The notes under the pieces were generated by a model that saw nothing but the letters and a program-made list of their open reading frames with translations, had not been told where the DNA came from and ran no database searches. A DNA stretch of 62,683 nt, filler included. It is 13 parts of 13 records of this genome, joined end to end, with 100 filler letters (N's around TTAATTAATTAA, not from the genome) between each part and the next. Parts side by side here need not be neighbours in the genome. Positions count along the whole stretch, not along the records: positions 47,591 to 53,234 come from SRR15195285_4244; 12 more parts are not named here. The stretch is one strand, 5' to 3'. The number at the start of each line of letters is the position of its first letter. Position 1 is the first letter of the stretch. This document shows, piece by piece, positions 1 through 62,683 of the stretch. Both the position numbers and the translations under genes were made by a program.

Positions 1-931
1 CAATGAATCCAGCCGTATTTTGTAGTCAGTCAGACTGTCAAGTGTCATTCTGTGTTTGTTTTTTCAATGAACCCAGCGGTATTTTGTAGTACAGTACCAG
101 TACATTAACATGTGTGTTGTGTCGGATGCAGTATACAATAATGAATAGTACTACTACAGTAGTATAGCACAGCTGCTGTACATACTATTCGAAAATTAGT
201 ATGGTAGTACGCTGCGCGGTGTGCAGCTGTACTATTATGGTACTACACGGTTGGTTAGCAATGGTACTGGTACGTGTACAATTCATGGATGGCTATGATA
301 GTACTGTACATCCTCTTAGAGAGTATCCAATTGTCACTACAGATACTGGCTAGGGTACTATCTAGGGTACCGTGTACTGCTACTACGAGGGACTATGGTA
401 TATACTACAGAGTACTAGTACGTGTGCACGTACAGGTATTCGTACTAGTAGTACCGGTACCTAGAGGTACCATTCGAATACTGTAGCACGACTGAACTCT
501 ATACTATCATAGTAGTAGCTGGAGAGTATACTAGTAGGAATTCCTAGTAGTAGTATGGTACAGTGTAATGCAGTTCTATCAACAGTCTGGCAGCGCACTC
601 GGCGTATGTACTAGTACTATACAATGTAATAGTAGCTAGCTAGGATCCGAAGTACGCTCTCGAGAACGTACCATTACTACTACTGTACTAGTACTAGTAC
701 CGTTCATACGTAGTACAAAGGTTGGTGACTTGGTGTTCAGTGACACATGAGCAACAAAATTTTGGCACGATCTACTGTGCAGTCGTGGCAGGCACGCTGC
801 CCAATTTCAGCGGCTGTCAGTGTCCGTGTCTGTGTCAACACGAGAGCGTTGTGGGGCCTTGGCTACGGGCCGCGGATTGAGCCGGCTGCAAAACCTGGTC
901 ACCGGGGGAGTTGGCTACAGGACTAGCTCCG

Positions 932-3555
932 ATGAGCGACGATAACAATGATGAGGTGGTCGTGGAGGAGTCGGATTCGTTCGGGACTCTGCTGAGGGAG
1001 TTCCTGGCCAGTAAGACCTGGACCACCGTGGTGATGACGGCGACGTTCTTCGCACTGTTCCAGGTGGACATCTGCAACATGTACTTCAGCAAACAGGCTG
1101 ATGTGCCGTTCGCTTACCTGACGCTAGGGTGGTTCGTGGTGTTTCTCTTTGAGATGACCATGAACTTTGTCATGGGCATCGACTACGGCGCCAACCCAGG
1201 GGTTGGCAAATTCACCTTCTACTTCTTTCTTGATCTTGTGGGTACCCTGTCTCTGATTCCGGACTTCGTCGTCATTTTCGGCATCACATTTCCGTCGTCG
1301 GGCAGCGCCATGCTTGCTCGTGTCGCACGTACTGCCCGTGTTGGTGAGCTCCCTGGCCTGACAGCCTCGTCAGATTGAGCTGCTGCCGTCCGGCCAGCGT
1401 TAGGCAGGCTGCTCAATGTGCGCTAGGCCGCTGACACGCTGAGCTCGCTGCTAGGTGCCCGTCTGACCCGTTTGATGAAGGTCTTCCGCTCATCCGGCGG
1501 CGATTCTGCCTACAGCCAGATGTTCATGAATGAAGACGACGAAGCCCCAGAGCCCGATTCGGCTGCGAGTAAATTCGGTGAGGAGGTGTCTGACAGCATT
1601 TCCAAGAAGGTGGTGTTCCTCACGCTGGTGCTATTGGGAGTCGTTCCACTCTTCATGCCGCTGGATATCCTCGGCAAGGCCGACGGCATCAAAATCATCG
1701 AGGTGTGCAGCCCATCCCTACCGTTTGCGCCTCGGCGAAAGCCTACAACGTTGATGGCTGTGTGTAACCCATGCCGCCCACCTGCTGCCTCTGCGTGCTG
1801 CAGAGTATGAACAACATGAACCTGGTTCAAACCTTTGCAAACAACAAAGGCCCTATCACCTTTTTCCAGAACTTCGAGGACGCACAGCTTGTGTACCTGG
1901 ACCTCGGCGATGATCCTGCCTTCGTGACACCGGCCGATGCCACTTACGACGACCCATTGCTAACCCCACGGGACCCAAAGCCTTGCGCGTATTACAAAGC
2001 TGAGAACACATGTGGTGGAGGCAGCATCACTTCTCGCATTACTGGAACTGACCGCTGCATTGCGGATGCCACACAAACCGTAGTAACGAATTACAACCAA
2101 TTCTGCACCAGCGACGACGCCTCGTGGCGCTGCCTAAAGTCGTGTGGGACCGTCACTGAACCGCTGGTTGACTGGATGGACTACTCTTCGATGCGCGAGT
2201 CGGAGCTGCTCCGGTTTGCCCCCGACTTTGCAGCCCTGACGGACGGGCTATATGAGCTTCCAACCGCAGACCCGGACGTGACATACATGATCACAACTGA
2301 CAGCGGCGAGACCTCGTCCGGGGACACGCAGCTGCCGACTCGTGTAACAGCGATCTTTTACTACCGCAATCTGCGTGTTGAGGAAGCATGGGTCACCGTC
2401 ACGTACATGCTCTTCAACATGGTCGTCTTCGGCGTGTCAACCGGCGCGTTCCTGAACGAGATTCTTGATTTGGTCGTATCGCCAATGGAACGCATCTGCG
2501 GCGCGCTTACCACGCTGTCTAAGTCGATGAAGTCGCTTCAAGCAAATGTGGGAGAAGATGCTGATGAGTTCGATCAACTCGGTGCATCGATGCTCAAGCT
2601 CACTGACCTGCTGAAGACCTCACTCGGTGAGGCCGGATCTGCAATCATTAAGAATAATCTTGACGACGACTCTGAAGGCATCAATGCCATGGTTCCCGGA
2701 ACGAAGATGAACGGGTACTTCGCTTTCTGCGACTGCCGTAAGTTCGATGAGGTGCTGGTGGCTCTTGAGGAAGACGTCATGATCTTCACCAATACCATCT
2801 CTGAGATCATCCACAAGGCAGTAAGCCGGCACATGGGCCAACCGAACAAGAACATTGGCGACTCGTGGCTCAGTGTTTGGAGCGACAGAGAAGAGGCGAC
2901 CTTCGTCTCTGACGATGGCATCACGTTCGCCGACCACGCGCTGCTGGCCTTCGTGGAATCATTCGATGAGATAGCGGCGAATGCTACCCTCCAGACGCTG
3001 GGTCAACGTCCCGCTTTCGCCAAGAAATACCCAGGCGGATACACCCCGGACATGGGTGCTGGTTTGCACCGTGGCTGGGCTATCGAGGGTGCTGTCGGCT
3101 CAGAAGCCAAGGTGGATGCAACTTACTTGTCCCCGCACGTCAACATGTCGGCTCGTCTCGAGGCTGCTACGAAGCAATTTGACTGCAAAATTCTTGTATC
3201 CGAGGATTTCTACAACCGCATGTCGTCAACCCACCAGCGGAATATGCGCAAGGTGGATCGTGTCAAGGTCGTTGGCGCCTCGTGGCCCATGATCCTGTAC
3301 GCGTATGATGAGGGAGAGGACGAGGGCAATGCTGTGTTGGACAAAAAGAACCGCTTCAGTACTGAGTTTGACCAGGCTGTCGATAAGTACATTTCCGGTG
3401 AGTGGAAAGAGGCTAAGAAGCTGCTCTTCTCCTGCCTTGGGGCTCGCAAGAACGACGTTGCTGCGAAAAACATGATGGAGTTTATGGATAGTGCAGGACG
3501 CGGCGATAATCCTCCGGACGATTGGGAAGGATTCCGCCAGCTCACTTCCAAGTGA
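932..3555 (+). CDS. Transmembrane adenylyl cyclase with N-terminal voltage-sensor-like (S1-S4) domain; exons 932-1343, 1455-1702, 1804-3555
   Basis: Spliced product has four TM helices with S4-like LARVARTARVGARLTRLMK, then two further TMs flanking a Cys-rich loop. Class III cyclase core has FCDCRKF, NKNIGD (K indicates adenine specificity) and KVDATYLSPHVNMSARLE. GT-AG introns 1344-1454 and 1703-1803 restore the frame. Confidence 0.92.
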
Positions 3556-3655
3556 GCGTAGCAGATTCATGGACTCGCACTGCAATCTGGTCTGCCGCGC
3601 GCACGTGCGCATGTATCGTATATAAAACTACATGTTTTAGTGATATGCCACAACA

Positions 3656-4822
3656 TTACAGATCGTCTGCCTCCATTGCATCCACCTCGTCTGCACCAGC
3701 CGAATGGACCGGGGCTGCCGCTGCACCGGCAGCCGGTGGAAGTGACTCCAACTCATCCAGTGCAGCCAGCACCTGCCCGCGAAGCTGCCCAGATGTGTCT
3801 GCGTCATCCCCATGCCTGTCAAGCAAAGCAAGCGCCTGCTGCAGGCAGTCGCGTGCCGCTGCTGCATCGCCACCTAGGCCTTGACTCAGTGCCAGCATAT
3901 ACCAAAGCTCCACATCTTCATTTTCCTCTCGCATCAGCGCCTCGAAGGCTGCCACTGCATCCGCCCATCGACCCAACTCCAGCAGAAGCTTCGCGTTGCC
4001 CATGCGGAAACCGAACGAAGGCCGGCGAACAGGATCTTCTGCGGTCGCGTCGGTCAGTCTCACTGACTGCTCCAGCGCAGCAAGAGAGGCCTCGGCCTCT
4101 CCGCGCCCTAAATGTAGATTTGCTAGTCCCTGGTGTGGCTCCGGACTGGTCTCGTCCCATCGTTGAGCCGCTGTAAGTGCGCCGCGGCAACGTTCGTGGA
4201 TCTGTTCGCTGTCTGCGGCATCGAGCAGTAGGACCTCAGCAACAGAGCAGTAAGCTGAACACAATCCGCTCCGTTGCTGCGCGAGCTCTTCTCCCACATC
4301 AGCACCTGCGACAGTTGCCGCTGCTGTTGCCGCAGCTCTGCCGCCTCCAGCGGCACCGCCTGTACTGCCGGCGAGCAGTGCGTGGTACTCTCTCTCCATG
4401 ATTCCGATGCCGCGTTCGAACAGTTCCACTGCTTCCTGGCCTTCGGAAATCTGGCCCAGATACATGTACTTGCCTGGGTTAGCCTCCGGTGAGAGCTGGA
4501 TGCTGCGCTTGAACAGCTGAGACGCGTTGTCCACGTCGCCAACCTCCAGCAGCAACTCCCCGAGAGCATCAATGACCGCAACGTCGTTCGGAGTCTGTTC
4601 GATGACTGCTTTGTACAACGCAATCGCTTCGAGAAAGTTCATCATCTCGTGCTGATTTGCTGCGGCGGCGAGAAGCTCCTCGCGGCTGGGCTGCGATGCT
4701 CCTCCTGCTCCACTCGCCGCCGCCGCTGCCGCCGCTGCCGCCGCCGCCGACGACGACGACGGCATCGCCTTACCAGCAGCACCTCCGCCAGCCGCTCGCT
4801 TTTTGGCACTCGTCTTGCCCAT
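3656..4822 (-). CDS. ACL4: TPR protein, probable assembly chaperone of Rpl4
   Basis: 388-aa single-exon ORF of TPR helices. LGELLLEVGD...FKRSIQLSPEANPGKYMYLGQISEGQEAVELFERGI and CSAYCSVAE match the Acl4 family pattern. Confidence 0.8.
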   Translation of the reverse strand: MGKTSAKKRAAGGGAAGKAMPSSSSAAAAAAAAAAASGAGGASQPSREELLAAAANQHEMMNFLEAIALYKAVIEQTPNDVAVIDALGELLLEVGDVDNASQLFKRSIQLSPEANPGKYMYLGQISEGQEAVELFERGIGIMEREYHALLAGSTGGAAGGGRAAATAAATVAGADVGEELAQQRSGLCSAYCSVAEVLLLDAADSEQIHERCRGALTAAQRWDETSPEPHQGLANLHLGRGEAEASLAALEQSVRLTDATAEDPVRRPSFGFRMGNAKLLLELGRWADAVAAFEALMREENEDVELWYMLALSQGLGGDAAAARDCLQQALALLDRHGDDADTSGQLRGQVLAALDELESLPPAAGAAAAPVHSAGADEVDAMEADDL

Positions 4823-5282
4823 GGTGACCGTGAGAACAGGTACCAGCCTGCTGCCTAAACTCCTGCGCTGGGCCGGCCGCCGGCGTGTTCGCCGCGTCGA
4901 TCACGCAGCGAATCCTGATCTCCCTCCTCTAGAGTGCCTCTGCTGTTCCCGCCCGGAAGCGCCACCCGACAGCACCGCGTGTACACTGCACTGTACTATA
5001 CGCGTCGCGTGCACGTAATCCGTAACCCAGCGCGGTGCTGTCGTGGGACCGTCCTGTCCGAAGGTCCGCTCGACGCCAACCGCGAACCGGCGGGGTCGGG
5101 CGGCGAACGGAACGATTGATCAATTCGTCTCGATCAGGAAATGCATTATGTATCGAATGTACATTGCAGAATGCCTTTTTTATGGATTATCTGTATTCCG
5201 GTAGCATCGGCACTTCGACAGTTCCTTCATAAGTCACACTGTGGCTGTTGGGTCAGAATTCAACACTGCGCGGAGTGAAAAC

Positions 5283-5382
5283 NNNNNNNNNNNNNNNNNN
5301 NNNNNNNNNNNNNNNNNNNNNNNNNNTTAATTAATTAANNNNNNNNNNNNNNNNNNNNNNNNNNNNNNNNNNNNNNNNNNNN
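5283..5382. other. Artificial contig spacer (N-run, TTAATTAATTAA, N-run). Others at about 9398, 14208, 17531, 24692, 29772, 33320, 40266, 43873, 47491, 53235 and 56954.
   Basis: Identical ~100-nt cassette with stops in all six frames, repeated 12 times. Several genes are truncated at it. Confidence 0.98.
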
Positions 5383-5718
5383 CTTCGAACGCAGTGATGC
5401 TCTCAGGTATAGAGAAGGTGAAAGCAGCGGTGGTGCCAGTGATGGAGCAGCTGACGATCTGTCACCGATATCGCAGCTGTTGACTGAGGCTGAAACGCAC
5501 CGGCGGGTGTCATATGGCGGCGGTGATGTTCGACCCGGGTCTGGGCGTTTTCAAGTCTAACATTTGCTGAGCTCTCAACAGCTCAGAATGATGGTCACAC
5601 ACATTCGTACGGTATTTTATCTGATCGTGGGTTGATCGCAGTTTAATGCGTCCATCAGACGTCTCAGCCAGCTGTGTCAGTCAAGGATACCCTTTCTGTT
5701 CTGGAGCGCGCGCTTTCT

Positions 5719-7126
5719 TCACCTTGTTTGCGTTGGAGCCACAACATCGATCCCAAGGCGTTGCATATAGAGGCAGGCTCCCTTAGCGTTACTGCCTCGC
5801 ACATCTTCTTCTTCTGCAAGATCACCACTTCCCACAGGAGGGAGCGGTGGTAGGAGGCACAGCGGAATTCCTGCATGGTGCCAAGCCATCGTTCTCATCA
5901 GCTCAGATGAACCAACAGCAAAGCAGCAGCAGCAGTATGAGCGATCTTTGGGAGCCACACCAATCACGTAGGGTTCTACTTCTTCAAGGGTAAGGACGTG
6001 GCATGGAATTGTTCGCGCGCCGGCCGCTAGCAGTCTGTGTATTCGGTGTTTTCCATCGATGCAGCGGTAGCGGCACTGCAGCGGATTGTCGACCGTCTCA
6101 ATGACAAAGCACGGGTAGCTGGTGTTGACATCAGGCTGCCACAATGAGACCAATGTCAGTATGGCATTGCTAAAAAAGTTGCGCTCAACCGCTGGCCCCA
6201 AACCGGCAACAATTGCTGCATGTAGGAAATCAGTCGCACGACTTACAAGTAAAGGGGCTGTTTTGATAAAGGGCTTGAAACAAACATCCTCCACCTGCGC
6301 ATCCACACTTAGGTGCTGGGCATGCCTACAAGCTCATTGCGACCAGCGAGATTTGAAAAACACCAGACGATCGACTAACGAACGCTGCGCACAGAGATTT
6401 GAACCGACTTTCGGTGCGACGAATTTTCTTGCAACGGGTAGATCGCAATGCCCCTGGATCAAAACAATTTGCCACACCATGCAGCTGCAAGTGACCCTGG
6501 AAGCAAACGGCAGTGCTAGCAGACGTGGTGTGGCGGGACCGCGGCGCGCACCAGCAGTAACCCTCCGGGGCAGCACCCCAGCGCTTCATTTCCCACGAGC
6601 CAGGCATGGTGTGGAAGTGAAGCTTCGAACGATTGTTGCCAGTCGGCGCCAACCTTGGCTCCGGTTCTGGCTCCAGTCTCGGGTTTTCGTTAGAGCCCGT
6701 GCCCTTCTCGTGTCTTATCCGACTTGGTGCTGGTGTATCAGGTACATATTCATTACTGTTGGCAACGAGGTGAGCTGATGCCCGAGGCACCCGCGGTAAC
6801 CAGCGTGGCCGTTCAAGCGACGGCAATTCCCGCTGCACCGACGCGACGAAGCTCTCTGCACGCCCCCATAATCCTGCGTTGCAAACAGTGCAACGGCCAT
6901 CAGAGAGCTGCTCGGACGGGACCACCACGACACCATCACCAGCACTGAATCTAGAAGACCACGCACGCTCTTCCGCACTGCCAGATTTGGTGTCACCTCG
7001 TTGCAGCGCCTCGATCTCGCGCTGGGTCTCCTGTAGCTGGCGCAAGGCTTGCCATGGGATGAGAGGTGGGCGCAGCCACGCCTCCAGGGCACGGACTGCC
7101 CTGGGTTCTGCTCCCACCCCATCCAT
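5719..7126 (-). CDS. Multi-exon hypothetical protein with ParB/sulfiredoxin-like domain; 3' end uncertain
   Basis: ORFs 6326-7126 and 5719-6306 are linked by GT-AG introns. Motif TSYPCFVIETVDNPLQCRYRCIDGKHRIHRL resembles the ParB/Srx IDGxHR signature. Confidence 0.55.
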
Positions 7127-7456
7127 CGATGCCGCACACCGACCTCACTCACCGCTCTCAGCGCACGAGGCCTCGTGCTGGCTCGCGCTCCGTCCCACTG
7201 TTGGCCGGCGCGGCGGTCGGTCGCCAGCAGCGCTGCCAGCGCTAGATCTAGTACTGATGGCGGGGCCAGCGCTCGATCAAGCGCGAGCACCGAGCAATCC
7301 GGTTTGCGTGCAAGGGCAAGATTCGAAAGAGGGGCACGCGCGACCATTCGGACCGCCATGCATCGAATCATGCGTACGGTACTATATTGTGTATGGATAG
7401 TATGCATGCATGCCGGCACGGTCGCACGCGCTGCCTCCACGGCTGCGCTCGCCAGG

Positions 7457-8766
7457 ATGGCCGTGACGTACAAAACGGCTGAAGAGGCGTACGCCACACG
7501 GCAGCGGCTGTGGGAGTCGAGGCAGCAGGAGGTCGACCGGGTTGATGTCGTCTCCGATTTGGAGCGGTTCATGTTTGGTATGCTCTTCCCCACCACACCG
7601 CTCACCGCACCCTTCAGGAAGCTCCAGTCCTACTCCTATCCAGCTCCCAACCGCTCCGTCCCTTCCGTAGTCTCTGCAGAGGGCGTCAAACCACAGTAGA
7701 TGAGACGCATACCCGATAGATAGAACCTCTGTAGCGGCTGTTGCTGGCTGCGGTGCCACCTGCCTGCCGCCGTCAGTGTAGGTGGGTTCCTGACTGCTGC
7801 GATGTCGAGCAGATTTGAACGGCTTCTTAGTCATCAAGGGGGCGGTCAGCCCAGCTGAAATCGAGGAGCTGAATGCCCAAGTCGACAGGCTGAACCCCGC
7901 CACGGGCAAAGCGATGGGGCTCACTGCCGCGGAGGCGCAGGAGATGATGCGCGACCCACATGCCCCCGCAGGAAAAGACGCACAGCAGGGGTTCGGCACG
8001 GCTGCAGGTGGCGCGGGGCTTGGTTCCCACCCTTGTTTCGACGCTCTGATCGACCACCCTGGCTATATAGAGCACATCAAGGACTTCACGGACGGGGACG
8101 GCACTCGGCTGAAGTCCCGCTTTGGGGTGATGGAGCGCTGGCCAGGCCAGGCATCCGGCATCCACGGTGGGCGAATGGCACGGGAGGAACCGGCCACGAC
8201 GTTTGCGTGGCAGGACGCAGAGAAGCAGTTCCATTGCCAGCAGGTCTCAGTGCTTCTGGCTCTCAACGATTGCCCGCTGAATGGAGGGAACACCAGTGTG
8301 GTGGTAAGTGCGTTTTCGTGGCGCTCGACGGCACTGGGGCAAAAGGTGACTCTGCCTCGCTAACATCTTCACGCGCCGATGTCCGCTGCAGCCCGGGAGT
8401 CACAAGAGCAACCTGCGGCACCCGTTTCAAACGAACGAGAACGGACACCCACAGGTCCTTTGGCGCAGCGAGCAGCCGCAGCCCCGTCGCCACGGCAAGG
8501 AAGTCAAGGAAGGCGGATATATGGATGCGGTGCCGGGGGCCATCGAGCTCACGACTCAGGCGGGCGACGCAGTTCTCCTGGTTGAGAGCTGCATGCACGG
8601 CTCGACCATTCGTCAACTGCCTGGGTGCCGGCGCTACATCGTAATCCGGTACGGTCCTGCATCAGGCGCGACGTTCGCGGCGCCGCCAGCGCTGTTCGAG
8701 CGACTCGGGCCGCGCGCGCGGTCATTGATTGCGCCAGAGCCCGCAGCGCCGGAGGCGAAACTGTGA
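7457..8766 (+). CDS. Phytanoyl-CoA dioxygenase (PhyH) family Fe/2OG oxygenase; exons 7457-7577, 7813-8303, 8392-8766 (alternative in-frame ATG at 7406)
   Basis: Spliced product contains ERFMFDLNGFLVIKGAVS, FDALIDHP, IHGG, LALND...GGNTSVVPGSHKSN, AGDAVLLVESCMHG and RRYIVIRY. Confidence 0.88.
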
Positions 8767-8902
8767 CGCGCCGTGCCTGTGTGCCCAGCACCCTGGTTGG
8801 AAAAGTTGGCTGTGCACGTGCAGTAGTCACTCTGCGACCGCAGGACCACGGTAAAATGAAAGGGCCCCAGGTAATATGAGCTTTTATCTCTCAGTGCCGT
8901 GA

Positions 8903-9265
8903 TTAGTTGATCTTCAGCAGCTCGACTTCAAAGATGAGCGTGGCGTTCGGCGGGATGACACCGCCCGCGCCCCTCGCACCGTAACCGAAGTCGGGGCTGA
9001 TGGTGAGCTTGGCCTTCTCGCCGAGCGACATTTTAATCACGCCCTCGTCCCAGCCCTTGATCACCTGAGGGCGGAGACACGGCGTGAGAGGCATCCAGCT
9101 TCCTGATCCACAGGGAGCTGTGTTCAAAAACGGAGTGCAGCCGCTCTCGTCGGGCACTGCCGCGGCAACTGACCTGTCCGACGCCGATCTGGAACTGGAA
9201 CGGGGTGCCGCGGTCGACCGAGGAGTCAAACTTGGTGCCGTCCGTCAGCGTTCCAGTGTAGTGCA
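8903..9265 (-). CDS. FKBP12: FKBP-type peptidyl-prolyl isomerase (FKBP12), 5' partial; exons 9174-9265 and 8903-9064
   Basis: [63 protein letters not shown]...[17 protein letters not shown]; intron 9065-9173. Confidence 0.97.
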
Positions 9266-9497
9266 CTGCCGACGGGGACACACACAGCGCCATCGTGACT
9301 CTCGCCAGCAACAACCAGCAAGAAAAGACGCAGCGAGCGGCACAGCGCACCGCACCGCACCGCGCAGAGCACAGCAGCAGCAGCAGCAGCAGCAGCANNN
9401 NNNNNNNNNNNNNNNNNNNNNNNNNNNNNNNNNNNNNNNNNTTAATTAATTAANNNNNNNNNNNNNNNNNNNNNNNNNNNNNNNNNNNNNNNNNNNN

Positions 9498-12400
9498 CCC
9501 CCCCCTGTGCCCCCCGTCGACGACGTATTCCTTGAGCGTGTCACGGATGAAGGCGCTGGCAAGGTTGAGTCGGAGGAGGACCGCAGGTCGCGCATGTGGA
9601 CCGAATTCAAGGACAAGCACCCGGGGATCAACACCATAGGGGATCTCGAGCAGAGGGCACTTTTCGCTGCCATCGATGCCAAGCGACAGGCGCGAGAGAG
9701 GGCGGAGGCAAAGAAGCATGACCTGGGCGCGTGGTCTGCGCAAGTGTTGGCGAACTGCAGCGCCATCATGAGCGACGAAGCGCGGCCAGACGTCCAGAAG
9801 TGGCTGGCAAGCACGGTGTGCATCAGCATCATGTATTTCGAGACGATCGCCGTGGGAGTGGTGCCGGTGCTCGTGATGGGGTGGGTGATTAAGCAGCTCG
9901 AGTCGAACTCCCAGGCCTTCGTGCTCTGCCTGCTGCCGTACCCCTTTCTAGTCCAGATGATGTTCGCCAGTATCCTGACCAAGATCGACAATACCCGCCA
10001 CAAGCTCTGGATTCTGCCTGCGGCGGAGATCGCTAAGGACTTGGCGCGGAGCACGGATTATGAAGCAAGCACTCCGGGCGGCGCCGCGGAACCTGGCTCC
10101 CCAGACGCACAGGCGGAGCGGGGCGACGGAGGGGAGACGGCGGAGGAGGTAAAGGCGCTGGAGACAGCGACGGCTGACAAGCTGAAGGAACTGAACGTGT
10201 TGCAGCACGGGCAGGCAGAAATGGTCCGTGTGGCAGGCCTCAAGCAGCAAATCGCCGAGAAGGAAAAGGAGCTGGAGTCCTTGCCCACCGACGCAGACTT
10301 TGCACTTGTTGACGCCGTGAAGGCACAGCTGAACGACCTGCAAGAAGCGTTGCAGGACGCAGAGATTGAGGCGCATGCCGCCGAGGCGAACGCTGGACTG
10401 GCGCCTCGCGTCCCTGTGTCTCACAAGAAAACCTGGCGCAAACTCAAGAAGGAGTTGGATAATATTCAGAACTGCAAATTAGGCTGCAAACACATTCTCA
10501 GGGTCGAGGAAGTAGAGGAGGAGGCAATCATTCCCGACCCGGTAAAATTTCCGGCAGAAATGATGCGTACATGGAAGAGAGAGTTTCTGATTCTGTTCAT
10601 CACATTTATGGCAGTCACTGCTGGCTTCGCCTTCTCCAAGTCTGGAAAGGTTGCTCTGTCGAGTTGTGGATTTGCCGAGCTCTATAGAGTACAGCAGAGG
10701 GAAGTCACCTACCGGCTCGTCAGCCACAGCGCCGTCTGTGGCTCTTTAGGCCTCGCTGATCCGAAGCTGTTTGACGCTGGGCGGGTCGCCCGCAAGAAGT
10801 GTGCGGAGATGGCACACGCACAGGGCCTGCAGTTCTTCAACTACGCTTCGGAGCCAAGTTCAACCCTGTGCATAAACGGGGTGCCGACCGATACTGACTC
10901 CGGGCAGACAGATGTTACAACTATCTCACCCAATCCGTGCATGGGTCGTTGCGTTATGGTCAACACGACAGATGCGAGCTGCCCCTCATGCGCGAGATTT
11001 GATTCTTGCGCCCGCGATGAAGTTGTTGGTGGTACTTTCTATGATTCACAGTGGGACATTTTCGAAGCAGTTGGGGTGTCTTCGAGTGTCGACGACTGCA
11101 ACTGTGGTGCAGGCACTGGGTGGTCGACTGCATTAGGTCGTTGTGAAAGCGGTTCCGACACCGATGAAGAAGAGGCTCTGCAATGCATAGAGGGCCCACC
11201 ATTGTACGCCGAGAGCATCTACACGCTGTACATGGCCATGCTGATGGTGTTCATTGTTGGCTATTCGCTTGTTGTGGCGTGGATTGAGCACGACCTTATC
11301 GTCGAGTGCCCCTCTTTCCTGAGGGCTAAAGCAAACGACACAACGCCGGGGGCGCTGCCGTCAGGAAGTGTTATAGTAATTGCCCGGGCACGAAAACCGC
11401 TGGATACTAGCGCCCATGAACAAAACATGAAGAGGTGGCGTGCGGCGATCAACAAGGTATCATATTTGTACTGTGATTTACGCTTTCTATGCTCACGATT
11501 TGCTCTGCGCATACCTTTGCAGGTCGAGGAGATCCAGCGAATGGATCCTTCGCTGCTGCAAGGGATGCAAAGGCATATGCACCCCATGTGGATGACGATG
11601 CTCATGGTGCTGCTGTGTTCATCCTGCATATTCTACCTGTTCTACATCAGGTGCGCCGTCGGGTTCCTCCGGACTCTCCCTGCACCAGCCCAAGTCTTTA
11701 CAACCGCTTTGTTCAAAGACTCGTTCAGACCCTACGTGATCTCTCGTGATGATCCGCCGCGCACCGGTGCGTGTGTGAGCCAGGTATGCTATCGAGCTGT
11801 ATGACCGAACAGTGAACGAGGGTGCAAATCAGTTGAACGAGACAGGCAAGGTGCTAAACCTGGACGACGATCCGTTTTTCAAAGTGTGTGTCCAAGCGTA
11901 CACAGCAGCGAGTGATTCTGATCTGGCAACGTCGCTCGCTGGCAATGCGCAAAATGTGGGCGGAACAACCGCCGAGACCATAGCAGATATCTGCCGGAAG
12001 ATACAGACTCCAGACCTTCTGGCTACCCACTGCTCCACATCTACGTGGGCAGATATCGATTCAAATGCACCGTGGCTGCGCGCGCTTCTAACGGTTTTTT
12101 TGGCGAGCATTATACCTGCGCTGGTCGGTGCCATTGTGGGAGAGGGAATCGAAGCACTGTTCACGCGGGCGTTCCCGGCGCTTAGCAACGACAACGGCTA
12201 CATTCTCTTTTTTCTGAACTTCTTGATCAACTCCAACGTGACTCGCTATCTCATTTTTCAATTCTCGACATCAAGCGGCCAGTCTAGGGAGCTAAACAAT
12301 GATGACTCTTCTGCAATCAACTCTTCTTCGGTCTTCCTCGTGATCTACCTCGCGCTCAATGAACTGTTTCTGAGGTGCGTGAAATGGATCTGCAGAGAAG

Positions 12401-13258
12401 TAGGCCATCATTCTTCTGACGAGGTGATACTGCCTTGTAGGAACACATGGAAGCTGCGGAAAAAGCTGGTCTGTCTCTTCAAGTCAGAATTTCTTGGCGC
12501 CCGTCGCAAGAAAGGGGAGACGTGGGAGGAATACTTTGATTCAGAGTGGAATGAGGGTGGGTTTGCCTATACACTGCCTGGGTCTCACTAGTTACAGTAT
12601 CGCACAGTGCAGACGTTTGGCAGAAGCTGACACGTCTGGTGCTCGTGGTGCAGGTGTTGACGTCCGTGCACAGCTAGACGTTGCGAAGTCCAAGGTTGAG
12701 TGTTGGTCGATCTGCATCATAGCCAGTGCACTCGTGCTGCATGGAGGGCCGTCGTGCTCAATCCGTTCGATTCTGGCGTACCAGGCTATGCAGCTCGCGG
12801 CAGAGTTTTTGACAGACGTTATCTGCGTAAAGCGTAAGCCGCACGTAGACACACACGCTACCAAGTACCATTTGTTGAAACTCAGCTGCAGCTACGCCAT
12901 TACCTGACGCCTGACCACGTGCTGTACGGGCTGCCTACAGGACTGATTAAGAAGAATCTGAACCCCGTCAATGCTATGGTCAGCAAAAACCGTTTGGCTT
13001 CGTATGCAGAACTAGCAGCCTATATGATCGTCGGTACGCCTTGCACCCACCTACCTACCCACACCGTCCACCGCTATTCATCGCCACGTGTCACGACTGC
13101 GTGGCCATACAATTGTCCGCGACACGGTGCAGCTAACCTTACCCACCATCTGCGGTGCTTCAGGCAACGGCTTGATGCTTGTCCTGCCGACTACACAAGG
13201 CTGGGCGATTACACAGACGATCTTTTGTGACAATGCCGACTTTACAGCCATGTGTTAA
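9498..13258 (+). CDS. Large multi-pass membrane protein with coiled coil and Cys-rich extracellular loops; multi-exon, 5' partial, unknown family
   Basis: ORFs 9507-11804 and 11812-12591 plus downstream exons with GT-AG boundaries. Many hydrophobic helices and a Cys-rich segment at about 10720-11190. Probable stop TAA at 13256-13258. Confidence 0.65.
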
Positions 13259-13376
13259 AGAATGAACAGTGGTAGTGAAGCCAGATAAAAATGCCAGAGA
13301 CAGCATCCCAGCTGTAGCGAAAACAAAGCCCGAATTGAGGCACAATACACTCGGCCGCGCGCGCGCGCGCCGTGTC

Positions 13377-14115
13377 TCAGTCATCTCTGATGATTGGCAG
13401 CGTCACAGACAAGACGCATTTCTTGGAGTCGAACTTTGCGTTGCCATTCTTCGGGTCACACGGGTATGGCAGCGGTAGTGGCAGTATACTGCGTAGACCG
13501 TGTAGGCAGGCACCGCCGTCAGCGCCCAGCGTGCACCAAACAAACATTTAGGGGCGTTTAAGTGCTTGCGTACTGCTTCTTGGACTGCACGATCAACTTG
13601 GTTTTCTGCACGTCCAAGTCCAGATCCTTCATCGTTTCACCCGGCAGCTCGATCTTCACGACAATCTCGTTACAGCACGCCGTCCCCGGGTCCTTCTCCC
13701 AGTCGAGGCCCAGAAAGCAGTCCTACACCGCGACAGACCTCCGTCAGTTCGCATGACAACGGCTTCCGACCACGGAGAGCTAGAGGCGTGGTCGGCGGGC
13801 GGTTGAGGCGAACGAGCGGCCTCGCACGTTCGCTGAAACATCCTGCTTGTACAGGATGTCGTACTCAGGGCGTAGCCTCGTATCGCTAGGGTCGATCTGT
13901 AAGCCGTCGTCCGCCGCGACATCATCCTCGTCCCAGATCTCCGTCCGCGTCTGCTCCACCCCCTTCGGCTTGGGGATGATTGCAGTGTCCATCGGCGCCT
14001 TGATCGCCCCCGGTCCCTGGCCGCCGGCCACCGGCTGCCCGCCGTTCGGCAGCGGGCAGTCATCCGGCTGGTTGAGCAGCTTGTCCAGCGCCCCGAAGTC
14101 ACCCGCCATGTTCAT
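13377..14115 (-). CDS. DNAAF6: Dynein axonemal assembly factor 6 (PIH1D3); 3 exons
   Basis: EIWDEDDV...DTRLRPEYDILYKQDVSAN|DCFLGLDWEKDPGTACCNEIVVKIELPG...LPYPCDPKNGNAKFDSKKCVLSVTLPI matches the PIH1D3 pattern. Confidence 0.9.
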
Positions 14116-14369
14116 CGCAAAACCGAGCGACAGCCGCACTCCGCACGCCACTCCTCCAGTTGGCCCGTCCCTACCGTCTCTGCGCCGTCAAACCACAGCG
14201 TATGAGANNNNNNNNNNNNNNNNNNNNNNNNNNNNNNNNNNNNNNNNNNNNTTAATTAATTAANNNNNNNNNNNNNNNNNNNNNNNNNNNNNNNNNNNNN
14301 NNNNNNNCTCTCTCTCTCTCTCTCTCTCTCTCTCTTAGTTTCATCTGTGTCTTGTGTGGTGGCATGGTG

Positions 14370-15495
14370 CGCAGTTGGTCAACCTGTGGCAGTACAGATA
14401 CGGATACAACGGTCAGCGTTAGGCAAGATAGACAGCGAAACTGACTTACTGAGCGCTATCCACCAATGTGCAGAGTCGTTCTTCACGTTGTTTCGCGCTT
14501 AATTTTTCTGTGGCCAGTGATGCGACGCGCTGTGTTGTGCTCGGCGTGGTTGGGCAGGGGAGGCGGGCGTGATTCCCATGAGAATGGACAGCATTGAAGC
14601 GATGAAGTTCATTAATGAAAAGGTGCGTCATCTACTATAGGTCTAGGACTGTGCTGCCTTCAGTGCGCTGCATTTGTGGACTTCAAGCAACGCGCAACGC
14701 AACAGGGCGTTGAGCCTCAGCTGGTTTACATTGACGGAGATCGGCGCTACACGGTGAGTCAGAGACAGCTTCGCCGCTTGATCGAAAATTTTACCACGAT
14801 GCTTAGACTTCACAACGTGTCAAGACTTGCGGCTATCAGTTGGTACACTGTTGTCCTTCGTGCCTTCATCAGTCAGTTTGGTGGTTGGCAGGGGGTCAAA
14901 ACTGATGTAGAGACAGCGTTGTCGCTGTTCCCAACAGCCATGATTTTCGGTGCAGTGAGTCGACCGACAAAGCGTGCTCGCAGCTACTCCTGCCCTTTTC
15001 ATCATGAAGCCTTTTGCTCTGTCACACACTCGTGGGCAAGTGGATGTTCGTTGCTTGGATGCGTGGTACAGACAACGTATGTTGCCGGAGCGTTGTGCCT
15101 GTGTCATCATCACTCACCGTCTGCATTGGCCTGCGTGTATGCTGCATTCACCGCAGGATTACGATCACAGGTGTGTGTATACAACTCCACGCTGTCGGTC
15201 GCACCCTCTTTGTGCACTTTGCCCCAGCCACTCGTGTAGTCTGAATTGTGGACTTAATGTTGGTTCGATAGCGAGGTGAAGCGCGCTGTCGACGAACTCG
15301 CTAAGAAACATCAGCTAGTGCGCGCACTGACGACCTAACAGGATCCTTTTTATCATTCACTGCCATATTGTGTACCTGCATTTCACGTGTTGTCATGGTG
15401 TGTCTGTGCATCGTGTGTGTGCTGTGTGTTTCTAGGATGTGTACGCGGAGGGAGGCAAGTACTGGGTGTTCATGAGTGTATCTGTGCTGACGTAA
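14370..15495 (+). CDS. Class I SAM-dependent methyltransferase (Methyltransf_24-like), intron-rich 3' fragment
   Basis: Short exons can be spliced to LVNLWQYR...VIPMRMDSIEAMKFINEK|GVEPQLVYIDGDRRYT|GVKTDVETALSLFPTAMIFG...EVKRAVDELAKKHQL|DVYAEGGKYW. Confidence 0.62.
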
Positions 15496-15562
15496 GATAT
15501 CACGGATCCAAAATGGAAAAGCAACGTCATATTGAACGTCCAACTAGCGGCGAGCGGTCAGC

Positions 15563-17400
15563 TTAGGCCGGGGATTCCTCCACGCTGATGATCTTCTCAA
15601 CGATTTCCATCGACTCAACAACGTCAACGCCGGCATACTCATCGTCGCTGTCATATCCTTGGGCCGACGTTCGCATTTGCTTTTCCTTGGCATACATCTT
15701 CTGCCATCGCGAGGTGTAGCGCTCCCACTCGGCACGCATCTTCGCTCTGCGCTCCTTCTCTTTGCTGTCCATCGCCGTCCGCCTCTTGATGAGTTCGGCA
15801 TCAAGTTTCTTGCCAATTTCGCGTAGGTTCTTGCGAATGTCCTTGAGCTGGTTTTCATCCAGCGGCGTGGGTGGCCGCGGGCGCCACACGAACTGGAAAA
15901 ATTTCTCCAACTGCTCCGAGTGCAGCTCCACACCTTGGCTTGTGTAGATGTTGTACCCGTTCTCCATCGGCGTCTGCAGAAGCACGCACATCCGAAGTTA
16001 GACAGGAGGGTACGAGCCACGCTGCGGAAACAGCATATGGAAACCAGCAACAAAGCAACCTGCTCGCGTACCGTCTGCCGCAATACGCTGACGTAGGTTG
16101 CGACGTATCGTCCTGTTGGGTCCCACGCTACGTTGGTGCACATGAGATGCTCCTGGTAGCCCATGAGTTCCATGGCGTTGATGTCCCAGAATTCCAAAAC
16201 ACCATTCAGGGCTGGAGACTGCAGGCCGGCGAAGACGCAGAACTGGCCCTGCGGAGCCCAATAGATATGATTGGCCGGTTTCGACTCCAATGTTTCCCCG
16301 ATCTGCTTCATCATCTCCCCGCTCATCGAGTACACACTGATGTCCGGCCGAGCGTTCTCGCCGTGGATGACGATGAACCGCGTGCCGCGCGGCTCCCACG
16401 CGAAGTCAACGATGGGGACGTCCATCTTGAGCACCTCTGTCGGGACATCCTTTTCCGTAACCCGGAAGACCTCGAAGTTGTAGAACTTCTTCGGGGCCTT
16501 GCCCTTCCCGAGCCGTTCTACCATCACGCACAGGTGATCGCCACTCTCTTGCCAATAGATCTTGCAGGTGTTGACGTTGAAGAGGTTTTTCTGCGCCACC
16601 ACTGTGCGTGATGGGAAGTCCATCAGGATCACCCTCGCCGGGCCGCTCTCGGTCTCTGGCTGCCAGTACACCAGCATGTTGGCCGTCGGCGACCAGGCCA
16701 TGTCCTCAACGTCCGGTGCCTTCACGCTCTTCTTGTCCAGGAGCATCATCGGTGGGTCACTCTGCGTGGTGAACACGGAGATCATGTGGTTGCCTGCTTT
16801 GTCCTTGGCGATCCGCGCGATGTATTTCTCGTCGAACGACCACTTGAACTTGCCGAACTTGTCGGCGTTTACCATGTCAGGGAACTCGCGGAGCTGCTTG
16901 CCTGTTCGGACCTCCCAGACGATCGCGCCGCGCTGCGGGCTCCACGTAACCATGTACTTCTCGCCCGGCGAAAAGAGAATGTCCACCACACCCGCCACGC
17001 CGAATTTGCGCAGCTTCTTCCAGCTAGGCCCACCCCAGAGCAAGATGCCCTGGTGGTGAAACGTTGCGAGGTAAGTTCCGTTCGGCGACCACCGCACGTA
17101 CGAGTCGGACCAGCGCTTGGTCTCCTTGATCATCTCCGGGCCCTCCAGCGCGTTGTTCCACAGAACCTGAGTATCATCTGCGACGCGCAACACGAACTGG
17201 TCCCGCGCCTGCTCGTCAAGCATCCAGGACTTGAGGTTCTCCTGCTCCTTGAACTCCTCTAGGGGCGGTTCCACATATTCCTGCTCAGTGTTGATGATGC
17301 GGTTGTAGTCCGCCATGAGGTTCGTCGCGAGGACGTGGCTCTTGTCGAGCTTGAATCCGTTCGCGTTTTTGTTCGCCTTCGCCGCTTGCTCCTGCACCGC
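15563..17400 (-). CDS. EIF3B: Translation initiation factor 3 subunit B, 5' partial; intron about 15976-16070
   Basis: NGFKLDKSH, ENLKSWMLDEQARDQFV, WSPNGTYLATFHHQGILLWGG, KNLFNV, WDPTGRYVAT and FFQFVWRPRPPTPL are characteristic of eIF3b/Prt1. Confidence 0.97.
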
Positions 17401-17630
17401 GTATACACTGGCTGAGGACGGGCGGGCGGGCGGGCGGCCACCGGCTGAAACTACAAGGGCGGCTGGGGGTGCACCGCCGCACTCGCGAGGGGCTGAAGGC
17501 GGCGGGCGCGGGGGGGGGGGGGGGGGGGGGNNNNNNNNNNNNNNNNNNNNNNNNNNNNNNNNNNNNNNNNNNNNTTAATTAATTAANNNNNNNNNNNNNN
17601 NNNNNNNNNNNNNNNNNNNNNNNNNNNNNN

Positions 17631-18379
17631 CGGAGCCAGAGCCAGAGCCGGAGCCGGAGCAGGAACCAGACGTACATTCAGTTCCTGTCTCCTCGGGTGG
17701 CGACTCGCAGCGGCAGCCAAAGGCGCGCGTTTATCACGTCAAAGTCTCGCTGACAAATGTGCGGCGCTTCCCTACCCTCGCTCGCTACAGTCAGCTAGAT
17801 GGCGCAACGCACCGCAAGAAACCGGCCAGCGCACGATACGGCCAACCTTCCAACTGGACTCCAAACATGCGCGATCTGCACAACACTAGGCTGCTACCGC
17901 CGACCGACTACGAAATCATCCCACCGACCTTGGTGTCAGAGAACGCATACTTCGAGCAGCGCATGCGCACCACTGCGCCTGTGGTGGAGAAACCTAAATT
18001 CTACCCATCCAACGCCTCGGCGGCGCGGCAAGACCTTGCCAACTCTGGCTCGGCGTCGTGCCTTCCACCGTCACCGCAGACGGGTCCAGCCTGGGCGTTC
18101 TCCGGCAACCCGCAATGGCAGCCCAGCGTCCGCCAGACTATTGGTGGACAGGATGTGGCCTTCGCGAAGACGATGCCTCCATTTCGGCCCTCTTCAGCTT
18201 CGGCGGCACGCGATCAGATCAAGGGCAGAGTGACGTTGTATTCTGCAGACGACAAGCAACGAGTGCACGAAGCGCGTCGTCAAAAGGAGATGGCAAGGGA
18301 GTGTGCGATGACGTATGCGAACTCTTACACCACAGCCAGTCGGCCGCAGCCTCGACTCAGCTGGATGAAGGCATGGTAG
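17631..18379 (+). CDS. Hypothetical protein, 5' partial
   Basis: 206-aa ORF 17759-18379 preceded by an (EP)n-coding contig start; no recognisable domain. Confidence 0.55.
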
Positions 18380-18485
18380 CGTGCAGGCTATCAGAACATG
18401 CACAGCGTGCAGACGTGTGAGTGAATACAGGAGCTAAGGCGTGGTCGTCGCGACTGACACATATTATCGTTTATTACAATTATCA

Positions 18486-21400
18486 TTACTGTTCCTCGTT
18501 GTGGCCCTCCAAGTAGTATCGCCACGCCGAAAGCTTCTTGTCCACAATCTGGACATATAGACTCGCGTGCGTCACCGGCTCTAGCGTCTCGCCGTCCCCT
18601 GGCGGCTCGGGCTTGTACGCCACGTCGATCGTAACCTTCTTCTTCGCAGCGATCGTCTCTCCCGGCTTGCAAGTAAACGCAGGGTTGTCCGTCAGGAAGT
18701 TGAACTGCATCTGCGAGTCGAAGACGTTCTGGAACTCGATTTTGGTCGAGCCTCCTGATGCCAGAATGTAAGGACCCTGTGGTTGAGGAGCGATCGAATG
18801 CCCGTACATGGCCACGCGGTAAACGCCACCCGTGTCTGACTTGACCGTGAGGTCGCAAGGGAACTCTCCGACCTCGGACGGAGAAAACACGAGCTCGACT
18901 GCCACTTCGACGCCATTTTCGTCCTCTGCTGCCTCTGCCTTGACACTTGACTCCACTTCGAAGTTGGCTGTGTCGGAGATCTCGCACTTGAACTCCGTGC
19001 CGCTGTCCCGCAGATAGGAATGGAATCGGAAGGTCTGTGTCTGTGACGATCCGAGCGGCGTCTTGAAGTGGAGGTCTGGCTTCTCCAAGCCCGCAGGCAA
19101 TGCTTTGAGCTTGAGTGTGTACGGGAAATCACCGAGCTCGTCGCATGAGAACTGCAGCCGCGCATCTGTCTCGTCTTCCAATAGCGGGTTGTAGCTGATG
19201 GGGATCGATGCATCCGAGCGCGGTGCGATTGTGATCTCTTCTGGGACTCCAACGGTCGCAGACTCGCAGCTTGAGGTGAGGGTGACACTCGCGTCGAGCG
19301 GGTTCTCGATCGAGAGTGTGTGCGCGATCGGAGTCCTCACGCGTGTCTCCAGCGGAATCGTCTGCAGCACAACTGAAGACGACACGTTGTATCGCAAGTT
19401 GTAGAACACGTACTCTTGTGTCTTCGGGTTGGTGAAGGTAACCTTGACGTCCGTGGAGCCCTCTTTGAATGCATTGAATGTCATCTTGTACTCTTTCGTC
19501 TGCATGCCAGAAACGTCCAAGTTCGCGTTGTATGTGACAAATGTTGAGGGTTCGTCTGGGCGATCGATGGTGACGGTGAAACGCTGCGTCGACTTCAACC
19601 AGTTCGTCACGCTTAAGCTTTGTGTATGTGGCTCCTTGGCGGCGAGGTCGATCGAGATGGTATCCGAAAGTGGCTCCGGCTCCGAAGCCTGGCCCTTCAG
19701 GCCGTACGTGACTGCCGAGCCGTCAGGCAGCGGGAAGAATATGTAGCCCTGGTGAGGCGAGTCCTCAGTCGTCATGGTCAACGGCTTGTACTGCAGCGTG
19801 TAGCTAGCAGACGACCCAGCCGGGATGTTGAGCATCTCCGCGCCATGCCATGCCTCGTGAGAGATCGACGGCTTGAGCGACCATGACACGTCAGTCGGAT
19901 TCTGCAGCGTCACATCCTTCGATTGTATATTTGGGCATCGTACTGGGCAACTGAACTCCAGGACATCGTTCGTGTCTGGCGCCTGCACACTCTTGCCTGT
20001 GAGCGTTAAGTCGATGGGCTCTGCGCCCTCCACGTTGCACCGCAAGCCTTCCAATCTGATGTCGTCGTTAAGAGCAGTTGGAGAGAATGTGATCTCCAGC
20101 TTCACTTCGTCATTCTGCGGAATAAAACCCTCCGTCGGGAAGATCGAAAAGTTCGCGCCGCGAATGTGGCGAGGCGCGAATTGGTCAGGGTCCCAAGAGA
20201 ATCGGGTACCGATGTCGCCAACATTGCCAATCATCAACTGCTTCGTCACAGAGGAGTTGAGTACGACGTCGCCGAAAATCAATGTTGAGCTCTCCAGCTT
20301 GACGTCGATGCCGACGCCCTGGCCGCTCACCACCAGTAGCTGCTTCGTCAGGCCTCCTACATCAATAAAAAGCTCCTGGTTGAATGCCCGGATGCGCTGC
20401 TGTGGGTTGAAACGTATGTCCAGATTTGTCGACTGCTTCGGCTTGAGCACAATCTCTTGGTTTGGTGTGTACGAGATCGCACAGCCCTCCAGCTTCGCGA
20501 AAGAGCGAGATAGATCGATCGTCGCCTCAACGCCAGTCCGGTTCACAACCTTGACTGTGCGGAAGGCCTCCTGGCCGACGCGCAGGGCTCCAAAAGCAAT
20601 GCTTGAGTGCGCAGCGTTCGCCAGCTCGATGCGCGGCTCTTGACCCTCGCCCTTGATGACAACCGTATGCGTGTACGACCCGTTGATCTCGAACTCCAAT
20701 CTTTCTTCGTATGACTGTACAGCTCTTGGATAGAATGTTACCGGCACCTCCTTGCTCTCGCGTGGCTCCAACACTGTGGGCGAGACCTGCACATCGAGCT
20801 GCTGTGTGCTCTCATAGAAGCAATCAAAGGAGATGTCGTATGTGTCATCGTTCGTGATCTTGAGCACAGCTTTGCGCGGTTCGAGGCCAGATCGGTGGAG
20901 GAAGGTCGGACCGAAGTCGAGGAATGAGAAAGAAAAGTTCAGCAGTGGCTTGCGGCCCGTGCCATTAAGAGCCAGCACATACTGAGAGCCGTTGGCGATC
21001 GAGCAGATCGCCTGGAAGTTCTCCAGCTGAACCTCGTGCAATGGTGAAAACTCCAGCTGGCATGTCTCACGCGAACCCGGCTTGACAGTCCCCATATCCG
21101 GCGTGATGCGAAGGTCCGTGCGCGACAGAGAGTACGCCCATGAGAAGTCGACGTTGTACCTCCCCGAGTTGACAATTACCACTGGACGGATACGCTTCTC
21201 GTTAATGTCAACCTGCCCGAACTCAACGATGTTCGGCACCATTGTGGACAAGTCCATCATTGTGCCATCTTCACCCTCCAGCATCAGCACATCGTGCACA
21301 GAGTACCCCTCACCCTTGATGTTGAGGTTGATGGGAGTTGGCTTCGTCCGCACGACACATGGCAAGTTGAAGTTGTACACCTTCTCCGTGTGCGGACAGA

Positions 21401-24400
21401 ACGTCACCTCGATCTCTATCGATGAGTTGCCACCAACTGTGCCACTTGATGGTTCGAGCGAAATCGGTGGTGAGCCTCCACCAGTTTCCAGGGCCGATGT
21501 GTCGAAATGGAAGCTGAATGGAATATGCTCGCTGTTAAGGATCTCCACCGTCTTGGTCGCCTTACCCTTCAGCAGCATCGAGTGGAAGTTGATGTGCGGA
21601 ACGCTGAGCGCAACGCGCGGTTCCGATATCGTACCGGCGAGCACAAACGGAGCTCTGAGGTTGTACTCGGGGATGCAGAACACCCAGTGCGATTCCTGCG
21701 TTCTAGGCTCCTGGTTCTCCGGCGTGAATTCGAACACCATCTCGAACTTTTTACCGCTAAGCACAAGGCCACTGGTGTTGACGCAACGGAACGGCGAGCC
21801 GACCGTCTGTGCATCTGCGCATTCCCAGTGGAACTCGTAAGAAAAGTTGGTCGGATTCAGAACCATAAACCGGTTCGTGTTCCGCACGCGTGTTCCAAGT
21901 GACTCAAATTCGATCACCTTGGTGTCCGGATCCAGCGAACCTACAGCACCATGTGGGCCCTTGAGGTCATCGCTTCGCCGCCCGGACGTGATGTAGTCGC
22001 TCTCTGGCAACTCGAAGTGACACATTGGACGCAAGCTAGACGCGTGCACCGCAATGGTGTGCGGTTCATTACCCTCCTCGAGATTCGGTATATCGCATCG
22101 CATGACCATATAACACTGGTCGACCTCCATTGGCTGGAAGGCGACTACGACCTCAACCTCCTGGCCGGCAGCAAGGCTTCCAGCATCGGGCGAGATGCTG
22201 AAGTACGAACCAATGTAAGGCGACGAGCCATCAGGGTTGCACATGCTCCACTTGTACTCCATGCTTGCCAGGCCACCATTCTTCATGCTAAAGTGGTGAC
22301 GCCGTGTCTGGTACATCATGGTGCTCTTGAACTGGATTTCTGATGTATCACACTCCAGGCGGCCATAGTCGGCAACCACGTCGACCTTCAAAACCTTGTC
22401 TACGTGAGTCTCCTCGATTATCTCGTGCTCGGGCTCGGGGTCAGCCTCTTCAACACGCTTCTGCTGCGGCACATAATCATCGCCAGCATCCTCCGGTGGT
22501 TCCTCGTCCACAAACTTAACACTGCGCATGCGATCGTCCCACTCCGCCGGGGGGTCGTTGGTGTACTGGATACCGTCCATAACGCACGTGATCGCCAGTG
22601 CGTCCAGCTTTACCGGTGCGTCCGGCTTGTACGTCAGCATGATCGTCTTCGAGTCGTGCCCCCGGATATGCCCCACAGCTGGAGAGAAGCTGAAGTTCTC
22701 ACCGTTCTCGACACCTTCTAAACTAAACTGGAATCGTCGTGCTTCTGCCGCCCGGTTGTTCAGCTGGAATGAGGCTTGCTTCTCTACGCCGACAGGGCAG
22801 TCGCCGAGACTAAGAACGTCGTCAGAGTCGTCCGGAAGGCCTTCGAAGACGACGTCCTCTGTGTAAGCCTCTCCGACAAGCGAGAAGGAACGCTTTTCGA
22901 ATGCGTTCCCCAAGACCGACACGGTGAGCTTCTTCTTGAAGTCACCCACATCCGTTGGTGCAAAGTTGACTTGCAAAGTCACCCGGTCCTTCGGTGCCAT
23001 CTCAAACTCCAGGCCGCGGCCAGAAGTGTTGATGACCTCAAACGCAGGGTCCAGCGGTAGATCGTATACTACTTCAGCAGCGACTGCGCCATTGTTCCTC
23101 AACACGACTTCCAGCGTTTTTGTCTTGCCGACCAGTACTCGCGGGAACGCCAACAGTGGTGCACCAGCTTCGTCCATTGTAGTCGGCTCCTCGACGGTGA
23201 TGCTCGGCAGGTTGCCCTCGCCGCGCAACTCAAACTCGAGCTGCTTCTTCCCACTTTCCACGTCAGCCGTCAGCATACCCGCGAACGGTTGAATGCCATC
23301 GGGTCGGAAGTACACCTCTGCAAAACGATACTCGTGTGTCGGAATCGTCATGCTGGCTGGCTGAACCTCAAACGCAAACTTTTCTGCTCCCTCCTTCTCC
23401 AGCCGCGGCGTGATTGACAGTGACACGTTGCACGGAATTTTGTTCGTGTTGCTGATCTTGAAGCGTTGCCGCCCCTCTTCCTTACCCAGGACCAAGGCAC
23501 CAAAAGAGAATGCCCGCTCTTGAATGCCGAAAACATTTTTGTTCGCTCCAAACGGGTCCAGCTGACCGAGAACTTCCTGCTCCTCGAACACCTGATTGTA
23601 GTCATCTGTGTTAATAGATGGCATGCAGGATTCACCTGCGAGCTCGAATGGAATCCCCGTTGGGTTGTCATCGTAGTCACGGTGTTTAATATCGATAAAG
23701 ACGTCTTCAGTGAACGTCTTGGCACTCTGTCCAGGGCCGAAGATATCACTCCCACCAGGAGAGAACTGAATTTCCACGCGAACGATCTCGCCAGGCTCGA
23801 TGGTGCCGGTCGCCGGCGCCAGCACAAAATTCCCGATCTTGAGTTCTGCCACTCCTGGTTCTTCTGCTGCTGCTTCGACAGGGGCCTCTTCGCCTTCCTC
23901 GCCGCCCGGAACAGGGGTTGGGGACGATCGAGGAACCATTGGAGTTCCAAGAATCTTATAATCGTGAGCGAACTCGCCTGTGTTCGAAATCTCGATTGCC
24001 CGCGTTTTGTCCGTGCCGTAGATGATAGGACCGAAGTTGACGCCAGCACCTGGAAGGATCTTGTACTTGCTGAAAACTGCACGAGCAGACACAGACACAG
24101 CAGCCTTGGCAGTCACCTCGCCAGACATGGGCTCGAAAATGTGCATCATAATGTCAGAGTTGTCCTCGAGAGTGACCTCGCGATCTGTCAGGAACACGAA
24201 CTCAATGTCCATGGCCTCGTCCGGTTGTAGTTTAGCTTCTTGTGGCGTGATGGTGAACATGCTGTCCATTCCCTTGCGCAACACAAACCGGAAGCCACAC
24301 TCGTACTTTCCAGTGTTCTTCAGGGTCATTCTACGAGTCTCTGGCTCCCCGACCTTGACAAGCCCGAAATTATGTTGCTCGCTGCCTGGTGGTTGATCCT

Positions 24401-24691
24401 CGGGCTGATCGTGGTAGTCCGCATCCATTAGCACCTTGTAAGCCTCGGCCTTGATCTTAACCGACAGCACCTGCTCAATCCCAAGGAATTTCTCGGCATC
24501 AAACACCTCGATCTTGAGGTCGTGGTCAAACATCTTCGCCTGGTCTTCCTCTGCTGGCTCGCGCGATGCGAACTCGACGCTGATGATGGCCTCAGAGCCC
24601 GGCTCCACAGTGCCGGTGACAGGATAGATCTGGAACTCGTCTCCAAGGCCGCCCAGACCTTCTTCATCTGCCGGCTCCTCTCCCTCGGCAG
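18486..24691 (-). CDS. HYDIN: Hydin (axonemal central-pair protein), C-terminal part, 5' partial
   Basis: More than 2040 aa of uninterrupted tandem ASH/Ig-like domains, including RPMCHFELPESDYITSGRR, LDPDTKVIEFESLG, FMVLNPTNFSYEF, FFPLPDGSA and C-terminal WRYYLEG. The frame stays open to the contig edge. Confidence 0.96.
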
Positions 24692-24950
24692 NNNNNNNNN
24701 NNNNNNNNNNNNNNNNNNNNNNNNNNNNNNNNNNNTTAATTAATTAANNNNNNNNNNNNNNNNNNNNNNNNNNNNNNNNNNNNNNNNNNNNGTTCTCAAT
24801 ATTGATGATTGAAGTACTCCGCTGAGTATACCGCATATGCTGCCCAGAGTACGCCACTACATAAACCATGCACCACAGCCGCCGCCGCGCGCCGCGGCGC
24901 GGGGCGAGATGCTGACGGCGGCCCGTGGGTCGCAAGCCCCCCCCCCGTAA

Positions 24951-25961
24951 ATGAGCAACTGCGAGAGCGGAGACTCCTCGGACAGCACGGATGACCTCTC
25001 TGGCAACAGCGACGACGAGCTTGGCTGTGGGCGGCCAGCTGCCTGCAGTGCAGGCGCCAACCCGGTGCTCGCCGCTGCGATCGCAGGCGGCGGTTGCCTG
25101 GTATTCAAGCCGGACGATGTGGTGAGGCTGCGCACCAAACATCGCCTCATCGGGCGCCTCGTCGGCACGGTGCCGCCGCCTCGTCCTGCAAAGAAGCCAC
25201 GTCGGCGCGGAGCCGATGCCGAGCCCGAGCTCACGTCTGGCACTCTAGCTGCTCCACCGGCAACCAATCTCTTCCAAAAGCGCGGCAACAAGTCGGGTGC
25301 CGGGTTGCCACTGTTTCTGAGCGCGGAAGAGACTGCCGTGGCCGTCACCGAGAAGATCCTACAGCTCACGCCCCCGCACAAGGCCGCTGGGATCGGCGCA
25401 TCTGGGTGCGATGAGTCGCTGCGACCACCGCCGCTGCTGCACGACCTGTGGAGGCGCGGCTTCTACGTGACCGCGGCGACTAAATTTGGCGGTGAGTGGC
25501 TATGCTACCAAGCAGATCCAATAAGTGTCCACGCAGATTACATCGTGTCGCACTGGCCGAGTGGCACTGATGCGATGAGAAGGGACGCCGTACCAAGTGG
25601 CGCGGCCCCTGTTGACGTTGCTGACGCGCTGCGAGCAATCGGCATCAACGTCTCCTTAGACACCATGCGCGCCACCGGTACAACAGCCGCCTTGTCCCCT
25701 GCTTCTCCAACACTACTGGTGGCCAGTGGTCAGGATGTTCAACGCTCATCTACCGATGCTGGCGGTGTTGCAAGGCCACCAGCAATGCTGCTTCACCATG
25801 CACTGTACGTGGGCGTAGAGCTGGTCGCAATGTTGCGCCTGGCAGCCCAGGCCAAAAAAACGTTGATTCTTGCAGTTCATCAGCAACAAGAAGGGAAGAG
25901 CACTGCAGATGAACAAGCTGGCTTCACATACTACAGACTCAGGCGCATCGCGAGCCGCTAG
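24951..25961 (+). CDS. TSEN34: tRNA-splicing endonuclease catalytic subunit Sen34
   Basis: VFKPDDVVRLRTKHRLIGRLVGTVP, GLPLFLSAEE, DLWRRGFYVTAATKFGGEWLCYQADPISVHA and RLAAQAKKT; Tyr, His and Lys catalytic residues present. Confidence 0.9.
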   Translation: MSNCESGDSSDSTDDLSGNSDDELGCGRPAACSAGANPVLAAAIAGGGCLVFKPDDVVRLRTKHRLIGRLVGTVPPPRPAKKPRRRGADAEPELTSGTLAAPPATNLFQKRGNKSGAGLPLFLSAEETAVAVTEKILQLTPPHKAAGIGASGCDESLRPPPLLHDLWRRGFYVTAATKFGGEWLCYQADPISVHADYIVSHWPSGTDAMRRDAVPSGAAPVDVADALRAIGINVSLDTMRATGTTAALSPASPTLLVASGQDVQRSSTDAGGVARPPAMLLHHALYVGVELVAMLRLAAQAKKTLILAVHQQQEGKSTADEQAGFTYYRLRRIASR

Positions 25962-26136
25962 ATTGGTATGAGCAAGCACAGGGATAGAGGGTGGTGGAGA
26001 AAGACAGATGTGGTTCACAAAATAGTTCACAAAATAGTAGAGAGGTTGATGAATAGTCTAGTACAGTGCGTAGCTATGAATCGATATATCAAATGACAGT
26101 ACATTCAGCTCGCGATCAATCAGAGACCAAAGCTTG

Positions 26137-27597
26137 TCATGACGGAGCGGGGGCAGGAACCGGAACAGCAGCAAAGAGTCCCAACAGATCCACATGCTGA
26201 GGGTTAGGTGGAGCGCCCGCCGACGCGACTGAATCGCCATGCTGACCGAGAGTCACAGGTGGTGCAACTTTACCTGCACCTGCCGTTGTCCCCGTGCTAA
26301 CGGCCGGTGGCTCAGGCAGATACTTCCCGTCCCAGTAATCTCGTATTCGTTTGCTAGCCTGCGACAGCCACTCCTCTCTCTCACCGTCCACTCCCAGCCC
26401 CGGACCATCCTCTGCACAGCAGCGGACGAGCAACTGCCCCGGTCTCTTCTGCTTGACGACGCACTGCCGCCACTGATTTCTGCGGCTCAGGATTGTGATT
26501 TGCTCCCCGACGTCGTAGCCCGACTTCATGAATCCTCGGCTGATAGGAACATCATCAACCTCATCGCCAATCCCCCCACTGTAACTGCTGCTGAACATTG
26601 TGTCCAGACCAGCAGAAATGGAAGCATCATGCGTGCCTCCCAATCCGATGTTTGTACTCGCATTCGGTTCACTGGTGGCTGCCGCTGCTGCGCCCGTAGT
26701 CTGCTGCACCAGGTCTGTCGCAGATGAGCTGTAATACACTGAGTAATCCACAGGTGCTGGTTGTGGCGCAACTGCCGGCGGTTCTGTCCTTAACCTAGTG
26801 GCGTCACTCTCATCGCTGAGACTACCCAGGCGAGACGGGCCGTCTAATGAGACCTGCGCCCAGGCTCCAGTGTCGGCAGGACGACCAGCGCCGGCCGCGG
26901 CGCCGGCACCACCTGGCTGGGGGGCACCTGCCCGGGTTTCACCACCTGTACCGAGTCCAAGGGCATCCAGAGCACCAACAAACCCGGCTGACGAGCGAGT
27001 TTTCTCCAAAGCAGCGCTGGCCGAGAGTCTGGCAGTGTCAAAAGCAACACTGGCACTGTCTAACAGAGCATCTGTGTCCGGCAGCCAGCTTCCTGCCGGC
27101 GGGATGACTGTGAGGGTGAAGTCCTGGTGCGTGTCCTCTTTATGCTGAAGCATCTGCAGCACAGCAGACAGCGGCAGCTCCTGTATAGGTACCTGCGGTG
27201 ACGAGCACGGCGCCGAATAAGCGATGGTCAGCACAGTCGTACCTCTGCCACGCTGCAGGGCTGTCGGGTATCCACGCGCAAGTGCCATCGACCGACGCAC
27301 CATATTGATCGCAACTAGCCGGGAACCTTCTCTCACGTGCGGGTGCGAGGCGATGATTGGGCTGCCGGGCGCGATCGAGTCGACCACGACGGGCTCGCCT
27401 GGCACGTCGGACGGGGCTGTGAAATGCAACCCGATCGGCCCGCCGTGCGCAATGGGGAGCACCACGGCCTCCAACCCCTCGGCATTGGGCGCCTCGATCG
27501 CTGCCTCCACAGTCGCCACCAGTCCTTTCGCGGCGACCTCTGCATCCGCCGCGAGCTCGGTTGCCCGCGCCTTGGCGCTCTGCAAGAATCCCTGCAT
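26137..27597 (-). CDS. PDZ-domain protein with C-terminal Tudor/SH3-like barrel; probable in-frame intron about 27193-27300
   Basis: GGPIGLHF...VVVDSIAPGSP...VREGSRLVAIN|VPIQELPLSAVLQML is PDZ-like. EQITILSRRNQWRQCVVKQKRPGQLLV...EEWL is a small barrel-like segment. Confidence 0.7.
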   Translation of the reverse strand: MQGFLQSAKARATELAADAEVAAKGLVATVEAAIEAPNAEGLEAVVLPIAHGGPIGLHFTAPSDVPGEPVVVDSIAPGSPIIASHPHVREGSRLVAINMVRRSMALARGYPTALQRGRGTTVLTIAYSAPCSSPQVPIQELPLSAVLQMLQHKEDTHQDFTLTVIPPAGSWLPDTDALLDSASVAFDTARLSASAALEKTRSSAGFVGALDALGLGTGGETRAGAPQPGGAGAAAGAGRPADTGAWAQVSLDGPSRLGSLSDESDATRLRTEPPAVAPQPAPVDYSVYYSSSATDLVQQTTGAAAAATSEPNASTNIGLGGTHDASISAGLDTMFSSSYSGGIGDEVDDVPISRGFMKSGYDVGEQITILSRRNQWRQCVVKQKRPGQLLVRCCAEDGPGLGVDGEREEWLSQASKRIRDYWDGKYLPEPPAVSTGTTAGAGKVAPPVTLGQHGDSVASAGAPPNPQHVDLLGLFAAVPVPAPAPS

Positions 27598-28151
27598 CGT
27601 AGCTCAAACGAAACACGCACGCACTGGGTGGCAGCGCGAGAGGCCGCGCGAGAGCTCGCCGGCGCGCGCGCGCCGCCGGTCCCGCGCGCGCGGCGCTAGC
27701 TCGCCGCCGCGCATGCGCCGACCGCCGTGATCTCGCGAGTATACAGGCGACCGGCGGGTTACAATCATTCCATTCGACAGCTTGTAATTTATACGCACAA
27801 TTGCACATGAGAACCATGATGAGAACCATGATGAGAACAGCCCAAGCCTGAAGCCAGACCATGAGGAGGCTTCAGCTACGGGAGCGACTTCGACAACGGA
27901 GGCGGGCGCTGGTGACAGCAAGCTTCGCTGCACCCAGGCGCACAAAGTGCTTTCACGGCAGCGAGCGAGGAGCGGCGCACAAAGAGGTGTGACAAGGCTG
28001 ATACCAAGCGGAAGCCAATGTTGCATCATTGTGCGGGTCTTCATTTGCAAAATCATTGACGTGCCCCCACAGTAGACTAGAGTACAACTCATGCAAAAAA
28101 ATCGAATTTGCGCAGGCGTGCGTGGGTGGTTGCGACAGCACGAGCGCACGT

Positions 28152-29771
28152 TCACCATAGCTCGTTTGGATTGATCGTAATTGTGCCTGTACCATCACTG
28201 CCAACTGTAGCTTTGAACCGCTGCATCTGTCCACTTTCTCCTTGGGCGCAGCTTATTGTCACCAACTCACCCGGCGCTCCGGCGAACACCTGCCCCATCA
28301 CAGTGTACAGTTGTACAGCATCGTTTGTGCACAATCATTGGGCTGACGCGCAGGACGAGACACGAATGCAGACTCGGGATTGGGTTGCAGACATACCAGC
28401 TTCCACGAGCCTGAGGGCTGCGAAGTCAGTGACTGAAAGCGTCGTGGCGAGAACGGCACAAACTTGGTCACCTCCCCGAGGAGAATCGTGTAGCTCTCCC
28501 CTAGAAGAGGCGCAACCTGCAGAAACGCCTCTTCCTTCTGGTGGGCAGGAATTGCCATACTGCCGCCATCAGCAGCGAGAAATGCCCCAGGGCATGCGTT
28601 GGAGGTTTCGTCACGGATGCACTGGTTGTGCCAGTCATAGAAGTAGTGATAGCCAAGTTTGCCGTCCCACTTGCTGCTACCATCGTCGCTGTACAGCGCT
28701 TCGCTATAGAAGTCAGAAGGAATGAGTGGCAGATCTTGATTCATCCCCCAGCCAAGAACGTTGAACCAGGGTCGATTGAAGCCTGCAAGATGTGTGTCTG
28801 CGACCCAGATCTGACCATTATTGAGCGATGCGGAGGAGAAAGTGCGGTCGACTGGAGTGATGGTGCGAGTGGGCTGAAGAATGTAGCCGTCGCCACGGCT
28901 GGCTGCCATGACTATTGTAGCGTTCGTTTTGTTGACCTCATCACCGAGTCCAAATGGACCCTTCGACAAGCATGCAACGATGGCCTGAGATAATGGTGTC
29001 GTCGCAGTGCAGACGTTGTCCTTCGACGGTCCGAGCCCGAGCGCGGACTGGAACATAAATGCAATGCCCATCGACAGCGAAAGGCTGCGGGGCAGTTCGG
29101 CACAGAAACGAGCTTAACATGAGATTTTGCAGTGGGCGCTTCGAAGTATATCAGCCGACTCACCTGCGTCCACCATCGCCAGAGGAGCGTGCGTTTGTAA
29201 CCGAGTCCATCTCGAGGGACTGCATGAGATTGGAGGGTAGCTCCATGCACATCTGCATTGTCATGTGGTGCTTGAGCGTCGCTTGGTCGAATCCTAGAAG
29301 CCAGTCTCGGACTTCGTCGCGCTCGAATCCCATGTTCATTTGCTGGATCGAAGTCTGGTCGCCAAGGAAGTCACTGAACACTGCGATTTCACCCACCGAT
29401 GCTCCCCATGACAGTAGATAGTCGTAGAACGCAAATGACGCTGACGGTGCAGGTTGGGCGTACGTGACGCCACCATGACCCCAGAAATTCATTGGCTCAG
29501 TGTTGTTGATGGATGGGAATCGCTTCCACATGGGTGAGTCAGCGCAGTCTGTCACATCGCATGATTGGCGACATCGACGTCAGTATGAGTGGTCAACACA
29601 AGCATTCTCAGAACACAGCGGGGGTCGCTGAGGGGCACATACACATGTGCAGATAAAACATCCAGTTCGCGTTGATGTCCATGCCGAGTTTGCGCAGTCC
29701 AGAGGGGTTCCAGGTGGAGTTGGAGTACGTCCAGTTGTAGATGCTAGAGCAGCAGCAGCAGCAGCAGCAGC
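28152..29771 (-). CDS. Putative glycoside hydrolase-like protein (GH27/36 or raffinose-synthase-like C-terminal region), multi-exon, 5' partial
   Basis: WLLGFDQATLKHHMTMQMCMELPSNLMQSL...VTNARSSGD, ALGLGPSKDN and LSKGPFGLGD...DGYILQP resemble an uncharacterised Sip1/GH36-related family (recognised from memory). Confidence 0.6.
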
Positions 29772-29891
29772 ANNNNNNNNNNNNNNNNNNNNNNNNNNNN
29801 NNNNNNNNNNNNNNNNTTAATTAATTAANNNNNNNNNNNNNNNNNNNNNNNNNNNNNNNNNNNNNNNNNNNNGCGCGCGTGCAGCAAAACG

Positions 29892-31706
29892 ATGTTGCTA
29901 GCAGCGGTGCTTACGCTGAAAGCAGCAACGAGTCCGATAGATTCCACGCCATGGGCATCACTGAACGGCTCGGAGGTGAGCGATGGCACGGCAGCTGATG
30001 CCACCACAGCCAGTGCTGACGGCGTGACGTGCAACGCACGCTGGTTGCCCCCTGGGTCGCCGCTGGTCTCGCACATGCCAAACGTGCTGATGATAGGGGA
30101 TTCGATCTCAAAGGGCAACTCCGGCTACTCACTGTATGTCAGAGATATCCTGCAGATGATCGAACCAAGTGGGCTGCGTGGGACCAGCGACTCCCTGATT
30201 GGGACAGTCCAGCATGGCGGTGGATTTGGAAGTGACGGGCAGGCTGCAGCCTCGCAGCAGGGCGCTGCAAAGGTCGCCTGCTACATGGGAAACGCGTCCG
30301 GATCGCTAGCAGCCAAAGCCTGGTCAACAATTACCTACAACGCAGGCCTGCACGATTGTGGACGCGGCTCCTCGGAATGGGTTAACGCCAGCGCATACGA
30401 AGCGAATCTTCGTGCGATTTTCAGTACGCTAATCCCAGCCGCGAGGACAGTCATCTTTGTGGCCACCACGCCATTTGACCTGAAGCTCCCGATCAACTAC
30501 ACCGTGGGTATCACGCCGCAGTGCGTTGTTCAGCGAAATCAGATTGCAAAACGGGTCGCACGTGAAATGGACGTGGTGTTCACTGATCTCGCCGGCTTCG
30601 TTGATGCAGGCTGTTTGCGCCAGAATTACACGCAGTGCGCCTGGCAGACCACCGGCCTGCATTTCTTCACTCGTGCGCCTCTACCGTCTGGGCAACAGTA
30701 CACCGCGATATCGATGGCCAACGCGATTGTTCGTAGCCTTACCGTCGCTGACCTAGCCCCTTCGGCACCGCCAGGACCGCCGCTGCGGGTGGGTCCGCGA
30801 GAGCAGCCTTGCGGTGCCGCACTGCCACCTGAAGCGACGACAACATTCTGCAAGTGCGAGCCTGTGAGCGCCGGTGGTCTCGACTGCTTGCACTCGGGGG
30901 TCGCCTGCGTCAATGATACCATTCCACAGCTTCTTTTCATCGGAGATGAGGCAGCCACCGGCTATGGCGGTCACCTGCAGCGGATCTTCGAAAGCCCACT
31001 ACCTTGGTGCGGGCGCAATCAGTCCATTCCGAACAGCGAGCCTGCGGATGCTACCGGATTCTGTGGCAAAGGGACTGGCCGCGCTGGGCCCATTCGTCCG
31101 CTTGACACGGAATCTCGCACTGCCACTGGTGCACTTGCAACTGTTGTGGCGCGTGCCAGTGCTTCTGGGAGCGCGGCGAGCGGGGTGGAGTGTGCGGTCC
31201 ATCGATGGCTATCATCGACTCGCAAGTGGGATGTCATTGCTTTGAGCAGCTTCGGTTGGTCCGACTGCGCCAACGGTTCAAGTTTGAACGCGACTGGGTT
31301 CGAGAACAGCCTGAGACAGATCATGGACGCTGCCGCACAGTCACTCAACGACGGAGGGAAGATCGTTTGGATCCCAAGCACGCTGGCGGGTGCTGGTTCT
31401 GCAGCGAGCGCGTCCAACACGTGCATCTCAGAGCAAAATGCAATCGGCAGGCGTCTGGTCAGTGGCTCAAAGCTAAACGCTGTGGCCGTCGATCTGGATA
31501 CGGCGCTACAAGACGCCTGTGGTGGCCACGGGTACGAGAGCTGCTCGCTGCAACGGCTCGAGGATGGCTCACTACTGAGCGAGTCTGGAAAGGCGTTCAG
31601 TGCGGTGATCGTGGCTCACGCGATCGCCCCCTTGCTCGGGCCCCGCTGGGAGGCAGTCTACCGCCAGGTCGCCCCAATTGGACAAAAACAATGGCATCGA
31701 CAATGA
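29892..31706 (+). CDS. Secreted SGNH/GDSL hydrolase with two tandem domains
   Basis: Hydrophobic N-terminus. Domain 1 has VLMIGDSIS, NAGLHD, FVATTP and GLHF. Domain 2 is a degenerate copy (LFIGDEAATGY, SFGWSD). Confidence 0.82.
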   Translation: MLLAAVLTLKAATSPIDSTPWASLNGSEVSDGTAADATTASADGVTCNARWLPPGSPLVSHMPNVLMIGDSISKGNSGYSLYVRDILQMIEPSGLRGTSDSLIGTVQHGGGFGSDGQAAASQQGAAKVACYMGNASGSLAAKAWSTITYNAGLHDCGRGSSEWVNASAYEANLRAIFSTLIPAARTVIFVATTPFDLKLPINYTVGITPQCVVQRNQIAKRVAREMDVVFTDLAGFVDAGCLRQNYTQCAWQTTGLHFFTRAPLPSGQQYTAISMANAIVRSLTVADLAPSAPPGPPLRVGPREQPCGAALPPEATTTFCKCEPVSAGGLDCLHSGVACVNDTIPQLLFIGDEAATGYGGHLQRIFESPLPWCGRNQSIPNSEPADATGFCGKGTGRAGPIRPLDTESRTATGALATVVARASASGSAASGVECAVHRWLSSTRKWDVIALSSFGWSDCANGSSLNATGFENSLRQIMDAAAQSLNDGGKIVWIPSTLAGAGSAASASNTCISEQNAIGRRLVSGSKLNAVAVDLDTALQDACGGHGYESCSLQRLEDGSLLSESGKAFSAVIVAHAIAPLLGPRWEAVYRQVAPIGQKQWHRQ

Positions 31707-31775
31707 CTCGGCGCAGTATGTTGCAATAAAGGCACGATTACAGCCGTTTCTTAGACAACCTACTGAACGCCTTTC

Positions 31776-33032
31776 CTACTTTTTCACAGCGTAGCACATG
31801 CTCGTGTCCCAGATGTGGTCGTACTTGCCCGCCTGCAGGCCGAGGCGCTTGCCAATCGAGTGGCCGTTGTCACCTCCGGGCCACTTGCGGTCCGGGGAGT
31901 CGTACGGCTGACAGTAGGACGAGTCGATGAAGTAGCGTGGCTTGCCATCGCCGCCGGGCTTCTGCGCCCGCCCTACAGGTTTCGCACGCAGTGACAGCAG
32001 GTGTGTGTCTTACGGAGGATATCGGCGTGAGGCGAAAGCGGCGCAGGAGAGCCGAGAGGTGGGAACGAGGGAAAAGCGCACCGTGCATCAGCGCGCTGTG
32101 CACAATGATCGCGGAGCCTGGCGCGAGCGGGTTGCCCTCGCCGAAGAACACGGAGCCGGGCAGCCGCGACTCTTTCCACAGCCCCTGGAACCCGCCGCGC
32201 TCCATCACGGAGTACTGAGACTTGGGCAGCGTCATCAGATCGCCGACCGTACCATCCAGGCCGTTCATGTCTGCAGCGCAGCCAAGGGGCGGTCAGGGGC
32301 AGGGGCAGGGGCCGCCGCTCGGAGGCGGGAGGAGGAGGGAAGCGGCGCGCGCACAGTAGAAGACGTGCACCATCAGGTTCTCGCGGTCGACCTGGGGGTT
32401 CTGCTCGTAGTCCTGGTGCCAGTAAGACGGCCCCTCGCCCCGATCATGGCGCGCGGCGTGGATGTGGTGCAGCGCACAGTCATCGCGCCCGTTGCCGTAC
32501 GCACCCATCAGCTGCTTCACCTTCTCGACGATCGGCGGGTGCACAACCAGTTCGCCCAGCGAGCCGAACTCCACGACGTGCGGCACGGGCGTGCCGGCGT
32601 CCCGCTGGTGGTCGCGCCGCGCCTCGACCAGCATGTCGAGGTCGCGCTTGAGCTGCTCGTTGAGGCTGCCCTCGCCCTCGCCCAGGATGCCCGGCAGCAC
32701 GACGTACTGCGCGCGCAGACAGCGGTGCAGCGTGTGACAAGGCGAGCGTGCGTGTGTGTGCGCGCGCGCGCGTGATACACGCGGACAGACGCGCTGTAAG
32801 GGGTGGGGCGGGCGCGGCGCGCGGAGAGTTGGGAAGCGCGGAGGAGAAAGCGGGGGCGGTGTTGGGGGCGGCGGCTGCGCACGCCGTCCTGCAGAAAGGC
32901 CTCGATCTCCGCCTCGGTCAGCGGCGCCTCGTTATCGGCGTGCACGTTCAGCGTCGCCGGGTCGACGACGACATCCAGCTCGGCGGCCGCGACGTGGCGC
33001 GCGATGCAGCCAACGCGGCGTGTGGCGCGCAT
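31776..33032 (-). CDS. PhyH-family dioxygenase with probable mitochondrial presequence; exons 32883-33032, 32355-32706, 32082-32270, 31776-31972
   Basis: LTEAEIEAFLQDG|YVVLPGIL, LVVHPPIVEKVKQLMG, WHQDY, HVFYYMNG, PGSAIIVHSALMHGR and RYFIDSSYCQ; three canonical GT-AG introns. Confidence 0.9.
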
Positions 33033-33231
33033 GGTGGTCCTCTCGAGCGGCGGTGGGCGGTGCTGGTTGCGTGCTGGTGTGGGGGGCTGGCCAGCGTCTG
33101 CTGGGCGTCTGTGCACCGTGCGTCAGCTCTGCTGGCCAGTTCAAACTGGCGAGCAGGCAATGACCCGGCTCAATTCATTCAAACCCAACTGTTGATATAC
33201 TGTTTTTCGGCCGCAGTTTGCATGTCGATTA

Positions 33232-33304
33232 GCCCGTCTAGCTCAGTCGGTAGAGCGCAAGACTCTTAATCTTGTGGTCGTGGGTTCGAGCCCCACGGTG
33301 GGCA
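33232..33304 (+). tRNA. trnK-CUU: tRNA-Lys (anticodon CTT), no intron
   Basis: GCCCGTCTAGCTCAGTCGGTAGAGCGCAAGACTCTTAATCTTGTGGTCGTGGGTTCGAGCCCCACGGTGGGCA: A and B boxes, anticodon arm CAAGA-CT-CTT-AA-TCTTG, downstream TTTT Pol III terminator. Confidence 0.98.
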
Positions 33305-33578
33305 CATTACCTTTTGCCTNNNNNNNNNNNNNNNNNNNNNNNNNNNNNNNNNNNNNNNNNNNNTTAATTAATTAANNNNNNNNNNNNNNNNNNNNNNNNN
33401 NNNNNNNNNNNNNNNNNNNATTCAATCCACAGGCGGGGCCAGAACCAGTCTAATATCAGTACTGGTGTCCGAGAAACACTGCGGCTCGGGGCGGACCGCG
33501 GAGTCTGCTGCATTTATCAGTGAATTCTATGTACTCCACAAGAATCCAACATCGCTAGTGCGGGGGGCCTCTGTGGCT

Positions 33579-33619
33579 CGTAACGGCTGGTAACGGCTGT
33601 TAACGGCTGGTAACGGCTG
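33579..33619. repeat. Tandem 10-mer (G/T)TAACGGCTG x4
   Basis: gtaacggctg gtaacggctg ttaacggctg gtaacggctg read directly from the sequence. Confidence 0.85.
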
Positions 33620-33964
33620 AGATTGAGAACAGGAGCTGCCGCCACCCTCTCTTTCTTTGTATCTACGAGTACGTATACGCAACCGCTACACGCACACAGC
33701 GAGAGAGGGAGAGAGAACACAGCACGCCGCCCGAGCGGGCTGCCAACAACGCTGGGGGCGCTTTGTGGAACAGGAGCTGCCGCCACCCTCCGCCTTTTTA
33801 TATACGGCTACATATACACACCACGAGGGAGGGGGGAGACGGCTGTGGGTGAGGGAGGAAGGGAGGGAGACGGCTGGGGGGGAGGGCAGGCGCCCCTGCC
33901 TTTCTCAGAACTGGAGCCGGGTCCAAGGTCTGTTTGGACCAATTGGCGGCAGGGCTCCGAGAGG

Positions 33965-35992
33965 ATGGCGCGCAAGGCCGCGACGTCGGTGCTGCGCGTC
34001 CTGCTGCTGCTGCTGGTCCTCGGTGTGCAGCGTGCGTTTGCGCCGAGGACTCGGCGGAGTATGGTGCCGAGGCGGCTCTCGGAGGACCGCATCTACCCGG
34101 ACCCGCCCACGGACACGGCAGGGGATCAGATCGACGCGCCGGACGGGCTGGATGGCTTTAAGGTGCACCGGGTGCGGCCGGGGCTGGACGGACGGCGCGG
34201 GAGGGGGGATGCGAGAAGGGGGTACATGTCGGATCATAACTATGACGAGGACCATTGGCTGGCGCCGACCAACCCAAGGACGGCCTTCGCGCTGCACCAC
34301 GCGTCGGCGCTCGGCGACGTCGACGAGGTGATGCGGCTGCTCGCGGGCTGCGACACAGCCCACATGCGTAACTGCAACCAGACCGCGAAGGGCGTCGACC
34401 CGAACGCGAAGGAGTCGATGTTCCTGAAGACGGCGCTGCACCGCGCCGCTGAGCACAACCGGTACGACGTGGCAGTGGAGCTGATCAAGTACAACGCGTC
34501 GGTCAACGTGACCGACCTGCAGTACTGGACCCCGCTCCACAAGAGCGCCGAGAAGGGCTGGCGCGAGTTCAGCCGGCTGCTGCTGACCAATAGCGCGGAC
34601 GTCGGCGCCGTGGACAAGTACGGCTGGACGCCGCTGCACCGTGCCGCCGACCAGGGCCACATCGAGGTGGTCAAGCTGCTCTCCGCGTACGGTGGCCCGC
34701 TTGACCACGGCAAGGCCAGCCTCGGCCATTTCTTCCCGGATGTCAACGCTCATGCGAACCAGGATGGTACGCCACTTCACCAGGCAGCGCGCAAGGGCCA
34801 CGCGGACGTCGTGGCGTGGCTGGTCGGCGCGGGTGCCGACATTGATGCCCGCGACAAGTACGGCCACATGCCGCTGCACAAAGCTGCGGAGGCCGGCCAG
34901 TACGAGGCCGCCATGACGCTGGTCATCCTCGGCGCACAGAAAAACACTCGCGGCGTGGTGGGCGGCACGCCCTTGCAAGTGGCGCGAGCCAGCGGTTACT
35001 TCGAGCTTGCGGAAATGCTTGCCTCAGCGGGGGCCACCACGCAGACCCCGCTGGGCGAGGGCTTGCGCAGTGGGCTGCCGCATCTGAACGAAGAGGCGTA
35101 CACGTTGTACGAGGAGGCGTACCGGCAGTGGACTGTGCGTGAGAACTGCGTCGCCACGGACCCAGCGGCAAACCCGCCGCCGAATTGCGATTACACCGAG
35201 GGCGATCCAGATTCCTGCGGAGCTGGTTGCACCTACTCCCCCGGCTTGCCGGCCTGGTCCACCAAACTCGGGCTTCCTCTGGAGCAGATGTACATGCACC
35301 ACCAGGTCGGCGTGCCGTCGCGGTACGTCTACTCGAGCTTTGTAGACGAGTCCACAGGCCTCGGCTACCGTGATGAGCAGCACGTTGGCCCGGAACTATG
35401 GGCACCTGGCGGGACGGACGATAACCCAGACTACGGCGCGACGGGCACGTACGACACTGACACGTACAGTCCTATCGTCGTCGGGCACACGGTATCGAAC
35501 TCCGTCGATGTCACCGAACACACATTTTTCACCGAGATCGATCCGTTTAGCCAGCACATCCTGCACACCTCCACGGCAGTCGATGGTCCGGTTCTCGTTC
35601 ACCCAGGTGCTGCTCACATTGACGATGGATACCGTTCCGGATCCTATCGCCCGTCAGGCGACGCGCGTGGCTTCACGACTGGTGGCGTAGATGCGCGGTC
35701 TCGGGCGACGTCCGAAATGTACCAAGCCGGTCCGCAGCGTGGGGTAGAGATCGGACCAGACCATGATATCGCAGGAAGAATCGTGGGCGATCATCCAGTG
35801 GTTGGCAGACGCCGACAGCTTTCCGCTGTAGAGAGCCTACGGGAAAAACTGAAGGAGAAACTGTCTAACGACTCTGCGCCGGAGCGCCGCCCTGTGGAAG
35901 GGGAGGCCTCCAAAGACGCGCTTGCTGAGAAGCTGCGTGCGACGCTCAAGGCTCGGGCTGCGTCATCGCCGGGTAGTACAGGCTCTGCATGA
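33965..35992 (+). CDS. Ankyrin-repeat protein with N-terminal signal peptide
   Basis: MARKAATSVLRVLLLLLVLGVQRAFA signal sequence; about 7 ankyrin repeats (TALHRAA, TPLHKSA, TPLHRAA, TPLHQAA, MPLHKAA, TPLQVA). Confidence 0.88.
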   Translation: MARKAATSVLRVLLLLLVLGVQRAFAPRTRRSMVPRRLSEDRIYPDPPTDTAGDQIDAPDGLDGFKVHRVRPGLDGRRGRGDARRGYMSDHNYDEDHWLAPTNPRTAFALHHASALGDVDEVMRLLAGCDTAHMRNCNQTAKGVDPNAKESMFLKTALHRAAEHNRYDVAVELIKYNASVNVTDLQYWTPLHKSAEKGWREFSRLLLTNSADVGAVDKYGWTPLHRAADQGHIEVVKLLSAYGGPLDHGKASLGHFFPDVNAHANQDGTPLHQAARKGHADVVAWLVGAGADIDARDKYGHMPLHKAAEAGQYEAAMTLVILGAQKNTRGVVGGTPLQVARASGYFELAEMLASAGATTQTPLGEGLRSGLPHLNEEAYTLYEEAYRQWTVRENCVATDPAANPPPNCDYTEGDPDSCGAGCTYSPGLPAWSTKLGLPLEQMYMHHQVGVPSRYVYSSFVDESTGLGYRDEQHVGPELWAPGGTDDNPDYGATGTYDTDTYSPIVVGHTVSNSVDVTEHTFFTEIDPFSQHILHTSTAVDGPVLVHPGAAHIDDGYRSGSYRPSGDARGFTTGGVDARSRATSEMYQAGPQRGVEIGPDHDIAGRIVGDHPVVGRRRQLSAVESLREKLKEKLSNDSAPERRPVEGEASKDALAEKLRATLKARAASSPGSTGSA

Positions 35993-36026
35993 GCAGCAAA
36001 TCGGTGATCAACTGAATGCATTCGAT

Positions 36027-39000
36027 TCACTTTTTCTTCGCGTTCTTCGCCTTCTTCCCCTTCTTCTTCTTCCCCTTCGTCTTGCCAGCATCCGAGCGGT
36101 TGCTAGCCGTTTTCGGTCCGCCTTCGGCACCATCCGGATCGGATGCTGTCGCCTTGGATTTGCTGCTTACTTTGGACTGTGCTTCAGTGACCAGCAATCG
36201 CTGCTCCTCATCCAGAAGGCTCCACCAGACAGCGAACTCATCCATGCTGATGTCACCACTCCCGTCCGTATCCATGTCTGCTTGCGACGCGGAGATTTGT
36301 TTCTTGGTCGCCTTGCGACCGAGTCTCGTGAGCAACACCTTCAGCTCGCGCGCATCGAGGCCACCGCTCCCATCCTTGTCTATCTCCTGAAAGACCTTGC
36401 GCCCCGCCTCCTCTTGCGCAGCCCGTTGTTGCGCATCTTCGATCGCCTTAGCTTTCGCTGCCACAGCGCCTGCCAGGGCCGCCTGTGCTTGCCTTTCCCA
36501 TTCAGCGAAGTCGTTCACAATTGCCCCGTGTCCGCCCTCCACCCATTGCGCGAAAGTCGTCCTGTTATACTGCCGCAGGCTTTCGTATGCGATGAGGTCC
36601 ATCAAGCCCATTCGCTCGTCCAGAAGATCCTCGCGCACAATGCGCATCTCCCCAACCTCGCTAGGTGATACAAACTCACCGCCGCCACCGCCAACCTGAT
36701 TCGAAAGGCACATGCAGTGGAAAGGTGTACTTCTCAGAGTGGATGTAGACAGCGTTATCAAAATGGCTGGTAAGCTGGGGCCCAGAGGGAGGCACTCACC
36801 CAGTTAAGCTTGACCTGGGCTGGGGCAATCATGCGGACCTCACCCCAGCGACTATCGTGCCTTGTCTGCGTCAACACACCCACGGTTAACGTGTGGCTCG
36901 TGTATGCACCCTTTCGCACCACGTAGCCACTTGTTGCAAGCTGATTATTCAGGTCCTGGACGTTCACTCGTGATCGCTTCGCGCGAGTGCGGAGTTCTAG
37001 AACAGTCAGATCGGCGTCAATCTGCAAAGCAGAAACCAGAAAATAAGTTTGCCGCGAGCAATCAGCCGACTGCATGAACTACACGCCACCGGGTGAGCAT
37101 GCATCGTACCAACTCCTGAAGCATCTCCTGCCGGACTGCATTGCGAGTAGACTCCTCGACAACGGTACCACGCGCCGCCATTTGCGACAGCAGGGACAGC
37201 CCGTCCAATCCCCCACTATGATAGTCAGAGTACTCAAGCTCGCGACGTAGACCATTCTTCTCGACCGATGGCAACCGGTGCGCTACGTTGGAGTCGACAT
37301 CATGGCACGTCTGACAGAGCAGCTCAACTGGGGTAAAACCAAGGCTATCAGTCTGCAACAGAGCAATGTAATCATCGTCCTGCCACGACTCGGTCACGAC
37401 TCTCAACATGGTGCCGTTCACTGCACTCTGTTTGCACAGAGCATGCAGTGGGCTGCCCTCGTGCCCTCGCATCCTCCACACAGCAGGCGGAATCACATCC
37501 GCCAACGCTTGCAAAACCGACAATTCAATATCCGAGTTTGCGCAAAGACTGTGCAATGGTGTTTCGCCAAAGCTATTGCGTTGCAACCATGCGCTCACAC
37601 CAAGCGCACCAGCAGCCTCGCGGAGCAGGTCACCACGGTTTGTGCATGCAGCACTGCATGAACCGCACCAATGGTGAAGCAGTGATCCTAAGCTTGGTAT
37701 AACTATGAGGCCAAGGCGCAGAGAAAGCTTGGTCAGTCCGATTCGAAAAACAAAACTGACACGATAGGTAGGGCCGTGCTATCGCACCTTGAAAGAATGT
37801 TGCTGATGCCCGCGCAACGCGTAGCCGCCCACGCAATTCATCCACACTCATTGACTCGTTATCAAAACGAGAACACCAGAGAGCACGGACCTCCAGATCA
37901 CCCCTGGCCAACAAAAATTCTTGCTCAGATTGCAGAGCAGGGGCCAAACAGTATAGAAGGAACAACGCACCACCAGCACCCAACCGCAAGAATATCAGCT
38001 CTTAGTTTCACTCCCAGTTTGTTTGATGCTGCAGTCAGCTCCAGCAGGTCACAGAAGCTAAAAGTGGAGTCGCGCGATCTGGTGTTCTTCACTGCGGCGC
38101 AGATCTGTTCTTTCACGCTCCCCTCGTCATCGCCATCGCTACCGCCATGCTCATCAGCACTGCATGCTAATTTCCATAGCTCGCAAACTCCGTTATCTTC
38201 GTTAGACAGCCCCAGTTGATGCCGGAGCATCGCAGCACTGTCTGCGAGCCCGCACCCTGACAAGATGTGTTCGAGTGTGCTTGGGCAGAACTCCTTCAGT
38301 TGTGGGAGTGCGGCGGGCAACCTCAATCTCGCAACTGCCAAAGCAAATGCAGCTTCTTTCGGTGCCTCAAATGCCAGTGCTTCTAGCATCGCAAGGAAAG
38401 CTTCTGCGTCCATGTTACGAATGTCGGACAGAGATGGAGATTCTCCTGGGTGCAGGTAAATAAACCTAGAAATGATAGCCATGTGTTGTGGCTCGAGCCC
38501 TGCAGAGTGTACGGTATAGAGCAACCCAACCGCAGTGAATACATCACGGAGACAAGTCAACTTGATCAGGCTCACATGTAATCGAAGTAGAAACCAGTGA
38601 CACGCACCATTTTCCTCTGCAAATTTCTGAAGCTCCATCGTATCATCTGCGCTTTGTAGTCGTGTTGGTTCCTCCGCGCCATATACACGGCTCCACGCCG
38701 AACGCTCCAACGGAGAAAGTCCTCTCGCGGCAGTTACACCGGCTGTCGCCTGCGATAGTAGCACAGGAAGCTCGATGTCCTTTGTTCCTGCAAGTCTCTT
38801 CGCCGTTTCTAGCTCCACTGCGGCCTGTGGAAACTCACCGGCATCTAGCCGGGCGACCGCGCGCGCCTTTGCCGCCGCAGCTGTGGCTAAGTCGCCTGTA
38901 AGCACCAAGGGCCCCATGCGCGGCCAGTCATCGCCGCGCTGCTGTACTGTCGGCAAATTGGGTTTGCGCGCCCGCTCTCGCCATGGGACATGCCGCTGCG

Positions 39001-39846
39001 TGTCAATCACTCTTTCGCCAGCTGGTCGCGCATGTACTGGAGTAGCCAAACCGAGAAGCTCTGTCTCTGTAAACTGCTCAGACTCGGACGCAGTCAGGTT
39101 AGTTCCCCAGGGATCGTCAGGTGGGCTGACAGCTGGCTCACCACTCGGATGGATTTTCAGTGGGGTGGCAGGAGGACTCCTTGCGTCGCGCTCAAGCTCC
39201 TCTGCCGGCAGACAATGCTCAAGCAGCGCGCGCCGCGATTTCGCTTCGGCGCGCCTCTTCGTGGAGGTGATGCTTAGCCGACCCTTCGCTCGCGTGTCTG
39301 CTTTTTTCTCTGCGCGGTGTCGTTGCTCCTGCATCAAGTGATGCGGGTCACGGATTCGCTCGAGGACGTAGTACTTGCTTTCAGCACCGAAGCTGGCAGA
39401 CACGGCGATTGGAAAGAGGGCACTGTTCACCCGGAGGCCGCCGTCGATGACACCAGCCTGGAAGCGTCGCCCAGTACTGCGGTCGGTCAGCACAATTCCG
39501 CCCACACATGTCACCGCAGTGCACTCGTAGACCTCCTGGCGGACGAATGAGCGCGGTGTCAGCGGCGGCCGAACGGTGCAGTAAACAGAAGCAAGGTGAA
39601 GGAGGCTACGGCATTCTCGCGTACAGTTGTGCTGCCAGACGGTTCGCTCCAGTGGTCCACGATATCGCAGTCGAGCTTGCCACCGCCAGCCCGGCTGACG
39701 GTCACGGAGCAGCTCCAGAACGTCCCCAAGTCACTCCCAGGGCCCTTCAGTAGATACGTGCCAATGACCTCCGCGCTGGTCGGCACCCACTCTGGGTCCG
39801 GTATCGCCCACTCCGGCTCGCGCTCCGGCTCTGGCTCCACCGTCAT
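36027..39846 (-). CDS. Large multi-exon protein: TPR-like and ankyrin-like segments, C-terminal EF-hand pair, Lys-rich tail (may be more than one gene)
   Basis: Consecutive minus-strand ORFs 39559-39846, 37925-39514, 37062-37598 and 36027-36761 with GT-AG junctions. GETPLHSLC and GFTPVELLC are ankyrin-like; DKDGSGGLDARE and DTDGSGDISMDE are EF loops. Confidence 0.62.
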
Positions 39847-40502
39847 CTCGTCCCGAAGCTATCCCATGCCCGCTCCTCTCCAGCTCCTCTCCAGCTCCTC
39901 CCAAACCCGCTCCCGATTCAGACTCAAGCCCGCCCACCCAATTTCTCAGTGATTTCTCCGCAGAGCGTAGGTTCACACCACGCGTCCACACACCGAATGC
40001 AGTGCAGTGCAGTGCGATTCACCGCACCAACACCAGCCTGCTCAAACTGTCCCCCAAGTTGTCTCGATGCCCTCGTGCACTGGCTGGGCCATGCCCGTCC
40101 ATGCTGGCCAGCGGCACCGCCGGCGGAGGCGGCACTCGCGGCCGGCACGTGCGCGGCCGCGGCGCGCGGCACCGAGCGATCCAGGCGACACCATGCATGT
40201 GTATTGTACCTTCTCCGTAAAACATTAATGTATACTCGGGACTCAGAATCAATTCGTATTGAAATNNNNNNNNNNNNNNNNNNNNNNNNNNNNNNNNNNN
40301 NNNNNNNNNTTAATTAATTAANNNNNNNNNNNNNNNNNNNNNNNNNNNNNNNNNNNNNNNNNNNNTACGATCAAGCGAGGGAAGCACCGCTGGCGCAAAG
40401 TCGTCTAAAGTCATTCTACGGGCATGAATTCGCTGGATGTATTGTGCATAGTTCTTGCAAGAACGCCTTTTCACCGTGCATGATGTCGAGATACTATCTC
40501 GT

Positions 40503-43500
40503 CTAGTGTGTGCAGGTGCATGATCGCGTACGTATCAGTACGTGATAAGATTCGCGCAGAATTCTGTTGCCAATGCACTGTAACAATGCAGATTCATACC
40601 ACGGAAGCCTCCGCGACGCGTGGCGTCCCTTCAACCTTGGTTTTTTCCCCACCTTCCACGGCTCTTTCACCACCACGGAGTGCTTTTTGAAGCCGAAAAC
40701 CACTCCGTGCAGTTGCTTTTGTTACTGGCCTCTTTTCACTCGGTGGAACCGCTGTTCGGTCACCACCCTTCGTGTCGCTGTCACGGTACTTTTGTTTCTG
40801 GCCTCCTCTCGCGGCATCGTCGCTACGATGGGAAGGCTGAGCCAGCTCCTGTTGGTCAACTCGAGGCACCCAGAATGTGCCGCCATTCTGCATCAGTTGA
40901 GCAGCAATCGAATGTTGCTATCAGCGATAGCACAGAAAGCAACAGAACAGAATGCTGCAGATCCTTCGCCATAAAGATAACCACATCGTGTCCATTTGAA
41001 GGCAAACTATAGACAAAACGAGCCAGGACAGGGGCAGCAAACGTACACGTGCTGCTGCCGCTGCCTGCTGTGCCTCAGCTCGTTTTTCTGCCCGGGAGAC
41101 TGCTGGCTGTTGGGCCGCGCCACCCACCCCTCCTCTGTGCTGCTTGTGGCGATTAATTCCAGGCACGGCTGCTACAGAGCCACCATCTCTCCACACAAAC
41201 CCCTGCAAAACCCGGTTCCCACCGGGTAGATTTAGCAGTGATCTATAATGCAATGTTAGACTTTGATTGGCTGGTCACTCTCGTTGAATTGTCTTACAGA
41301 CATGCCCCTATGCCTTTCGCCGATCTCAGTCAACCCATCCTTATCTAGAGCCTTGTACGCGCCCTTAGCAGGCGCTGTCTCCGCATTTGGGATAGCAATG
41401 CCTGCACCGTGACAGCCACAGTTCCGATAGCAAGCAGCCATGAGCAACGAGTACATCGAACTACTGCTTCATTGGAGGGTGGACGTACCGACATCGACTC
41501 TGATTGCAGTAGGTGCAGGTGCACCTTGTTCCAAATGATCGCGCGGTGATGGATCAAACATTGTCACCCCCGCCGAAGGCCACCCTTCGCGATCTTTGTT
41601 GCGTTTGTGTTTTGCAGTAACAGTTCTGTAGATATTTGGCATCGCTGATGATTCAACTGGCGACGGCTGCGGCTTGTTTTTTCGCAACTGCACAGGAATG
41701 TGCTGTCGCGATATCGGGGGGAACATGGTGCCGCCGCTGTCTTGTTCCGCCCTGCACAATGTGAGTTTAGCTAGCAGCTCACGCAGTAGAATCCCCCAGT
41801 TTCTTGTTGTGCTTGCTGTTTCTATCATTTACGTTTTCGCTCTCGCGCACCTGTGACTGGGTGGAGGCCTATCTCCATAGACCAAAGGGTCGCGACGGTG
41901 CTCCTGCCTCTTTCCACCGTCTCTGTCAAACAGATTGCTCGCGATTGCCCCGTCAACTAGCTTCCGACCACCAAAGTTGCCTGGCACGAAGTCGCCCTAG
42001 CAGCACGAGAAACAATCACCGCATCTTCTAGGCAGAGCAAAGCAGCCAAACAATGCCCGTACGTGCCACACTGGTGTCGACACTGGTAGCTACCATCTGC
42101 CGAGTACCATCTCGCCACTCACCTGCTGTAGCGCGGCATCGTTGTCGTATGTACCAGTGGCACCATACCTATACGTATCACCTGCGCCGTAGTTCCGTTC
42201 CAGGTATTCTCCACGACTCTCAGGTCGGCCTGCAGCACCAGACATCACGCACTTTCAGAAATCGTGTCGACCGGTCGATGTCGTGAAACACCGTTAGAAC
42301 GAAGCGCATTTTTCGAGAACGCACCAGACTGCTTGCGCAACCGTGCGTGCGTCTTGAGAAGCTCCGTAGGAGGCTGCGCAATCTGCGCACTATGCAGGAC
42401 CTACGCACAGTTTCGCAGTGAGCGAGAGTCAAACACGCAGACGAATAGACAGTGCTCACGTGTCTTAGCTGGTTGACTGTAGCTTGGTCGCCGTAGACAT
42501 TCTGAAGCGTCTGAATTGATTCTGTGTCTATGGCTGCAACACGCTGCGGGTGCCGTCTGAGGTTCTTGTTCCCTTGAGCTTGATCGTGAATCCGATCGAT
42601 TCCCGCCACAGAAATCTCCCCAGTGGCTGTCACCTGAATTATTGGTGACGCTACGCGTTGTGGCATCTTTCTGCGCGTCGCTTCGCGTTTCTCCTGCTCC
42701 TGCAGCTGTCCAAGGCCCGGATCCGTCTCTCCCACTGAGGCTGCCGCGGGGATATTTGGCTGTATGCGCTTTCGATCATACGCAGCGACCGCCTGGGCTT
42801 GTAGAGCTCGCGCTGCTTTCACCCACCACCGATAGCCCTGCCCCCACGCGCGCTCAACTAACCGCAGTCGGTCTACACCACCTAGTGCAGGAAACTTGGT
42901 CGCGAGCTCTGTCATCAATCCCTGTTTCGCACGGAAATGCTTCATTATGCTGTGGGAGAAGCTATCGAAATCTATCAAAACGATGCAAGCGTGTTTCAGT
43001 CTCATACCTCTGCGAATGCGTTGTAAGCAGCGGTCGAGTCACGCTCTAGCAGCGCAAGTGCCCGGCCTTCCTCCGCTTGCTCCTCTGGTGGAGGCGTCGG
43101 TGAGTCACGTTCGTATCGTAACGCTGGGGCCGGCGCCTCACCCCGAAGCAGCTGTTGCTTCAGATCCCGTTTACGCAAGCGCTCCTCGTCTTCTTCTACC
43201 TCGTCATCGTGCGCATCGTTGTTGCACGGGTTATCTTGGAACTCCAACAAGAGATTCTGCAGCTGCGACTTGTAATCCATTCCAGCGTTTGCCTGTGCGA
43301 GCTCTACAGGAAACAATTCTGGCACTGGAGGAGGAGAGCCCCCAACCCTTTCCTCTGGTGGCCCCAGCTCTGGTTGCACTGGTGGTTGTGCCTCTGGCTC
43401 TGGTTCGAGCTCAACACTCGCCATTGCTGCTGTGGCTTTTGCTGACGTCCCTGCATCGCCTACAGTATCTGCCTCCAGGTTCAGCACTGGCTGCTCCAGC

Positions 43501-43872
43501 TCCTCCTGTCCCTGCACTTCTGATTCTAGTTCCTGCTCCGGCGCTTCCAGTTCTGGCTCATTCTCCAGCACATTCGGCTCTGCCTCCTGCTCCAGCACTT
43601 CCAGGTGTAGCTCTTTCTCCGGCTCCCGCGGCTCCTTCAGCTCATCCTGCCCCTGTACCCGCGACTCTAGCTCCTGCTGCAGCGCTTCCAGCTCTGGCTC
43701 ATGCTCCGGCACTTCCGACTCTGGTTCCGGCTGCACCAACTCCTCCAGCTGCTCTGGCTCATCCTGCCGCTGCTGTTCTATCTCTAGGTCCTCCTCAGAT
43801 GCGTCTGTCTTTGGCCCCTGCTCCGGCCCCTGCTCCGGCTCTGGCTCCGGCTGCGGCTCCGGCTCCGGCTCC
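40503..43872 (-). CDS. Hypothetical multi-exon protein with acidic EP/EQ-rich repeat N-terminal region, 5' partial
   Basis: Minus-strand ORFs 43002-43739, 42220-43005, 41469-41828, 41256-41456 and 40594-40893 are separated by GT-AG-bounded segments; no recognisable domain. Confidence 0.5.
43380..43872. repeat. Coding tandem repeat (about 140-nt degenerate unit plus GGCTCC hexamer run) encoding EPELE-x-QELES-x-VQGQ-x-EL and (EP)n
   Basis: Near-duplicate blocks at about 43490-43590 and 43630-43730; GGCTCC tandem run at the contig end. Confidence 0.8.
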
Positions 43873-44029
43873 NNNNNNNNNNNNNNNNNNNNNNNNNNNN
43901 NNNNNNNNNNNNNNNNTTAATTAATTAANNNNNNNNNNNNNNNNNNNNNNNNNNNNNNNNNNNNNNNNNNNNTGCTGCTGCTGCTGCTGCTGCTGCTGCA
44001 CGTCGACCTGATCGATTTTTGCTTGACAG

Positions 44030-44416
44030 AAAATGAATAATGAGTTGACAGACTGGAGCTGGAGATGGGTGTTCTGGCCGTACTGGATGCTAGCCACCAT
44101 CTGTCTCGCGATTGCGGTGTGGGCTACATGCAGGATGCTTCGAACCTCTGATGCTGATGTTCTGAAGCAATCGTCAGTCCTACGCGTCTACAATGTCGGC
44201 TTCTTTCTACTACTTACGCTGCCGCTCACAGGGGCATGCTACCTCGACGGTTTGCTTTCCGACGAGGCCGCGTATGTGCCGCCGGTATGATTCAGCTCGT
44301 GCTGACCTTCTTGCGTTTTCTGTGCACATCGTCAGAACGTACATCTAACTTCAACGCGCTTGGTGTGGCTGTTGGCGCTGTTGTGTCTACCTGGTTCATT
44401 TGACACCAATGGATGA
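44030..44416 (+). CDS. Transmembrane protein 3' fragment (TMEM185/TMEM60-like WSWxxVFxPxW motif)
   Basis: DWSWRWVFWPYWM followed by hydrophobic helices; probable intron about 44285-44335. Confidence 0.45.
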
Positions 44417-44728
44417 TATAGGCGTTGGCAGTGGTCGCTGCTGCTGCGCTCTATCTCATGCACATCTCCCGACCGTGTTCGGGGGACGACAGTGAAGACA
44501 AGGCAGCAGATGTTCAGCCTGTGAAACCACAAGCACCGGAAAAAATAGACTAGTGACGCATCTACTAGGCAGTTTTAGACATGATGTTAAAAGTATTTAA
44601 AAGTAACTCGCCAATTGGACGCATGCGAGTGCCCTGCTTGCAGTGTGATAGCTCGCGTCATTCATCAAGCTCCGCACGGCAAGCGGTGAAACTGGGCCCT
44701 TGCAATACCTTCCCCAAACCGGTCACCG

Positions 44729-46786
44729 TTACGGAGTTGTCATGTCGTCGATTGGTCCAACCGCTGGCTCTGTAGGTGGTGCGGTGTCGTCTACCCAACT
44801 GCTCTCAGTTGACAGCTTCGCATCATTGTCTCCGTCTACAGAAGACCCAAGGCCTTCCGACAGGCCACCGCTGCCACTGCTTGCACCTAGGCCACCGAGA
44901 CCACACAACCCAAGGAACCGATCTGGTCCACAGTTGAACAGGTTGTAATTAGTCTCCTTGCTGCCCTCGCCGCGCAGAAACGGGAGAATCATCCATGAAA
45001 GCATCGGTGAAATCAGCGCAACCATTGTCACGACGAGCCAGCCCTCGCGCGCTGTTTCGTGCCAGCCAGTCTCATAGAGCTCTGCTCCCGGCATAAGGTT
45101 GTCCGGCTGGCACTGATAGCAAGTGGTGACCGCATCGCACCACTCTGCCTCTAGTCCATCATCTGACGAGTCTAGAAGCCGCCATTTCATGTCAGGACAG
45201 AACACTCCCGCATCTCCGGGAGTCTTGCACCCAATCATAGTATCATTCTTAAAGCGCTCGCCGCAGAACATCTCCCCGTCACGGCAGTCGTGACAATTTG
45301 GGACGTAGTTGGAGTTCATCCAGCCATTGAATGCCTCAGACGGCGCAGCGATCAGCAAATCTTTGATCGATGCCACAGCTACGAACACACCCTCGCGTCC
45401 AACTGGCGCCACGGTTGCGGCCCACGCTGACTGCCGTGGAGACCAGAGCAGCTCACCGAGAGTAAGGAAGATGATCCACAGTGTTGCCATGACGATGTTT
45501 GGGTCTATCGCAAGAAATGTGGGAGAAACGGCCATTATCCAAAGACCGGGCATGATTACCGTGAAGGCCTCCTTCGGACCAGTAAGACCCGCAACGACAG
45601 GAGCAAAAAACATGCAGCCCCATGTGTTGATGCTATTGATCGTATACGCAGGCGTGTCGACACCATACATCCGCGTCATTTGTGGAGGCATCATGGTGTC
45701 CATGTCACCCCACAGCTTGCTGACGAAAAAGGTGGTTAACGAGAAAGATATCACCATCCACAGGTTGCGGAGCTTTCCGACTTCCTTGAACTGCGTCCCA
45801 AGGCTGTTGACGGCGCTCTTCACAGCGGCGCCATACCCTTGCTCCTTCGCCAACGCTTGCATCCGTGGGACGAAGCCTGCAGACACGAGGGGCGTATCAA
45901 CTACGCGATACTTTCGCGTGACGCGTTGCCGCCATGCGCGTAGCCCTGTGCTGCCTTGAGGAACAGTTGGCAAGGGTGGCGCGTCTGAAAGCGGGATTCC
46001 ATTGATGTCAACGGTCGGCATATCGATGCCTTCCGTCTCTGGCTCCGGATCATTGACATCGATGACAGTGTGATCTTTCAGGTAGAGCGCAGCGATGAGC
46101 AGCGCGACGGCTAGCGCAACCCACGTTGTCAGTATGAAGAGACGAACGCCAGAGAATGTCATCCCGAGTAGCTCGGTATCCTCCCACTTGCGGAAAATAT
46201 CTACGAACGTGTACGACATCGAAGCAGACAAATTGAATGAGGCGTACTGAACCGCAAAAGCGAACGGCCGAAGCTTCGGCGGTGTCAGTTTCTTCAGCGC
46301 AACCTTGTAAAGTCCGGCGGAAAGAAGCGCATCGCCGAATGGTGTGAAGAAGAAGCACGCCATGTACAGCTGAAAGTGTGAGTCGCCGAACGTCCATAGT
46401 GTGCGTCCAACGAGCGCGATCGAGAGCGCAATCAGCGCTGTCTTGCGTACTCCAATTGCGTCCGTGATCATCGAGCCGAGGATGCTGGCGACGATCGAAA
46501 TTGTGCCAGACAGGCCGAGCAACCACCCGGTCCTGATATCGGTGTCGCAATCGGGAATTTCGACGCCGTCGTCCGTGTCACACAGGCTCCATTCGTTCGC
46601 CACGTACTGGTAGCGGACAGCTCTGAGTCCGAAGTTGCGGTAGCTGTTGAGCATCTCCAGCAGCAAGACCCAGAAGACCTGGGTCGGCAGAGCACCAAAG
46701 TCTTGGATGTACTGCTTCGCGCCGGCGATGATGCCGACATCCTCCGCCTTCTTCCCTCCACCGGTCAGGCCTTCGTCCATCGACAT
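44729..46786 (-). CDS. MFS transporter, POT/PTR-like
   Basis: About 12 TM helices; GSMITDAIGVRKT (MFS motif A-like), LTLGELLWSPR and APVGREGVF; first plausible ATG at 46786. Confidence 0.85.
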   Translation of the reverse strand: MSMDEGLTGGGKKAEDVGIIAGAKQYIQDFGALPTQVFWVLLLEMLNSYRNFGLRAVRYQYVANEWSLCDTDDGVEIPDCDTDIRTGWLLGLSGTISIVASILGSMITDAIGVRKTALIALSIALVGRTLWTFGDSHFQLYMACFFFTPFGDALLSAGLYKVALKKLTPPKLRPFAFAVQYASFNLSASMSYTFVDIFRKWEDTELLGMTFSGVRLFILTTWVALAVALLIAALYLKDHTVIDVNDPEPETEGIDMPTVDINGIPLSDAPPLPTVPQGSTGLRAWRQRVTRKYRVVDTPLVSAGFVPRMQALAKEQGYGAAVKSAVNSLGTQFKEVGKLRNLWMVISFSLTTFFVSKLWGDMDTMMPPQMTRMYGVDTPAYTINSINTWGCMFFAPVVAGLTGPKEAFTVIMPGLWIMAVSPTFLAIDPNIVMATLWIIFLTLGELLWSPRQSAWAATVAPVGREGVFVAVASIKDLLIAAPSEAFNGWMNSNYVPNCHDCRDGEMFCGERFKNDTMIGCKTPGDAGVFCPDMKWRLLDSSDDGLEAEWCDAVTTCYQCQPDNLMPGAELYETGWHETAREGWLVVTMVALISPMLSWMILPFLRGEGSKETNYNLFNCGPDRFLGLCGLGGLGASSGSGGLSEGLGSSVDGDNDAKLSTESSWVDDTAPPTEPAVGPIDDMTTP

Positions 46787-47719
46787 CCCCGAGCGTCCGC
46801 TGGCTGGCCTGACTCGCTTGAGAGCACTCACCACCAGGCCACCAGCACTCTATCCAGCACTAGCAACGGTAGCAGCAGCACAGGCACTCTATCAGCGGCA
46901 GCAGGAGCAGCAGCAGCAGGAGGAGGAGGACGGCGTTCTCGTCGGACGCTCCGCAGGCTCCGTCATACAATGACACCGGTCTGCCTACTAGCTAGTATAA
47001 TATTCTAATATACTCGCTACTGGCCAGTGCGTCGTCCTCCGCCGTTGAACTCGGCGAATTGCTTGTATTACGTATTGATTCGTACGTCCGGCCGCACAGG
47101 CACATCGGACACCCGACCTGTGGCGGTGCACTGGGTGCAGAGATCAGCATCAGGACGGGGAGACGGAAGGGGCACGCGAGGCGTTCTCCTGACGCGCTGA
47201 CGGACGAGCATGCAGTCGACGGATTTCGCGGCCGTTGGTGAGGCCTCTTGCATGGTCGATGTTCCCGCGCGGCGCCTACCTACAGCTACATTTTTTCAAA
47301 AAAAATCCTACTAGTAGCTAGTACGGTGTACGGTTCGCGTGGGTGAGGACCAGAATCAGAATCAAATGGGAAACAAGGAAAAGTGCCAATTTCGCCATTG
47401 AAACAAATTTCGACCAACGACTCGGAGAGGACGAGTCAGGAGGGTCATTGTCTAAAATCAGTCGGAGCAGGAGGAAGAGGCACGAGAATTNNNNNNNNNN
47501 NNNNNNNNNNNNNNNNNNNNNNNNNNNNNNNNNNTTAATTAATTAANNNNNNNNNNNNNNNNNNNNNNNNNNNNNNNNNNNNNNNNNNNNGCACTCCTGC
47601 GGGGGTGCCGTAGCGCGCGCGGATCCGTCCCGCGCGCGCGGCCGGGCGCGCGCGATCAGCGAGGCTCTCCCGTGGCGCATCGCGCCGCCCCGCCCGCGCG
47701 GCGCCAAGGGACGGGGCGG

Positions 47720-49489
47720 ATGTCCCGTGAGGCGTCAGTGCTTGGGGCGTCGCTGCCCTGGGACGTTGAGCCCTCAGCCTCAGCACAGCCTGAGCCTGAG
47801 TCTCAGGTGGAGGCCACACCGCCAGCGCCGCTTGAGCCCAGCCCAGCCAAGAGCGGCGGCGGCTGGCTCGCGAAGTTCTCGCGGCCGTGCGCCGTTTGCC
47901 GAGAGGAGATCCCTGTCCGTTTCCGTCGTCCTTTACCATCTCGTACTTATTGCACCAAACTGCAATCGAACATGCTGAAAACATCTAGATTTAACTACAT
48001 GATTGTGCTGGGACAGGTCGGGGAGAGCATTTTCCCGACGGATGAGTCGGCTGGTGGTGGATGGGCGCACGTGCGCTGTATGTCATCGGACGGGGAGGAG
48101 CTGGTGCCGCCCATGTGCAAGTACTTTGTGCGGCTGGGACGCTGCGCCTACGGGGATCGCTGCCTGTATCGGCACACCGGGAGCGAGGCGGAGCTGGCAG
48201 CTGCCGCGGTGCGGCGACGGCGCGGCACTGGGAGTGGCGGGAGTGGGCGCGCCGCCATCTCCAACAGCGCTAAGGCCTCGGTGTTCCGGCGCTGGCTGAT
48301 TGATACTTTTGGCCGGGCAAGGCTGCGGTCTGGGGTCGTCTTGGATGTTGCTGGTGGCAACGGCGCACTCGCATACGAGCTCGAGAACCTCAACGACATT
48401 CGGTGCGCTGTGATTGACCCGAGACCACTGCGGCTCAACAAGTTTGCAAAGCGCCAGCACTACGCACTGTTCTCTACCAACCCAGCGTTTCAGCGCTACA
48501 TTGACGTGCCGGACTATGCGCACCGCGCGCCGCTGCGCCCAGCGCAGCTCAGGGTGTTCCTCGATCAGCAACTGATCTCTTGGGCACTGCAGCAGCCATG
48601 TCAACTCAGTTCGCAGCGACGGGGCGAGGAGACGGACACACCCTTCAGCTGGGGGGCTGCGTTGGAGCGGGGCCGATCCGTTAGCTGGACGGCCCGTGGG
48701 CTGCAGTTGAGTGCGGCGGCTGGCGCCACCAACAGCCGTAGCGAAGGCGGCGGCATCGCAAGCACTGGGACAGTGCTTGGCGGTCGCTACAGCACAGCAG
48801 ATCTTGCGGTTCCGCCGCACGAATTTTTTCGACAGAGCGAATGGGAGGGGCTATTTTCTGACTACGATGTGGATGGTGTTCCGACCACAGACGCCGATGG
48901 TAAGCCACTGCCGAAAAATGCCAGAAAAAAGCTGGCGAAGCGCCATCGCACGTACACCAACAAGTGGAAGCGACTGTCACAGCGGGTGGCAGAGCCTGAT
49001 ACAAACGGCGCTGCGAGCGACCAAACGGATCGAAGTAGTGCCAGTGGCGACGATGGTGGGCCTCCTCGGACACTAGCCCCATCCGGCAAAATCTTTGTTC
49101 CCATGACAGAGAGCGAGTCGGAAGTTTCTCCAGAGGAGGACCCAAACGAAGCGCGGCGTTACCTGGCTGAAGCCAGCAGCGTGGTCGTTGGGCTGCACCC
49201 TGATCAGGCAGCGGAGGCGATCATCGATTTGGCGTTGGCATCCGGCGCAGCATTTGCAGTCGTTCCGTGCTGTGTATACTCTGCCGAGTTTCCACAACGT
49301 AAGCTCAAGCTATCAGATGGCAGCAGCACACTCGTCCGAACATACGACCAGCTTTTGGAGTATCTCAAAGCCAAGGCAGAGACGAGCAGTGGCAATAGAA
49401 TGGAGAGGGTGATTGAGGAGGCCACGCTAGACTTCGAAGGGCTTAACCGAGTGATCTACAGCCACGCAGCCCGCGATGGTGGTAGCTAG
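47720..49489 (+). CDS. CCCH zinc-finger SAM-dependent methyltransferase (Trm44-like fold); probable intron 47915-48016
   Basis: CKYFVRLGRCAYGDRCLYRH (CCCH); VLDVAGGNGAL (SAM motif I), VIDPR and VVGLHPDQAAEAIID...FAVVPCCVY. Confidence 0.82.
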   Translation: MSREASVLGASLPWDVEPSASAQPEPESQVEATPPAPLEPSPAKSGGGWLAKFSRPCAVCREEIPVRFRRPLPSRTYCTKLQSNMLKTSRFNYMIVLGQVGESIFPTDESAGGGWAHVRCMSSDGEELVPPMCKYFVRLGRCAYGDRCLYRHTGSEAELAAAAVRRRRGTGSGGSGRAAISNSAKASVFRRWLIDTFGRARLRSGVVLDVAGGNGALAYELENLNDIRCAVIDPRPLRLNKFAKRQHYALFSTNPAFQRYIDVPDYAHRAPLRPAQLRVFLDQQLISWALQQPCQLSSQRRGEETDTPFSWGAALERGRSVSWTARGLQLSAAAGATNSRSEGGGIASTGTVLGGRYSTADLAVPPHEFFRQSEWEGLFSDYDVDGVPTTDADGKPLPKNARKKLAKRHRTYTNKWKRLSQRVAEPDTNGAASDQTDRSSASGDDGGPPRTLAPSGKIFVPMTESESEVSPEEDPNEARRYLAEASSVVVGLHPDQAAEAIIDLALASGAAFAVVPCCVYSAEFPQRKLKLSDGSSTLVRTYDQLLEYLKAKAETSSGNRMERVIEEATLDFEGLNRVIYSHAARDGGS

Positions 49490-49783
49490 GCAGCACTGCG
49501 AGAGAGAAACGGCCAGTTGCGGTAGACCGGATTTCTCGCTGCATTTCTGAGTGGCCGCTATATTTCTCCCGACAACTCTACCTGCAGCCACGCATGCCTA
49601 CCGACCTCGTGCCTGCTTGGAACGCGTGGCTGTGAAGTGTGCACCACACGTACCGGTATCATGTAGTGTTACACAATTCTACTCGTCGTGCCGGTATTTT
49701 CTCTGCCGCTCCTTCTTCTCGTCGTTGCCATCAGCCAAACGTCGAGCGAGTGCGGTGGCAGGGTAACTTAAGATGCCATCTAC

Positions 49784-52700
49784 TTAGGCAGCTGTACCTG
49801 TGAGGATCTCCTTCGCATAATTCATGCAGATCAGCTCGTTCCCCGAGGGCGGAGGAAGAGCTACCTTTGCTGGATCGGCCTCCGGGTCGGCGATATCCTT
49901 CCAATTCTGTGTGTTCACGTCCAGAAATTCAACCAGTTCGGCGAACACAGGAATGTGGTTGGCCATCTTCTGCAAGCAGCCCTTGACGACAAAGTTGCCG
50001 AAACCAATCTGTGACTTTGCGACGTTCGGAAGGTAGACCTCGTCGAAAATATTGTCGCCGATGTCCATGAAGCCGCTTACAGGCAGACCGTTTGCTTTCT
50101 CCTTGGCGACCTGCATCTTAAACTCTGTGCAAACCATACGCGCCCACCTGGAGCATTCGTCCCATGGCCAGGCAGCGTTGGCTATGTCGAGGCCGTGGAG
50201 GATCGCCTCGAGCCAGAATTTTTTGTCCTCAGGATCTTCGACACTAAACGAGGACTTCTCATCGAGCTTTTTCATCTTCACGCCATGGAAGGTCATATCC
50301 GTCTGGATGATGCAGCTAATGATTGTAGACCGCACAAGCTTAAACTCGTCTTTCTCAAGCCCACCGAAAATCTCACAGCCAGGGAGGCGGCTGGTCTCGA
50401 AGCACTTCCTTGCGTGCATCGACTCAAGCAGTGAGGTGTCGTTGTATGTCAAGGCGAGCTCGTCGTAGGAGTTCATGTGGAAGGCATTGTTGACACCATC
50501 GTGGTTAGTGTCATGGCACAATGCCGCTACCAACAATGCAAACTGGTCCATATTTCCGAGGCCCTTGCGGACCTCCGGGCACTTGGACATGGCCCAGTAG
50601 CACCCTTGGAAAACACCGAAGCCGTGCCACATGTTGTGGTATGGGACCTCGTTGTACTGAGAGAAGATTTTTGCCGCGAAGGTGGACACGATCTCCTCCG
50701 TGAGCTTGCAGTTCTGCATGAAACCTCGCTCGTGAAAGACTAGGACGACGCTCCCAACCAGCTGTTCCATCGAGTAGTTCAGGACAGGGAACGACCACTG
50801 CTGCAGCTCTTCGATGGACGGCAGGCTCAGGCCCGCGAGGACGCGAGACGGCGCAGCCGGCTGCAAGTTGTCGATCGAAAACTCAGCCATCACGGTGTTG
50901 CCGCTTGCGCCGGCGAGCGGTGTTGTGGTACTCTGTGGACTTGCAGTGCCGATTGTGATAGCCCTCGTCGACGGCCGAAGTTTTGCAAGCCTGTTGCGCG
51001 ATGCCGCGTCCTGGAACTCGTCGAGCTGCTCATAATCCTCGGCCGCGTAGGCCAGGTTCGTCTTCTCGGCGATCTCGTTGATCATGTACGAGATCTCATC
51101 CAAGAAAATGCGGAGCTGTTTGGCGTCTTTTTTGTCGAAACTCGGGCCATCGACTTTGTTGATGGCCTGTACGACACCAACCACATTCCCGAGCTCAATT
51201 TTCTTCACGCTGTCCTGCCACCACTGCGAGAACTCGTCGAAATCAACCTCGTTGCTGCCGTCTTCGTCCATATCTTGCATAGCCTCATCGAGTTCCTTCC
51301 TCGAGAGCCGCTTCCCAAGCTTCACCGCGAGAGCATTGATCTCATCCCTATCGAGCGAGCCGCCTTTGTCAGTATCCGCGTCTTCGAATACTTTCCGCAG
51401 CTCTACTTCGCTCTTCTGCGTCACCATGCTCTTGGACGGCGCCATGTACTGCACCGCGCTGACGAGCGTGCTCTTGGGCTCAAACCCAGCCGGCGCGTCC
51501 GGGCCAGACGGTTTGAGTGTGTGCGACGAGTCCCAGACTGCGCGCGGGTTCTCGCGGATGGCGTCGGAGCCGACAATGACTTCGTCAGGCGTGGCGGCTA
51601 CCGTCCGGTCCTCCCGCGAGCGCACGTCCTCTTGCGCAACCCGCCCGACGTATCCGCTCTCCAGCTCGATCTGCATGTCTTCTTCGTAGATTTGCGGGTC
51701 TGTATCATCCTCGTATCCGATGGCCTCGACTCCATGCGGGAGCAGCTGCAGTTTCTTGGGCTTGTGCACCATATCACGCATGAAGTACATGGCGACGAGC
51801 TCGGCGTTGAGCATGTTGCGACACGCCTTCACAATTGCACGCGTCGCTGTGTCTTGATCTTTCGAGACTGACCTGTACACGGAAAGCAGCGCCTCTGCCT
51901 GGATTTTGGACTGCTTCTCGGCCTCGGCCTTGGCGCGAAGAGCCTCGTCGGCGCGGGCAAGCTTGCGTGAAATCTCCGCCATCAGCTGCTCCATGTCGAC
52001 GTCTTCGGAGTTCGCTGCCGGCTCCGCGGCTCGTGGGGTGGGGGACTGGCCCCCCGAACCCTCGCCCATCGCCACAACGTGATCTCCGTCGACGAGCACA
52101 TCGCCGAGCGTGTCCACTGGGCTGAGGCTGGCACCGTTGAACTGGGACGGCGGAAATCACGCACCGGGATTAGGGGGAGCGGAGGTCCTGAGAGACGGGC
52201 GGCGCGCGCGGGGGGGAGGGGGGTGAGGGGTGAGGGGAGGCTTAGAGGATGGCACGGACCGAAAGCCCGAAGATGGGCTTGCCAGTGCGCCGCTGGATCT
52301 CCGCCGTCACGTCCGCGACAGTCTGGCGGTGGTCGCACGGGACGATGGCGTGCACGCCACCTGGCGCCGCGACGTTCAGTCGGACTTTCCCCATGTCGAG
52401 CGTCGAATGGAACTCCGGCTCGGCAGCCGGCACCCTTGCACCGCTTGACGAGACGCTCGAGTAGTCGAGCAAGCTCCGGGTCGTGTTCTACAGAGCACGC
52501 GCACCGTACAGCGACCGCTGTGAGCGAGGAGGGAGCGGCGAGAAAGGGGGAGAGGAGAGGGGGGGCACCATCGATGTGGATGGTGCCCCCAACGCTCGTG
52601 AGGGAGCAGCGGCTGGCTCGGGAGACAGCGGGAGGCGGTAGGGGGGGGCTCCTTGCACATCCCGCAGCGTGTGTACGACAGAGACAGACAGACACCCCTC

Positions 52701-53155
52701 GCGCAAAGAAGGAGCGAGAGAATGAGTAAGTGAGGAGGAGAGAGGGAAGAGGAAGGAGGGAGGGAGAGAGGGATGTGCATCTCTCTTTCTTCTCTCTCCG
52801 AATGGGCCTCTCTCTCGCTGGCGCAATGTCATTCGCCCCAAGCTGTACCTTGCCACCCTCCCACCAACCTCCGTGCGCAAAGCGGGCGGGCGACAAGAGC
52901 GAAGTAGAGGGCAACAGCGAAGAGGAACGCGCGCGAGCAAGGCCTATCCTCCCTCCTCCCCCTCTGAATGGCTCCCTCCACCCTCTTCCCGCCGTCCACC
53001 ATGGTGTGCAATGAACGCCACGCTGCTGCTGTTGCTGGGCCCACCTGCACGATGCCCTCGAGCTCCCTGGTGAGCTCCTCGTTCCGTTGCAGCGCGGCGG
53101 TGAGGCGGCTCAGGTTGTGCGAAGCAGCGGCCGGCCTAGTCGCGGACTCAGCCAT
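49784..53155 (-). CDS. Class I cyclic-nucleotide phosphodiesterase: Ubl-like, coiled coil, GAF (with EF-hand insert), PDEase_I; exons 53045-53155, 52260-52487, 49784-52141
   Basis: PYHNMWH, ALCHDTNHDGVNNAF, LESMH, TDM, LHGLDIAN, EFKMQ and SQIGF catalytic motifs. GAF C-terminal VVGVVQAINK...FDKKD. Phase-0 GT-AG introns 52488-53044 and 52142-52259 join the upstream exons in frame. Confidence 0.93.
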
Positions 53156-53722
53156 ACACCACCACGACCACCCCCAGCAGCCCCCAGCCCATTCACCACG
53201 CCAACGCCTTCACGATTCTCACAGTCCCTTTTACNNNNNNNNNNNNNNNNNNNNNNNNNNNNNNNNNNNNNNNNNNNNTTAATTAATTAANNNNNNNNNN
53301 NNNNNNNNNNNNNNNNNNNNNNNNNNNNNNNNNNCCCCTGGCGCCCCTTTCCACCGCGCGGCAGGCCCCGCCCAGCCCCCGGCGTCCCGCTAGCAGCTGT
53401 CCATCGCGGGCGTTGGCGCCATTTGGTGGCGCCAATTTGCTGCGCCCGTCCCTGCGCACCCGGGCTGCACCGCGCGCCGGCCGGCTGACTTGACACTCAC
53501 ACTGAAAATTCCACGGATTCCAATGCTGAATCAGAATGCCGCTGCACCAGTATGCCCTCTATCCTAGATATGCTCCCGGCGGTTGGGCTCGAATTTGAAT
53601 CGTCCTGGTCGTGAAGGTCCTGGTCCTCGACGACGGATGGACGATCGTCGTCATCGAGAACACGCACCACACGCAGCACAGCACAGCCAAGAGCCGTTGT
53701 GAAGCCAGAGAGGCAGCAGCGG

Positions 53723-56700
53723 ATGTCCGGGCGGCGGAAGGGTGACATGGACCCTCGGAGCGCCGCATTGGCACTGGACGTGCTGCATGTAGTGGAGCGT
53801 TGCTTCCTGCCTAGCACAGGTCCGATCCAGGCTCGAGCGCTAAACCAGTCGGGCTTCGAGGCCCTGTGCCGTGAGATGGGTGTAGTGAATGCCGACTGGG
53901 GGGCGAGGCTGTTCGCTGCGATCGACGCCGACAATACGGGCGCGATCGATGCGTTCGAACTGCTCAACGGACTCCGCGTTATGGGCGCGTTGCCGCAGCC
54001 GCAGTCGACCAGTGATGGCACCGACGCGCAGAGACGCCGGCTGGCGTTCCGCATGCTGGACGTAAGTCGTACAGTCGCCGTCCAGCCCGTCCACCGCCAG
54101 CTGTTAGTACACAGCTTCTCCTACCTGATTGATCTCGCTGCTCACACCTGACTGCTTGCACCCCTCGCAGCTAGACCGTGATGGGCGGATCGACCGTGAC
54201 GAGCTACGCGAATTTGTCCGCTCGTTCGCAACTTCAGCGCGAGAGGTGACTGAGGGGTGGGTGGGACAGGTGTGTCATGGCACAAATCTCCGCGCCACTC
54301 CTACTAGTAGTTGTGAGTCTAAGCGCAATACCTGCGTCTGCGCCCGCCCCGTAGTTCGAGGACATCTTTGGTGGATCCGGTGCATGGCGTGAGCAATCGG
54401 AGCTGCGTCATGGTCTGCTAGGCCTGAACGTGCGAACGGAGGAGGCTATCGATGAGCTGTGCGATGTTATTGTTGCGTCAGTGGAGCAAGCAGAGGACAG
54501 TAGGCTAGCGGACGAGGGTGATGATGACCGTGCAGTGGCGGAGATGGGCCAGGCAGGTTTCGATGCGTGGTGCCTGCGTGAAAGTCCAACGCGGCTATGC
54601 ATTGAGGCTGCTTTAGAAGAGCAGGCACGAGCATGGGCTGACTGGATGAGTTTGTCCCAGCGGGAGCGTGAAAGCGGTTCACGCTTACTTCCGAGTCAAC
54701 GTTTCAAAGTGCAGGCTGTCCCAGGCCTAGCAGGCAGGTTGGACCGCCTTGCTGAGCGTGGCATCCAGCCACTGTTTGAATCCTTTGCTGGCTACGGCCA
54801 GATGAGCGAATCAGACTTCCAGCGCTGTCTCGCCCGCCTCGGTGTCACAGCGTCGCATTTGCGTTCCAGACTATTTGCTGTGTTCGGGGACAGCTCGAAC
54901 TTCGTGGACGTGGCGTGAGGCCTCACAGCCTCCCTTTCCCCGTTGCTAACCACACATTCGTTTGTCGAGCACTGACTGGTGATGGCTGCTCACAGCGCGT
55001 TCACAAGAATGGTCCGGGCACTGATGGACGATAACGAATCTGCGCGCCACTATCTGGCCTTCAGGTTATTCGATACGGATGACAACGGCTTCGTGACCGA
55101 GACAGAGGTCGCCGACTTCGTGTCACGGTTTTTCGGAGAAGCCACTGATGCCTCCAATTCCGTGCTAGACCGTTCGCGTCAACTTTTAGGGTCTTCTGCG
55201 ATGCATGTGCATGTGCAGCAAATATCTGGGTCAATCATGGAATCCTACAAGCGTGAAATTCTGAGTGGGATCTTTAACAGTGAACAAGACATCGCTCCAG
55301 GTCCAGGCGGACAGCGTAGGGTGTACCTGGATGAGTTTGCTCAGTGGACGAAGTCTCGCGGCAACCGAATTCGGTGCTATTTTGACAGCTTGGCGAAGCA
55401 TCTGCTGGAGGTGCTCATGTTGACAGGCAGCGGTCAGCTCAATTTTGCCGAGCCAGCGAGCGCATTTGGCACAGACTCACCTGAGGTTCTGCAGCTTGTG
55501 AACTCGTTATCGCAGAAGTCTCAATCGGTACTCGTCTTTTGTGTCCCCAGAATAGAACTTACTCAAATTTGCAAATTCACACTTGAACGTGTACTTGCGC
55601 TCTCGTAGGGTGCAAAGAAGGTATCGACCAATGCTGTTGGGTTGCTTGGCACGTCCAGATTCACGAGGCACAAGGTAGGCTGGCCTGGTTCCAAATTTGC
55701 AACGATGCGTACACTCAAACTGTTTGTGCGTATTATCATGATGGTGTCACAGGTCAAGATGTTGCAAGATCTTTTCACGAATGTCTCACAAGATGGGGTC
55801 ATGGGACCGCCGGAGTGGAGACGATGTCTCACAGCTACCGGTATTCACAACACGTTTGTTGTTGAGCGTCTTTTCGAACTTTTCGACACCACCGGCGACC
55901 GGAGAATGACAGCAAAGGAGTTTACAAGCGGCTTGTCTGCACTAGTCCATGATTCAGACCCTGGCAGCGAAGCAGCTGCTTTGAAAGCTCGACGGTTATT
56001 CGCGTTTCGATTCTATAACCAAACAGGTGAACAGTTCTTCGAGCGACAAGACTGCGTGAGCTTTCTGAAGAGCTGGGTTGTTTGTGCCAGAGATGCAGTA
56101 AGACAGGCCAACGAGCATCTACTGAACGTCTACGGCGTCGAACAAATTGATCTCGTGACCATCCAGTCACCAGTGCAAGGGGCCGCACGGTCAGCAGTAA
56201 CTGATTTATACGACCGGGTGTATGAGCAGCTCGATGAATACTGTTTGGACGTGTGGCGTGAATATGCTGTGCAGAAAGGGGAGCGCATGACCGAAGATGA
56301 ATTTGTGACACTCACAGTGGTTGCCCCGCAGATGTTCGAATGGCTCAACGAGCTCGGTATGACGTTAGGACGTGAGCTGGAAAAGTTGCGAGATACGAAT
56401 TTCGAAAAGGCTTCCGCGACCACGGTGTCAGAAGGCACTGAACTGAGTGTCATTCGAATCAAGAAATCCTTCGCAGCCTCGGCGCATAATGGGGTGATGG
56501 ACCAGCCAGCATTCAAACGCTGCGTCCGAGGTCTGCTTGGAATGGACGCTCCTGGTTTTGCAGCTGCGTTATTTCGAGCAATCGACGTTAACAAGAACGG
56601 TTTTTTGAGCCAGGACGAGTTCGTGGACGCATTCACAACAATTTTGCGCGGGACTGTAGCTCAAAAAGCCGGTATTGCATTTCGTATCCACGACGTACGT

Positions 56701-56953
56701 GGTGCGGGCTACTTGGAGCCGAAGAGCCTGCGGTCGTGCTTTACTACATGGCTAGAGCCATCAATGAACAAAGTGGACGTTCTCACTTCTTCACTTGACG
56801 AGTGGATGTTTGGTCGAGTGGATGCTTCTGGAGCGCGCAAGGGTGCGCTTCGGTGTTTTGACGCGGCAGGACGCTTGCGCAACGCGGACATCCCATCGAC
56901 AATACGCAAAGCCAGCGCAAGAGAGGTTTCGATGATGGCAGATGCGCTAGTCG
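53723..56953 (+). CDS. Multi-EF-hand protein built from at least 4 tandem calcineurin-B/neuronal-calcium-sensor-like modules; multi-exon, 3' partial
   Basis: Repeating RLFxxxD-(EF loop)...LAFRxxD-(EF loop) units: DADNTGAIDAFE, DRDGRIDRDE, DTDDNGFVTETE, DTTGDRRMTAKE, DVNKNGFLSQDE; five canonical introns keep the frame. Confidence 0.85.
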
Positions 56954-57145
56954 NNNNNNNNNNNNNNNNNNNNNNNNNNNNNNNNNNNNNNNNNNNNTTA
57001 ATTAATTAANNNNNNNNNNNNNNNNNNNNNNNNNNNNNNNNNNNNNNNNNNNNCTGCTGCGGGCCGCTGCTGCGCTGTCGTGCTGTGCCCCCGGCGGTGC
57101 GGCGCTGGGCTGCTCGGGTGGGTGGGTCGGCGGTGTGCGGACTGG

Positions 57146-60100
57146 ATGCGGGGGCGTTCTGCGGGGTGTGTGCTGGCGGCGCTCGGGGCGCTGGCGGTGC
57201 TGGCGGCGGTGTCGGAGGGCGGCGGCGGGGTGGGCAGCGCGGGCGAGGAGGTCGACCCGGGCCCGCCGCCGCCGCCCCCGCCGCACGGGAAGAAGTCGAA
57301 CCGTGCGGGGCGGAAGGTGACGGATGAGGTGCTGCAGGTGAGGGAGTGGCTGGTGAAGATGAAGGACAACAAGGGCGATGCGGCGGTGCAGACGCAGGGC
57401 TGCGAGAAGCTCGCGGAGATCGCCGCGGGTAGCGACGAGGCGCTGGCGGAGGTTGCGTTCAGGGGCGTGTCGCGCATCGTGGCGGGCATGCGTGTGCACC
57501 CGGGCAACGAACAGCTGCAGGAGGCTGGCTGCTGGGTGCGCGTTCAGCTCCGCCCCATGTGCTCCCAAGCTGCGCCGCCCGTTTGTGCTGGTCGCGTCGG
57601 GCGCTGACCGCGTCCATGCTTCATTCGCACGCGCGGCAGACGCTGTCGACCGCCGCGCGCATTGTCGACGCTACCCAGAAGCTCGGACTGGCCGCGCAGT
57701 CGCGCCACCTAGGCGTTGTCTCGCCGTCTCTCACGGACGCGCAGTTGTCGGAGGAGCGAAACTTCACAGGTACTACCCACGCCTGGGCGTGGATCGAGCC
57801 ACCTGAGCCAGCCCGTTCGCACTGCCTGATGGCGCTTGCGCTGTGTGGCTGCTCCCGGCAGACTCTGTGCTGGGACAGGTAGCCAAGCACGATGGAATCC
57901 AGACGCTGGTGGATGCTTTGCGGCGAAACGCGCCGGCCGGGCAGCGCATGTCCGCTGACGTGCCGTCGGAGTCGATGATGGAGTGCGGCCTCACCCTGCT
58001 GGCGGGAATCTCCGGGCTCGATATGCCGGGGCCTCGCGAGCCGGTGGGAATCTGATTGACGCGAATCCCAGCTGCGCTGCCGACCGCACTGCGCTTTGGC
58101 CTCCTGCCGCTCGTCTGACCACCACTGTGCTCCGTGTCGCCACAGGAACCACGGAAGTGGCAAATATCGCGTGCTGGTGGCATTGAAGCCGTGGTACGCT
58201 CGATGATGGCGAACCCTGGTTCTGAAGTAGTGCAGCACCGCGGTACACAAGTTCTTCGCAATCTTCATACGCAGCTTACAGACTGGGCCCACAAACACCG
58301 CAAGGAGGTCGCCGAGGTATGTCTAACCTTGGACTGCACTTAGTGCCGCTTGCGTAAACTACAGCAGCCTCGTGCTCTCAAGCATGTCAAAGCGGAGTGC
58401 AACGCAGCTGAAGCTTTGTGGCGTGCTGGTGCACAATTCTTTCCACTACCAGGTTGGAATCGTGGAGGGGATTTTGCTCTCGCTCGAAATGCATCCGGGT
58501 GCGGCAGCCGTCCAGGAAAATGGTCTGTTTGTGCTTCTGATATTGGCGTCGAATCAAGGCACGAATCTGGAGCACAATATAAATTTGGGGCGCTCCCTCA
58601 TCTCCGCACCGACTGCCTCCGCTCGGGAAGACCTCGATATTACCAGAGAGAATATCGCTTCAGCTGGTGGTGCGTGCACGAGCAACGGGTTGTCTGTTCG
58701 ATTGGTCTGAGGTATGATTCCAGTTCTAATCCCTCCTCTATCTAACAGGGGTGGAAGCAGCAGCGCGAGCGATGCGGGCCCATCCCGATGAGGTGGTGGT
58801 ACAGGTGGCTGGGATGTGGCTGATGGAGGTGCTTCTGAGATGGACTCCGACAGGGGCAGCTGCAGCCGCTGCGGCTGCGGCAGGGGTGGCGAGCGGGGGA
58901 GCTTCTAGCAAATCCAGCCGCCACAGCTCCTGTCCGATCCACCTTTCCTCCCGTCCCTTTTGTCCCCAAGACTCCACAGCAAGTTTGGTTCTGGATGACA
59001 CGAAAGGGATGTTCTCCTGATGTGCACGCAGTTACAGCTGGTAATGAGCACGGGGACGCAGTGATGGCCGCGGAAGGCGACCAACTTGTGGTTGCGGCAA
59101 TGGACGCGCACCCTGCACACCACAAGCTGCAGCAGCTCGGCTGCAGCATCCTCGCCTCTCTTGCAGCGAACCGTGACGGGAGCTTGCCACTACCGATTGT
59201 GCCCAGAGCGTTGGCAGACATGCCTCACCGAACCCATCGACAGTACGTACAGACTTGTGCCTGTCTGAGTTGCGATTGTTTTGGCTGCTGCTGCGACAAC
59301 GTGATGTCTTGCACTTTCGTGTGATGTGGATTGTATTCATATGCTCGCGTGCGCCACGCAGATTTCAACTTTACGACATGGCACGGTGGCTGTTCTCTAA
59401 ATTTTCTCCCCGCGGCACTGGCTACGTCACGACTCCCGCAGCTGTCCAAGCTGTCCTGAATGCGATCATGCTCACAACTGGGAAGACTGATAGGCCGTGG
59501 ACTCTCGCAAAGCACGGTAATCTAAACCTTGTCAGTCTGACAGACAGCCTTAAAGCTTTGTAGTGGGCCAGTGCACACGGCTGGGTCTATGGAGCAGCAG
59601 GTCTGACGCAGCAGCTATCTATTCATCGGAGAGTCACGATTTGTATTGTACTGCGTGCAGGAACAACTGGAGATCGTTATGGATCAGTGAGGCGTACTGA
59701 GGAGTACAAGACTTCTCTTAACACAATGAATTCATGCATGCAGGTGGGTGCCATGTATGTTTCTGGTTTTGATGCCTGTGTGGACTTTGGTTAAAACTCA
59801 CAGCATCGTGGTGCGTGTAGGCGCTGGCAGAGATGGTGCACAATGATCCTGTGGCTACCCGGTCTGTTCTTGGGGATCGACAGCTCAGAGTGAGCGACGG
59901 TGTCACCAAAGGTAATTTGTCCGATATGATCTGTTGGGTTTGCAGGCTGTATCTGCGTTGCAACCGGTGCCTGTGTGATCAACACAGTCTCAGTTGCTGA
60001 GAAATCTATACTGTCTGACCGATCGACGGCTACTGCAATTGGCATACACGTGTCTGCGGATGTTGTGAACGGATAGTGTTGCATGCAATGCGCTCTCACA

Positions 60101-61000
60101 ACCATGATCATCTCGCCCAAGAGTACGGGTGCACCACACTACGTCAGCTGGCGTCATCGGCTGATATCACCGTGAACGACCCGAAACTCGGTGAGGGTAG
60201 CGACGTTCAGCCAGCTAACTGCTGGCCACACAGCGACTCCCGAAAAGGTGCTGGCGAGCCCAGTGGCAGCAATGATGAGTGCACATACGCGATTGGGTCC
60301 AACGACATCATCGCCCACATTCAACTGGATCGGAGCTTTGACCAGGCAGAGTGAGTCAGACAGGCGCATGTGCGCGTGCACACACAGTAGCTTCGCACTG
60401 TATCAGTCCTTGCCACGATCTTTAGGGTACTACAGTAGTTGTTCTGACCACAAGTTCAATTGCATCAGTAGGCTTTCTCTTCTACACACTTCATTACGTT
60501 TGAGTTGCTTGTACTTCGTTCGTCTTGCACTGTGCAGGGCCTGCATGTCGGACTGGCGGTGGTTCTGGGTGTCACCTCGCCTTTTCCTAATACGCAGCTT
60601 TCGCCGCTATCAGGCCCATCAGGATAAGCATCAGACATTTTTCGCGATTGTGAGGGTAATTTCGATCACCTCGGTGTCGTGGATGTTTTGTACAAGCATC
60701 ATCTGGCCTGTCTACGACAGTGTGGTGAATGCTTTCAGCAGCGCTGTGCGTGGAACTAAGGCAAACGACAATTTAGCCACAAGCAACAACTCCAAGAGCA
60801 GCGGCAACGATGACAGCGCTGGTAAAGACGGCGCTAGCAGCAGACGTGGTGACGGAGGACTGTCTTCAACAGCGGCAAAGAAGTTTGCCGCCACGCAAGC
60901 GGCAAAGATAGCACGGGGTCCTAAAAGCGGCAAGGCTCTGACTGCGGCAGAGATTGCAGCTCGGGCAGAAAAGGCAGCTAAGCGCAGAAAAGGTAACTAA
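57146..61000 (+). CDS. ARM-repeat protein with signal-peptide-like N-terminus and C-terminal TM; intron-rich
   Basis: MRGRSAGCVLAALGALAVLAAVS; repeats such as GVSRIVAGMRVHPGNEQLQEAGCW, GGIEAVVRSMMANPGSEVVQHRG, GVEAAARAMRAHPDEVVVQVAG and VVAAMDAHPAHHKLQQLGCSILASL. Confidence 0.72.
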
Positions 61001-61213
61001 CCGTAGCTGATCTGCGAAAGCCTCAGTAGTAAAATTCATATGCAAGTGAAGCAAGTCTCAATGTGACTACGCGGTGCCTACATGCTTCATGTTCCCTCCG
61101 TGCACTGCTTGAAGAAGATCGTCTTACAGTTTAAAGTACTAGGTATGTGAAGTTTTTGTTACACCAATTCTCTGTATAGATTGTCAGCTTCGCCTTGCCA
61201 CCTCGCTGCCCTA

Positions 61214-62580
61214 TCAGAGCTTTGCCAGCTGGTACCAGTCGGATAGGGCTTCCGTTAGCGGCAGCTCGATGGACGGATCTCGATGCAATGCATACTTCAT
61301 TTGCTGCCCAAACTTGCCAGCCATGACCATTCGATGCCTCTGCCCGGCGTTTCCTGGATAAATGGGATGCTCCACGTCTCCAGGGTAGCACAGAGCGGAC
61401 TCGAACCCTGCCGCCCGGTCTGCATCGTCTAGTGTCGCAACGAATGGCTTGATCGGGTATTTCAGTGAAAGCGCCTGCGCGGGGCTGCACATAAACGATG
61501 CAAGCTCTGACAGTTCTGAGCAGCCTGCCATGTCGTTGAGAATGTACCACTGTGGGGGCGCCAGGAAGATTTCACCCTCGTCTGACGCCTGCAATGCCTC
61601 GAGTGGAGAGAGCCACGCCAGCTTGACGGTTTCGTTTGCATCGGTTGCGGCATGAGCAAGCGTGGCTGCGTCAGAACAGCAGTGAAGGAAAAAACGTGCG
61701 TCAAAGCCACCCTTCGGCAAGCGATCATGCTCCATATCGGGAGTGATGAACGAGCACAGTGGAGTCAGCTGACTGAGACTAAGTGCCGCGCCATGCTCTC
61801 CGTAGAACTTCACAAACTGCGACGCATCGTCGTGCACCTCTTTGCGCCAGCGGGAGCATGCTGCTGGCGAGAGGGAAAACGGCGTGTCCGCGACCACGAT
61901 GCCGCTCTCTTCAAATGCTTCCCGCGCAGCTGCCGTCGCCGTCACGGCGTGGATGTCATCCTTGCCGACCAGGGCTCGTGCGACCGCGACGTCTTTCCTG
62001 TCCACAGCTCCCCCAGGAAAGACCATTACATCGGGCATGAAGGTCGACTTGGAGGTACGTTGCAGCAGGCAGACTTTATAATCTGCCGTATCCTCTAAGA
62101 CACCACCTCGTGTCACAGCCTTACCTGCTCCGGTGAACAAGGACCTCGGTGTCAAACCGTGAACTCCATGGTACGCGTGCAAGGCAAAGCTGATCAATGT
62201 GATCATCGACGCAAGCAAGCGATCTCTGGCTATTGAGAGGAGTCGGAACCCTGCATCGGTGTCTCAGCAGCCGGCGTGCTGCTACGAGCCAAAAAAAGCA
62301 CCTTCCCACAGTTAGCAGCCGCGGCGGCACATGATATCCCAGTGTACACTAACGAAACTGACGAGTGGTTCCCAACGAGTCAGACCGAAAGGGCAGTACT
62401 ACGGACCCATGTAGCAGGGTGCTTCACCTCGGAGCACTGGCAGGGAGTGGGCCAGGGCAGGGCCGGGTCGTACCTCGGTGACGGTGGGAGGGAGTGGCTC
62501 GCTGCTGCAATGATGACGGAGGCGCTCAACCGGTGTGGCTTTGCATTCAGAGTCGTCGCATTGCATGGATTCATATTCAT
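61214..62580 (-). CDS. NUDT19-like Nudix hydrolase (acyl-CoA diphosphatase family); 5' exon structure uncertain, may extend beyond the window
   Basis: RLSASVIIAA, DYKVCLLQRTSKSTFMPDVMVFPGG, AAAREAFEESGI, FITP, FDARFF and WLSPLEAL...LAPPQWYIL. Confidence 0.85.
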
Positions 62581-62683
62581 GGCGGGCTGCGTGGACTCCC
62601 TGACAACAGCTGTAGCTGTAGCTGTAGCTGTAGGTGCGCATGCCGGCGACGTGGCAGCAGCACTAGCAGCAGCAGCAGCAGCA

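Follow-up and report, generated by a model that had tools for sequence, protein, structure and literature searches.

A protist class I phosphodiesterase with a predicted calmodulin-like EF-hand pair nested in a divergent GAF domain

Cross-talk between Ca2+ and cyclic nucleotides usually runs through separate proteins, i.e., calmodulin with the phosphodiesterase PDE1, or the GCAPs with guanylyl cyclase. PDE1 binds free calmodulin in trans on its N-terminal helices and, to our knowledge, has neither a GAF domain nor EF-hands of its own. The CDPKs carry a four-EF-hand domain in tandem after the kinase, where it binds an autoinhibitory junction helix. The GAF fold consists of an antiparallel sheet between a pair of N- and C-terminal helices and a distal helical layer. 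For the GAF-regulated PDEs, PMC6392808 describes the LH1 and LH2 helices and a likely relay, which leads from the last strand by way of the closing helix to the linker helix. The strand order of the PDE6 GAF sheet is 3-2-1-6-5-4.

Here, we analyzed a marine protist gene in a window of 62,683 nucleotides (the whole stretch of DNA under study), in which a minus-strand reading frame at 49784..52156 runs uninterrupted for 790 codons from stop to stop. The spliced coding sequence comprises 2697 bases and specifies 898 amino acids; residue numbers below are those of the open reading frame (ORF), and full-length numbering equals ORF numbering plus 108. Exon 1 was placed by tblastn of the relatives P0222 and P0170, with an ATG and a CAG/GTGGGC donor present, and an assembly gap, a run of N with a TTAATTAATTAA linker, starts about 80 bases upstream of it. 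Exon 2 was identified in the same way (77% identity to P0222, 51% to P0170). The peptide across the intron 1 junction, IVQ/NTTRSLL, agrees with both relatives, and that across intron 2, GLS/FNGASL, is the counterpart of GLAVNGATL in P0222. The exons and introns are as follows:

53045..53155, minus strand: exon 1, 37 codons (MAESATRP...LEGIVQ), start codon and short coiled-coil-like N-terminus
52488..53044, minus strand: intron 1, 557 bases, GT..AG, boundaries taken from the sequence, frame open after splicing
52260..52487, minus strand: exon 2, 76 codons, first half of the ubiquitin-like (beta-grasp) domain, MGKVRLNVAAPGG...
52142..52259, minus strand: intron 2, 118 bases, TCG/GTCCGT ... CCCAG/TTC
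49784..52141, minus strand: exon 3, 785 codons plus stop, rest of the ubiquitin-like domain through the C-terminal tail

The two upstream exons, which add the short coiled coil and the ubiquitin-like domain, had been overlooked in the initial annotation of this DNA. Pfam gave weak beta-grasp hints for the ubiquitin-like domain (OTU1_UBXL, E 0.085; DCX, 0.13). RNA-library contigs from four runs cover much of the coding sequence; no splice joint was found in them, and they leave 51369-51724 of the ORF uncovered, as well as the greater part of the two upstream exons. One contig lies inside intron 1 (52808-52968), and another, identical over 51076-51368, bridges EF loop 2 into the C-terminal part of the GAF region, with DNA carry-over possible. 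Transcription of the gene is thus only weakly documented by these contigs.

Exon 3 encodes, in order, the remainder of the ubiquitin-like domain, a long helix, the putative split GAF domain with its EF pair, then a linker, the catalytic PDE domain and finally the tail:

51851..51994, minus strand: long helix ahead of the GAF region, residues 55-102, with helices at 2-43 and 47-62 of AlphaFold model 1
51446..51850, minus strand: N-terminal part of the predicted GAF domain, residues 103-237, from helix alpha1 to the next-to-last strand (KSTLVSAVQY)
51191..51445, minus strand: inserted EF-hand pair with its two connectors, residues 238-322, about 85 residues
51041..51190, minus strand: C-terminal part of the predicted GAF domain, residues 323-372, with the last strand (VVGVVQAINK), NK-x5-F-x3-D and the closing helix
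50840..51040, minus strand: linker, residues 373-439, helical at its start and poorly conserved after
49877..50839, minus strand: class I PDE catalytic domain, residues 440-760, including YHNMWH and HDTNHDG
49787..49876, minus strand: C-terminal tail with the family-conserved end LPPPSGNEL-x-CMNYA-x-x-ILTG, from alignments

The ubiquitin-like and catalytic domains are separated by a single GAF-like region. The long helix ahead of it is, by its place in the predicted model, the positional match of LH1, the helix in front of GAF-B in PDE2/5/6, and PDE2A (3ibj_B) and PDE5A (3mf0_A) both align from residue 1 of model 1. In the same model the helical part of the linker extends as far as about ORF residue 392 (model residues 330-338), with low pLDDT there.

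The catalytic domain was recognized directly. Pfam PDEase_I (PF00233) matched residues 506-743 with an E value of 5.3e-61 and 206.8 bits (cut-off 24.8), covering profile positions 1-236 of 238, and the motifs YHNMWH (506-511), HDTNHDG (548-554) and AKSQIGF are present, which we take to be the metal-binding His/Asp motifs and the purine-clamp glutamine. A PDB sequence search returned 527 matches at E<=0.1, the best being 5vyd/7d7p (about 1e-52; 5vyd_A, 1.4e-52), then PDE9A (1e-37) and PDE5 (4e-35), with PDE1B more distant (1.4e-28). Because the catalytic domain is closest to 5vyd/7d7p, PDE9 and PDE5, the protein has no clear orthologue among the animal GAF-PDEs.

The insert is an EF-hand pair by sequence profile and by predicted fold. 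Pfam EF-hand_7 (PF13499) matched residues 251-313, i.e., window positions 51406-51218, with an E value of 5.1e-10 and 40.0 bits (cut-off 30), and EF-hand_1 matched two stretches (32.5 bits, cut-off 25.4). Loop 1, DTDKGGSLDRDE, lies at 51376-51341 and loop 2, DEDGSNEVDFDE, at 51268-51233, both on the minus strand. The models of the insert show four helices at a pLDDT of about 80-90, and they match calmodulin-lobe structures with Z scores of up to 11.9 and an rmsd of 1.2-2 A over 65-77 residues, as well as troponin C lobes. The loops had been called canonical, and this holds for Asp1, Asp3 and Glu12, which are kept in every complete EF loop of the family, but not for position 5 of loop 1 or position 6 of loop 2. 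The former is Gly in the window and in five of the seven complete loop-1 sequences (Ser in P0058 and P0170), and the latter is Asn in the window and in five of seven loop-2 sequences (Gly in P0058 and P0170). Judging from the loop sequences, Gly5 and Asn6 might reduce Ca2+ affinity.

The GAF domain was less readily recognized. Pfam detected no GAF domain at E<=1 on the whole ORF or at E<=10 on each flank alone; its GAF score would be lowered by the insert of about 85 residues and by strong divergence. We therefore turned to fold and profile comparisons. AlphaFold models 1 and 2 (the latter covering residues 95-372) were built on alignments of 8 and 11 sequences and reached a mean pLDDT of 61.6 and 63.9, each with a pTM of 0.51 and with 102 and 74 residues, respectively, below 50. 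In model 2 the pLDDT is below 50 at model residues 33-77, the acidic stretch at about ORF residues 128-171 is poorly modelled, and the expected GAF strands 2 and 3 fall in the low-confidence stretch of both models. The C-terminal part forms a strand (231-240) and a helix (248-277) in model 2. In a Foldseek search of model 1 against the PDB, the best 50 matches were calmodulin-like lobes, with no GAF among them. Since these lobes filled the list, VIA-align over all representatives was needed. Among the 50 matches listed for model 2, 31 cover both flanks, at least 21 of which are named as GAF, PDE2A/5/6 regulatory, phytochrome or cyanobacteriochrome structures; the other 19 are confined to residues 148-278 and are nearly all EF-hand proteins or calcium sensors. 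Model 1 gave the same picture, with 13 of 50 listed matches covering both flanks. Every both-flank match listed for the two models is a GAF fold (125-184 residues aligned), at Z scores of 9.3-11.0, where 10-11 is a range that the tool grades as middling. They include 3trc_A (Z 10.8, 137 of 168 residues), 4ynr_A (Z 10.6, 132 of 140), PDE2A 3ibj_B (Z 10.5, 21% identity) and PDE6 3jab_B (Z 10.4, 22% identity).

Profile comparison by hhalign led to the same assignment. The family profile, stripped of its EF columns, was aligned to residues 150-345 of the ordinary GAF-PDE P0223, in which Pfam certifies a GAF domain at 162-311 (E 8e-28). The match had a probability of 94.9% (E 4.7e-8) over 108 columns and was colinear across the junction, and the flanks taken singly, unjoined, also matched (N-flank 81%, E 1.2e-5; C-flank 90%, E 1.5e-6, GAF-A). 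None of 80 random segments reached a probability of 50, their best score being 18.4 versus 54.4. A score of 11.4 was obtained with the reversed sequence, and 16.5 was the highest among 20 shuffles. Matches to the Pfam-certified GAF of P0173 were weak, with a probability of 8-29% for the family profile and of 0.3-29% in the comparisons against single sequences. In the relative P0170, the C-flank has a sub-threshold GAF_2 match (E 0.0062, 17.2 bits versus 28.6, profile positions 100-133 of 136) that begins 9 residues past its EF pair, and a sub-threshold GAF match (13.5 bits, cut-off 22.4). When EF families were passed over, the five language-model neighbours listed were all GAF clusters (0.86), which we use as a lead only. 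Taken together, the fold matches, the profile comparison and the P0170 GAF_2 match show the flanks to be two parts of a single, divergent GAF domain. The GAF label proposed earlier has no counterpart in Pfam but stands by fold and profile-profile comparison. In the models, the EF pair is inserted in the hairpin formed by the two final GAF strands (beta5/beta6 in PDE6 nomenclature); the entry side has a connector of about 12 residues, and on the exit side model-2 helix 212-226 leads into strand 231-240 through about four residues.

The motif of the C-terminal part is partial relative to NKFDE (N333, K334, F340 and D344, followed by Ala) and is looser in P0058 and P0170. Eight family-invariant residues (D183, R184, S197, W208, L214, G218, P222 and F225) cluster just before the next-to-last strand, a region that we take to correspond to helix alpha4 and the pocket lid of cyclic-nucleotide-binding GAFs.

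The nested layout is conserved. It was found in P0003, P0004, P0005, P0170 and P0058, which are 37-90% identical to the window across the GAF-EF region (MAFFT), and it is visible in part in the incomplete P0022, P0221 and P0060. Several nested-form records hold a complete protein on a contig of some 3 kb, and the relatives found carry either no name or only that of a hypothetical protein. Relative to P0170, 46 of 85 positions are kept in the insert, 48 of 136 in the N-flank, 22 of 50 in the C-flank and 9 of 54 in the linker, so that the insert is better conserved than the GAF flanks and far better than the linker. A profile search of 5.8 billion proteins scored only the 8000 candidates sharing most words and missed the known members P0002-P0005, which makes the member count a lower bound. 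An exhaustive search of representatives was run with a query that contained the EF pair; EF-hand proteins dominate the 150 matches listed, possibly hiding distant relatives of the flanks alone. A metagenome scan gave at least 77 loci, and when the 77 listed were compared by tblastn to the flanks and to the PDE domain, only one proved to be a member of the family, namely L001 (73% identity, probably the P0004 cluster). By the same comparison, the other 76 are unrelated EF-hand genes.

In a tree of catalytic domains, confined to protist and metagenome relatives and without animal reference rows, the nested forms make one group (SH-aLRT 99) with P0171 as sister (SH-aLRT 99), and the nearest relatives beyond the EF-bearing forms include the ordinary GAF-PDEs P0223 and P0173. 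P0171 is a metagenome protein of 1121 amino acids that is 38% identical to the window protein in the PDE domain and 36% in the EF pair, and its GAF-like region aligns colinearly with the GAF flanks of the family (probability 91.8%, 151 columns). Unlike in the window protein, this region is uninterrupted at the hairpin, and the EF pair (663-723) and the PDE domain (818-1056) follow in tandem rather than nested. The order in P0171 of GAF-like region, EF pair and PDE indicates that the Ca2+ modules adjoin the connection from GAF to catalytic domain in both layouts. The N-terminus of P0171 resembles a membrane or voltage-sensor segment, the voltage-sensor reading being made by eye.

Our analysis shows the domain anatomy of this protein, the insertion point, the conserved nested layout, and intact catalytic and EF-loop motifs. 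The initial annotation had placed an EF-hand pair inside a GAF domain upstream of a PDE, and this is borne out by the folds, by the profile comparison with its controls and by the nested layout, now found in other records, where it had been proposed to look for it. The strings that it quoted were located (TATRAIVK from 51850, LVSAVQY at 51466-51446, ELGNVVGVV at 51196-51170 and INKVDGPSF at 51163-51137); with these motif coordinates found on the minus strand, both the strings and the insert range of about 51211-51410 are right.

The best explanation, to which we assign a probability of roughly 0.5, is that of a protist class I PDE with a split GAF domain, in which Ca2+ on the predicted EF pair would act in cis on catalysis. 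The EF pair would bind Ca2+ and open in the manner of a calmodulin lobe. Its exit helix is predicted to join the last GAF strand through the four-residue connector, and from this strand the signal would pass to the closing helix, then along the linker, and so reach the catalytic domain. As the exit helix feeds the last strand, closing helix and linker, the Ca2+ signal would use the relay of the GAF-regulated PDEs. PDE activity would then be Ca2+-dependent in cis without free calmodulin, and Ca2+ probably acts directly on the enzyme.

A possible but less favoured reading is that the EF pair has no role in catalysis and is either a Ca2+-dependent docking or targeting module or a permanently metal-loaded structural insert, with the GAF domain mainly a dimerisation scaffold. 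As a docking module, the pair may clamp a helix of another protein or of a membrane-bound partner in calmodulin-lobe fashion. A calmodulin lobe typically grips target helices, and the insert resembles such a single lobe in its matches to calmodulin and troponin C (Z up to 11.9). The N-terminal ubiquitin-like domain would be a further interaction-type module, Gly is common at loop-1 position 5 in the family, and a hairpin at a domain edge tolerates insertions and is thus a permissive site. However, with an exit link of only about four residues to the last GAF strand, mechanical coupling is a better fit than a module that swings freely. Moreover, conservation of the insert exceeds that of the GAF flanks and far exceeds that of the linker, and in the sister form, too, the EF pair follows the GAF-like region and precedes the catalytic domain. 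A homodimer prediction for residues 55-395 returned a score of 0.00 with the alignment unused by the tool, and gives no verdict either way.

We consider it rather doubtful that the protein is a two-input detector, as the term coincidence detector in the initial annotation implied, in which cAMP or cGMP would still occupy the split GAF domain and Ca2+ the EF pair, and the PDE would be fully activated (or inhibited) only with both inputs present. Identity in the structural alignments is highest to PDE-type GAFs (PDE2A 21%, PDE6 22%, PDE5 19%) versus 6-15% for most others, the NK...F...D motif is present, invariant residues cluster just ahead of the next-to-last GAF strand, and P0223 and P0173 are among the nearest relatives outside the EF-bearing forms. 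Against these stand a GAF beyond Pfam detection, a motif that ends in Ala rather than Glu and loosens in P0058 and P0170, a single GAF in place of a tandem pair, and a pocket-forming stretch that is the least confident in both models; moreover, many PDE GAF domains bind no nucleotide. With the GAF unrecognized by Pfam and the NKFDE-type motif partial, a coincidence detector is one possible reading and not the best-supported one. Similarly improbable in our estimate is the specific form of a natural domain-insertion allosteric switch, in which the calmodulin-like lobe in the beta5-beta6 hairpin would let Ca2+ and cyclic nucleotide jointly gate cyclic-nucleotide hydrolysis.

Finally, an artefact, i.e., flanks that are not one domain, or an EF segment that arose by chimeric assembly or represents an in-frame intron left unspliced, is very unlikely and already largely refuted. 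The scaffold that makes up the window does contain N gaps and linkers, Pfam sees no GAF and the entry junction of the insert is without RNA contig cover. Against an artefact, independent records of several origins share the nested order at 37-90% identity over the GAF-EF region, the frame is open, the insert is the best-conserved regulatory segment, an RNA-library contig runs unchanged from EF loop 2 into the GAF C-part, and fold and profile evidence unite both flanks in one GAF.

We return to the preferred reading, direct action of Ca2+ in cis, and to its comparison with known systems. The architecture had been thought not to be described, which is consistent with our full-text literature searches on an EF pair nested in a PDE GAF domain, where no description of this architecture was found; in the preprint 10.64898/2026.09.29.755320 and in PMC11971395, the matching terms occur in unrelated contexts only. 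Like the GAF-regulated PDEs (animal PDE2, 5, 6, 10 and 11; trypanosome PDEB), the window protein has a class I catalytic domain behind a helix-framed predicted GAF, and the GAF domains of PDE2A, PDE5A and PDE6 are among its best both-flank fold matches. Unlike the animal PDE2/5/6/10/11, which have tandem GAF-A and GAF-B, it has one GAF domain, and it differs from the GAF-regulated PDEs in the EF pair in the last GAF hairpin, in a GAF invisible to Pfam and in the ubiquitin-like N-terminal domain. The Ca2+ module appears to be wired into the allosteric-control domain of GAF-regulated PDEs, at the strand from which the relay helix continues. Because an insert-split, strongly diverged GAF escapes Pfam entirely, nested regulators may be under-counted in protist proteomes.

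If the reading is true, the outcome would be PDE1-like, with Ca2+ controlling cyclic-nucleotide breakdown. Unlike PDE1, the window protein carries its own EF pair, and PDE1B is a more distant catalytic match than PDE9 or PDE5; it is not a member of PDE1. Control by Ca2+ would be a third mode of regulation for class I PDEs beside GAF ligands and trans-acting calmodulin, and would offer a natural test case for the signal path from GAF sheet to PDE catalytic domain. With the nested form and its tandem sister, two solutions from a single lineage can be compared directly. Were joint gating by Ca2+ and cyclic nucleotide true instead, marine protists would possess a Ca2+/cNMP logic gate within one chain.

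In principle, the protein resembles the plant and apicomplexan CDPKs, in which a Ca2+ sensor is hard-wired into the chain of the enzyme that it controls; unlike in the CDPKs, the sensor here is a two-EF-hand lobe within another regulatory domain of a hydrolase. The topology is also that of engineered insertion-type Ca2+ indicators, man-made reporters that hold calmodulin or troponin C in a fluorescent-protein barrel so that Ca2+ strains the host, and in which, as here, the EF module sits between neighbouring host beta-strands. Such indicators are among the structure matches (8osi, 6xw2, 9vsj, 8c0t and 3u0k), where they match through the EF-hand part alone. If Ca2+ controls the enzyme, the hairpin would give protein engineers a site for insertions, already proven in nature, within a sensor fold that is in wide use, and the window protein would be a natural counterpart of the engineered insertion-type sensors, acting on an enzyme regulator.

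The phosphodiesterase (PDE) is encoded by a stop-free minus-strand frame (within window 50400-53400) that runs from 52156 to 49787, with its stop codon at 49784-49786, and comprises 790 codons, numbered here as ORF residues. Pfam placed a PDEase_I catalytic domain at residues 506-743 (E 5.3e-61) and an EF-hand pair at 251-313 (EF-hand_7, E 5.1e-10, over the curated cut-off) that includes two EF-hand_1 units, and the catalytic motifs YHNMWH and HDTNHDG and the glutamine of SQIGF are intact. The initial annotation had read this region as a GAF sequence interrupted by two EF loops, and all the strings that it quoted, loops and GAF strings alike, were found in the frame where it had placed them, which confirms its observation on the sequence.

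Window positions of the quoted strings, all located in the ORF:
51376-51341, minus strand, EF loop 1, DTDKGGSLDRDE
51268-51233, minus strand, EF loop 2, DEDGSNEVDFDE
start at 51850, minus strand, TATRAIVK
about 51184-51125, minus strand, VVGVVQAINK, then VDGPSFDKKD

Pfam reported no GAF family in the ORF at E<=1 and none on either flank of the EF pair (residues 103-237 and 323-372) at E<=10, and the matches listed by Foldseek for the first of two AlphaFold models were calmodulin-like lobes only. Model 1 covers residues 55-395 (alignment of 8 sequences, pLDDT 61.6, pTM 0.51) and model 2 residues 95-372 (11 sequences, pLDDT 63.9, pTM 0.51). In both, the elements are ordered as in a GAF: first a helix and a strand, then a stretch of poor model quality, then short strands and helices ahead of a long strand. 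Behind these come the four EF helices, a second long strand and the closing helix, which is long as well. When both models were compared with 48,161 PDB representatives by VIA-align, 13 and 31 of the best 50 matches listed for models 1 and 2, respectively, spanned the region from first to last helix. At least 21 of the 31 spanning matches to model 2 bore titles of a GAF domain, a PDE2A/5/6 regulatory segment, a phytochrome or a cyanobacteriochrome, and the remainder (fRMsr enzymes, an HD-GYP N-domain, 1vhm, 3hcy, 3oov and a radial-spoke chain) are presumably GAF folds as well. The spanning matches aligned 125-184 residues, covering as many as 132 of a target's 140 residues, with Z-scores of 9.3-11.0, a middling range according to the program's warning and obtained with models of modest confidence; the highest identities among them were to PDE2A, PDE6 and PDE5 (19-22%). 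Non-spanning matches were confined to the insert and the segment behind it (model residues 176-280 in model 1 and 148-278 in model 2), and nearly all were titled EF-hand proteins or calcium sensors.

Profile comparisons were made with P0223, an ordinary GAF-PDE with a GAF domain certified by Pfam at 162-311 (E 8e-28). With the flanks unjoined, the family profile matched the front of this GAF by its N-flank (probability 81%, E 1.2e-5) and the final part of the other GAF in P0223 by its C-flank (90%, E 1.5e-6). With the EF columns removed, 108 columns aligned colinearly across the junction with the P0223 GAF (94.9%, E 4.7e-8), at a score of 54.4 versus 11.4 for the reversed target, 16.5 for the best of 20 shuffles and 18.4 for the best of 80 random segments of unrelated proteins, none of which reached a probability of 50. 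The match to a second certified GAF (P0173) was weak (8-29%). Furthermore, P0170, a relative with the nested layout, has a sub-threshold Pfam match to GAF_2 (E 0.0062, profile positions 100-133 of 136) nine residues behind its EF pair, and GAF clusters made up all five best matches listed among language-model neighbours after exclusion of EF families (0.86), which we treat as a lead only. Based on the fold comparison, the profile comparison and the P0170 match, the flanks very probably form one divergent GAF domain, in agreement with the proposed EF-hand pair within a GAF upstream of the PDE. The insert (residues 238-322, window 51445-51191), which ends in WW, takes the place of a short hairpin that links the last two GAF strands in uninterrupted relatives; these strands are beta5 and beta6 in PDE6, where the strand order is 3-2-1-6-5-4 (PMC6392808).

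An acidic stretch (window 51643-51775, minus strand; residues 128-171), modelled at pLDDT <50 in both AlphaFold models, occupies the expected place of GAF strands 2 and 3 and of the loop that joins them. Because a long beta1-beta2 loop of PDE6 GAF-B, in the same part of the sheet, contacts the other subunit's catalytic domain (PMC6392808), this stretch may by analogy be a second contact element.

In the predicted models, the EF pair superimposes on calmodulin, troponin C and parvalbumin lobes from the PDB with an rmsd of 1.2-2 A; its Ca2+ loops are plausible from their sequence, and it would be a calmodulin-lobe-like Ca2+ sensor. About 4 residues join the exit helix (model 2, 212-226) to the last GAF strand (231-240), compared with about 12 in the entry connector, and from this strand the chain would continue by way of the closing helix and linker to the catalytic domain. 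Because the exit connector is short, the strand leads to the linker and the catalytic-site H-loop of PDE2A opens upon activation (PMC6392808), we assign a probability of roughly one half to a model in which Ca2+ would open the lobe, and the opening would act on the relay of strand, helix and linker and so control PDE activity in cis. That the EF lobe instead serves for docking or as a structural element, with no catalytic effect, seems unlikely next to such control. The Ca2+/cNMP coincidence detector of the initial annotation requires a ligand-binding GAF and is quite doubtful, since the GAF motif is partial (NK-x5-F-x3-D, then Ala) and the pocket region is the lowest-confidence part of the AlphaFold models.

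The nested layout, which the initial annotation had suggested looking for in protist proteomes, recurs in several groups of relatives at 37-90% identity. Word-indexed searches of 5.8 billion proteins returned P0003, P0005 and P0004 (90%, 81% and 72% identity to the GAF-EF region). P0170 is 43% identical in this region and 59% in the PDE domain, and an exhaustive representative search and a profile search yielded the fragments P0058 (37%), P0221/P0114 (38%), P0022 (55%) and P0060. One of 77 metagenome loci among the matches listed (L001) is a family member. No nested-layout relative found has a functional name; a EukProt label, in the source's wording that of a picozoan single-cell assembly, is attached to one protein of the 90% cluster, and the sequencing runs that contain the PDE stretch are marine or seawater samples. 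Positions identical to P0170 number 46 of 85 in the insert, 48 of 136 in the N-flank, 22 of 50 in the C-flank and 9 of 54 in the linker, with 190 of 318 kept in the PDE domain. Every complete EF loop of the family has Asp1, Asp3 and Glu12 (the last being ORF residues E272 and E308 here); position 5 of loop 1 is Gly or Ser and position 6 of loop 2 is Asn or Gly. Because the insert is kept above the flanks and linker and these loop residues are constant, we infer that it is under selection and no assembly accident, and an artefact is highly improbable. The last ~20 residues of the C-terminal tail, LPPPSGNEL-x-CMNYA-x-x-ILTG (window 49787-49876, minus strand), are kept family-wide as strongly as the catalytic core and match no known motif.

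A related protein, P0171, carries the same modules in tandem.

Layout of P0171 (1121 aa), from the N-terminus:
N-terminal region, hydrophobic and arginine-periodic, ahead of the GAF-like region
GAF-like region, uninterrupted, colinear with the family flanks in the profile alignment (probability 91.8%, 151 columns)
663-723, EF pair, between the GAF-like region and the PDE
818-1056, PDE, behind the EF pair

In a quick maximum-likelihood tree of catalytic domains (44 rows, midpoint-rooted, SH-aLRT supports without bootstraps, leaving out 12 of 56 sequences with <230 matching query residues), five nested forms made up one group (SH-aLRT 99) with P0171 as its sister (99), followed by P0183, with EF and PDE and no GAF, and P0223 (84 and 87). 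Given the nested group and its tandem sister, there are at least two ways in which this PDE lineage combines its GAF and EF modules, each near the GAF-to-catalytic connection. A segment of the N-terminal region of P0171 has an arginine at every third residue and, by eye, resembles a voltage-sensor S4 helix. Pfam Ion_trans (PF00520) occurs together with PDEase_I in several other PDE relatives, a hint of PDEs linked to voltage or channels among protists.

The relatives P0170 (890 aa) and P0222, with complete N-termini, matched two further pieces upstream of exon 3.

Upstream exons:
52260-52487 and 53045-53155, minus strand, short coiled coil and ubiquitin-like (beta-grasp) domain

Joining 53155-53045, 52487-52260 and 52141-49784 gave an open CDS of 2697 bases (898 aa) with introns of 557 and 118 bases, both GT..AG, and exon-junction peptides consistent with P0170 and P0222; numbering in the full-length protein is the ORF number plus 108. 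The ubiquitin-like domain gave weak beta-grasp hints only in Pfam (e.g. OTU1_UBXL, E 0.085). Public models of the same gene, P0002 (763 aa) and P0008 (777 aa), begin inside exon 3 and lack both upstream exons. P0222 (295 aa), a close relative, tracks the window's frame to AELVAMY, beyond which the homologous DNA encodes it in a different frame (tblastn frame -2, window 51771-51664); its source contig therefore has a frameshift or error. RNA support is weak: contigs of four marine RNA libraries span much of 49703-51368, one being identical over 51076-51368, from EF loop 2 to the last GAF strand, with possible DNA carry-over, and no splice joints were reported among those matching the gene. Another such contig (52808-52968) sits within predicted intron 1, a region of low-complexity, purine- and pyrimidine-rich sequence, and might stem from RNA before splicing, from carried-over DNA or from some unrelated transcript.

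The window also contains eukaryote-type genes for TPR, ankyrin, tRNA-intron endonuclease, MFS, CCCH-finger and NUDIX proteins and more EF-hand genes. The convergent neighbour at 47600-49489 (plus strand) encodes a CCCH zinc finger (E 5e-7) and, by eye, a SAM-methyltransferase-like glycine motif, VLDVAGGNG. Further EF-hand coding pieces are a gene of several exons with two or more EF-hand matches at 53615-56950 (plus strand), directly beyond the assembly gap, and an ORF at 36030-36803 (minus strand), 13 kb from the PDE gene. The gap, with its linker, begins some 80 bases ahead of the ATG. Because N runs flank the linker TTAATTAATTAA at 53236-53335, near 47543 and at 56950-57009, the window consists of contigs chained together, and neighbourhood across these points is no evidence of linkage.

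Finally, the closest solved structures by catalytic sequence are 5vyd/7d7p, then PDE9 and PDE5. We take 5vyd and 7d7p to be the PDE domain of choanoflagellate rhodopsin-PDE, which by analogy hints weakly at cGMP as the substrate. The initial annotation knew of no description of this architecture, and our search of the full text of about 8.4 million papers and preprints, subscription journals and unopened supplements aside, likewise returned none of an EF pair nested in the GAF of a PDE, the text matches opened being from unrelated contexts. The nesting thus appears undescribed, whereas neither the constituent domains nor the concept of PDE control by Ca2+ is new.
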